From the NCBI GenBank assembly GCA_038496445.1, contig JALMLS010000466.1, positions 496,001 to 560,000 on the forward strand: a stretch of 64,000 nt of DNA. The letters run 5' to 3'. The first letter of the stretch is position 1; every line of letters begins with the position of its first letter. Made by a program: the position numbers and the translations under genes. Source of the stretch: Trichosphaerium sp. ATCC 40318 (Eukaryota; Protista; Tubulinea). Below the pieces are notes generated by a model. It saw only the letters and a list, made by a program, of their open reading frames with translations. It had not been told where the DNA came from and did not search any database. This document shows positions 1 through 64,000 of the stretch, piece by piece.

Positions 1-3000
1 GGCTAGTATACACAGGATTTAAATGTGTACCATCAAGTTCATACTCTTTTTTTAGCTTATCATTTTCTGTAAGCAACGAATCAAAAAATTCAAGCCATTT
101 CATTTTAGGATTACCAAGATCTATTACTTTACGCCTGAGCACTTTGTTGAACACTTTTACTATGTGCCTACACAAAATTATAATTAAAACATGCAACAAT
201 TCACCTCTCTTTGAACCTCGCTCTTTGCGTACCTTGTGACATCAATGACTGGAATTACAGGGTGTATGTAAATAGTGTAATCGTATTTCTCCATCAGTTC
301 AACAAGAACTTTAAGGTAGATATCAACCGTCACAGTTGCGCCTTCTTCAATATCCTATTTTTGGAAAATTGTTTAGGTCCAAAAAAAAAAAATGCTTTTT
401 CGCTATTTTAATGAATGTGTGGCTGAAAAAGACGAAAACAAAGAGAATAGGAGTGAAACATATAGAATAAACTCTAACGATTGTTTTTAGGGTAAATTGT
501 TTTGCTCTTGTCTTCTGTCAAGCATGGTTTTTGTAAGAAAAAAAAAAGAGTTTTCTGGTTTGTGATGCTGTCTTACCTTGTATCTACACTTCTGTACTGA
601 TATAACAAATCCTTCGCGACAATCTATTTCACCAAATACAAATATAATATGAGATCCTTTCGGTACAGTTGGCACTACATTATAAAAGTTCTGTTTTGGG
701 AAGAAATTGCTTTCAGGTCTCAAATGCCAACATTTTAACCCAGTCACAAGTTTGGGGTAAATTAGATGGTCGCTACCCTATACATTGAGTTGTTAGCAAA
801 CCAAAAAATGTGCTAAAGCCAACACTGTCTCAAGTTTGTTCAGCTGATGTACCTTATATTTTATTGTTTGCCAAGCTGGCGTCATTGAATGACTATCACC
901 AGCGACGTATAAGTATGGCAACTTTTTTAGAGGGAGAGTGTGATACGTCATTAATTGTTGTATGCAGCAATAGTAAGCATGCTCATTACGTATGCGTGTT
1001 TCATGCATGTTTCGGCCTTCGCGTACAGGTGCTATTTTTTGTGAGTGTTGCTGTTTGTTAACACTTTCTTTTGAATAGCGTACTTATGATATCAGTCAAC
1101 GGTTCAATGACATCCAGTGCACCCACAATATAGATTATTTTAACGAGCGTACACAGTAGTGCAAGAAGATCTAGTTCCAAGGAGTTATATGGCTGATTTG
1201 GTGGTTGAATTGGGAACGACTTCATAGGGATTTTCTGTGCAGAGTTTTCTAGTTTCGGATTAGGTGACAGCTCACAAAGCCCATTAATTTTTTTTGTACT
1301 TGGCTTGTTGGGGTTTGTACTATGAAAGTCTTCTAGGTTACCAACATGGGCAATAAGGTTGTAAATATGAGCACCAGATAAATTGGATATGTGGATATCT
1401 GGATTGTTCTTGCAAAACTTCTTTATGGCATCATATGCGTCCTTTTGTACATTAGGTAGGTAACATAAAGGTGCTAGTGTACCTGGTACTTGTTAAGAAC
1501 TTCGAGTGCATGTACGTAGTTTAGGCAATATGTAGCACTGTTAGGTTCTAAATCAAGAGCTTCCTAGTGTTTCTGGTGAGGGTGATTGTGAATCTTGAGA
1601 GTTTTATACCCCATAGAGAGTTGCAGCTTCCTTAACAGCTTTTGGGAAACAGTAAGCAGGTGGATGTTTTTGTAGCAATACGCACCTCCATTATCCTTTA
1701 TAACTAGGGCAAGAAACGCTAGTGCTGGACCGGATTGCTGTGCGCTATCCATTTCATTCTTAAGCGCTTTAACACCCGCCTTTTGTGTTAACAAGCTAAG
1801 TTGTTCTCGGACAGCCTTATTTTCTAAACAAGAATAATAGTAAGTAACATGAACGAGCTGATTTTGTTTGAATACCTGATTGTGTTATAAGTAGCTTTAA
1901 AAATACTTTGAAAGCATCACTATAAAATTTTTGATATACCATTGCTTTGCCATACTCAAACAAAGCATCAAAATTATTTTCATCTCTTCCAAGCACGTTC
2001 TAAAAAACAAGGTTAAACAAAATACCCAAGAATACTAGCTTACGCCTAAAAAGCTTGCTCCAGTTTCGCTATCGCCAGTGGCGTAGCAAGCGCGTGCTAT
2101 GCGAACCTATAGGAAAGTTACGTCACGTGTGTTAGACAGTCATTGTATTACCTTGATGTCTTCTACCCTCTTGGGGTCTTCTTTGACTCCCGGGAAGGAA
2201 AGACTTTTTGTATAGCATGGCCTGGCTCTAGTATCTTTGATTGCCAAGTAAGAATCTCCCAAACTAATTGATATAGGTAAGAATACTATTCTATCACCCT
2301 CTTGTAGTACCCTGTTGAGGATATTAAAAAACAATTAAAAGAGTGCTAAAGTGTGTACCAAGTATCATCTCCACATCATTGACATGGTATTCTAGACCTT
2401 TAGAAAAGTACTTGATGGCTTCTTTGTGTTTTTTTGCTTGTAAGTAAATCCATCCTGGAAGAGAGTATTTCAGTCTCACAACGTCCAGAGTCCGTAATTG
2501 ACTTACCCAAGTTATAGAGACACTCTCTATTTCTTTTATCAGCACCTTCTAGTATTTGTTTGTAGATTGAAGCGGCTTGCTAAGATGTATTTAAAAACCA
2601 GTAAAAAAGCAGATTTTTGATTTTGTTGTTTGTACGGCGTAGTTGTTTTCTTGTTGAACTTTTTGAGCTAGAGCCAATGCAACTGGTACTGATACATTTG
2701 ATAATTGCTGTTGTACTGATGTATCGATGTTCTCTATTCACAAGATTTGTCAAAAAAAGGAAAACATGTCAAAGGTATCTGTACTTATAGCATCTTTTTG
2801 AGTTTGTAGTGTTTTTGAACATTTAGATAACCACTTTGAAAAAATAGATATCTGTGCTTTAGATAAACCAGGTAGTTTACTTCCTCTTTCAAAGAAAGCT
2901 TTGGCGTTTTCAATAGAACCAAGGTGAAAGCTCGCCATTCTAGCATCAAAGGTTAGTTCATTCAACTTCAAATACACTAATTACCCAGCTCTAAAATGAG

Positions 3001-3898
3001 CTTTGATGTGAGTAGGTTGTACTTCTATACATTTGTAAGCATCTCTTAGTGCTTCTACCAGGGGCTATTAATATTTGAAGAAGGAGGTATGACCTGGATT
3101 GGAAAGATGTGCATACCTGTATAATTCTTTTTATACAAGTAAACTTGACTTCTATTTGAATAACAATCGGCGTTAGTTGGATCACATTCAAGTGCTTCTG
3201 TATACGCCTAGAGTGAATCAATATATGGTTCGTTATTAGGTAGTTACGTACTTGGCATGCAGCGTCATACTGCTTGTTCTTCAGGTGATCATTTCCTTTT
3301 TGTTTTAATTTCACTGTGACATTTAGTGGCTACTACTTATTGCTCTATAGAGCACGTACATGCTACCTCCACGTTGTTGTGCTTTGGTTCCCTTTTTAAT
3401 TTAGGTATTGTACTACAAAGAAATGTATACGTACTCTTTCTTTTGTACTGGCTGTTTTTCGGTTGGAGTAGTTCTTGAGGAGTGTTAGCTTTGCAGAACG
3501 TTCGAGCGGAGGTACTTTTTTTCAACAATAAATACATCATCCTTGTTTTCAACAAACTTGGACACAGATTGGCTGTTGCTCATCTTTTCACCACTATTGG
3601 ATCAATTTGAGCCTGTAGGGGTTTAATTATTAATAGTAGTACCTGTCCAGCATTGCTATCGCCTGTGAAGCTACTAGGTATTAGATAGGAGCTATTTTAA
3701 AGTGTGTACCATGTAGTTTTTTTACAGAGCCGTGTTTTTTATTGTAAGCCGTAACGAAGCTCTATATTCATTGTTTAACGCGTTGGGACAAGTTTGACGT
3801 ACCTCTATTAATGTTTGAAAAGTGTCATTGCGTTTATGGTCCCATTGGAGTATAACCGTGTGTTCTGGGTCTCCTTCGTAGTGCACGTATATTCGCAT
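1..3898 (-). CDS. Multi-exon TPR-repeat protein with C-terminal SGNH/GDSL-hydrolase-like domain (3' end runs off window)
   Basis: Spliced translation starts MRIYVHYEGDPEHT. It has TPR motifs (LKQKGNDHLKNKQYDAA, DAYKCIEVQPTHIKAHFRAG) and C-terminal LYVAGDSH...FVFGEIDCREG...LDGTHLNP (GDS / DxxH). Many GT-AG introns. Confidence 0.75.
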
Positions 3899-3998
3899 GT
3901 TGCGCAGCAATAAGAAATGTTGTTTACTACTTTTACTGACTTTACCTACATTCGTTACTTTTCGTTATCAACAATTAAAAGGCTATACAACACTCGCA

Positions 3999-5840
3999 AT
4001 GTCACAAACACGGCGTAGAAAGGACATGAAAGGCGTAGCAGATGGCAGCATTAACACACGTACGCATAATACGCTATACGCACACTTATACGGCTATCAT
4101 GATGAAAAAAATTATGTAGAATGTTCTTTAGACAGTTTTCGCTTGTTCTAATTTCCGTTTTAGATGCTGAAGCCGATGACATGTACCAAAGTGACGAACC
4201 AAAGAGAAACTGGTTTATGGGTGCGTTTCTATCTTGACAAAATAAAAACGCGGACAAACCCCACTTTTTGGGCAGCGTATTTATTTGTACTGAGAATGAG
4301 CATGCATTTAATCTAAAGGCGGTTACTAACTTCTGGCACTCAGGTTTTATTTACTCCATTCCGCATTGGAAACTGGGCACTTGGCTACGTTTGCTATTTG
4401 TAGCTGTAATTATTGGCGCCTTTATAGTGCTTTTCGCTGTTGCACCGTGCGTGACTCTCACTTTTTCTGAGTAGTATTCTAAGGCGTCATTCATAGAATC
4501 CGAGACAGAGTCGTGAAAGGATTGACTTATATTCTTGTGAGTAAAATTTGACTTTTTTTCGTTATGAAGTTAATGGAAGTTCTTTTCTCCCACACCATCA
4601 ACAAATTGAGTCCTCATTCGCCGTACTTGGGATATATAGCACCCAGTATATTTATTGATGATGTGGTGAGAAAAAACTTCCATCATACTTCCAGATTTCT
4701 TCAAACTTCTAGATTTTCCATTCCCCTTTTTTTTTGCGTTACTTAACTAAGACGTTGGAGTATTAGGATTGGATATCAACGCATAAGATTATCGGTGCTA
4801 TAACATTCATATACTTGTATATCTTTGCTACTGTCTTGTTACTACCTGGGCTTATTCTTACGTTGGGTACGGTAGAGTTACTCTTCAAATCACAAAAAAG
4901 TAATACTTGCATAAGGTGGCGGTTTTGTATTCGGTCTGTGGCTTGGTATACTTCTTGTAGTCATTGGATCTAACCTTGGTGCATTTATGGCTTTCTTATT
5001 AGGTCGTACTGCTCTACGTTCATGGATCACAGAAAAGGTAATTAGCGTGTCAAATGATAATGTTTACTGACCTCTCTTCAACAGATTTCGAAGTTCCCTA
5101 TTTTTGCTGCTATTGATTCAGCCATTGAAGATGAAGGTTGGAAGATTATTCTCCTTGTTAGGCTAGCTCCTGTTCTACCTTTCAATCTTCTAAACTATGG
5201 TTTGGCCTTGACAAAAGTCAAGAGTTGGCAATATGTTGTCTTTAGCGTGATTGGTATGTTACCTGGTACTGCAATGTAAGTCATTTTTGAATTTAAAAAT
5301 TAAGTCGTGATAGAAATAACTTTGTTGCAGGTATGTTTACTTTGGTAGCGCTTTTAAGAATTTAGCAAGTCTCGCTTCTGGTTCAGTACCAAGCACTGCA
5401 AAGTGGATAACACTCGGTGTTTCTGGTGTAGTCATCATTGTCGTATGTTGTAGCTTTGTTGGTTTTTTGTCTTTCCCATAGAATATCCACGAAAGGCTTC
5501 TATAAATATGTTTACTGGACTAATCACATTTTTTATAGACTGTTGTTTTTATTACTTTCATCGCAAAACGTGCTATTGGAAAAGCATTGGCGAAACAAAA
5601 GGAAAAAGAAGGTACTACAGCGTTTTATTGTTATTTCAGAACTAACTCCTTCTAGCACGTGCAGGCGAAGATGGTCCACTGCTTGAAGGCGATGACGTGA
5701 TGGTACCACCGCCTGAGGATGATTGGTTAATGGCTCCAGTGTTTTCATTGAAATGGTTTGCTCTGGTTCTAGCCGGGCTGTTTTGGGGTGCACCAGGTAC
5801 ATACTTTATCGGGCTTACATCACATATTGACACAATGTAA
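3999..5840 (+). CDS. TVP38/TMEM64-type (SNARE-associated, VTT/DedA family) membrane protein
   Basis: Spliced exons give GSNLGAFMAFLLGR...GWKIILLVRLAPVLPFNLLNYGLALTKV...GMLPGTAMYVYFG; stop TAA at 5838-5840. Confidence 0.85.
4566..4691. repeat. ~41-bp imperfect inverted repeat inside an unusually long intron
   Basis: GAAGTTAATGGAAGTTCTTTTCTCCCACACCATCAACAAAT pairs with ATTTATTGATGATGTGGTGAGAAAAAACTTCCATCATACTTC. Confidence 0.8.
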
Positions 5841-6122
5841 TAAATAGGTTTGGCACTCCTTGGATACGGTATTTACGGTATATACACAGGCTGGCCTTAA
5901 GTTTTTACAAATGATAAGATTTTAAATAAAAATTCTGTATTCGAGCGTAGCATATGTGTATTCGTGTTATTTACGCTAAAACCTCATTGACACCACGGCT
6001 AGTTTGTTCATAATTTGGCATCAATCCCAATTAGTTTGATTGATCAATTCAGCACGTGAAAATTCAACGAGTTTTCTGAAAATGTTCAGTATTTTTTTCA
6101 ATTTACTTCATACAAGCCGCAT

Positions 6123-7494
6123 ATGTCATTTCAAGGGTCTAATCACCAACAAGTTTGGATGTTTACGCCAGAGAAGCTCCAAAAGCTTAGATTGGAGTCA
6201 AATGCAAGAGGAGCAAGCAAAGTACGCGCCAATAGTTTAAATCTTTAAAATTTACTTTAATTTAGTTCCCTGGAGGTGCGTATAACCCGTCAGGAAATCA
6301 TAACAGTAATTTAGGCAATACGTTAACCCTTAAGGAAGAACAAACGCTGTTGCGTCTGTATGCGTTCAAAATGAAGACTTGGGGAGGTAAATTTGGCTGC
6401 CCAGTAGATGTACGGTCTTTTGTAGTTATTACCCTTAAGACGATATAAACCCTGTATTGTTAGTACTAATAGCGAAGTGTAGGCACTGGTACATCTATTT
6501 CTATTCAAAACACAGATAATAGACAGCATTCTATTAATCAATCTAATCAATACTCAAACTTACTAGATAACGGCAGAAATTTATTTCAAACGTTTTTTTC
6601 TTTACAAATCGGTTATGGAGCATAGCAATCTGGGTTTAATAATGTGCGACTACCATGCGATCATAGTGCTTATGAATATTAAAGGCTTACTTGTCTATAC
6701 CTTGCGGGAAAGACCAACGAGTATTATGTTTTAGCGGAAGCTATAGAATCCAAAACCAAAAAAGCAGTGAAAGTAAAAGAGTACGCCATTGTTGTTAGAC
6801 CACTTTATCACTGACCTTTGTGTTTGTTATGTAGAATTGTAGATACTGAATTACTGCTCTTGAATGACTTAAAATTTCACTTGAAAGTCTACACACCATC
6901 TAAAGCAGCGTTTGGATTGGCTGCAGAGTTCTGTGTAAGCGCAGAATGTTATTCTTATTTTTTTCTTGGTTTATTGTCGCCACATGCTGAACGTGTACTA
7001 ATTTTTTATTGGGTTACAGAAAATAGTACACTATCCTCAAAAGGATATGATATCTGCTGTAATGGCTAACCTAATGGAGTGTATAGTACGTCTCAAAATA
7101 ACGAATATATTTTTTTTTCATTCTCTTTTAACAAGTTTATATTTAGATTGGCGATTCGTTTTTGATTTACCCTCCAACTCAACTAGCATTAGCATCACTA
7201 GCATACACAGCAGCTGTGCTCGGTTATAAAGAAGAATGTGATAAGTGAGTGCTCCGTATTTTGTTCTCTTGGATCACAGTGTTGATTTTTATTTTTTCCC
7301 TCTGATTAATCTATGAAATTAGGTTCATAGAAGATAATATAAGTATGGCTGATGAAGAAAAAATCCCTGAAATAAGAAGAGGCATACAAGCGTTAATACC
7401 AACAATGGAGAAAATTCGCATACAAACAAGTTTTCTTAGTGCAACGAAGCCACTACAAGCAAAACTTAAAGCCCTGACTGCTCAACCAAAATAA
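6123..7494 (+). CDS. CCNH: Cyclin H (CAK/TFIIH subunit)
   Basis: MSFQGSNHQQVWMFTPEKLQKLR...LTLKEEQTL...PVDALITAEIYFKRFFLYKSVMEH...IMLTCLYLAGK...ELLLLNDLKFHLKVYTP...YPPTQLALA. Confidence 0.85.
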
Positions 7495-7834
7495 TAAGTA
7501 ATAAAAAATCCAATTATTTACACGTTGAGTACAATTGTTCGGAATGAATGACATGATTTGTTTTCTCTTTTCTTTTCCATTTGCATACAGTAAGGAAACA
7601 ATCCTTGCTTTTCAGTCTCATAGACATCATCGGTTTCACTAAATGCACCAAACTGTAGCAACCATTGCGTCAAACCTGTTTTATTGTTCATTAACTTGTA
7701 CCAATACAATTCGTCGGTTGTCAATATCAAATATAGCAGCGAGTTTCTGGTAAGTAAGTGTGGTGCAATGAATACAAATAACGATGTTTTATTAATACCA
7801 AAGAAGAAAGTTCACGTGTTTTGATTTTACACTT

Positions 7835-10497
7835 TTACAGCATTATTATTTTGCTTAGCGATCCTTCTTGTCCAAAGTACGCTTCAACTTTGGTTGTTGT
7901 ACTAATTTTGGAAGTACACGCTTCCCTTGACCATAGCCAATATAGCACAAACCTCCCCACAGAACACAAACTCCAATCTTGTAACTCCAACTGTCTCCAG
8001 CTAAAAAAGGTAGTCAGCACACTACACAAGTACAAACAACATTATTATTTGAAAACTTACCAAAAGGAGATAGTACAGTACTCACAAGCATCAAAAATCC
8101 AAGAAAACCAACAACAGAGCACTAATCGAAGTAAGTCTAAAATGCTTCCGATTTTTCTTTAATAAGTACCAATTGAGCGACTGTGCCATTGTTTGAGTGG
8201 TCGTAAGGAGATGGTTTACTTTTCGATGGTCTGTAGTATCCAAGGATGAGAGAGAAGCAATCCTAGCAAAAAAGATGTCAGAAACTTGGAGCAAATGAGG
8301 TTTATTTTCCAGTTACAAAAAATAACGTACGTGTCTATCTCCATCAGCAAAAGAGTTTAGGTAGTATCTCGTTACAGCATTTAGGCCATCATTCATCATA
8401 CCAGCTTTTGTGCGTACACCAGTTCTAAACATTTCTTGTTAGATAACGAGTACATAGGAAGTTTTTTGGTTTTCTCAAGCCAAGGAAAGAGAAATACAAC
8501 AAATCTTGTCTTGTACTAACCTTGTCATGTCGGTTTTCAAGGCACCAGTACCACTGTACTGTCTGCTAATATTGTCGGCATTATCAGCCCAGACTAGTAA
8601 ACTATAAGATTGATCCAGTAATTTTTATGCGTACTATTTTTAAACAAACTGTCAAGTTCTTTGTGTGCTGCTACAGAATCACCTTCTTCGCATATACCAA
8701 CAGTGGCAAGCTGCTGAGGTAGAATATGCCTTCCAAAAACGCTCTAGTACCACATAAGAATAAAAGGAACCATAATAGATGGAAAAAAAAACGTACTTGA
8801 GCGACATTTGTTCTATCCAAGTTATCCATACAATTAGTACGTATAACACCTTTTTGCATCTGGTGTACTTTACTACCAGTTGCGCTAAAGTATTTAATAT
8901 CCTTAAGAGGATCTACTGCAATAGCTAGGAGGTTATCAAGTGTCTTTGGATCAGAAGAGCGGATTTTATGATGGTAGTCAAACCCAAAGTACCTGTGAAA
9001 AAAAAACGAGTTGGGAAGAGTTCGTAAAACATTAGTTTTTGATACGTACATAAGTTTATCATCATTCATTGCCTCGACTTGCTCTCCGTATGTTTTACCT
9101 AGCTTCTCTTCGCCACCCTTTTGGTCCACGAGATTGACACAAACTTGATTACCATAGAGTTCCTTTTGTTGTTGGAAGTGAAGCTGGATTGCTTCTGCCT
9201 TATTGTAAAAACAATCAGCTTTTTTGATTTCAACAGCTTGCAGTACGTACATCTTCAGTTGGTTTGGTTAACACTGGTTTAGGCTTCCACTTTAGATTAG
9301 GTTTCTGTTCCCAGTATAGAGGTATAGATCCACGAGTTTGAACAAATGATGCGCGTTTAACAGTCTCTTTGTTAACGACAATCTTAAATCAAAAAAAATC
9401 AGCAAAAATCAATTATGTAACAAAACCCGCACTTGTTCAGTCTCACAGTTGTTTGCTACATCTCCACGTTCATCAATACCACGTACATTATACCTTGTTC
9501 CTGCACGATTGACATTACGACGAGATATTAAAGCATAAACGAAAGAATTATCGTTAACTGAAGGTTCATGGATTGACACAACTGATGGTTTGTCAAGGTA
9601 AAATAAAAACTTCAATTAAAAAAACGGGAACTGTTGCTAAAATTGTTTTTAGCGTAGTATGTGTCGCAACGCGTTTTTCTGTTCGAAAAGGATACAACCA
9701 CACATCACTGGGATGATAAACTTATTCATAAGGTCCACAGGATCCTTTTGTTTGCTTGACGTGAAAGGAGAGAGCAAGAACTTGTTCCAAAGGAACCTAG
9801 AGTCAGCCTAGACATAAAGGCGGTTAAAAATAAACTGATTTTTTTTAAGTGAAAAAAAAAATAAATAAGAGCTAAAAGTATTGAACGTACACGCATCCAG
9901 AGGGGTTGTAATAGGACATCTGGCTCAAATAATGATTGACGTTGAAGTGTGTGGGTAAGGTCGTATGTTGTAGAGTAGTAATAGTTTGGTATCTCAAGAG
10001 CTTGGTTTAATCTGTCGAGATATACTTTTTCGTCAAGTTGCTTTGAAAAAAAGTTAATGTGACGGTTCGCCTCAAAATGCGTGTACTTGATCAACGTTGA
10101 GGTCCATGTCGTTTGTAAAGGGAATAACCTCTGTTTCGGTTATGCGCCATATTTGTTGGTCGTTTATTTTACCAACTAAAGCACGGTTCTTTATAACGAT
10201 AAGGTAGTAGCCTAAAGGAATTTAATGGAGTTTTACGTGGGTTTTGTTGTTTTACCTCCTAGAAGCTTGATACTACCCATTATACCGTATATTTGCATGA
10301 TTTTAGCGTGCTTTAGGTGTAAGCTGCTCGCGTCATCAGCCACTGGAACGAGTAAGGTTGTATTATACCAGATTAACAATTTATCCATCCGTACACGTCA
10401 ATTTGTGGCTGCTTGAGCGGCCTATCACAAGCGCATCGTTGTCCGTGTCTGCAACGACAACAAATTTGTCTGTTTTCAAATATAGCTTGTACGCCAT
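7835..10497 (-). CDS. SAC1: SAC1-family phosphoinositide phosphatase with C-terminal TM segments
   Basis: [77 protein letters not shown] (CX5R), [21 protein letters not shown]. Confidence 0.92.
9582..9695 (-). other. U12-type (minor spliceosome) GT-AG intron in SAC1
   Basis: Donor T|GTATCCTTTT; branch site TTACCTTGAC ~12 nt before CAG; no polypyrimidine tract after the branch site; splicing restores PVMCGFVSIHE. Confidence 0.88.
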
Positions 10498-10674
10498 GCT
10501 ACGTTGAACTTACAGTCTGGTCTTGAAGTGTGACGTACTTTGACTTTAATTTTATTGTCTTTAACCAGAAACTGGAATGTGACATCTACAACACCGTTTA
10601 TACTACGTTATACCCACCTGACGCCTCATTTATACCCTATAACATTTTAGAAACGTTTTTACAAAGCCACTACA

Positions 10675-12242
10675 ATGAAGGCTACCAGGCTGGTTAACGC
10701 TCAATCGGATCACTGGATACTTAACATACGCGATATAACTAACCAAAGCATACTATTGACGTTATCTGGCTTCTTTTTTGCAATAACCGATTTGATAACA
10801 GATCATACTGTCAAATTTCAACCAGAAGTAGTATCTGATGTTGAGAACTCGAAATACGCCACAAAGATATTAAAACTAAGCGGAGAACAACGTTCATTTG
10901 TGTACTCGCTTGTAAAAGTCATTGGCGCGTTTGGCTTGTTTATTTACGCACCACAACTATCTCCGGATGACATTTGGGATGTCACAACCCATGACTTCTG
11001 GCTTGCACTTGCAGGTATGAACCATGTGTCACATGTAATTTCCAATCCTGACAAACCCTAGCTGGCGTTGTACATAGTATTGCAGTGTTATTTCTATTCA
11101 AGTGCTATGAGTGCTGTCACGGATCTACAGTTTTGAATCCGTTACGTGCGTAATACCTTTATTCTAAATAAGCTAACCATGACATTCCTAGTTGGAACTG
11201 TAGTTATTTGTAATGTCTTAACGGATTTATTCTTCAGCCATTCGATAGGTAAAGTTGATTCTTCCTATCTTTTCTTATATGTCTACAGCTACTGCTTCGT
11301 ACTTTGGCACATTCGTTGCACTTGTTTTAATACTGGTTGGTTCTCTAATTCCATCAACGTACGGAATACCAAGACGGCTACTAAAGGTACATTGAAATCA
11401 CTAAAAGAACTTGTATTTCGTTCTTGCTAAGTCTAGCCTTTAGAAGGAGTTTTGGCATCAAGAACATCTCCAATTGGGTGGGATCAGTATCTTATGCTAT
11501 TGTCTTAGCGATATATTAGGTACAAAAACTCATAGCAAAACAACAAAACAGTTACTATTTGATTTGCTTATTATTTACAGAAACGACTTGTATTGAAAAC
11601 GAGTATTCTTCTATGAACGACCACGGATTCTTTTGTATTTCAGGAGTAGGTCACTTCGTAGGTATGCCACAAAGTAAAACAAACTAGTTTTTACTGCTTT
11701 GCTTCTTTCTGTTTGCTGAACAATTGCACATGTCATTCGTTTTGTTTTTTTGACTTGACCAAAGAAGTTGCGAGCAGTTTAGTACTTTTAGATAGTTTGT
11801 TTTGTTTTTTTCTAAACCATTTTGTGTAGGGCTCATTAGTTGCTTTTTTATTTTTAGAGAATACAGACAAGAAACACTTTTTTTATTGTCGTCTCCAGCA
11901 AAAATTCAATTAAGTATTCTTGCCTTTATTGGAGATTTTATAGCATTCGGTGGTGTCTACCTGAGGTAAAAATAAGTGCAAATATAGCGCATCGCATCGA
12001 ATGATATACCACTTACACTAGCATCTAGTTCTTTCGCCTACATTGAAAACGGTGACAGTGATAAAATCAGCACAATAGAAAGTTCAATGAAGCAGATAAC
12101 AAACTTTGTGTTATCATCTATTTTATTCAATACAACAGGTATAGGAAGACCTGTATATCATAAAAGATGGAAATTTATATCATGGCTGATAATGTGCATT
12201 GGTTTTACTCTACTGTATAGTGGTATGTCATCAGGTGATTGA
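10675..12242 (+). CDS. Multi-pass membrane protein, probable DMT/EamA-like transporter
   Basis: Spliced exons give about 10 hydrophobic segments (e.g. ALAAGVVHSIAVLFLFKCYE, AFIGDFIAFGGVYL, KFISWLIMCIGFTLL). Confidence 0.55.
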
Positions 12243-12995
12243 GAATAAAAAAAGTAATTAATCCTGGTTTCACCAACATTGTACAATTACACTTAGTTTG
12301 GTGTCACTTAACTCACTGTGCTTAATACATGCGTTAGTCAATTCTAGTTCAACAATGTAAGAGCTGTTGATTGTACAACTTTGCAATTGTTTTCTGAAAA
12401 GTGCAAAAAAGGGAATTCGCCTGAATTAACAGAATTGCGAGAAAAAATACTGTGAATCACGTGTTTTGAACCGAGAAAGAATAAAGGGAAATAAGGCAAC
12501 CAGCATGAGCTCGGTCCACATTCAACTGCACTGTTGGTTAAAATATTACTACAGGAACTCAACAAACTCTACATGTTGAATGCTAGAAATATTAATTTGA
12601 GGAACAGAACTTTGACAAAAATAGCAGAGTCGTATCATTTTATCTCCCATGGCCACCGAACATGTGTTTGTAAATGTTTCAAAGTAGAACGTGTAGTACA
12701 AAAGACTACATGATGTTGCTTTTAGGATGATATACTCGTAATTAGCTCAAGCTGGAAAATGTCTTCTGTCTCACAAAGGAGTTTCTTACCCTTACTCTCA
12801 CATTTTTCTTGGAGAAATGCGCGACAGTTTGTCCGAGTTGTATAACAATCGGCTATTTACTAACATCAATTAGGTAGAAGACACGATTTCCGCCTCGTTT
12901 CCTCAAAGGAACTCACAATAGGAACACCTTCAATAAGTGCTACATTCTTAAGGCGTTTTGAACATTATTTTGGCTTTTCCAAACGACTCAGAAGC

Positions 12996-14404
12996 ATGAT
13001 CCGCACACTGATTGTTATTATCATATCTTCTACTATAGTACTTGCTGCTCACTTCTGTGGAAGAGTGTACGAATGCGACGAAGGATGTAATACGTGCGCT
13101 AAGCAAGACAATTTCGTTGACTATGATTTTGGATGTTCAAATACGCCCAGTGGATGGCTAGACCATGAATGGAACGATACAGATATTCTAACGTACCTAT
13201 ACGACTCAGTTAATTGTACTGGACCAAGAACATTATTCATACGCCTTACCCTCAATTTCTGCACTAAAACATACATGGAGACAACCTACCATAAAATTAT
13301 ATGTTCTGGACAGAATAGACCACCTTTGCCTCCTTTTACTCTTCCACCTATTAGAGAACAAGTTCCTACCTCCTCTCCCACAGAAGAACCGACTGTGGAG
13401 CCAACAGAAGCGCCAACAGAACCACCAACGGAGCGTTGCCTTCAGAATGCTTCATGCCGGTTGGTGACACGTGTAATTGGTACCGCGATTGTTTGGAGAA
13501 AGCACATAATTGTGAAGGCACTGCAGATGACTATGCCATACGTTACGCTGAGAAATTTTGCAACCTTTACGAACAAAACTACGACAACTTTCCAGATGCT
13601 GGAAAAGCGTGGATCAATAATGTGAGAAAATGCCTGCAAGACGCTATGGTGCCTTTGCTTCAGCCAGAAAAATCGACGTGGACTTGCCATGCTATAAAGA
13701 CATTCGCATTTGAGTCTCACGCTCCTTGCTATTTGTATCCGGGTCCAGGAAATCCTGGCATTTGCAGCATAAGCTTGGTGACCAGTTTCTTAGAAGTTTT
13801 GAAAACAATACGCCCTGCTCTTTACACTGACCTGGTCGCAACAGCTTCTCAAATGCTTCAAGTCAGTCTTACATGTATAGGTGATACAACTGCAAATGCA
13901 GCGGAATTCACTTGGTTAAGTGTAGTAGAGATTGGTGTTAGTGTCAAAGATTTCTTTAACTTTAAGCGCTCACTTGAGCGTACAGTTGAGTTTGACTCTG
14001 AAGCGGCTGTACAAATCGTAGATTCTATTGCCTCACAAGCCAGTTTGGATGACACCAAAGTCCTTCTTATTGGTGTACCTTCGGCATCTAACAACGACGA
14101 CTCAGAACTACTTGTTTCGATGATAGTGGCTGACAATACTTTTCTTAATAGTAATGTCACCACTAACGTAACAGATGTTGCGAGAACACTCGCGCAAAAG
14201 ATTGTGAATGGTGAGATAACTATCAACTTACGTAATCAATCAGTACCTTGGTCATCAGTGCGTCTTTGCAAAGATGGAAATTGCACTATGAGTCATGAGG
14301 ATTTTGAAGCACCTACAGTATCTACCCCTACTTCTCATGCAATTGAGACATGGGTTTTCTTCCCAGTACTATTGCTTGTAATGGTTATATTCTCTCAACT
14401 TTAA
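12996..14404 (+). pseudogene. Intronless surface protein (signal peptide, Cys-rich domain, PTE linker, stanniocalcin-like Cys domain, C-terminal hydrophobic anchor) split by a 1-nt frameshift near 13432
   Basis: ORF 12996 (MIRTLIVIIISSTIVLA...PTEEPTVEPTEAPTEPPTE) continues in the -1 frame as ALPSECFMPVGDTCNWYRDCLE...YAEKFC...WINNVRKCLQ...AFESHAPCY...FFPVLLLVMVIFSQL; may be an assembly error rather than a true pseudogene. Confidence 0.65.
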
Positions 14405-14944
14405 ATAAACATAAGATTCCTCAATTATTTTGGTTTCACCTTTTTTTTCCCTTTTGAACAGTTCATTATGAGGCATTTTAAAGAGTTGTGGAGAAAAGTT
14501 AAGTTCTGTGCAAAAAAACGCGATTGTGTTATTATCTCATTCTTACCTTACAATGACATGCTCGGTAGATATATACTTAATAAAACTCCATTGCAGCACA
14601 AGATTCAATTGGATAAGTAAATCATTGGATAGAAGTGAATTCAACGGAGTAAAAAAGTGCATAATACACGTGCTCAAATTATTTATTTTCTTACAAGCAT
14701 ATCTATAGGTGTCCTATGAGTTCAAAGGTAAACCCGAGAATGTGTTACAACTGCAGCATTTTCATGCACAATTGCCAGTCAGCGTTTTTGACAAAGAAAA
14801 ATCAGAAAGTAGCAACAATCAGTATTATGTGTTAGGGCCTAGCTTTACGTATACATGCTGATGCAAAAGGAGGTGGTACAAATAGCAGACTACTGGATAC
14901 ATGCAAACTTAAGTTTAAAGAATAGACAAACCCACTGTCATCAA

Positions 14945-15963
14945 TTAGTAATTGCAAAAAGTAGCTTTCAATGCTTTGACTCCTTGCTCTGTTACTGCAG
15001 TATCATAAGCGCGAATATCATAAACACCTGTAAGTACTTTGATGCCTTCATCAGTTATTGAAGTACCACAAAGGTCAATAGTATGAACTCCCTTAAGAGC
15101 TTTAACACCTTCATCAGTTACTGAAGTATAACTGAGGTCAATAGTATGAACGCCAGCAAGTGTTTTGATGCCTTCATCTGTTATATTCTCACACTTGAAG
15201 AGGCGTATCCTATGAACTCCAGCAAGTGCTTTAATGCCTTCATCAGTTACTGAAGTGGTGTTTAGGATAATAGTATGAACTCCAGCAAGTGCTTTGATGC
15301 CCTCATCTGTTATGTTCTCGCATTGAGTAAGGGATATATCATAAACACCCTTCAGTGCTTTGATGCCTTCATCAGTTACTAAAGTGCTACCCAGACGAAT
15401 AGTATGAACTCCAGCAAGTGCTTTAATGCCTTCATCAGTTACTGAAGTACCATGGAGGCAAATAGTATGAACTCCCGCAAGTGCTTTAATGCCTTCATCT
15501 GTTATGTTCTCGCATTGAGTAAGGGATATGTCATAAACACCCTTCAGTGCTTTGATGCCTTCATCAGTTACTAAAGTGCTACCCAGACGAATAGTATGAA
15601 CTCCAGCAAGTGTTTTAATACCTTTGTCAGTAACTGAATAGCCTTCAATGTAATAGTCTGTACTCCTGCAAATTGTTTGATAACATTATCATTAGAAACA
15701 CGTTTGTTGATACTGATTTTGGTGTGTTGAAGAATACCAGCATGTTTTACAGCCGATTTTGCTTGAGCTAACGTGTTAATTGTTATAGCGTGGTATCCAA
15801 TAATGTCATGAACGATAGAAGCAATGAAATGGCATGTTTGGCAAGCTTTAAATCGAGATTTGGTTGTTTGACGCAAGATATCTGCTATAATCTCTGTAGG
15901 AAGCTCTAACAAACTTATACTGGTTGTACTGTTGATTTTACAACTCTTTGACGTGGAGCGCAT
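14945..15963 (-). pseudogene. Intronless F-box-like + LRR protein with a 1-nt frameshift near 15643
   Basis: N-term LLELPTEIIADIL; after the frameshift ~10 repeats such as HTIRLGSTLVTDEGIKALKGV and YDISLTQCENITDEGIKALAGV; stop TAA at 14945-14947. Confidence 0.75.
14970..15670 (-). repeat. Coding tandem repeat of 63/66-nt units (21-22 aa LRRs) with a higher-order ~192-nt duplication
   Basis: Recurring GCTTT(G/A)ATGCCTTCATC(A/T)GTTA and ATAGTATGAACTCCAGCAAG; 15416-15607 nearly duplicates 15224-15415. Confidence 0.9.
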
Positions 15964-15965
15964 AT

Positions 15966-16119
15966 TAATGGGTTTGCACTACTTTTTGAGAAGAGCTACG
16001 ATTGACTAAAAAATGTGCTGTTTTCTGCAAAAATATTGTACAAAAGGATTCCAAAAGAACAGATTTCGAAGAAATACAACATGCCGCCAAATTTCGCGAA
16101 ATGTAGTGCAAACCCCTTA
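15966..16119. mobile_element. MITE-like element (~154 bp, ~27-bp imperfect TIRs)
   Basis: Left TAATGGGTTTGCACTACTTTTTGAGAA vs reverse complement of right end TAAGGGGTTTGCACTACATTTCGCGAA (23/27 identical); no coding capacity; TSD not unambiguous. Confidence 0.55.
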
Positions 16120-16560
16120 TGTGGGAGGTTTATATCCAAGGAGTACGGAAGAGGAGTGGTTATCTTATTTATTCCCGTGAGATAGTGATCTCCGGACGGT
16201 GTACAATCAAGGAATCACGTGTTCGGAGGTGTTACATTTTTCACTCTTACAAATACTGTATAATATCGCGGACGGCACACAGAACGAAAGTGTAGATACT
16301 GATCCCTTCAGACACTCAAATTACATGTAAAGACTAGCCAAGAGCCTGTTTAAACGTCCAGTTTTAACACAATAAGACCATATACACAATAAACAACTTC
16401 TTTTGTGCTAATTTATCGTCACGACCAACCTTCCACCGTGGTTTTACAGATATTAGTTTAGCCCAGGAACACGAAATATCGATGTGAAGACTGATTGACT
16501 TCAAACTAGACGTAGTTGGTTTCAAACACAGTTAACTTTGTACATTACTCATTAATAATT

Positions 16561-18367
16561 TTATTGTATCTCCACGCCATTCACTGGTTGTTTAGGAATC
16601 ATGAGAGTTGCCCTCTCGTAATCTATCCCAGGTTTTTCTATAAGAGGTGTACCTTCATTTGTGTCAACAGAAGGATGTAATAAGATATCTGGTGCATAAT
16701 GCTTAATAGTTGCAATAACTGATTCAACATCAAGTTTCCACCAATAAGGGATTGGTATAATTCTTATACCTACATAAACGTCGTAAATATAACATCCGGT
16801 ATTTAGATTTAATAGTTACCTTGTCTGTTGCATTCCTCTGCTTTTAAAACATCATGAGAACTTCTCAACAAAGTGGTTCCAAAAAGACTTGGTGAGTCTT
16901 TAAAGTGTTGTTCTCCTTGATACTCAAATGCAAGAGAAAAGTGAGGTACGTATATATCCATGGATAATATGACACGTTTTGTTTGAAAGTAGTACTCTTC
17001 AATGACATCATAACCACTAAATATATTCTTGACACATTGAAATAGATACCATTGCTTTGATCTCTTACTAGTATCACATTTTGAAAAAATATCAAAAGCT
17101 AAGGGAGAGCTTGGGTAACGATATTGTAGCATATCTATCACCTTACGTGTAGATACACTAGTTCCAATACCAAGGCTATTGATTGATACACGGTACCTAA
17201 TAACTCATAAGAAGATAGATTAGTAAAAACAAAACCATACCATAGCCCAAGATTCTCAATATTGAAGTTAGATTCTACAGAAGCCAAAAAACGTGACACG
17301 TTGTTGATATCTTCCCAATATTCGCTCTTTTGCATACTACACTAATTAGCTTTTTTGAAACTACAATTAAACACTCACTCTTCAGGCCATGGATGAGTTG
17401 GGTAGAGAGCCTGTAATGTATCACTCAGTGAGCCATAATATCTTAGATAAATTAGCAATATTACAGTTAGACTTCCTTACTTTTTGATTATATATCTACA
17501 ACGGGACCGAATAATACCAGGTTTGATCGTCAACCATTCATCTAGTTCCTTGACACCAATACGATGTGCCATATTGTTGAAATACGTACGATGCTGTCCT
17601 ATCGTAGTGTGCGAAGCAGGTATAAGGGTATTGAGTTTTGGGTTTGTTGATGGCAGTCGCATGTGCCGAGAACGGTGCTTCCAGGCTATAGTTGGATATA
17701 GCTCTTTTATCGTTTTATCCAATGAGGATTTTGTAAGTTTTATCGGTGACGCCTTTGAGAAAGCGTTCCAAGATACCCAGGACCTACACTAGCAATGTCA
17801 GTATTGGGGTTTTTTCAGACTTCACGTGCCAATCCTGTACTACTTTAACATTTAAATCTTCTGCAACACTCTCAAACTGTTTTCTCATATGTTCTTTATC
17901 ATCCCAATACTTTGCTGGAACGCGCCTGAATCACTTCAGAAAAGCTGTCAAACCACAACAATGACTTACCCGAATCTCCATGGTTCCCAGTTAAACCGTG
18001 GAAACACAGTTTGAAGAAGACTGCCAAGCGATGAGTTATATCTGGAAGCAATGTCAGCGAACACAAACGCGAAACCATGTTGGTACCTGTTCATCACGTG
18101 TCTGCCGTGCTTATTAAACGCGATTGATGACACTTCATACCAATCTTCTAGCGTTTTAACAACAAGTTGCTTCCCAATTCTATTCACCCATGTTTTTTCG
18201 TTCTCTAGCAACACTGCATGCTTAAAATGTCTCTTGGGTACACGCTTGCGCGGTTTGGTAAAAAAATGCTTCAATTGCATGCATTATTCTCTTTTCTGCT
18301 AAATTACAGACACCAACCAAAGCTGTCTCGCTTTGCAATATGTATTTAACGAAATCTTGACCCACAT
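16561..18367 (-). CDS. Trp-rich ~68-aa repeat protein with C-terminal PD-(D/E)xK / Vsr / RAP-like nuclease domain
   Basis: Repeats such as VPAKYWDDKEHMRKQFESVAEDLNVKVVQDW and SLGSLLQTVFPRFNWEPWRF; C-term LSMDIYVPHFSLAFEYQGEQHF...DVLKAEECNRQGIRIIPIPYWW. Confidence 0.75.
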
Positions 18368-18532
18368 AGTACTACAGCGTCAATTTATTTGTTTTAGGCT
18401 CAAAATTTTTTTTACAAGGGCTGAAGATTGTCATTGTTCGTTTTAAAGTTTGTCATTATGATTCAAAGGTTACTAAAGTATTTACATGTGTTATTATCCT
18501 TTTTTTTGGTTTATAAACCCACCATTGATTCA

Positions 18533-20265
18533 TTAAGTGTCATTTTTTGGTACGGGTTCAATTTCACTTTCAGGGTTTTGTTGTTCAGATTTAACTTCTT
18601 GTTGTTCTGACTGTTGTACATCTGGGACGAGAGACAAATTGTCAATCTCTTTTTCTAAAGAAGCTTCCTTCTTACGCCTTAAAAAAAGCTTATAAGCAAA
18701 GACATACATTAAAAACCGTTTTGTAGACTCACTTTTGTCTTTCCTTCAATCGTTCATAACGTCTACAATTTGTAGGAAGTTCAAATCGGCATAGGGGACA
18801 GCTATTATGCTAATACATCAGTTAGTAAGCGAGCTCATAGATAACTCTAGAAATACCACTACACATACCTTTCGTAGCCATGGTTGAATACACTCTTTGC
18901 AGAACGAATGTTTGCAAGGTAAAAGAAGAATTTCATCGCCCTTTTGAATGGTTAGGTAAGTAAAGGTACTCTACAAAAAAATCTACGTACCTCTGAGAAA
19001 GAGCTCAAGCATACACAACAATCACCACCCATTAGTGCATGATCATGTGTAAGAATAATAGTTGGAAGATTTTCTACTGCTTTTGGGTCTGCAGGTGGTT
19101 TACGTTTAAATCGTTGATTGTTAATAGGATCTAGGATAGGCGCAAACAACCTAAAAGCAAAATTTAGCCAAAACAAGAACAGAAAACAGAAAACGAAAAG
19201 AGACAATTTGGCGGCATTTTTAGAGTTTTCAGATAAAAAGATGCCGCAAAAAAAGAGGAATAAGGGAGAAAATTTCTTACGTATCAACAGCGTCATCAAT
19301 AGCTGTTGTAGCGCTATGCAATCGTCGTCCAAGCGAATTAAATACACGACCAATGGTAATCGGGTTAGGTTGTGGTGTTTCTCCATCTTCATTTGCTTCG
19401 TTATCGGGCTCTTGTGTATTGTTTGGCGCAGCATCGCTAGGTTGCGCTGTATTCTCTGTTTCTTCATCGTCAGATGGCACTTGCACCTGGTTTTAGCGTT
19501 AGCATTCATATTTAAAGAAATACTATTTTGTACCCACGAAGCTGAATCAGAGAGACTTGGGCGGTTTGAGTCAAGTGGCGGATAAAGCGGCATTGTTGGT
19601 GCCGGTTTGGGTGCTGGTTTTGTCGCGTGATTTTGTAGATCCTGCGCTCGAGGTCCAGAAGCTGTACCTTGTACTGACGGCGAAGGGTAGGCCGATCTAC
19701 TTTGTTGAGGCGTCACAGGATTGAATTGGTTGTTTGTTATTGGTCGCGAATTAACGTGTTGTGGCTGATGATATGGTGGTTGGTGTGTGTATGTAGGTGA
19801 ATATGCAGGGGTTGGATGTTGATGGTATTGCGGTTGAGGAGTATTATATGGTGGAGGGTATGAAGTCGGGTAAGCTCCTGGGTACACGTAACTTTGCGTT
19901 TGTACAGGTGTAGGATGTAGTTGTGTTTGATAAGTGGAATTATACGATGTTTGCGTAACTGCTTGAGGAGCGCTGTTTGTTGTTGTTGGCGGCTGAAACC
20001 TGGCGTCAGGTTGACGTATGGCTCTCGCGTATATTTGGTTAATGGAAGGAGGGCTCAAAACCGGTTGGGAGTGTGTATGAGTAGGCGCTGGCGGTGCTAC
20101 ATTGTAATTTTGTCGTGGCGCGTGTTGCGTTTGTCTTTCATGTACTTCTTCGATGAAATACGAAAAGCAGGTGCTACAGCTTGGGCCAGCTTGAGTTTGA
20201 TTTGCTGGTACTAACTTTGAGCAACGATGGCACCAATAGCGATGCCTTAGGCCACTGTTTTGCAT
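18533..20265 (-). CDS. RING-H2 E3 ubiquitin ligase, RNF126/RNF115-like (N-terminal zinc ribbon, P/Q-rich linker)
   Basis: YWCHRCSKLV...CSTCFSYFIEE; PPADPKAVENLP...CCVCLSSFSEGDEILLLPCKHSFCKECIQPWLRKHNSCPLCRFELPT. Confidence 0.85.
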
Positions 20266-20499
20266 GGGGTTGTTTCAAATGATGCTGTATACAAAGCTTT
20301 CCCAAATTTATGTAAAACATGAAAACTTAAGTTGGTAAGTCCGCATTCAGAGAAGACCCAAACTTTCATTCGAAGGCTAGCTGTGCAACGTTACCACATG
20401 CCATACAACAAAACTAACATCATTGTGACATTTTGACACGCAATGTATTTTTTAATTTTGGCAACTATTGTTTGGTACAAAGTACAAATACGGCAATGA

Positions 20500-21366
20500 T
20501 TATACGACTCCCATACTAACGAGCAAATCAACAAATTCTGTACGGCAAAAACTGTTAACAACAAAAAAAAAATATCAACTCGCACCATTCCACTGTAATA
20601 ATCCGTCACCATCCTTATCGGCTTCTTTATAAGCTTCTCTGGCCTTAATCTCTTCAGCAGCAGTCCACGCGCTTGAGGAGACCTAAAATTCGATTTAGAT
20701 AAAAACAAGTAACTAATCCACTATTATACCATGCTCTCCCAGAAGATATTCCACTCGTGAATATCAATAGCACCTAAACAACGTAAATACACCTACTACC
20801 ACGTGGTATTACCGGAGTTGTCCGCATCAATTTTTCTAAACGCCTTTACAGCCTCTTGTACGCGCTTCAACTTCTCCAAGTTATCAAGGATATGAAATCT
20901 ATAACGTTTTAACCAAAAATTAAAGCTATCACAAAACCGCCCAGGCTAGCGTACTTATCGTGCTTTCTCCACCACGCTATGAACTCTTCAAAGTCAATAT
21001 GACCGTCCTAAAACGATATTTAATGGTGCACGATCAAACTTTTTATGTACCCCGTCTTTATCAATCTCCTTTACAGCAGCTATAGATTGGTCTTTAGTCA
21101 TCTGTGAATGTTAGGCCGTTAAACACAACGGAAGATAACGTACAAAGTACCCAAGATCATAACTAAGCTACAGGAGTGTTAGTGGCGTTCTTTGGTAAAT
21201 ATTCGCACCTCCAGAAATTCGGCAGGGTCTATTGTGCCACTATTGTCGGCGTCGTACTTGAGGAACAGACCTTTATCAGTAAGTTAAAAATGGCTACATC
21301 CATCAGCGTACTTTTAATGATAAATTTTGGCGCGTTAGGGTTAGATAATTGTCCTCCTGCTTGCAT
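20500..21366 (-). CDS. Four-EF-hand calcium-binding protein (calmodulin-like)
   Basis: DADNSGTIDPAEF, DKDGDGHIDFEEF, DADNSGAIDIHEW, DKDGDGLLQWNEF after splicing. Confidence 0.85.
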
Positions 21367-21461
21367 TGTTGCGGTTTATTTGTTGTGATACTAAGTTTAG
21401 CTAGAAAAATACGCCACTTAACCCCCAACAAACCCGACGCTTCGATCACTGTACGTCCACG

Positions 21462-23611
21462 ATGTCACGGTTTTGGCGTGATGCAATAGGCGTCGCTACT
21501 GGAGCTAGAATGGTTATAGACGCTGCAATAACTAGCAAAAGGTACGTGTAGCCATATGTAGCCATACGGTAGTGTGTTAAAGTGTATTATAGAACTTCGA
21601 GATGGACTCAGCATACAACAAAGCAAAACATACAAATACGCAAAGACCCATTGCCAGAAACGCGTAAAACACCACTTAGACCAAATAAAATAAAAATGAC
21701 TGAATCACCGAACTCAGTACGATGACGCCCATACAATATTCCGAATTAATGTTCTTAGCTTCAAGACAAAGCAGTACCACGCAAAGTGCCATCATCAAGA
21801 ACAATGCGTGCAATGCACGTAGGAGGTACGCTGACGTACGATCGAACAAATGTTAACATTAGCTGTAGGATTAATGGCAGGTATGGGAATGGGAGCAGTA
21901 TCCGAAATGGTGCGACGGAGCTTTGGTGGTGGAGAGCCTGACAGACCAGGTACTGAACTTTTTCAAAAAATGAGTGTAACGTATATAGCGGCTATGAATT
22001 CGAAAAACATGCAACGTATAACTGATACAATGTCGAGAATGCGTGGTGCAGCTTTAAAACTAGGACAAATGTTTTCTATGCAAGGTACACCAAGTGTTGT
22101 TTTAAAATGTGACACGTGTCACTAACATTTCCCTAGATGAAAATCTCGTTTCTCCAGCATTTGCACAAACCCTTGAACGGTATGAGTTGTATAAAGTACA
22201 TATAAATAACTCCATATTAGAGTACGGAATAATGCTGATTTCATGCCTTTTTTCCAAGTCGAGGTACATTACAAACATTGATATTTTGTGTTTTGACTTT
22301 GGGTTTTTGTAGGAAATTATGGTTAGAGATTTTGGAGAAAATTGGCGTGATAATTTTACGTCTTTTGAAGAATTACCTCTTGCAGCAGCTTCAATTGGTC
22401 AAGTACACAGTGCAGTATATAAAAACGGAGATAAAGTTGCTGTGAAAGTACAGTACCCAGGTAACAATCAAGCACTTAATGTGGCAGCATCTGACTCAGC
22501 TTAAGGAGTTCGAGAGAGTATTACTAGTGATATAGATAATATTGCTTCATTGTTGTCACTATCTTCCATGCTACCTAAAGGAGCACATATAAACAAGTCA
22601 CTAGCAAACGCAAAAAAAGAACTTACCTGGGAGTGTGATTATATTCGTGAAGGTAAATATCAACAACAGTTCAGAGAACTATTGGAAGATGAAGGTACCA
22701 ACCACAACGATTTGTACTACTAGTAAGAATACTAAATTTCATTGTTTTTTAGAAGTATTTAAAGTACCTAAACTCTATGGAGAAGCCAGTTCTGAATCTG
22801 TTATTACGTCAGAATTTATTCACGGTTTACCTGTTGATAAGCTTACTACATTGCCTCAAGAAGTTAGAGATTGGGTATGATTCATGCTATCATACTTGAT
22901 TTTAAGTCATGTTAGTACTAACTACGTTGATTAGGTAGGTTATAATATCTTAAAGCTGTGTTTGAAAGAGATCTTCCTATTCAACACAATGCAAACTGAT
23001 CCAAATTGGACTAATTTTTTTTACAATACAGAGACCAATCAGGTAATTATTCTTGCGTCTTTTATTCTTATATTTGTTAGATTGGATTACTAGACTTTGG
23101 TGCTAGTCGAGAATTCGATCCATCATTTATTGACACTTACTTTAAAGTCATAAAGGTACTTGTTAAGAAAGGCCTTTTTCTTTTACTTACTTTAGTACAG
23201 GCAGCTATAAACAGAGATAAAGAGTCAGTTATAAAACACTCCATTACGCTAGGATTCCTTACAGGCGAAGAAACAAAGATTATGAACGATGTAAGTGACG
23301 AGTTAAATAATATTTTGTTGAAGTTTAACATTTTTGAACAGGCTCACTGCGGTGCTGTTGTTGTGTTAGGCGATCCGTTTGCAACTGAAGGAAATTATGA
23401 TTTTGGGCAACAAACAGTTACTAAACAAGTAAAAGACTTGATACCAACAATGCTCAAGCATCGCTTGACACCTCCTCCAGAAGAGACATACTCATTGCAT
23501 AGAAAGTTATCTGGATGTTTCTTAATATGCTCAAAATTGAAGGCGAATATTCCTTGCAAAGACATGTGGTTGGACATTGTAGAGCAATACACAAGTAAAA
23601 ATAAAACATAG
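21462..23611 (+). CDS. COQ8: Atypical kinase COQ8/ABC1 (ubiquinone biosynthesis)
   Basis: [78 protein letters not shown]. Confidence 0.95.
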
Positions 23612-23764
23612 TAAGAATTGTATACAATACCGTATGTTACAAGTTCATATTGTATTGACAAACAAGACACGACGCAACTCGCTACATAAATAACAAGGAA
23701 CAGCTGTGAATTACTCGAGTCACAGTCAAGTCTGGAGTATACACTTGGTCAACACTTCATAAGC

Positions 23765-25817
23765 ATGTACAACATGTCTGTCGCTTTAGTGTTTGCTTTC
23801 TTGGCAGCGTTTACTACTTTCACGTGTTGTGAAACGGTTTATCCTTTATACACTATTAACTCTATAAATACTGGATTTACGGACTCGGACTACAATGTTA
23901 TCGCTAACAACTTTGGTTTCGCGCAAATGACTGCATCTTCAGAGCAAATAAACGGTTTCCATAAAGTTAACCCCAATTTCAAAGTAGTACAATACTTTGA
24001 TTCCCTTACAGGACCAGCAAATACAATTGAACCTATTAATGTTAGAAAATCAGTAGCGTTTACTCCAAACGCTAGGTTATCTTTTGATATATCTACTACA
24101 GATACTACACTCGACTTTGAGTACTTGTCGAATACAGCAAAGTTTTTGGTAAGTTTGTATTTTCATCTTTTTCTGCTTTGTTTTTTAACTCCTACCAAAG
24201 GCTAGTACAATACCTGGCGACATCAGCAAAAACGGCGCTGAGTATGTCACATTTATAAGAGTTGGAGATGAGATTATGCGTGTAGATAAAGTGCTTGATA
24301 ATAAGTTGGTTGTAACACGTGGTTTGGATGATACAAGGCCAACAAAGCACAATGAAAATTCAACTATATTTTCTCCTTTGTACTATGGAGAACGCGTTCC
24401 AGGATTTTCAAAGGACGCTCATATTGTTTATCAAAGAGACCCTGAAGCGATAGCATATCCTCAAGCTCTTGTAAATGCAACATCAAGCTCAATATCGAAA
24501 GGCTATGACGGTTCTTGGTTTGACAATTTCGCTGCAGGTACGGAGTCTTGTCTGTTTTAGGTAAACCTCATTTTAACTATATTGTCGGATTTTGTACATC
24601 CATGATACAGTTTTACATCGTCATCAAAGTTTTCGGTGCTGATATTGCAATATCAGTGACATTTTGGGTCCCAAGTGTTAGCGTTTCTCCAAAAACAATC
24701 ATGTTTTCAAAAAAAAAAAAAACAACTTATTTTAGGCATGTACGACACTGTAAGGATTGATAACAAAAAAGTTAAACTTGATGAAATCTGGAACTTTAAA
24801 ACTGGATCGCCATACACAACTGATGTACATGTACTTGCTGAGCAGAATGCATTAAAGAGTATTTGGAATCAATTATATCAGAAATTTGGTCATTACCCTA
24901 CAATTCTCGCAAACAACGCTGAAGGTTTTGGCAAATACTACCTTTCCAATGATTAATCCTTGTTAGGATGTTGGTTTCCTGAAAAAGGAAACTGCAGAAT
25001 ACTAGTAGAAGGCAGTACGGTGAGACCACTTGACGGATACAGGTAAACAAATGCTTTTGCTAATAGCTTTTTTTTCTGTTGCTTAACTTGGCTTTAGTTT
25101 GGAATCCTTCTCGGGTTCAGAGCAAAATACAGATCCGTTCCATAATGGATGCAATATATCAAGTTTATCTTGGTCATTTCACCCGCTAACGATTTGGGTG
25201 AGGAACGTCCAAAACGCAATGGATGCAGCACAAAAAGATTTACAAGCTTTTCCAATGATATCTCAAGCTGGTTGCAAATCACCTTTTCTTGAGATAGCAA
25301 AGGACAGGGATAGAATAGAAACGTTTGGATATTCTTCATTCCTTCTAGGTAACCTTTTATAACATGTTATTGAGTCATGTCTATTACTAGATCGTATTTA
25401 AACAACTTTTTAGCATCCAGTCACCCAAAGCAAAAAATGAGATTCGGTCTTCCTTGCATGTACCGAAACGCTTCTGGTCACCGATATGCGCATGTGCATG
25501 AAAGATATTCCTGGAATATAGGAACGCCAATCCATACTGAAACGCCAGACAACATATCTGGCTATCAACCTGAAGGTACAGTGATACTGAAAGCCTTCAG
25601 CTTTTCTAGAAAAGGATGAATTAATTATTGCTCCATAGGACACGTGTCATACATGAGGCTATTCGATAATGGCGCTATTCTTGTAAATCCTACAAACAAT
25701 ACTGATACTCCCATTAAGCTACCTAGTGAGTTATACGATCCAGTTGAGAAACAATACGTTCAAAAGGTTACAATGCTTGCACACACAGGCTTGATTTTAC
25801 TCAAATCACCACCTTAA
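23765..25817 (+). CDS. Secreted glycoside-hydrolase-like protein (GHL15/GH168-like TIM barrel)
   Basis: Signal peptide; GYDGSWFDN motif; inserted beta domain RVGDEIMRVDKVLDNKLVVTRGLDDT; C-terminal YMRLFDNGAILVNPT. Confidence 0.55.
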
Positions 25818-26569
25818 TAAATGTATCACGTTTCCTGCATTCACAACCTCTCAACCAATGCTACTATTGCACAATATCGAATAGTAGCACTTCTGTTACA
25901 ATAAGCAAGAACACCTATTGTATACCTTTTGATAATCCAGTAGTAAAGTAAACATTTTCACAAACTAAGATTTGATTTAAACAAAATCTGTCGCAAACGA
26001 AACAGTTTGACAAAAACAGCATTCACGTTTCTTATCTTTATCACACTACATGCCGCAGTTTACAAAATGAAAATTGTTTACTTTATTTCACTGGAATAGA
26101 AGATAAAGAAGTGCCTGACCATCAGATATTCGACCTTGTGGCACTTCCAGTCGAAATAATAGTTACAAATAAATTGATTGATTTTAAAATTGTTATATTT
26201 GCCTCTTCCATGTACTCAAGCGACTGATTTTGTTGAGAAACCTTACCGTCGTAACAAAGAAAACTGAAGGTTGCGGTTTACTTTCTTGTCACCCCAATAC
26301 GTTTCGGCGTAATCTTCCTTAAAATTGTATCAAAAGATTCATCCTCAAAACTTTGTCTCCTTAGTGTAACTACACGTGAAGCCACATGAAAAAAGTGAAT
26401 TGTTATGTCCCAATAAATCCCTGGCCACAAACATGTTTGGGTACCCAGCCATGATCCGTTAAGCAAGGTAAACAACTTAAAAAGAGATGTTTATTTGTTT
26501 CTCAAAGAGTGTCACAACCACCCGTGAGTGTACAGTTTGTATTTGGAAAGTACCAAGAAGAAAAAAAAA

Positions 26570-27566
26570 ATGCTGGAAATATTAGTTTCGCATCTCGAGC
26601 AACAATCCTTTGTTTCTAAGGCTATCCTCACGTTTTCTCTCATTGTCTTAACGTATTTAATTCATGGCTCGTTATACTTAATCCTAGATGTATGGCACTA
26701 CCCTGAATGGCTATATAAGTACAAAATACAACGAAAGGTACAATAAAAAAAAAGCGGAAAGCAGTTTATCCGTCGATTGAAAACTTGTAGGTTGAGTTTG
26801 ACTCAACAAAGATTCCTCTTATTTTAAGAAATCTTGCCGTAAACTTTATACTCGTAATATTTCCCTCGTCATTCATCTTCCACGGCGTAGCCCAAGCAAA
26901 CGGAAATCACCTCTTCAAGGTACAACTTCATCATCTTTTTGATATGTTTTCTCAAGCCCACAGGGAGATATTCCTTCACCCTTGCGTATGGTCATTGAGA
27001 TAGCAATCATGGTGTTTATGGAAGAAGTATTTTTCTATTACGGGCATCGCTTACTCCATATTCCTTTTCTCTACAAAAAGTACGAGTACTTTTAATTTAT
27101 TTATCACGCACAAATTACTTAAGTTTGTTTTTAGTGTTCACAAGGTGCATCATATTTTTAAGTCTCCTATAGCCTTGACAACAGGATTCTGCCACCCTGT
27201 TGAAATGATAATAAGCAATGTACGCTCTTTCTACAACATCATTATTGGTTAGACTTAACTTTTCTTTCCTGTAGGTGTTACCTTTAGTACTCTGTCCACT
27301 TATCGTCCAATGCCACATTGTCACTTCTTGGACATGGTTTGTTTTGGCTTTGATAGCTTCTCAATCGCACCATTGTGGGTACGTAAATTTTTTGTTTCGA
27401 ACAGATAATGTTTATCACGTGAGGTAGATATGATTTCCCAATATTTGTTGACCACAATCCGAATTTTCACGATTTACACCACGAATCTTTTACTTACAAT
27501 TACGGATTACTTGGATATTTGGACCAATTCCATAATACATACAAAGAGAGTGTTAAATGCAGTTAA
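26570..27566 (+). CDS. Fatty acid hydroxylase / sterol desaturase family protein (FAXDC2/ERG25-like)
   Basis: His boxes: FYYGHRLLH, VHKVHH, HPVE, SHHCGYDFP, FHDLHH, NYG. Confidence 0.9.
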
Positions 27567-27814
27567 CATAATTATTACTTCAAACAACATGTTAAAACCG
27601 CCAAATAAAGAAATAACTTTGAGCTTGTTTTGTGACAACATATCATCAAATACGAGTATTGACAAGAGAGTACACCCAGTTGTACCTTCACATACTTAAA
27701 GTTTTACACAGTTGTGTTTTACTCCCTCTGAAGTGAACTAACTGCTCGCATAGTCGAATACAACTACAAGGTTGGTAGTACTCACATTTATTGTACAAAA
27801 AGTTGCAAGTAATT

Positions 27815-30800
27815 AATCATCTTGCAACTCATCTAGATTATCATTTAATCGCGTAACAAGGCGTTGAATAGCCAAAACAGATTTACCACCTTCAAAAATA
27901 AAAAAGTCAGAAAAAAACAAAGAAAAAAAAACAGTCGTTCAAACCTTTCATGATAGGCAACAATTTACGCAACAGATCTGCCCTCTCTAGACCCTAGACA
28001 CTCATATAAGTACTAGCACATACGTGGAACACAAGAAATAAAAAACCAATGAAATAGTAGACGCACAAGGATAGGAGGTTTAGAACCAGGTGGGTAACCC
28101 AACAAATCATCAATTAGTTCAGCTAATTTATTAACCTTTGCATCCGCAGTCAACTTTTGCACATAGAGCTTTAACCAATGTTTGTATTCATTAGCAGATC
28201 CTATGAGGTAATAACAGTTAATAAAGGGGCAAACACAAGTACTATTAAAGGAGGGACAAAAGAGGCACATACCAATTGATAATGCACATTGAATTTGGTT
28301 CTCCAAGTGAGAAACAGTATGTATAGCTTGTAGTTCAGTTGTTACGTTTTGTAGTAATAGTGCTGATGGTTCATTGTTTACAAGCATTTGTAATCGTTGT
28401 AAAGGTCCTCGGCTACCTAGACCAACCTTTGCATTCAAATCGGAGTTATAGTCAGACAAGTGGAACTGAGAACCTAAAAAACAAAAAAAGTTAAGAAAAA
28501 AAAAGTTGCTACTAAGTTCGAGGTACCTGCTATCCGTTGCCAACAAGCCATATCTTTACTGAATAAATAAGATTCTTTGGTATCAAGCGTAACTATAGGT
28601 AAGCCTAAAAATAAAAAAGTGTCAACGGCGGAACCTTAAAAAGCAAAACAGAAAAAAAACAACAAAAAAGTCATACCTTCAGATGACAAACTGACAATAC
28701 TAACATCATTCATAAAACCCTTTGTATTTGTCTAATAAAATAATTAATTAACAAACCCACTACAATGACTACAAGACCAACCTTAACATGAAGTGATCTC
28801 TCCACAACATTCCAAACCTAAAAGCAACAGGTTGTTAACAAAGCCCACATATAAAACAGAAAAACTTGCAATTAAAAAAACTTTAAAACCTTTACTTACT
28901 AATATCTTTCCTGTGGCTGCAGCGCACATCAAGTATTCGTTATTTGCTTCTAAGAAAGAAACCAAACCTCCCATATATATGCATGCAAAGATACGACGAC
29001 CAACAGGACTGTAAATATACAAATGACCGTCTTCTGTAGCGAAAGCAGAAAAGAACCGGTTTCCATGTAACAAGGCTATTTTTCCATCAACAGCATCTTG
29101 CCACAATGGCCCAGCTGAAGGATCTTTTGTGATTACTGAAATTGTAGATACACCTTAAAGGCAAAATCAGCAAAAACGAAAAAAAATGGAAAACAATGAA
29201 TACCTAGCTCCGAAGTTGCCGAACCAGACCAAGATACCTCCACAAAGCCAGCATCTTCAGCACGGTCTACATCCATGGAATCAATGAGCGCTCTCTAAGC
29301 CGATAATAAGTTTGAATGATTCTTGTTTTTGAGGGACGCTGTTGACATACTGCACCAGCACAAAGTCCAGGAATCTTCTTTGTGACACTAGTAACGCCAG
29401 GAGCAGGGCGTAGATTATGTCGAACAATACTCAAACCAGAGTTTGATCGTTGTGGAGAGATGATAGGCGAGAGAGGCTCTCTTTTACGCTTCTTTCTAGA
29501 ACCACTTGTCCGTTTTTCTGCAGGACGCTAATTAAAGAAGGAAAAACTATTAGCAAACATGTCTTAGTATCAACAACGCACTTTTGTGCCTGTTTTCGCC
29601 TTAGGTGATTCTGGTTTTTCACTTTTTTCATTTTTCTTTTGTGACAAGCCAACAGGTGTAGGCATTGCTGAGCTATAAAAACAATGTAAGAAACCTGGTA
29701 CAGAGTATTTCTTTTCAAAGAGAAGCTAACCGTGGAGTTGGCACTACGTTTGGTGTTTTAAATGGTGTCATCGGCTCTGGTGTAGTTGCTGGACTAATGA
29801 CATTACATTAAACAACAAGGTTATCAAATAAAACGTACTTTAACAACTGAGGCGTGATTCTTCTTTTACCATTTACGCGCGTTTCTGTTTGTTGAGAACG
29901 CTCATCTGAAATCGTTAAATCTATGCTCATAGGTTCTACAAGCCATGTTGTTTAGAACAACGGTATTACAAAGCAAAAGCATACCTGGTCCTGGATTCGG
30001 TGGTAAAGAATCATCTAGAGGTCTTACAGCCTCCCTTTCAGCACCAGATTTAGGACTATCAGAGAAACTAATCTCAGCAGAACTATCATCGCCGCTGCGC
30101 TCTTGGGAGTCAAGATCTATTAAATCAGGGTCCTCTACTATATTAGTAAAATTGCCACCAAGCTCTTCGTATAGGTCTATCATATGTTGTTTCATCTACA
30201 GGAATATAAGAATGAAAACGAAGGAAATACATCAAAACTTTCTCCACTACTCACCTCTTTATTCGTCAATCGAGGACCTAATAACTCTTCTGATATAGCA
30301 ACAACACACATTGTGCCGTCACCTGAGCATGCTACGAAAGAATAACCTATGAAACGTTATTATAATCAAACACTACTCGCAATGTTGTACCATCAGGATG
30401 CCAGCAAATATCTAGAACGCTGGATTGAAAAATAGACTTCAATATCATCAAAGCGCGTGGGTTATTAGTGAGCCAGACTGATATCTTGGTGTCTTTGCTT
30501 CCCAATGCACAACATAGATGCGTCTGCCCATCTCGTTTAAAAACGCTTCCACTGAAAGCCTAATAGCGTAAGAAAAGCAACAAAGAGTGTGCCACAGGAA
30601 AGACGTACAGCACGGACAACTTCTTGAGAATGCCCAACAAAATCTCTTCCAAGCTTCCATGTGGTACGCATCAATATTGGCGCTACATGCTTTCCTGACT
30701 TTACAGCACAAGTAGATACCAACACTTGGCCATCAGGAGACCAACTACAAAACAATCATTAAAAAAAACCGAGCGTATAAGATACAACGCATTAAACACT

Positions 30801-31943
30801 TACCATGGTCTTTTAAAAAATACAGAACTACTGCTGCGTTTATACGCCTCAGATACTTTATGTTCAAGCTCAAAATCAGTTGTACGCCAAATGAGGAGAG
30901 AACGGTCATCAGCCTTAATGAATTAGGTAGTTGTGATTAATAATAATAGTTTGTATTACCTGGGAAGCTAGGAAGTGTCCAGCAGGATCCTTAGTCGAGA
31001 AATTAGACAAAAACAATTAAAGCAAATTATTAGAATATTTACCCATGCAATTCCCTTTACTATTCCTTTGTGTCCTTGAAGTACTTTGAGTAATTTACGT
31101 GGACCAACATCCCATATATAAATTTTATTATCATGACTGCATGCAGCCAATCTCAAGCCATCAGGAGACCAACAAACATCAACAACATCTAGATTAAAAG
31201 ACGTCAATTTGATGTTCATTATGCAACCATAAAATGTTTTTTAAATCTCTATCCCCTACGCCATGCAATGATGCTCACCTGCTTCTGGTCCACGTAAAAA
31301 CGCCAAGCGTGTCCAGTTTTCTACGTTATCTGTTTGTTCCTTTAGTGCACCTGGCACTTCAACTCGTTCTATATGAGTTTTATCTAAATGCCACACAATA
31401 ACGGCTTTGTCATCTGCGCCGCTAGCCAAGTATTTTCCTAACAAAGCAATTAACAACAAAGGCTTTTTTATTTTTTTATTAGAGCTGCATCACGTGCCAT
31501 CTGGAGACCATCTGACAGAGTTTACTGGTCCAGTGTGGGAGTTTATTTCGCATAACAATAATTTTGTGTCTTCCAACTATCAAGGTAAGCGAGTATTTAC
31601 GCCAACTGTCGCTTACCTCTTCTTGGTTGGGGTCGTATAGTGGTTCAGTATTCCAAATTTTTATCTTGTTGTCTTGTACCGTTAAAATACTATCAAAGCG
31701 TGATAAGCGTACCTCCTCCGCCCGTGGCAAAGCGAACACCGTCAGGTTGAATAGCGATCGAAAATATTGGAAACCCTTTTGGCTTTAGGAACGACAAACA
31801 CTCACAAACGCGTCCAAGTAATTTATAAACAAGCAATTGGCGCGGAACGCGAAAAAGCTTTATTTTTTCTTTTAAAACAACGTACCATCATGAGAAACCC
31901 ATCCAGGCTTTGATATGTGGGTGTCTGTGTTCTCTGGGTTCAT
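27815..31943 (-). CDS. HIRA: Histone chaperone HIRA
   Basis: [60 protein letters not shown], B-domain QQTETRVNGKRRITP, C-term TVSHLENQI...EYKHWLKLY. Confidence 0.93.
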
Positions 31944-32621
31944 TTCGAGCTTCTTGACATACGTAACGCAAATAGGGTACTTTGGTTTACTCAGCTTCTT
32001 GGGTAGCTAAAAAGCGGGACGAAAACAAAAAAACGTCAAATTTCTATGCTGCTTGAACGTTAAAGAATTACAAACATAGGCCCAAAGAGACCTATAATAC
32101 GTGCCACATACTATGAGGAGTGTATGCTAAAAAAGTCTAAAAACTATCTTCGCCAAACACCAAAAAGGTTGTGCAAAGTTACATTCAACGCTATTATTCA
32201 TCTTAAAGATGCACTTTTTCTACCGATTGACGATACGTAAAAAAAATGTGACATGTGTCTACAACCTACGCGTACGGACTAGATACACGCGCCAATTGCG
32301 ATACGTAACACAAACTCGCTGCAATATGCGGAGGCACAATATTTACCAAAACTATTTCGGCTCAAGCCAAAAATTGTTTTTCGACAATTGTCGACCATCA
32401 ACATGAGGTGTAATAAACTAGTTTAGGACACTATTTTTTTTTAAATCCGTGATTTACCGCGCCAGCTAGGTTTTGTCAATTTTATTGCGAATTTGCATGG
32501 AAAAAACCATTAACGGTTACTAAAAAACACTCAAAAGCTATCTTAGTAAACAACAACTCCTCCAAGGTTCGACCCCAACTTTCGTCCAACGCTAACCCTC
32601 TTAGTTACCAACAAAACAATA

Positions 32622-33145
32622 ATGTCTGCAGGAAAACCAACCTCACGTTCTCAAAGAGCTGGCCTACAAGTACGCCGCTAAATAACGTCTAGTTAGTAGA
32701 GCAATTCTAACCACTCTTAGTTCCCTGTTGGTCGTATCCATCGTTTTCTCAAAGAGCGTACCTACGCGGGCGGTCGTGTCGGTGCTACTGCTGCTGTATA
32801 CTCTGCTGCTATCTTGGAGTACCTCACAGCCGAAGTCCTTGAGCTCGCGGTAAGATCTAGAGTCGATCTGCAAAAAACTTCTTTTCACCCTCTTTACCCG
32901 TCTTTTTAACTACCAGTGAACTCATGTTCATTTTTTATCATTGAAACCACGCTCATACCGAATAGGGCAACGCCTCGAAAGATTTGAAAGTAAAACGTAT
33001 AACTCCACGCCATCTTCAATTGGCCATTCGTGGAGATGAAGAGCTCGACACTTTGATCAAAGCTACCATTGCTGGTGGCGGTGTCATCCCTCACATCCAC
33101 AGATCCTTGGTGCGAAAGCAAGCCGAGAAGAAAGCCCCAATGTAA
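32622..33145 (+). CDS. H2A.Z: Histone variant H2A.Z (two coding introns; probable 5' UTR intron at about 32567-32604)
   Basis: [20 protein letters not shown]...[69 protein letters not shown]. Confidence 0.97.
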
Positions 33146-33336
33146 GCGGTGCTATGTGGAGAACAGTCCCAAGCATACTGGCTCGCGATTTTTATTGCGT
33201 GTACCATGGCCCTTGTATGTAGATGAGTATAATAATAAAAATTTTGTTGTTTTAAACGCTATGCCTACGTTAATAGAGGAATTCTGTTCAACTTTTTGTA
33301 ATTACATGATAACGGCTAGATTTTTTTTTTCTTTAT

Positions 33337-35314
33337 TTACATAAAATCTCTCATTGGATCAGAGCGTTTAACGCGCTTCCTTCTATACTCTTCGAGCTGT
33401 TCTGTGGTTACACCGTCGTATTTCTTTACGTCGGGGTCTTCACTCTTTTTACTGCTTGATCTCTTCTTCTTATCCCTCTTGCGCTTCTTGTGCTTGTGTT
33501 TTTTGCCTTTCCTGTGTTTGTCTTTTTTCTTGCGCCTTTTTTTCGGTTTGCTTTCAGAAGAAGAGTCGCTATCTTCAATAGGCTCTTTAGGTTCTGAGCG
33601 CTTTGGTACAAGCTCCTTTGGTGTTTCAAACACTGGAGCTTTACCAGTGCAGTAGGAGTTTTTGGTGAAACTGCCACAGCAAGCGTAACCCCATTTACCA
33701 TCACGCCAAAAAGATCCCCACACTTTTTTATGGTTTTGTAGAAGCTCTAAAAAGGAGTTAAAATTGTTAATTCGTTTTTTGCTTCAACTTTTTTTTTATG
33801 AACAGAAATTCACTTATCAATCGTTTAGAACGTACCGTCTTCTTTGTATTTACTGGATGGTATAACTTCTTTGCCTTTTACTACACTTCCGTCCGGGTTG
33901 TATTCAACATAGCGCATTGTTTCCCCTAGCAGTGCAGTTTCCTTTGGTTTTAGGTACTCTGCGCCGCCATATTGGTCAATAAGCTCTATTAGGGTATTAG
34001 CGGCTGTTTTGCGTCGTTTTTTTGTTTTTCCTAAACGTACTTTTTTGTTGTTGTGTCCTAACCCTGCTCGATTCTTCTTTGTATTTAGCGTACATGACCT
34101 CTGTTTGCGATGGCGCTGCATGGAAGTGAACATCCACACCTTGGGATGCAGCCTCCCAAGCGAAGCGTCTCGCCTGCTCAAACATTTCAGTTACTTTCGG
34201 TGTGTCATCTGTTTCCCACATCTCATCTGAGAACAGCGTCAGCGTACGACAAGGTGAAAAAAAAAAAGTTTTTGTTGAACGTACCGACAGGTATTACATC
34301 ACCTCCTCTCATACTACGTGTTTGGGGGTCGTAGTTATCGTCATCCAAATCTTTAAGGTATTTTGCTGTGTCTGAGCGGTTACGTAAGTTTCTAGTGGTA
34401 CTTTTTGTTTTTGGGTCTACAGCAGGTGCAAATGCTTCTGTAGCTTCTTCCTTTGCTGCATTGGCTTCATCCACAAGGCTTTCAGTCTCTCCTGCTGTTG
34501 CTGAGCCCGTGTGAGGGTATCTTTTTTGATCGCTGTCAGGTGCTGTATTAAATTCGTCTAACTGTTTCTGTGACTTCTGTAGTCGCCTCTCTGCCTCTAT
34601 TTTTTCAAATTCTGCAATGTTCTTTTTCTGACTCTTAGGATTGTAACCATTCCATCTGCTCACATTTAGAATATGCGCTATCATTGTATGGTTTATTTAA
34701 AAACATACCTATCCCTCTTTGCTTCGAAACCATGCTCAACCTCTACAATTACCTCATCTGGTTGAATATCTTCGTTTGTCCATTTGGCTCCCTTTTTACG
34801 TGGTCTATCAACACATTCCAGTGTCTTATGTGTCATTGCACCGCAATTTTCGCAGGCGCCTTTTCGATATTTAGTAGCTGCTGGTCCCTGAAATGGTGTC
34901 AAAATGATGCCGTTTGATTCTTCACAAACATGAGTATACGTACCTTAAATTTGCCTCTGGCATACCAATCAGAAAATCCAGACATTTTTTTTCCTTCACG
35001 TCGTTGATGGTCCAATCCAGGCCTTCCAGTATGCAAATACCCTACAAGAATGTAATTACATTGGTTTTTGTAATAAAATAAATTAAATCACGTACATGGC
35101 GCATCAGCAATAAAGTCAGGGATGTAAGGGTTAATTTCTTTTCCGTGTTCATCTTTTTCTGGTTCTATAATACCAGCTCGTCTCGCCTCTTGAGTTTCGA
35201 GCCGTTTTTTACGTTCTTGCCTATTTAGCGCTACAGAAAGGTAAACACACAGCCCACAGATTGAAAAATCATTACAACGTTTTTTTTGGGCGTTTACGTA
35301 CTTGAAGTGGCCAT
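33337..35314 (-). CDS. SLU7: Pre-mRNA splicing factor SLU7
   Basis: [16 protein letters not shown], zinc knuckle [69 protein letters not shown]. Confidence 0.95.
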
Positions 35315-35476
35315 TGTGGTATTATGCCACCAGCGTTAAGCAAAAGCAATGCAGTATCAAAGCAAACTGTTGATGTTAGTCAAAGAAAAGTCAAAATAGC
35401 ACCAATCGTTGACTTTGTTTTGACAGTGTGTTTTGACATTGTATTTTGACATGTGGACCACTAAAACGATAGTGTA

Positions 35477-36614
35477 ATGTCAGAAGTATTTTCCGCAGCT
35501 TTATTGAAAGGTTCAGTGGTAGTTGTTACCGGTGGTGGTACGTTTATTGTGAAAAAAAGATATTGATCGGTTAGGTACTGGAATTGGGCTAGCAACAGCC
35601 AAATTGGCAGCGAAATTGGGCGCAAAGGTAGCCGTATGTGGTATGAGCAGTTTTATTTACAAAATAACTAAAAACATACAGGAAGGCGTGAAGAACCCTT
35701 AAAAAAGGCATGTGAAACACTGAAGGACCTTGGTTATGATTCATATTATAAAACGTGCGACATTCGCAAAGAGGACACTGTAAAACAATTTGTGGCGAGC
35801 GTTCTAAGTCACTATGGAAGAATTGACGTCCTAGGTAGTTATTGGATATAGTTTTAGTTGTAACTGTTTTTTTTAGTCAACAACGCAGGTGGACAGTTTG
35901 TTATACTGGCAGAGCATCTCTCTGTAAAGGGGTTTGATGCCGTTGTCCGCAATAATTTGTTGGGCACGTGGGTTATGACACGTGAAGTTGCAACTCAGGT
36001 TTGTTGTCTTTTTTGTTTTTTTCAAGTTTCAACAAAATGTAGGCGTTTATTCCACAAAAGAAAGGCAGAATTGTGAATATTATAGCGCAGATAAAACAAG
36101 GATTTCCTGGCATGGTTCATACTGGCGCAGCACGTGCTGGTGTAGAGGTACAATATAACTATGAGCAAAAGGCCTAATGATAAAATTGCAGAATGTTACA
36201 AAAACCCTTTCCAGAGAATGGTCCAGGTTTAATATTGCCGTCAATGCTATAGCACCAGGAGTAATTGAGTACGTTATTCGATTTTCATAATACGTGGTTA
36301 ATTTCACTTAGCTCTGGCGCATTGGGAAAGTACCCAGAACCATTTTTGGCAAGTTCACGCAAAGCAATACTTGGTGGAAAGTTTGGTACATTAACAAGTT
36401 ACTAAATATGTCCTAAACTTTGTGATAGGTACTTCTGATGATATCGCCAATCTTGCCGTTTATTTGAGCAGCTGGAAGGCTGCAAAGTTTATCACAGGTC
36501 AGACATACTATGTTGATGGTGGTGCTGTACGTTACTTAATTATTATTATACTATGATAACACTTGTTAGTCGGTGTATGGTGGAGACATTAGTTTTATGT
36601 TCTCTAAAATGTAG
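35477..36614 (+). CDS. Peroxisomal short-chain dehydrogenase, trans-2-enoyl-CoA reductase (PECR)-like
   Basis: VTGGGTGIG, NNAGGQF, GFPGMVHTGAARAGVEN, NAIAPGVI; ends -SKM (PTS1-like). Confidence 0.85.
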
Positions 36615-36852
36615 GAAGTATTCTGCGTTCTGTTTTTTTTTGCCTTAAAAATTAGTGACGTGCCTCCTAAATAAATAGCGTACAAATTTAGTGACAGCGA
36701 TCGTATGTATTTGCGACAAACATGCTTTGCGTTCCGTAGAAACCCGACAATTCTTAAAATTATTCAGTTAAAGTCAAAAATAATTAAGACAGAAAAACCA
36801 ACTCCTGATCGTAATTAAGCATCCAGTGTTGAGTGCAACGAGTTGAGTACAA

Positions 36853-39357
36853 ATGGATATTGAACTTACAATTATTGAAGCTGACAACCTCGTTAATAAA
36901 GATATTGGTGGGAAATCTGACCCGTAATGTGCCTGTGGTGCTTTTAATTACTTATTTCTTTGCAGATACGTCGTTATACGCTGGGAAGAACAAAAAATAA
37001 AGACTAGGGTTATAAAAAACTCCCTACAACCTAGATGGGATGCAGTACGTATAAATACTCACGTCTTTAACCTTACCAACAAAAGCTATTCCGTATTCGA
37101 ATCAACAACCCATCACAGCCCATAGACTTACGCGTCATGGACAAGGTACGTCGTAGTACGCTTTTTCTATTTTTAATTCGCGTAGGACAAGTTTGTTGAT
37201 GACAGCCTTGGAAGGACCTTCATATCCGTTGCCTCATTAGCTCAAGGTACTACACGGCTATAAAATGGTTTTTAACAGTTATTCAGGTCAAACAAGAGAA
37301 GCATGGATTAAACTAGATCAAGTAGAAACCGGACGTATCAAAGTGAGAATTGCACGTGTCGATAAAGCGGGGAAAGGAGGAAAAAAGAAAAAGCATCACC
37401 ACGCACACACTCCAGTCAGTTCAGGGACAGGCACTACAATTATTCCGTCTGGTGCGCCAATGGCTCAGCCTTCAGCACCTCCGGCAAACTATACGCCTGC
37501 GCCTCAACCAAATGTCCAGTATGGAGCTCAACCAGTGCAACCGATGCAACAGCAACCTGTGCAATACGGCAATCAAGTGCAAATGCAAGGACAACCAATG
37601 CAAGGACAACCAATGCAACCAATGCAACCTGTGCAACCAATGCAACAGCAACCTGTTCAGTACGGCCAAGTACCGATGCAAGGTCAACCAATGCAACAGC
37701 AGCCTGTTCAATACGGCGGCCAAGTACAAATGCAAGGACAACCAATGCAAGGACAGCCAACGCAACCAATGCAACCACAACCCGTACAAGCTGTTCAACC
37801 AGCAGGAATTTCGTCATGGTTTCAAGGTGCCCTTGATTACAATTTCTAGTGGTCTTATGTTGGTAATAGGCAATGCTTCAAACATTACGCGAGATCCTCA
37901 TGGACATGTATTGTATGGAAAGCCAATTCAACCAGCACCTGCATACGTTGGACAGATAATGCCTGCACCTTATGTTTATAGACCACCTACAGTTTTTTAT
38001 CAGCCACCACAAGCCATAAGAGGGTAAGTTCTTTTTACTTCTGTTGATTGATGGATAATGATTGAAGTCAACTCTGATAATAATTCTTTCTAACATCGTT
38101 TTAGTTTACAAAGCCAACCTACAATTCCTCCACCGCAGTTCTTTTACGGTATGCCTGCGAATTATCAGCAACCTGCGTACGTTTTTACTCCTTTGTACAC
38201 ATGAATTTGTTTGTGTTAATGTTATTTGTTATAGCTATGCCCCACCTGCTGTTCAAGTGGTTCCTGTGGTACCAGGTGTGAGCTACCAAGAAGATTTCTC
38301 AGTAAATGAATCAAATTGTAATAGCCCTTATGCGGTACTTGGATTAATTTGATTGTTTGTTTTGTGTTACTTATGTGAACTACAGCCAAGTCCAGAAGTG
38401 GTAGCTGATTTCTCTGATGGAGATTATACAACTACGAATGTTAATTACAATGGGGATTGTACTAGCGTGACTCATCTCAACCTTTTCTATAATGGTAACT
38501 ACTTTTTTCAGAGCAACAAAGTTGCTGTGAAGAAAAATGCTCACTAATGAGTTATAGATGTTCGAGCTATTAAAGGCTTAAGCAAATTCCCAAATTTAAT
38601 GAGATTGACTGTGAGAGCAAATGATTTGCAGTCGTTGGTTGGTATTAACGAAGCTCCATATTTGAGGTAAAACTTTGCTCTATTTTTTTTAATGCACGTG
38701 ACTAACTTTGTCTAATTTAGGTGGATAGATGCTTCCTCAAATGATTTAACTACTTTATCGGGTCTAAGCAATGCACCAAGCTTAGAGTATGTTCTGGACT
38801 TATTTGATAGTCTCGTATACTAATCTTTGTTTTCAGGTGGCTTAACGTACAAAACAATGACATTAAGGATTTTGGTGGTTTTGCCTTTGCTCCAAATTTA
38901 ACGTTCGTCTATCTACTTTTTCTTGCGGATTTTACTCACGTTTTGGTTATAATAGATGGTTAAATTGTCATCATAATGATATACGCTCATTACAAGGATG
39001 TGAAGCTTTCCGTAGTCTTGCTTTTATTGATTTGTCTTCAAATGACTTGAAAACAGTCAGAGGACTTGAACAATGTTTGATGTTACAAGAAGTACGTATC
39101 TGATATTGATGTAGCTTTATACTAATTGCCATTAGATCAATGTTGCTAACAATGACTTGTCAGATATGTCAAGTGTACTTCAGCTCGCTCAGCTACCTCA
39201 CTTGTTTTGCCTTAATATTTATTTAAATAAGTTTTCTGCCACTCAACAGAACCAAATAGTCACTTACTTTAAAGGTGTAAAACCAAATTGTGTTGTAGTA
39301 AACTCAGCTGCAGAGAGTAAGGCGAGAGGTCATAATGTAAAGTACCGTAAGAAATAA
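36853..39357 (+). CDS. C2 domain + Gln/Pro-rich repeats + SDS22-type LRR protein
   Basis: MDIELTIIEADNLVNKDIGGKSDPYVV...LQPRWD...MDKDKFVDDSLG; QPMQ/QPVQYG repeats; 22-aa LRRs encoded by 66-nt exons (WIDASSNDLTTLSGL). Confidence 0.8.
37520..37800 (+). repeat. Coding low-complexity repeat (QPMQ, QQQPVQYG, MQGQP)
   Basis: Recurring CAACCAATGCAA and CAGCAACCTGT units. Confidence 0.85.
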
Positions 39358-39685
39358 ATACTACAGTTGCATACAAGTGACAAGTCTGCTACTTTTCTAA
39401 TTGGTTACTTTGGGAACATTGAGTTTATTTTACATCCATTATTGCTTGCCACGAGGCATGGATGATGAATTAGGCATAAAGCCCATTCTGCAACGGCACA
39501 TATTACGGAGAGTTAAAGCGTATACACACGCCAACAATCGTAATAATTTTCAACGAAAACTATTTGAGGATTTTCGCCTCAAATTCTGAGATAGTCTAAA
39601 TCGGTTTAATATGTACAAATTCAGTTCACTACTACACCTCGTCCTTGTCACTATTGTAATTATAAGACAAACAAATACAACGACA

Positions 39686-40465
39686 ATGGGTAATTTCGTT
39701 AACAAACGTATGTGTCAGGCGTCATTTGACGTTTTGTTCTATCTGTGAAAAGGCTTACTTGGCTTGATCTAGCATACGTTCCAGAACCAGAGATGGCGAC
39801 AACAGATGCAGCAAAGCGCGTTTATTTCGGTGCAGGGTGCTTTTGGGGCACAGAAAAGTTCTTTAAAAAGCAGTTTAAAGTAAACACTAAAGTCGGTTAT
39901 TGTAATGGTAAAGTAGATACACCAACGTACCATGTAAAACGGAGCGATGAAGTTACGATTATTAATACTTTTACCCATAGGCTGTATGTACAGGCAAAAC
40001 AGGCCATGTAGAGGCGCTAGAGGTTGTTTATGAGCCTGAAGTTGATTTTCGTGAATTATGCAGGTTCTTTTTCCGTATGCACGATCCAACCACCCTCAAT
40101 CGCCAAGGAAACGATAGAGGTATGTAAAAAAAGCCAAGTAGCAACCTTACGAGTGTTTTTTTCAAAACGTCATTTCTAATCCTCACCTTCTCTTATCAGG
40201 CACTCAATACCGCAGTGGTATCTACTACACAGATGACGAGCAAAAAAAGATAGCAGAAGAAGTAAAAGCTGAAATTGCTTCCTCAGGAAAGTACAAAAAC
40301 CCAATCGTTACTGAAATTGAGGCACTCGGTAAATTTTGGGATGCTGAGGACTATCATCAGGTACGTCATTTGTTATTGAAGGAAGATTGTTTGGTATTGA
40401 CACTTCACTAGGATTACCTCGCAAAGAATCCAGGTGGTTACTGTAACCACAAATTACGCTGGTAA
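39686..40465 (+). CDS. msrA: Peptide methionine sulfoxide reductase A (Cys form)
   Basis: [63 protein letters not shown]. Confidence 0.96.
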
Positions 40466-40571
40466 ACCTTCAAATGTGGGTTCGTTCAGCATTGTCAATA
40501 AATACAACATTTTCAAATAACACAGCAACCATTTAACCTGACGTGATGCAATTAATTACAGTGCCAATTTT

Positions 40572-41142
40572 TCATCTGACATTATTCGGGAACATCAATC
40601 TTTTCACCTTTAACTGTCGTTTACTCATTTCTTCGAGATCACTACCACAGTACTTACGTACAAAGTCAACTGTAGTGTCAAAAAGTACAGATACGACCAC
40701 AGACTTGTGGTTCAACAAAACAGCCTACAAAATGGCACGTTTGGTTGAGTGTTTCCTTGTTTGAGAAAACCTCAATTGGTGCTCACAAAGAGAATATTGT
40801 TGAACTGACAATGTTGGTTAGTCAATTGATCACTGTTAGTTTTCCAATAAACGTTGATAATAGAAAAGATTTGAGAATTAAATGCTGTAGCTGCAAATAT
40901 TAAATACGCAATGTTACGATCTGGCTAAAATTCATGTTTGCATAGTCTTTTGCTGTATTCTGAGTTAGAAAAGTAACCTGCTCATTTGTTATATGGTCAA
41001 TGTGAAATGATTGAACTATCCTGGATCAGTCTCTGAAGACAACATGTTTTGGTGTCTTTAAGATTTTCTAGCATCTCCTTCGTTAACCTTCAATGGCTTT
41101 GGCACTCAGTGATTTTTGGCTTGCAATGAACGAATATACCAT
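40572..41142 (-). CDS. Hypothetical ~125-aa spliced protein
   Basis: Exons joined by GT-AG introns give a continuous frame MVYSFIASQK...QSFHIDHITNEQPDRNIAYLIF...VSVLFDTTVDFVRKY...FPNNVR; no family recognised. Confidence 0.3.
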
Positions 41143-41689
41143 ACGCCTTTCCCAAATTTATTACGTTATCCACCACGAGCGAATACAATACCTGAAGTTT
41201 GACACGAGATTTCTGTAAAAGTCGAACCTTGATTCTGAATAAAAAAGTGAAACAACAAGTTGTTGCATCCTTATCGAGTGAAGTACAACAAAAAGTCCAT
41301 ATACAACTGAGATTCCAAACTGCTCAAAGTTCGTATCCAATGAACAACGACCAGTTACTAGCCGCAACGTTGATGTACTACAGCGCACCAACAAACCACG
41401 TTTCTCTTGTCTTTAAACATTCCTTGTAAATAAATGTACCACATCAACAACATGATCTTTTTTCGAACCAGCAAATTTATGCTTTCAACTTAAAACTTTC
41501 ACAACTATTTAGTTTAGCTGAACCATGATCACGTTGGATGGACTCATATTTATTCAAAAACAGACCAAGAGACTTTTATCTCCTATTTGCCAGCATTATC
41601 GGCTTTAGAAGTCAACCTGTAATTCGCTGTAGAATACTTTTGAGGACTTTGGTGACTTTATTTTTACCATAGAAAGTTAACGAACCGCA

Positions 41690-43921
41690 ATGCAGCTAAT
41701 ACACTTAGTAGTATTGTGCTGTGCGTTATTTGGATTTTATGTCTTGGCAGGCTTTTCGGAGGTCAATAACGTTGAAGTAAGCAATAATTCTCTCTATAGA
41801 ACCTCAAACGCTATAGCTTCCGCCGCTTCATTTTTTAATTCAACGCCGAGCGGTTTTTGCGCGTAACCAATCACCTCTCCCTGTAACTGGTGACCCTTAT
41901 GGCCGTTTCAATTGTACGACACCTGCATGAACGCTCTGTCTTACTGTGTCTAGTCTCCTTTGTTGAAGAACTTAGCGACGCTACTAATGCCACTGCTGTC
42001 GCTGATTTAGAGATACTAATCACTCACCACGATTTGCTGGATGACGAAATTTTGGGCGTTAAAACGACGGCTGGATTTGCTCTTTGTTGTACACCAGTAA
42101 TGGCGCAATCTACTAACTGTCAGGCTGGCAAGGTACCTGTCACCAAACTATAAATGTCAATACTGAACGCGTTCAAAGTTGGTAATACCAGATGAAAGCA
42201 AGCTCTCCTGTACCAACACACAAAATCCAAGGAACTGTACATACAACGGAGATGCTCCAATGTGGTATTGGTCTGAGATTGTTGACAAGAAGCTAGAACT
42301 CGCTGATGTACGTAAAACGGCGGGTTTTTTGTTCACTAGATCAAAACTCTTACTGGTTTATTTGATAGAGTGTCAGTATAACCAAAAGCGGAGTTTATTA
42401 CTTGTACGTTTATTTTTTGGTTTAACTTGAGCCAAACTTCTATTTCTCACTCAAAATACCACTAATGTTCTTTAGTTATGTCCTCAACTGTGATGCACCT
42501 GTTGATGGGGCCTCGTTATTACTTTCAGGCGAAACAGAATGGAAAAATCCTTACGGCTATTTGCCTGGTACTATTGTCTACTGGTTGCCAGTTGCGTGTA
42601 ATAACTTGCTTATGTTGTACTCAAATATTGGTTTTTATAGGTTTATTACACGTTTGCTATCTTGTACTGCATGCTATTTGCGTATTGGTGTACACTCGTT
42701 TTTATTCACAGAGATGATATTATGGGCCTTCAAATTGCTATTACTATTGTTGTTCTAGTTGGTGGTATTGAGTCACTTGTATGGGCTATTGACTATACAA
42801 TATATAATCGCTCTGGAAATGTCTGTATCTTTTTTTTTTAATAGGGTGTTTTTTTCGGGTTTTTCTTTTGTTGTGCTTGATTCTCTTTTTTCCTTCACTT
42901 CGATAAGCTGATGGATTTAATATCGTGGGCGCTTTAATGACTTCATTAAAGCAGACATTAGGTCGTTTAATTCTTCTTTTTGTATCTGTCGGTTATACCA
43001 TTACAAGGTACTCTATTCTTTTATTTTTGCTTTTTTTTTCACAATTTAACTTTGGTCCATCGTAAAATATAACTTGTGCGTTTTATAGACCTACGTTAAA
43101 CTGGAAAGAGAAAGGAGGTATAACAGCTGTTATTGGAACATACTTTTTCTTTATAATGGCTTGGCAATACGTACTTGTTATTCAAGCAATGGGTACAGAT
43201 GTACCTGATAGTATCTTCCTTGGTATTATATTTTTCTCTACACTTATCAACTTTGCTATCTTTGCATGGGTACGTGTTTTTTGGAACACTTTGTTCAAAC
43301 AGATTTGTTAATTGCTCGCCAATATCGCACGTGACCTAGTTTTTTCTAATTATGATCTTTTAGATTTTCTTTGCGATTTACTTTATGATGCAACACTTGA
43401 AGTCAACCAAACAAATGGCAAAGTTTATCATGTTCAAAAAACTTGCTATCATTTTGGGTATTGCTCTTGGTACTGCTGTATTCATGTTTATTCTAGAGTT
43501 GTACGTACATGTGATTTAAAAAAAAGAGCATGCTTTTTTTTTGTTATCTAAAATGGAATTTAGGATTATTACTTGGGCTGGTCTACGTGATAAAGCTTTC
43601 AGAGGATTGTGGGTCTTTGACTTTTACTGGGAACTTATTTTTTGGATTGTATTAACTATTATTGCAATCATTTGGAGACCAACTGGTAACAATAAGCGCT
43701 ATGCATACTCTGAGCAGCTTAACGATCAAGATGACGGTATAGAACTCGAAGAGACAGATGGTGGGGCAGTCGCTGCGCAAAACCCTCAACAAGACTCATC
43801 ATCCGAAGAGGTAAAACAACCCAAGAATTCATCTTTGTTAACATTATTTTTTCTTCAGGATGAGGAGCCTCCTGTTACTTTAGATGCTACTGAAGACATA
43901 GAGCTTGACATGGACAGTTAA
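41690..43921 (+). CDS. GOST / lung-7TM family protein (TMEM87-like)
   Basis: Signal peptide, WKNPYGYLP, SLKQTLGRLILLFVSVGYTITRPTL, IAIIWRPTGNNKRYAYSEQL, acidic tail. Confidence 0.9.
42825..42907 (+). other. Probable U12-type GT-AG intron in the TMEM87-like gene
   Basis: Donor T|GTATCTTTTT; branch-like TTTCCTTCAC ~10 nt before AAG acceptor; splicing restores YNRSGNVSDGFNIVG. Confidence 0.72.
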
Positions 43922-44125
43922 TAGATTTAAAAAAAAATGTAATGAAAATAGGATCAAGATCTTTGTTTGCTATACAAGTGCTTGTTTATTCTTTTATTTC
44001 ATTTTTTGGTGGTTTTCGTTAATTGCTTTTTTTTTCTCTTGTTTCGCTTCACTTTCCGCGAGAAAAAAGAGAAGACAAGGACGAAACCCTTTGAGAGGCA
44101 AAAAAATATCCCTTTGTTTTTTGGA

Positions 44126-45283
44126 TTATTTGGGTAGAGTTGAGATGAGTACTCGGGCCAAGAAGTGGATGAATGGTTGTGTGGCAATTGCCAAAGTCAT
44201 CGATTGATGAAATCCGGACTCGTTAGCGCATTTAAACGCCATTTTTGTTGTGACTTTAAAATCTTCTCTGTTATCTATCTTATCAGCCAATAACTTGTTA
44301 CCAATTACTTTAGTAGCCCAGATATCGCCATATTCCTTTTATGCGTCAATAAAAGAAAGCAAATCAAAGACTTTAAACGCACCTTTGTGACGTAGCGGGT
44401 TGAAAAATGGTATACAGCACCTGAACCCTCTTGGAATTTAATAGCGAATGGAAGATCAACTGGGAACTAAGTATTGTGAGCAAAGTTAGTGTTTTTGTAC
44501 GCTATCTCACTGTTTCTTTCGCTAGAACTTGGACTTTCTCAGTATTGAGCACTTGAAAGCGTCTAAGGCCTGGTCTACGTAACAATTTGGCACCAGTCTG
44601 ATATCTACAGAGTGTCAATGAGAATTAAAATACGTATTAGCATTAATTGGGTTGCAAGTAAAGCGTGTAGTGGTTTTACATATAAACGCTGTTTCAACCG
44701 TTTTAATTTTGACGTACGATTGGAATAGCGCCATTTCTGGGCCTTCTATGAAGCTTACTTCGACTGGCTTGTCAATTGTAGTTTGCCCTTGTTTTGGGCG
44801 TACTAGGCCTTCGAAAACCCTAGAAACTGTGCTTATTGCGCTATCGAACGATAGTAGACATCCACCAGAGGCTACAAAATTTTTTACAGTCGCTGTTGTG
44901 TCTTCTCCAAGTTTTACGTCGTCTGCGATAATTAGGAGTTGTGTTGGTTTGATTGTAAGTGTTTCTGTTTGCAACGCTTTCTCCTCAATCCCAGTCACAG
45001 TGAGATTGTTGTGTAAAAAGAACGACCTAATTGGTGCGTTTTCGTTGGAGCTTATCAATACCACTGAGTCTGGTTGAAGTTGTCGAAAGATCCGAGCATA
45101 TTCTTCTTTAGTGTCGTCTTCAAAGTATTGAAGGCCCAGTTGGTATGCAGAACGGTTTTCGGCGTTTTTGACGAGCTCTAGCCAAGCAGGGTCGCGTTTC
45201 AAAGTAACAGCTGGTTTAGGCTCTGGAGGTGGTACAGTGATGCCAGGAATCCTGGGCATCTGCATTGGCGGCATACCCATCAT
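44126..45283 (-). CDS. Uncharacterised protein with class I glutamine-amidotransferase-like fold
   Basis: TQLLIIA...VKNFVASGGCLLSFD, FQVLNTEKVQVLA, FAIKFQEGSGAVYHFS; Pro/Met-rich N-terminus. Confidence 0.5.
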
Positions 45284-45555
45284 TTTGTGCAGAGTTGTTA
45301 AAGCCAAACGTCAATGAAAAATATTGACAAATCAAATCTAAGCGTAATTGTTTTTTCAACTTGGCGTTGTTGTGTATTCACTTACATGGGCATTTATGTT
45401 TGCACAGGTTAAACATCCAGCAAGAAGAAGCATTGCGACGCCGTGTTCACTGAACCTCAGAGCTATGTAAAATTAAAATGCTTTCTGACACATTGGACTT
45501 TGTGTTGTCGCCGATCTTGCTATTGTAGTTTTTATGGGTGTAGTCCAAAGTAAAT

Positions 45556-45642
45556 AACATTGTTTATTTGTGGTTCAAGATGACCTGGTAGGCTGATGGA
45601 GCCTATTTACAGAGCATCCTTCATAGTAAATAAATAAATGTT
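45556..45642 (-). promoter_or_regulatory. Type II SECIS element in the 3' UTR of the PRXL2/SelU-like gene
   Basis: AUGAA-GGAUGCUCUG-UAAA-UAGGCU(CCAUC)AGCCUA-CCAGGUCAUCU-UGAA, with outer helix AACAUUUAUUU / AAAUAAACAAUGUU. Confidence 0.9.
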
Positions 45643-45652
45643 AAATACAACT

Positions 45653-46704
45653 TTAGTTTTGCAGTGCTTTGTGCACTTCTTCCATATTAGCATGGTCACC
45701 AGATCCTTTATTTGCGTGGGAGTACAGGACCTGGTTAAACATGTTAAAGAATATCAACAAGCTTTAAAATACCTTATTTCCTGGTCCTAATACAAAGATA
45801 CCTCCTTGTTGCAGTGTGTCACCTTGTACTGTTCCAGGAGCGATTCCATCTACGAACACGTTTCGCATCATACCAGCATAATTAGCTGTAGGTCCAACTG
45901 TAGACCATAAACTTCTTGGTAGCGAAAACGCCTGCAATAGTTTTTTTTATGAATATTATAAATGTTATCACGTGACTTGACTTACCTTGTACAACTTTAA
46001 ACTAGGGTCAACGTATAGCTCAAATACATTATTATCAAGCTTAGCTTCTGAAAGAAAATTTTTCGCCATTGGGACGGTCCCGTTTCCTTTTCTCCGTAAA
46101 CACCACAACAATCCAAAACAATAAACTCACCAATAACTACTATTTGTGCCAACGCTTTCTTGAAACTATCTTGATGCGTAATAAGGGATTCTAAGGATGT
46201 TTGAATAATGTGATAATTATATTATTGTTAGCGCACGAATTTGAGCTTTAGTGCAAACCTAACTACTTGTGAGATAATTTTAGAAGGGTACTAACGTACT
46301 CAACCGAAATGCCGAACAAAGGTGAGTATAACACGTCTTTGTTGCCACAAGCTCTCGGGATCCACTTCTTTATCCTGGATATCGCGTATGCGCAAACTAG
46401 AAACTTTTGGAAAACCCTCTTGGGCTGTACACCTATTTCGGCGTTGTGTAGTCGTATGCGTTCTCCTGAGCGTAGGTTTACGCGCCAAAGCGGCGAACCT
46501 AACGCTGTTCAGCATCTGTGTCAACTTTTTGATTGCTTAACGTCAACAATAAGGACTTATCCTTCTTTCCACAAGCAAGCGCAGTACTCACAAAATGCGT
46601 TCGTTTCTCTGGTTTCAAAAAAAGAACATAATTTACAAGTTTGGAAATTGTAGGCGTGTTGTTTCTCAAACCCTGTTTTACACACTCGCTTGTTTTACGT
46701 CCAT
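45653..46704 (-). CDS. Selenoprotein of the AhpC/TSA-like PRXL2 (SelU/AAED1) family; in-frame UGA at 46300-46302; start uncertain (46704 or 46515)
   Basis: LWQQRRVILTFVRHFG-TGA|VCTKAQIQSL...IVVIGNG...LYVDPSLKLYKAF...GDTLQQGGIFVLGPGNKVLYSH...GDH, plus downstream SECIS. Confidence 0.88.
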
Positions 46705-46849
46705 AATGGCTGCACAGTTGCTGCAGGATCACAACTTGACCACTTTTGACTCGTGCTATCCCTAAAGCTACACAGCGTGTACACTAACGCCAGTATACGG
46801 CGTGCTTTATTCAATAATGCCATCCGTTAAAGAGTGAACAACAAATACA

Positions 46850-49800
46850 ATGGCAGCAATCAAAAGTGCGTGTAATCATTTTATAGTTGTATGCTAACGC
46901 ATACAGAAGGAAATGCGTCCCCTAGTACAAAACTTAGACAAGCAAGTGATTCATTTGCATGCATTATGTTTATTTACGTTAGGCTATACTCAAAGTAACA
47001 TTTGCAGGCGATAGCTATAAGAATTTTTCTATTTCGTCCACAGCTACAGTACGTTCAAACAATACGCGCAAAATATGCTAAAACGTACAGTGTGGCAGTT
47101 TTAAACCCGTAATAGCCGAAAGAAACCATATAACAGGTACTAGCGGTGCTTCCGCCATATCTCACTTCCTTCAGGCGATGTGGTAAAGGAATATGCACTC
47201 TACGCAATTGCGAAAGTGGCTGCCGTTTCTAAGCCATCACGTATCACAACAGTCGTAAAAGCTGCTGGAAGTACATTATCCAAGTCTAGCAGTGCTCCCA
47301 AAGTAACCCGGTTTGGTACAACATCAATTACAACATGAATTCGCCACAATCGGTCCTAACACGTTCTAAAGTGACAGAAATACCAGATGATATTTTATTG
47401 TGGGACCTTCATAAATTATGGGGTCTTAGCAGCGGAACTGACAAATTATTTTACTATGGAAAACGTTCAGGACCGTTTCCACCAAAATGTACGCTCACAT
47501 GACGCATTTTGATAAAAAATACTAAAAGAAAATGTTCTTTAGCAAAGTTAACAACTATGGATTCTCAATGGAAGAAGCTCAGGGTACGTAGCTACCGTTA
47601 AAAAAATACAAGTTGTATCTTAATTTTTTTTTTAAGGCGATCAAAAAAGATAGAGAAGGTCGTGTTGCTGGCATGGTTGAGAGTGCAACTTCATTTAGAT
47701 CTATAAGAACAGTAAAAAAAAAAGCAAAGTCTCTCCCAGACACACTGTTCTTTGATACTCTAGCGTACGTGACATTCAGTTCAAAATGTTTGCATTTTTT
47801 CGATTTTGCATTCACAGAATAAGTGTCAACGTTTTTTATTTACTCAATTTTTTTCTGTAGTTATTTAATGGCTTGTGGTCTACATACGCCTCAATTATTT
47901 GAAAAACCAACGGATACAAGTCTAGTATCCAAAGTACGTGTAACGTATTTAAGAGGGGAAAGATATGAAATGAACGATGTTCCACTCACTGTTGCCTCTG
48001 GTATGGTATTTTAAAGTATTGTTACTTATTAACACAATAAAATTAGCATTACTTGTAGATTATTTTACCAAACGAAGAAACCCTATCATCTCTGAAGAGG
48101 CGTTTAAACGTACAAACTGAAATTGTTGAACTTTTAAGCAGTAGCTCATTTGGGTTTTTGTAGAACATGGTGATAACCTTGCAACTATTATAATGAACCT
48201 ACCAATTTCATCACGGAAAATTCTAGCAGGGACATGTAAATTTTTAGGTCTGTTGGACGTTTGCAAGGACTCAAACCAAATGGTAAAAAAAAAAGAATTG
48301 CTTTTTTTGTCCTTCTTTTTTTTCTTTCACATATTTTTTTACAATTTATTTATCTACACTACCATTATTGTTTTTTCGTGGAAGGACTAACTGATCAAAA
48401 TCATTAGAGTCCTGACAAACTTGTTGATGCTTGGTCAAAGTTATTGCACATAAAACCAAAAGTTCTTAAGACTTTGATAAACAGACAAAGTAATATATTT
48501 CCAGAAAGCAAGACTGTGTTACCTTCTAAGGAGGTAAACTTCAACAATCGCACAATTTGTAATCATATAATATCTCTAATTACAACAAATAGGAACTTAT
48601 TAAAAAACTAATGGAAAATTCAGCTGAGGCTATTGAAGATGATGAAAAGGCTCAAGATGTTCTTAAAAATCTTCCTTCGAAATTCTTTGATGGTAAAGTG
48701 GATGCAATAGATTTAGACACCCTCGTTGCCAAGACACCAAAGGCAGCTCTTCCATCACTACCACCTCCACCAGGTTTGAAACTTTAGTGTTGTGACAATG
48801 TACTTACATTCGCTTGGCAGGTTTTGGCGATGGTGACTTTCCTTGGGATTCAGATAGTGATGATCTACTACCTGCCATACCGCCCCCAGTTCCCGCCTTG
48901 CCTGGAATACCTGGATTACCTAGATTGCCACCTGACAGTGAGGAAAAGTTTCCTTGGGATGACGATGATGATGTAAAACTTCCGTAAGCTCTTTGTTCTC
49001 TTACCTTTACTAATTTACGAAAAAGAGAAAAGTCTCGCCATGACACATCAGCTCCAGAATATGAGCCCCCACCGCCTGTATTTAAACTACCTGAACCAAA
49101 TGCCATAGAGATAAATCCAGTCAGAGTAGACCAAAAGCCTATGGTACCTGTAGCAACTCCTGGTGATGTTAAATTTAGTACGTGTTAGAAGTTTATTCCA
49201 CCATTGAATGCTGACAAAAATAAGGTGTTGATAAGGCTAATAAACGTAAAACAGTTCTAGGTACTGTGATATTAGCCTTTGTAGTTATCTTATATCAATA
49301 TACTAACATAAGTATTTTAGTTGACACTGCATTCTTGCAGGAAATGTCGCAGGTAAAAGAAAGCTCTTAAAACGCATTTACTAATAATTATGTAGCTATC
49401 TGCGGATCTTGACGATGGTTTCAATAGCTTAGTCATAGATGAACCGAGGGTTGAACCCAAAAAGTCTCGTATTAAATCAATGTTCACAGTATGTCTAAAG
49501 CTATTTTGTTCTCAAAAAGTGTTCACTTGCCACACTCGATCTAAATTCTGTTTTAGCTAGAATTAGAGTTATTCGAAGATTTTGAAGATGAGTCACGCGG
49601 TAGTGGGCGCAGTACAAGAGCAAGAGCTCCTACAGATTCCCTCACTGTGCTTGAAAATGATTTGGATGCATCTATGGGATACAATGAAATAAAGACTAAA
49701 CAAAACAACACTGAACCTGACGATGAAAGCTATGAAAACGATGCATTGACAGCCCTAGAGAATGACTTGGAACTTACTGTATCTCACCAAACAGTCCAAA

Positions 49801-52350
49801 GTTCGCTATCTGTAAACACATCACAACCCGAGAAGCAGAAGGTTCACAAAACAAGCCCAAAACTAGAAACTGCTAAGGACCAAGCGCCTAACGGTTTACC
49901 TAAATTAGAGAACCGAGGTGGTGCTATAAAGTTACCACCAATACCAAACGCCACAAAAGAGCAAGATGATGCTTTTGATCAAGTAATAGATGATATTATG
50001 AACGCAAGAGATAGCGTTGATATTAAGAATGATCATGGTCCTCTAGACGCAGAAGACTTTTCTTTTGGTGAACTTGAAGATGAATTAAACACCATCATGG
50101 TGAAGTCAACATCAAGCGTGAAGATTACACCAGACCCCAAAGGTTCAAGGACAAGTATAGATGATCCTCCTGCAGTCCAAGAAGTTGAAAAGACTCCACC
50201 AAGGCTAAGACTTGATACACTCGAAAACGACTTGGAGGAATACATGAGCGTTGTATCGGGTAACTCTGCCAGAGAATTTAAGGCTGACATTCAGAAAAAG
50301 CCGCCACTATCTAAGGACCAACGTTCGCGAGCGAGGAACGCTGCAGAGGAGCCATTCGTTGCTCCTCCCGCACCTCTATCCAAAGAAGAAGAAAATTCAT
50401 TTACTGAGCTTGAAAACGAGCTGGATGATATAATGACCACAGGCGGCTTGACGTTGTTGTCTCTAAAGAGTGAGGAAGAATCTTCCAAGACGACAAATAC
50501 GTCTACTGCAAGTGGTAGTACAGAAGACAAATCAACACAATCAAAATTACAACCAGCAGAATCTTCAAGCATCACTAGCGAGAGTACAATTAAACTACAG
50601 CCTTCAGGACAGAAAAAACACCCACAGAAGACTGCTAAAATGAACTATACGCCAAAGAAGCAGGGAAGAGGTCCTAAAGCCGTCAAGAAGGGATGGAATC
50701 CTAAAAGAGGCTTAAAGTTTCCTGGAGGGAAGAAGAAACATATGCCTAAGCGCAAGTCAGGACCAAAGAAATCTGGTGCTAAAGCATCACCTAAACCGAA
50801 ATCATTTCCATCTATCATGGCACGTCTCAAGAACTATGAGCAAAAGGTTGAACATCACTCTCAAAGCGCTGAAGCAGCAAAGCTAAAGACAAGGTAAACA
50901 AAACTATGTGAAGTCTAATTTCTTACCCTATTCTTTAGCGCAAGCAAGAAAGCTCTCAAGTCTTCTCGCAAGCATTACACTCCTCCTAAATCTACTACAG
51001 AAGATATTTCAAATAATCAAACGCCAAACATTGGTAATAAAACCAATGAGAAGCATGTACAGCAAAACAAGATTGTTTTGGAAAGAAGCGAACCTGAGGT
51101 AACAAACCTTCTTTCGTTTTTTTTTTGGTATTTATTCTCAACCTTTATCTTTAGATGACAGAAATCAACCGTAGCGAAGCTATGATTGCCGCTGATACAA
51201 TCCAAAAGGCTCGTGCTTTGCAGGTAGGATATCTTATCAGTTTTTAACGAATCTATAAAAATTCTTATTTCTTTCCAACAAGGACGAGGAAAACAACAAA
51301 AAACAACGTATCAACAAGAATAAATCACCTAAGGAAATACTACAAATAAATATTGGTGCAAGTACCCTTGCAAAGCAGTTTGAGAAGCGGGCTCAAGAAC
51401 GTACAGAGCCTGAGAAGAGAGCACCAAAGCGAACAAAGCAAGTCAAACCTTGGACGAAGCCAACAACTCCAGTTGAAACAGCTCCTACTCCTTCTCATGC
51501 TCCTGTCCCCTCCCCTGCTGTAGGACACCCCAAAAAAGTATCAAAGGATGAACAAGCTTCTACAGAGTCCGTTTTGAACGCTTTTGATGATATTATGGCA
51601 ATGGAGTTTGATCTTGATGCAGCATTAGCTTCTGATGTTAAAGAGGTACAGAAGGAGCCTGTAAACGAAGAAAAATCACAAGATTTTAATTGGGTTCAAC
51701 CTTCGACTACGCAGAGTACAAAACCTGTAAAAACCGTATCAAAGGACGCTAGCACGTCTCAAAAGTATACTCTAACCGAAGAAACCTTCAATATCGAGCA
51801 AAGACGGATAGAACGTAAACCAGAGCCTAAAGTCGTCAAGAAGCACATAGAATCATCTACAAGTATACACAAAAGCAGTAGATCACCACAAACAAAAGAA
51901 AAGAAGGAACCAGTTACTCAATCGTCTCTTGACGAATTTGATTCAATTATTTCTTCAATCCAGGATACAGCAGATGTCTTTAAGCCTAGTACTGTTGAAA
52001 CAAAAGAACTCAAGTTTGAGCCAAAGATTGAGCTTGAACCGGCTCCAGAACCCGAACCTGAACCTGAGGTTCCAGAAACTAATCCTGAGCCTTACGTGTC
52101 TGTTATTGATACCCTAAAGGAGCAAAAACGGAAACAAAAGGAAGAAGAAGCTGCGTACGTGTATGAGTATGAGGACTCAGATGAAGCAGAGGAAGTTCAA
52201 GTTGATGAAGATGCTTTTGAGTTCAAGCTTGATATGAACGATTTTGCTGATTTCGCTGAGCCTGAAGAAAGTGTAGATCAAAATGATGATATACAGAGCT
52301 TGTTGGCAACTTTACAAGCGCAGCAAAAAGATCTTGAATCTCAGTTTTAA
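46850..52350 (+). CDS. Large protein: RA/ubiquitin-like N-terminus, degenerate RhoGAP domain, long acidic disordered tail
   Basis: ILKVTFAGDSYKNFSISSTAT; YLMACGLHTPQLFEKP...VASALLVDYFTKRRNPII...LPISSRKIL...SNQMSPDKL; long exons at 49647-50897 and 51574-52350. Confidence 0.65.
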
Positions 52351-52573
52351 GTAAAATAATGAGAAATAAATTGTATTTTAAAATATATTGTGATTGTTGT
52401 GGTGTAGGTTTTACACCTGTTCCCAATTGTACCTTGCTTCATTTACAAACTATATCTATATTGCAGCATAATAAATAAAAGGGGTTGTGGAATAACTTTA
52501 TTTTACATCTATGTCTACAAATTGTTTTTGTTTTTCTTTCTTTTTCGGATGATTCATGGTCTCTTATCATGAA

Positions 52574-55500
52574 TCAAACATTAAGGAAACTATCAATTAA
52601 TCCATCAAGGTCATTACTTGGAGCACTATCAGCTTCTGGATCTGTTGCTCTATAAGTAGCATCATCAAGCATTTGATCCAAGAAACTCTCTTGTGCTTCT
52701 TGAGTATTATCATCTCGATTGCTTGCTCTACTTCCAAGAACAGCTTGTACTTCAGGTCCAGATCCTTGTTTTAAAAAATCTTCAAACTCATCCAAGTCAT
52801 CCATATATGAATTAAATGATTGACTTGGTGTATCTACTACAGCACCACAATATACTTTGTTTTTACTTGTTTGTTCATTCTCAAATTCTGCTATTGCTTT
52901 TTCTCTCTTATCCTTTCTCTTTAATATTTCTACTTGCATATCAAGACCGATACCTATTTGGAAGAAAAAAGTCAATGATACAAGAAGGAGTGAGTAAAAA
53001 AAAAGTGGGAAATAAATCCTTGGATTTTCTCGTTTACCTCTGATGTTCTCAGTTTTTTCTGATTTTTTGAGTTCCTCTTTGATTTGTTCGTTTTCTTTAG
53101 AGGCATTCTAGGATTATTTGATTAGATTATGATTTGTACAGATTGTATTTGCTGAATAGGAAACAACAACAAGGTTGGAAAAAAAAAGAACGTACACTTA
53201 TTTTAGTTAAAAATTGATGAATGCAACCAAAAAATGAGTCACTTTGTGTTATTGTTGGTTCTCCATAGTAGTCTAATACTTGATTATATTTATGCTCAAG
53301 GTTTTCTAAATCAGATAGAGCATCACTTAGAGCACTATAGGCGCTCTCGCGAAATTGCTAGGAGGGAGAAGTCAATAAAAGAACTTTGTTCATGAAAAAT
53401 AACTGTTTAACCATACTTTAACCCTGTGCTTTAACATGCTGTCCTGTCCCTCTAATGCACTTTTCATGTCTATTTTTTCGTCAAACGTATTTTTGATTGT
53501 TCCTAGGGCCTTTGCAATCTTAAAAATGTTCTCTGCAACCACACTTAGTAAAGAAAACAAGGAAGAAACAGAAACAATATAACGCCTTTTTTTGCACTTG
53601 ATATTTTTGTTTGGATTCTTGGATTGAAGGGACGTACCGCGTTCGGCTTTTTCGACGTTTGGTAAATCTTCTAGTAAAGTAAGGCATTCAGGACATCTAG
53701 TCCTTATTTCTTCTGCTATAAAATGAGCAAACCCAGTCTTTCCACCTTTTGCTTTCAAGTCGCAAATCTGTTGAAATACAAGTTAGCTATTATTCTACGT
53801 CTTTTGATTACCTTTGCAAGTGATGTCGTTAAACGGAACCCAAAGGCTTGACCACGCTTAGTATTACCGTTGAGGTAGTTACCAACACTCAGTACAAGTA
53901 ATAAAAGCTTTGCAAAGTTATTTGCTCCGTTACCATACATAATCTCATAACATCCACGGTGAAGAGTTTTTGTGCGCTGAAAAAAACCTGAATTAGTTTG
54001 CTTCTCTTTGGTACTATATGTACCTGTTTAACTGCATCTAGTTCAGCATCAAATGAACGCATAAAAGACCATATATTGAGTCTCTCCAAGAATTTTGGAA
54101 CACGCATACATACCTAGGAACATCAACTTAGTTCAAGAAGGATAGTTGAGAAGGACTTTTTTTATGTTACAAAAAAAACCAATGAAGTCATTTAGAACGT
54201 AGGTGCCCCTAGTGTTGTTTTTTAACGTACGTTTAATACATACTTCTCTGAAGGTCCAAATTTTGCTGAGCCAAAATCAAGGAATGGTTCAAGAGCTTGA
54301 CATTCAGTATCACTTGGTGCTGACTTGATAAGCATTTTTATATCAGCTTCATCTAATTTATCATCGTCCAAGTCAAGTATAGCTTGACGTAATGTGTTCA
54401 TGTCCATGTCAGGGAATCTATTCAATACTAACATGCGTATATCATTACTCCTTTTTAATGGGAGCTTAGCTGCAGCTTCTGCTCCTTTTCTAGGAGGAAG
54501 ACGAGGTTCCTAGTTCCATAAAGTAAGCAAAAAAAACCAAACAAACAAAAACCTAAATGTTCAACGAGGTGTCTCTTTTTGTCCTCCACAATAAATATTA
54601 TTAAGATCGCGATAATAGTTAATATGGTAGAGAGATGGGGAAACGATAATTAGAATGTGTCTGACCAATACGGCACATGCACGAAAAAAGGAGGAAATAA
54701 ATTATGTTTTTGTTAACTTACGCTTCCGTTGTTCGTTTTCTTTGCTCTCATCTTACTCCACGTGGTAGCATTGAATAATTTTTCTACCTTTGTTACATTT
54801 ACTTTGACTTTTCTATCATCTAATTTTGCCCATAGAGTTCCTTTAATCTTCTGAGGAGGTATCAAATCCCAGTTCAAATGCTTCATTTCATTTCGTGGGT
54901 ATATCTTTGGTTTCTCCTTTACAAACTGGCTACGTTGGTCAGGTGTAGGGGGTGCAGCCTATGAATGCATGTTAATAACAATAACTTAACAATTAAAGTA
55001 CCATTCTACCACCAATAGGTGCGTGTACTTCTAGTGATTCTTGTTCTAGCTTTTTTTAGCTTTTTGTTTGATTAGAAAAAAGCACATACCTTCATCGTAA
55101 GGTGTATAGAGTGCCTCTTTTTGTAACATAGAACGTCCCTCGCCACTAGTTCTATGGTGGCTTATTCTATTAGACGCAATAGCGTGTACTAATCCTGTAG
55201 TCTGCTTTGAGAATGCAGCTAAGCCATCTTCTACATTTGCACGTATCACTTAAAACAAAACATGAGAATTATTCATCAAACTACAAACGATATGTAAGCT
55301 GTAAACGTACTATCAATGTTGTTCGTTTTAGCTATAGTTGTTAAAAGACTACCAAATAAGTCTTTGACACAACGAGATAGTTCAGATGCAGGTACACGGT
55401 TAGATAGCATTCCCTTTAACATTTGTGCAACATCAATTATTTCGTTGTTACTAATGTCGTCATTGGGTCCTCCAGACTCTGGTCTGTCTATAATTTTGGC

Positions 55501-57443
55501 ATTAGTGCTTATTTGTGGCCATTGAATTCTATCTTACTTATATTGTTCTTTCTATCGCTTAATAATTGAAACACTTTCAGTTGTTTACGTAGCCCAGTAT
55601 TTTCAGTCTTTGACAATCCCTAAACATTTCGAAAAATAAGAAAAGTATGTACATCCTGGTTCATTTAATGTTCATTTCTATATAATACCTGTGCTATGCG
55701 TTTAATACCTAAGTGAACAAAATAAGCCATTTTTTAACAAGCCAAGATTATTAAAAAAGAAAGAACATACAGTGATGTCACTGTCATCTTACCTTTATCA
55801 AAACTTTTTGCAACAAAGCTCTTTTGTTCCAAACTGCTAAACCTCCTCGAGAAAAGAGTAACATTAAAACATGTCATTGTGGCTGTCTAAAGTAATATAT
55901 TAAGCGCTTGAAAGACGTAATGGAAAAAGAGTGAAATACTTTTTTTGTAAACTAAAACAAATAATTTGGCTCCAGTCTTTAGTCACATGTGTACCTGTAA
56001 GTCCTCGTTGTGTTTTAATAGTAAGTATCGTAGTAATTCATCTAATCTATCATCTAGTTCACCCAAAACTTGCCTGTAGTAATAAGCTAGTTAAAGAGTG
56101 GTTTTTGGGTTTTGTTGCTATTTTTTTGTAAATACTTACTTGAATAGTGCTTCGTTGATTACTGACAAAACAGCAAATGTCTTTAAAATGCAAGCTTTTG
56201 AATCAACGTCAACAATATCTAGAGCATTTCTAAAGTAATCCATAATTTGTTCTGTCTTTACGACTATTGTTAAACCAGCCTTGTATGAACAAAAATTAGT
56301 CAAGTGTAATGTACAAAAAAATTATAAAATACCTTCGTTCTCATCAATCCTTCTAAGCATTTAATGATCATACCGATAATCTTGCGTGCTTTCTCATTTA
56401 CAATACCACTCGTTCTATGCATAAACATTACAACGGGTACTACAACCATTAAGTGTACCTCTCTCGCTTTGTAAAACCCCACAAGGCCTCAATCAGCAGC
56501 CCAGCGCCACCAATAGCTTTTTAACTTGTAAGCCACGTGAAACATGTAAACGGGTCATGACGTACCTAGAAATTCTTGTGTCCATTGTTCAGATTCAGTT
56601 TTAAGATATATTGAAAGTTGACGAAGAACGCTCACTGTGTTGAAGTGTCAGAAAAGAATTTTATAAGGGGTTTGTTTTTTTCTTTCTCGAGAATTTTTAT
56701 CGTACCACCAAATCCTTTTTCACGAAGGTGCTTTTCATAGTATTGCGGTGGCTTCTGTCCTGAGTTTATTTTATGCATTTTGGCCTTTTGAATGCGGTTA
56801 ATAAGTCCATATTTGGAATCATTGAAAATCTGTAAAGTCCAAAAAAAAAGTTTTTCCAAGGTTTTTTTTGTGCAACAGTTTTTCTTTTTTCACTCTTCTT
56901 ACGTTGTGCTTGGCGCTTATTAAAACCCACTTCTTTGCAGGATCCCATTCTCTCATTGCCTTCTTTTGTAAAGGAGGAACAGCCATTTCGTCCTTTTTGA
57001 GAGAAATTAAAAAAACAATTAACGTTGATTGGTGTAATGTACCAATAATGCTTCAAACATATGATTCAGTTGCTCCACTGGAGGGTGTGCTACTTTTTTC
57101 TTCATTTGCAAAGCCTCAGCAACTGGTACAACCGTTGGAGCTTTTTTTCTTCTTCCCCTAAGCGCATTTCGTGGCGACAACGCGCTACCCTTCTTTGGTG
57201 GAGGTGCACCAACGCTTGCTACGATTTTTGTCAATACATTTACAATTAATTGATGTACGACCTGTCCTAAACGGCACAGCAGAGTTTGTGCTACCTACAA
57301 GCTCTACTTCAACTGGGCTAGATGCAGCGCGTTTATTTTTCTTTTTGAGCTTGTCTTTCCAATTACTATCAAATACTATCAACGCAAGCGTAGGCGCGAA
57401 TATTTCCGTACAGTTTGGACGTAGATTTGTTTAGAAATTCCAT
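52574..57443 (-). CDS. Formin (GBD/FH3 + FH2)
   Basis: PPVEQLNHMFEALL; MKHLNWDLIPPQKIKGTLW; LLLLVLSVGNYLNGNTKRGQAFGFRL; VLDYYGE. Confidence 0.88.
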
Positions 57444-57795
57444 TATTCAAGCGGTTCTAAAGGTACAACGTACACTAAGAAACAAACTAGCAGATATAGG
57501 CGTGATTGCTTAGTCGGGCGAAATCTGGTACATTCGTTGACTAAATTGCTATCGCAACAAACCGCTTTGGGCACAAATTAAAGAAGGCGCGGTTTTAAAC
57601 AGAGTGTTTAATTTGGAAAGCAGTGTACTGTACATTAGTTGGCTTTATTATTGTTTGAGCATTCATTTTTTAGACAACTAACAGAGTTGTAGCATTTCTA
57701 ACAGCTTTGCGCCAAATTTTTGACAATAACCGTTCATTGACACTTTAATGTAACACACAACACTCCATCACGCGTATAAAGCCTCTATTGGAAAC

Positions 57796-59663
57796 ATGAA
57801 GGCGCTAGGGCGTACACAACAAAGTAAAATATTCTCTCAATTAAAAAATAGACTAAAACTGATGTAGGCGCACATGTAAGTGCCCCTCCTGCTAAGTGCG
57901 ACAGTAACGCCCAACTAAAATTCACTAACACTTCAAGACGTAATACTCATGGATATTGGGACTGCAAATACAACCAACGCTCTTTAATGGAGCAGGTAGG
58001 TGAGATACTAAGAATAAAACAACTTGATGAATGGTATGACATTACTTTGGAGAATGTAAATGAACATGGAGCATTATCTATGATCTGGTACAAACCAACC
58101 TTTTCTGACAGGTTCAAGCTGACACATTTTACTTCAGGTCAAGATTTGGCGGTTCCTTGAGTGCTTGTTTAGCTGGGGTTTTCCCACACTTCAAATGGGA
58201 GCCACTACAATTCATGTAAGTCGAAATGAAGTGATAAGTTCCAGGATTAATCAAACACTGTAGTATTGCTCCAAAACGCTACTGGCTTAATCGTAGTAAT
58301 CAAATACAAGCGCTTGAGCGTATTGCAGAGGATATCGAGGTGAAACAACTTAGTGATTGGTATAACGTGGGTGTGGGTAGAATTGACGTTCAGAAATACC
58401 AAGCAAAGGGCATTCTGTACAAACCAAATGACGACTTTTTTTTCTTCTTTCTTTCTCAAAAAGCAAAACAAGTAAGGTTTACATTGACTAGGCGGGTTTT
58501 TGATCACTCAATAACGCAAAGCATCGTTGGTGTTTATTCTGATTATCCCTGGATTGAATGGAAATTCTTGTACGTTATAGTGTAAGATAGAAGCCAATCT
58601 AAGTCAAAAACAAAGAACTGCACCTGTTGCATATTGGCAAAGTAAGCAAAACAGAAGAGATGCAATGGATGTTATAGGAAAGGATCTAGGGTTATTTACA
58701 GTAGATGAATTTTGTAACTATAGTTGCAAAATTATTGATACTCATGGAGCTTCTGGGCTCTCGTACGTATTCTCAGAATGGAGTCAGCTATTTGTGCTCT
58801 TTTTTGGTATTTTTTGGACTCTCCGATTTATACTGGTTCTAGGCAATACTACAATCACTCGCTGTGGTCTTGTTTAGTAGATCTATATCCTGAATTTAAT
58901 TTTCGGCCGTGGGAGTTCAGGTACACTGTGTTTTTGTTGAATTTTTTGTTGACAGTTTCTTCTAAGAGTTCGCAAACGTTTTTGGACGACAGGAGCTAAT
59001 ATGAGGGACTACTTTGAAGAAATTGCGCGTAGAGTGAATGTGTATACATTAGATGATTGGCATAGATGTACCAGAAAAGAGTTAATTGCTTACCAATGCT
59101 TTATGTTTCACAAGTAAGACAAACGAAAAAAAAATACAACTTTGTAACTGTTTTTTTTTTGTTTAGTTTTAAAGGCTCTCTGTTTTCTGCGTTATCCTTG
59201 GCATATCCAAAACATAAATGGTTAAAATCAGAAATGAAATACGATGATCCAAGGAAGATAACGTTTTGGCGTTCAAAAACCAATCAAAGACAATTTCTTT
59301 TGGATGCACAAAAAACACTAAATTTAGAAAAAACAGAAAGTTGGTACGTATTGACTTGTGGGATACTTTCTTTATCAACTATTGAGTACTAACGTTGGAG
59401 AAATAGGTATAGAGTATCATATGACCAAATAAAAAAACTAGGTGGGTCACCATTGTATAAACATTGGCCTCAAGTAATATCTTTGGTTGATCCAAAATTT
59501 AACTGGAATTGGAAGAAATTTCTCGACACCAAAAGTTCAACACAACTGCACGTTCTTTTGCTCCTACTTTTTTACATCATGTCACATTAGACGCACGATT
59601 ATCTGACATACATATAGGACTGTTGTTAAACACATGCATACGCTATTATCTCCTCCAACATAG
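57796..59663 (+). CDS. Second Trp-rich ~68-aa repeat protein (five repeats, no nuclease domain seen)
   Basis: HGYWDCKYNQRSLMEQVGEILRIKQLDEWYDIT...SLSACLAGVFPHFKWEPLQF; PKRYWLNRSNQ..; PVAYWQSKQNR..; KRFWTTGANMR..; TFWRSKTNQRQFL; 3' end uncertain. Confidence 0.75.
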
Positions 59664-59734
59664 AAAAGGCATCAAGAATAAACTTAAAAGCCAGTTTTTG
59701 TAAATAACAAAAAATAAGTTTATAAATCGTCTAT

Positions 59735-61148
59735 TTAACAAATATCGTCTTCTGCGTCTTCGCCTCCACCAGATTCCTTATCAAGTTGTTGTTTGATTTT
59801 TAGTAATTGCGAGGTATACCATTGATCAAGTCTTGTAATAGAATCATAATCAAAAATAGCCTAAAAAAACAGTAAGAAATCAATAAATAAAAGCAAAGAG
59901 TACAACGACGTTTAAAAGACCCACTAACCTTTTGAAATGCCTCAACATCATAATTAGAACATGCTTCAATGAGTTCCTTTACAAATATTAGAAAACAGTT
60001 AAAACACGTGATTGTTAGAGAAATAGAGGCGATAGATAAAAATGAATTAACGTACAGCTAGGAACTTGCATTGACGAGTACCACTGAATTCCAACTGCAA
60101 ATCTTGGTATTTCTCAAGTGCTTTGCGTGCGCCTACAACATCGCGTACCAAATGACATACAGCAGCTTTCATGAAGTGGTCTTTAGCCTTATATTTACCA
60201 AGAGCAGAACCTTTGATAAAAATTAGAAGGACGAAATAAGCTAAAAGCCTGATATTAACAAGAAAGAACAAAAACGCGTACCTAGAGATTCTGTGGCTAC
60301 TTTTTCGTATATATTTATTGCTCTGTCGTAGTCTGGTATTAGAGTAGCAAGGTGAGCTACTTCTAATGCGCATTTATTCCCTTGAGCTGTAGAACCTTCA
60401 CCCTTTTCAAATAATGAGTTTTTTTGTTACATTTAAGCATTTATCAAAGCGCACCTCGAAAAAGTCTGCAGCTTGTTGTAATGCTTCAATAGCTTTTTCA
60501 TTCTCTTGTTCAGCCTGGTGTATCTCTCCTATATCTTTATACAGTTTTGCAGCCATAGAGAAGCGTCCATCGTCTTTTTAGTTGAAAAAAAAGTCTGTCA
60601 GTCCAAAACTAGGTGTCAACGTGTCATTTATCTTTCTCGTACCAATGTACATTGAAGCAGCAGCCGTCAAACATTTAACAGCATCTTGTGGTGCTGTTTT
60701 TCTATAACATTTAGCAGCGCTTGTGTACTGTAGATGTTAATGAAACGTTTTTGAGGTTTTTTCTTATTTACCTGGTTCGAAACATCAAATCTATTGTCCG
60801 GGGATGCTTTACTGCGATATTTAGTTAATACAAGTGGTACAAATGTAAATTACCTGTAGCATGTTGCAGCGCTTGAAAACGCATCACCAGCTTCATTCCC
60901 TAGAATATGGGTAAGCGTTGATGTGGTTTTATGTTGTTTAACTCAAACGGAATTTGTTTAAAATACATTAAATTCGTAAAATTATAATTCAACATACATT
61001 CTTTCGCGACTTTGAGTTGGTTGGCGGCTTTAACAAAAAGTTCAGCTGCTTCTTCCAGCTTTTGCCTTTTACCCCACCACGCTCTTTCGGCTGCAACACT
61101 CTTCTGTTCAGCGAGTTTAACCAGTTCTTTACCTTTGTTTGCTGCCAT
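59735..61148 (-). CDS. SEC17: Alpha-soluble NSF attachment protein (alpha-SNAP/Sec17)
   Basis: KLEEAAELFVKAANQLKVAKEWNEAGDAF, DGRFSMAAK, YDSITRLDQWYTSQLLKIK, C-term EDDIC. Confidence 0.93.
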
Positions 61149-61255
61149 TGTGGAGCAGTAATTTTAACTTAATCAAGACTAACGCTGACCACAGTATTCA
61201 TTGCTTGCCTAAGCTACAGAAATGCTGTAAAGCAATATACGCGTGACAAACCAAC

Positions 61256-63020
61256 ATGAAAGCGCCAATAAAGCATGTTGAACCACCAAAGTCAGTTCTA
61301 GATGTAATAGAGACTAAAGCTACGCCAGAAACGCTTACTTGGCTGGGCAGACGCCTAATGAAATCAGTACAACTTCTAAAATGATCCAAGACGCTTACAG
61401 TACCTAAGATACCAGAAGACGGCGTGAAATGGGCTTGTTTGTATGGTAGTAGGCACGTATAGTGTAAAACTACAGATTATGACATTAAACAGGGTACACG
61501 ACAAAACAGTCAATTGGTTGGATTCAGAGGCTCAATTAGACGTTATGATAGCCATAGACGACAACAAAGTACACTAGACGCTACCAGACGCTCCTAATTT
61601 CACTAGCTGTCACAATGGCATGCTGACAACCTACTTCTATCACCTTGGCACTACTCTGAATTCGCCAGAATAATCGGTTCAGGAATGGTCGATTATGTAC
61701 ACAAGAGACCCGCAGAGATGTATTACAACACTTACGTTACGCTCCAAGGTTCGTTTTAATACCACAAGGCCATAGTGACAAAAGGTCGTTAGGATTAAAG
61801 GATTCAAGATGTGCTTATAAGTATGGTACTATTGGTGTTGATGCTCTTGTTAAAGGTATAACCCAATGTTAAGACTATTTGATGTGAATTCATTTTTTGT
61901 AGATTTGGTCGAGTGGAAGTATCTTTACGCCGCTGGTAGATTCCACAAACCAGTGCGTTCATATAACAGAAAAGTTAAAACAAAAAATTCTATCCTCTAA
62001 GCATGATGTTTTCTCTTTCCTTATTTTTTCTTGTTTTCTTTCTACTCTATTGTACCCTTATCGACTTTCTTATAAACTATGTAAAGGTAGTACAACTTCT
62101 GGAGGATGATAGAATCACAGCTGCACAAGCGCAGAACTTGAAATCAGCTGTATCAACTGCTTTGCTACAACTTCCTGAAGAATTTTCTGAACAAGATTTA
62201 TACGAAACAATATGTGGTTTATCATATCTTGGTGATATTCGTAATAGAGTATCCGCAGAGAGTCCAACAAAAGTGATGGACTTGGTTAATAAAGGCGATA
62301 ATTTCGAGCTTATTAAAGGCCTATACAGTAACACAATACAACAACTTTCAAAAGAAAAATACATGTCAATAAAAAGTAAAGGACAAGGCAAAAACGTACC
62401 AGATGTCTTCATGGTACGATGACTTTTTCTTTAAACTCTTATCTCCTTCATAACTTGAATCTAAACTGTGCGTAGCAAGATCATTTGAATCATATTAAGC
62501 TCATGGGAACGCTTCCTATTAATCTAAAAAATATAATATTAAAACATAATGCAAAAAAAAAACAATCCGAAGCTGAAACATTTAAACGTATTGTACAAGC
62601 TAAAAAAACAAGAAAAGTAGTGAGACAAAGTGTGAGTATTATATAACTACTATATTTAAATACGTAATAACTTACTGACGTATTTACAGGTCGGAAAAAT
62701 TGTTTCAACATCAAGTAATGCAATGGTACGTACAACTTTTCTTATTTTTTTCACTTTTTCTTATAAATTGTTTACTAGGTACTTAACGGATTTCTTGCAT
62801 CTGGAGTTGGACGAAGTTTATTCTACGTAGCGTAAGATTATCTTCAAAGATATCAAGATTGTTTTAATCAAGTGGTAGGCGTAAATTCCGAAAAGGACTT
62901 AACGGTGAAAGCAGAGGACGTGATACACTTCTTAAAAGACCAAAAATGGCTGTTGATCAAGCTATGGCGAATAAAGAGCTCCCTCGATTGCCTCCTAAGC
63001 CAAGGAAAGTGAGACGCTAA
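61256..63020 (+). CDS. TAM41: Mitochondrial phosphatidate cytidylyltransferase TAM41
   Basis: LYGSRV, WHADNL..PWHYS, YYNTYV, KYGTI, DLVEWKYLYAAGRFHKPV, NLKSAVSTALLQLPEEF, ICGLSYLGDIR...AESPTKV. Confidence 0.92.
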
Positions 63021-63556
63021 AAAACCGCTTCCAACACCAGAAACCAACCAACAAAAACCCATGTACAACAAAATTTTAAATGACATGGCTGCAAGAGCTC
63101 GTGTCGAACCGCTGTACTCTTAACCTGAATAGTTGATTAAAATACGTGATGAAGGTAATTCAAGGCTCTTTCTACATAATTTAGTTTACTGGTTGGAAAT
63201 GTTTTGATTGAAAGATATGCGTGTAGTTTCATACCAGACTCGCACGTGGCTACTTCGAACAGATTTTACTAATAAACTTGCGACAAATATACTCTATCAC
63301 GCCGTCTCGACATGAGCCTGACCAAGAATGCGCTTGGAACAAAGGTTTACTTAAGTACACTTCAAGTGCCGCTAGCCAACAGTTTAAACTATGTGCTAAC
63401 CCTTAACCTTTAAAATGCGCTGATTGTGTATGACATGAAGCTCACAATACCGGATAAACGTTGAACACTACAACATTCCAATCGTTCACAACATCGACGC
63501 ACAGTTGTGAACTATGTGAGTCTTGTTTACCCCATACTCAATCGACTCAAAACGCA

Positions 63557-63936
63557 ATGCACCTCTTCGACTCACTTGCCATCGCCTGTCTACTTGTAAT
63601 GCTCATATGCCCTGCAGCTAGTACTGAAGAAGAGGAGGAGGCACAAACTTGTTCTGGAAAATGGTGTTCAAGATTGTTCACCAATGACACTGGAAAGACT
63701 TATTGTGGGGACAGGTGGGGTACGTGCCCTTCAAAACGTTTCATGAGCTACGCTTTGATATTAATTTGTTAGTTTCACTGTTGGTCTTACCTAAGTAGTA
63801 TGATAAAGTCTCAGGTTCAAAAAAATGTAAAAAGTGCATTAAACGTACTGCAGGTGGCAAGAAATGCAATCACCGAGATGGCCAAATGCACCAAAACCCC
63901 GTCGGCAACAGCATCACAAAATACGAGTGTAAATGA
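63557..63936 (+). CDS. Small secreted Cys-rich cationic peptide
   Basis: Signal peptide MHLFDSLAIACLLVMLICPAAS, acidic TEEEEE spacer, then CSGKWC...YCGDRW|GSKKCKKC...KKC...YECK (one intron, about 63720-63815). Confidence 0.6.
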
Positions 63937-64000
63937 TTTTTTTGTACCTAAATCTTGAACTGTTTAAGTCAAAATTACCAACAAAAAAAAAAGTGTAAAC

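Follow-up and report, generated by a model that had tools for sequence, protein, structure and literature searches.

A predicted PRXL2/SelU-like selenoprotein gene in Trichosphaerium and an apparently undescribed protist subfamily with the variant active site U-x-C-T

In the genome of Trichosphaerium sp. ATCC 40318 (Tubulinea), an open reading frame on the minus strand ends in TGA at the position where the PRXL2/SelU motif has its first Cys, and the question raised by this locus is whether the codon terminates translation or is read as selenocysteine (Sec). The window referred to throughout is the whole stretch of DNA analysed, 64,000 nt of contig JALMLS010000466.1 (assembly GCA_038496445.1, forward-strand positions 496,001 to 560,000), and all coordinates count from its first letter; its GC fraction is about 0.37-0.38 (37.69% is given in PMC10521059). 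A preliminary description, made from the sequence alone, had proposed a hidden selenoprotein. The follow-up analysis gives high confidence that this is a real selenoprotein gene of the PRXL2/SelU (AhpC-TSA_2) family with UGA codon 72 encoding Sec. UGA is very probably read as Sec, a reading that rests on spliced RNA retaining the TGA, on a conserved TGA column among homologs, and on homolog SECIS elements at the same place. The recoding mechanism itself is ordinary and already known.

The gene comprises six exons and five short GT-AG introns (41, 46, 44, 54 and 42 nt), with a CDS of 636 nt corresponding to 211 codons plus TAA (Table 1). The coding part of exon 1 (46515-46300, minus strand) runs through R-H-F-G to the TGA, which is followed immediately by a GTACGT donor. 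Splicing data were taken from public spliced contigs, probably RNA, of three well-covered studies, at a depth of only 6-8. All five exon joints are seen in these contigs, including a 594-nt contig that covers every exon; both joints flanking the 22-nt exon are present in all three studies, and no alternative letter is recorded at the TGA. Exon 1 is covered by a continuous contig (46519-46298), and a template-switch adapter near 46519 in one run marks the cDNA 5' end, so the start is placed at ATG 46515. The locus is an expressed nuclear gene in which splicing places UGA in frame as codon 72. These data bear out the earlier claims that the TGA is retained across the RNA junction, that the first intron and the tiny exon after it are real, and that the remaining exons complete an intact protein. 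The region 45556-46302 given in the preliminary description likewise stands, whereas the start lies further upstream and the presequence had been missed.

Table 1. Features of the predicted selenoprotein gene in window coordinates
Feature	Position	Strand	Remarks
Exon 1	46300..46519	-	short 5' UTR, ATG 46515, codons 1-72; last codon is the predicted Sec TGA
Putative mitochondrial presequence, about residues 1-29	46429..46515	-	composition; predicted targeting
In-frame TGA, predicted Sec72, final codon of exon 1	46300..46302	-	retained in spliced contigs of three studies
Intron 1, phase 0, adjoins TGA	46259..46299	-	41 nt, GT..AG; joint in contigs X1, X2, X6
Exon 2, 22 nt	46237..46258	-	V-C-T-K-A-Q-I; V73-C74-T75 of the U-V-C-T motif
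Exon 3	46131..46190	-	spliced contigs
Exon 4	45986..46086	-	spliced contigs; weak PF13911 match, E 0.063
Exon 5	45773..45931	-	spliced contigs; G-D-x-x-Q-Q-G-G family motif; PF13911 E 0.00096
Exon 6	45653..45730	-	spliced contigs; G-D-H motif; TAA stop 45655-45653
Type II SECIS hairpin	45555..45643	-	helix I, kink-turn core, helix II, AAA, apical ministem
AATAAA, candidate poly(A) signal	45563..45568	-	3' arm of helix I, just past SECIS core; putative function

That the TGA is instead a true stop, leaving a pseudogene or a product cut short at 71 residues beside a chance or relic hairpin, appears very improbable. Such a reading draws on the absence of the SECIS from the RNA contigs and on the fact that Sec insertion is itself inferred, but five intact downstream exons are spliced, the TGA is conserved together with SECIS elements among nine distant loci, and the hairpin lies far above chance level. 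Strain differences are mainly silent (five of six changed codons in exon 1, the sixth falling within the presequence), and a pseudogene was rejected on these grounds together with the intact exons.

Even less probable, and largely refuted, is an ordinary protein produced because UGA means Trp or Cys genome-wide or because alternative splicing drops the codon. Although one database gene caller gave Trp for the TGA of a homolog (P0004), long coding stretches in the window contain TGG and lack TGA, which terminates 6 of the 18 long ORFs; UGA is thus not a general sense codon in the Trichosphaerium genome, and a Trp reading was rejected. Two weak alternative donors could remove the TGA in frame, but they would cut out conserved active-site residues, and the donor at 46299 is used in all three studies. 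TGA-skipping was therefore rejected as well. No tRNA gene was found in the window. Sec machinery has been reported in Acanthamoeba (PMC8038987); the Trichosphaerium genome paper nowhere mentions selenium.

Past the stop codon lies the canonical type II SECIS that had been proposed, with an AUGAA...UGAA core at 45624-45574 on the minus strand (starting 28 nt past the stop), a 10-bp helix II with one mismatch, the AAA and a 6-bp apical ministem. The strict SECIS pattern occurs once in the whole window, both strands searched, and shuffled sequence yields 0.017 such patterns per 128 kb at equal quality; the hairpin folds with a z-score of -3.5 relative to shuffles, and 0 of 60 shuffles had AUGA plus helix I. 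Rfam SECIS_1 gives a full-length match at 21.7 bits, below its gathering score of 35. A covariance model was also built from the SECIS elements of six homologs; it gave no match but, derived from a poor alignment and containing no base pairs, was uninformative. If Sec insertion follows the usual route of eukaryotes, the 3' UTR element would recruit SBP2, eEFSec and Sec-tRNA, allowing UGA to be read as Sec.

The preliminary description had named the lack of any transcript joining CDS and SECIS as evidence against its reading. The contigs do not span this link: three RNA contigs end at 45651, 45648 and 45643, 2-10 nt past the stop, leaving the SECIS uncovered, and contigs of depth 6-8 are unable to reveal true RNA ends. 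These endpoints could mean that most transcripts of the same selenoprotein gene stop at a proximal poly(A) site without the SECIS while a minority isoform is full-length, so that the choice of site would act as an on/off switch. The contig ends of three independent studies agree within 9 nt, as such a site would predict, and two of the contigs end in unaligned letters, 2 in one and 5 in the other. The proposal nevertheless seems improbable, given what contig ends can show. The hairpin begins exactly where one contig ends (45643), suggesting a break due to RNA structure or to assembly, the sole AATAAA within 350 nt past the stop lies beyond the SECIS core, and the intronless homolog contigs (L001, L002, L159 and L160) hold CDS and SECIS jointly.

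The reading of UGA as Sec in a PRXL2/SelU-like protein gains further support from homologs. The search started from exon 5, with matches that were mostly fragments beginning after a stop; nearly all homologs were retrieved as such post-UGA fragments, and it appears that the subfamily is hidden in databases because gene callers split its members at UGA. Nine further eukaryote-type loci have TGA in the column of the window TGA, eight of them reading U-x-C-T/S and one U-P-T-C, and other homologs have Cys there, in agreement with the earlier placement of the codon at the first Cys of the motif. Individual motifs read U-L-C-T in L001, L003, L004 and L164, U-V-C-T in L002 and L159, U-V-C-S in L160, U-S-C-T in L162 and U-P-T-C in L163. 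In the genomic loci L004 and L162, the TGA is immediately followed by a phase-0 intron, as in the window gene. SECIS elements lie 15-34 nt past the stop in six homolog loci, and in L002 poly(A) follows directly; the helix II sequences of the six differ, with 9-10 of 10 pairs kept. Because these hairpins were chosen by pairing pattern, it is their fixed position that serves as evidence. L003, L163 and L164 showed only non-standard or unclear hairpins; the candidate in L003 (L003:817-873) has an AUGA/UGA core and a long stem, and lacks the apical AA. The L162 contig is eukaryotic, gene-dense and of 25% GC, its family member combining a SECIS and a post-TGA intron with the lack of an N-terminal extension.

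For comparison with these homologs the window protein was taken exon by exon, the tree and the structural analysis resting on the homologs themselves. In a tree built on the sequence downstream of the redox residue, the 12 eukaryote-type rows group as a single clade (100/97) adjoining a bacterial U-M-F-A group; as no animal SelU or SelL sequence is among its rows, no claim on origin is made. Exons 4, 5 and 6 of the window gene score 55, 30 and 26 bits against the eukaryotic clade profile (other profiles reach at most 42, 20 and 17), the scores of exon 3 being uninformative, and exon 1 shares 47% identity with P0004 over 32 amino acids. The named clade members are amoebozoan, namely a Filamoeba post-UGA fragment and a protein of Arcella intermedia (P0085, EukProt). 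The latter reads D-A-C-T, where Sec is replaced by Asp and not by Cys, and is extended at its C-terminus by about 85 residues. The bacterial loci examined read U-x-x-C, C-x-x-C or U-x-x-A, with Cys at +2 in none. A metagenome scan returned bacterial relatives only, and a search at the DNA level for R-H-F-G-(U/C)-x-C-T gave at least 133 chance matches in bacterial genomes and viral contigs, none PRXL2-like among the matches listed. The bacterial U-M-F-A group (L006:4839-5378 and P0008-P0041) is large, with one Sec and without a resolving Cys; one member is labelled Desulfobacterales, and its database entries are split at UGA. The window gene thus appears to belong to an undescribed protist subfamily with the variant active site U-x-C-T. 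This motif was not found among catalogued selenoprotein motifs, and a literature search, with partial coverage of journals, found nothing on the motif or the subfamily.

The register of the active site could be fixed on P0004, which shares U-V-C-T-K with the window gene. P0004 aligns without gaps to human PRXL2B, Sec falling on Cys44 and Thr on Cys47. Its predicted model (pLDDT 93) has PRXL2B as best match (TM 0.78), followed by BCP/PrxQ peroxiredoxins, and places the Sec column where the helix following the first core strand begins. P0004 passes PF13911 at 58.5 bits; single exons of the window gene, being fragments, remain below the cut-off. The register in which Thr stands at +3 is thus upheld; the motif, which may, as suggested earlier, go with altered redox chemistry, is the norm across a protist subfamily and not confined to this gene. 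In the proposed mechanism, Sec72 would lie at the N-terminal end of the active-site helix and act as the attacking nucleophile, its most likely task being, as for other PRXL2 proteins, the reduction of hydroperoxides or of related oxidised substrates. Thr75 would occupy the place of the usual resolving Cys.

Oxidised Sec could then either be closed by Cys74 as a selenenylsulfide or be reduced by glutathione or thioredoxin. Cys74 is the sole Cys beyond the presequence, i.e. in the predicted mature protein, and all Sec-containing clade members with readable motifs contain a single Cys, placed at +2 except in L163, where it stands at +3; this pattern suggests that resolution has passed to the +2 Cys. 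Resolution by Cys74 as an i,i+2 selenenylsulfide may well apply and is the preferred, though still tentative, reading. The +2 Cys need not be the resolving partner, however, because Arcella keeps C-T next to Asp and the neighbouring bacterial U-M-F-A proteins have no nearby Cys; direct reduction of the oxidised Sec by glutathione or thioredoxin, by analogy with the UxxT glutathione peroxidases, is accordingly nearly as likely. The glutathione peroxidase motif is UxxT (PMC13188914), with Thr at +3 from Sec as in the window gene; the family is otherwise different, and neither the window exons nor the homolog gave a GPx match in Pfam.

The N-terminus distinguishes the window gene from its bacterial relatives. 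Its first 30 residues contain 8 Arg/Lys, 7 Ser/Thr and no Asp/Glu, and similar basic, acid-poor extensions occur in L002, L003, L160, L163, L164 and the Arcella protein (P0085), L162 lacking one, while complete bacterial starts are mostly short and acidic. The hydrophobic moment fails to separate the window presequence from bacterial N-termini. Judged by composition, the basic segment of about 29 residues probably directs mitochondrial import, which would deliver a mature thioredoxin-fold domain. The composite picture of a mostly amoebozoan, mitochondrion-targeted PRXL2 subfamily, in which the resolving Cys moved from +3 to +2 and catalysis proceeds via an i,i+2 Sec-x-Cys selenenylsulfide, is rather doubtful as a whole. 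If the protein is mitochondrial, it would add one more entry to a short list of mitochondrial selenoproteins, which in mammals holds TXNRD2, GPX4 and SELENOO.

Fish, invertebrates and algae are known to have SelU1-3 forms with Sec at the first Cys column (PMC3473315, PMC13134290, PMC7539508). SELENOU/PRXL2A-C resemble the window gene in the AhpC-TSA_2 domain, in R-[HR]-F-G before the redox residue and in G-D-x-x-Q-x-G-G, and human PRXL2B, the prostamide/prostaglandin F synthase (PDB 9US9/9USA), has the same fold as P0004. SELENOU proper, however, has (U/C)-x-x-C where the window gene has U-V-C-T, identity between the homolog and PRXL2B is only about 20-24%, and the window gene adds its basic N-terminal extension. 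The closest sequences found are bacterial Prx-like/SelL-related proteins (NF040769; cd02970), with up to about 45% identity and Sec in the same column. Among bacterial Prx-like selenoproteins, UxxC, UxxU and UxxS forms have been catalogued (PMC13188914), and the group beside the eukaryotic clade likewise dispenses with a resolving Cys. Bacterial relatives nevertheless differ in having no basic extension, introns or 3' UTR SECIS, as well as no +2 Cys in any locus read. Against NF040769 (cut-off 120), P0004 scores 99.2 bits, below the cut-off, and the window exons score 14 bits each when taken separately. SELENOL shares the Prx-like fold class, and SelL-related is the nearest NCBIfam model; SELENOL has two Sec residues (UxxU) forming a diselenide (PMC13134290), whereas the window gene has a single TGA and no UxxU, and this assignment was rejected. 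A typical peroxiredoxin (T-x-x-C) was likewise rejected, as R-H-F-G precedes Sec and no Thr stands three residues before it.

With these findings the eukaryotic selenoproteome gains a conserved subfamily of protists. Together with its relatives it provides natural variants of a single active site, comprising U-x-C-T, U-x-C-S, U-P-T-C, D-A-C-T, bacterial U-M-F-A and U-x-x-C, through which the role of the second thiol in Sec enzymes can be probed.

Two neighbouring genes were also observed. The divergent gene at 46764-47300 (+) is expressed and spliced, starts about 245 bp from the 5' end of the selenoprotein gene and shares a bidirectional promoter region with it; its second intron, at about 46942-46982, is GC-AG, and the one exon tested had no Pfam match. 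On the other side, a gene at 45303-44718 (-) begins about 250 nt past the SECIS; it is expressed, has a Pro/Met-rich start and gives a weak DUF4350 / ABC_transp_aux hint only.
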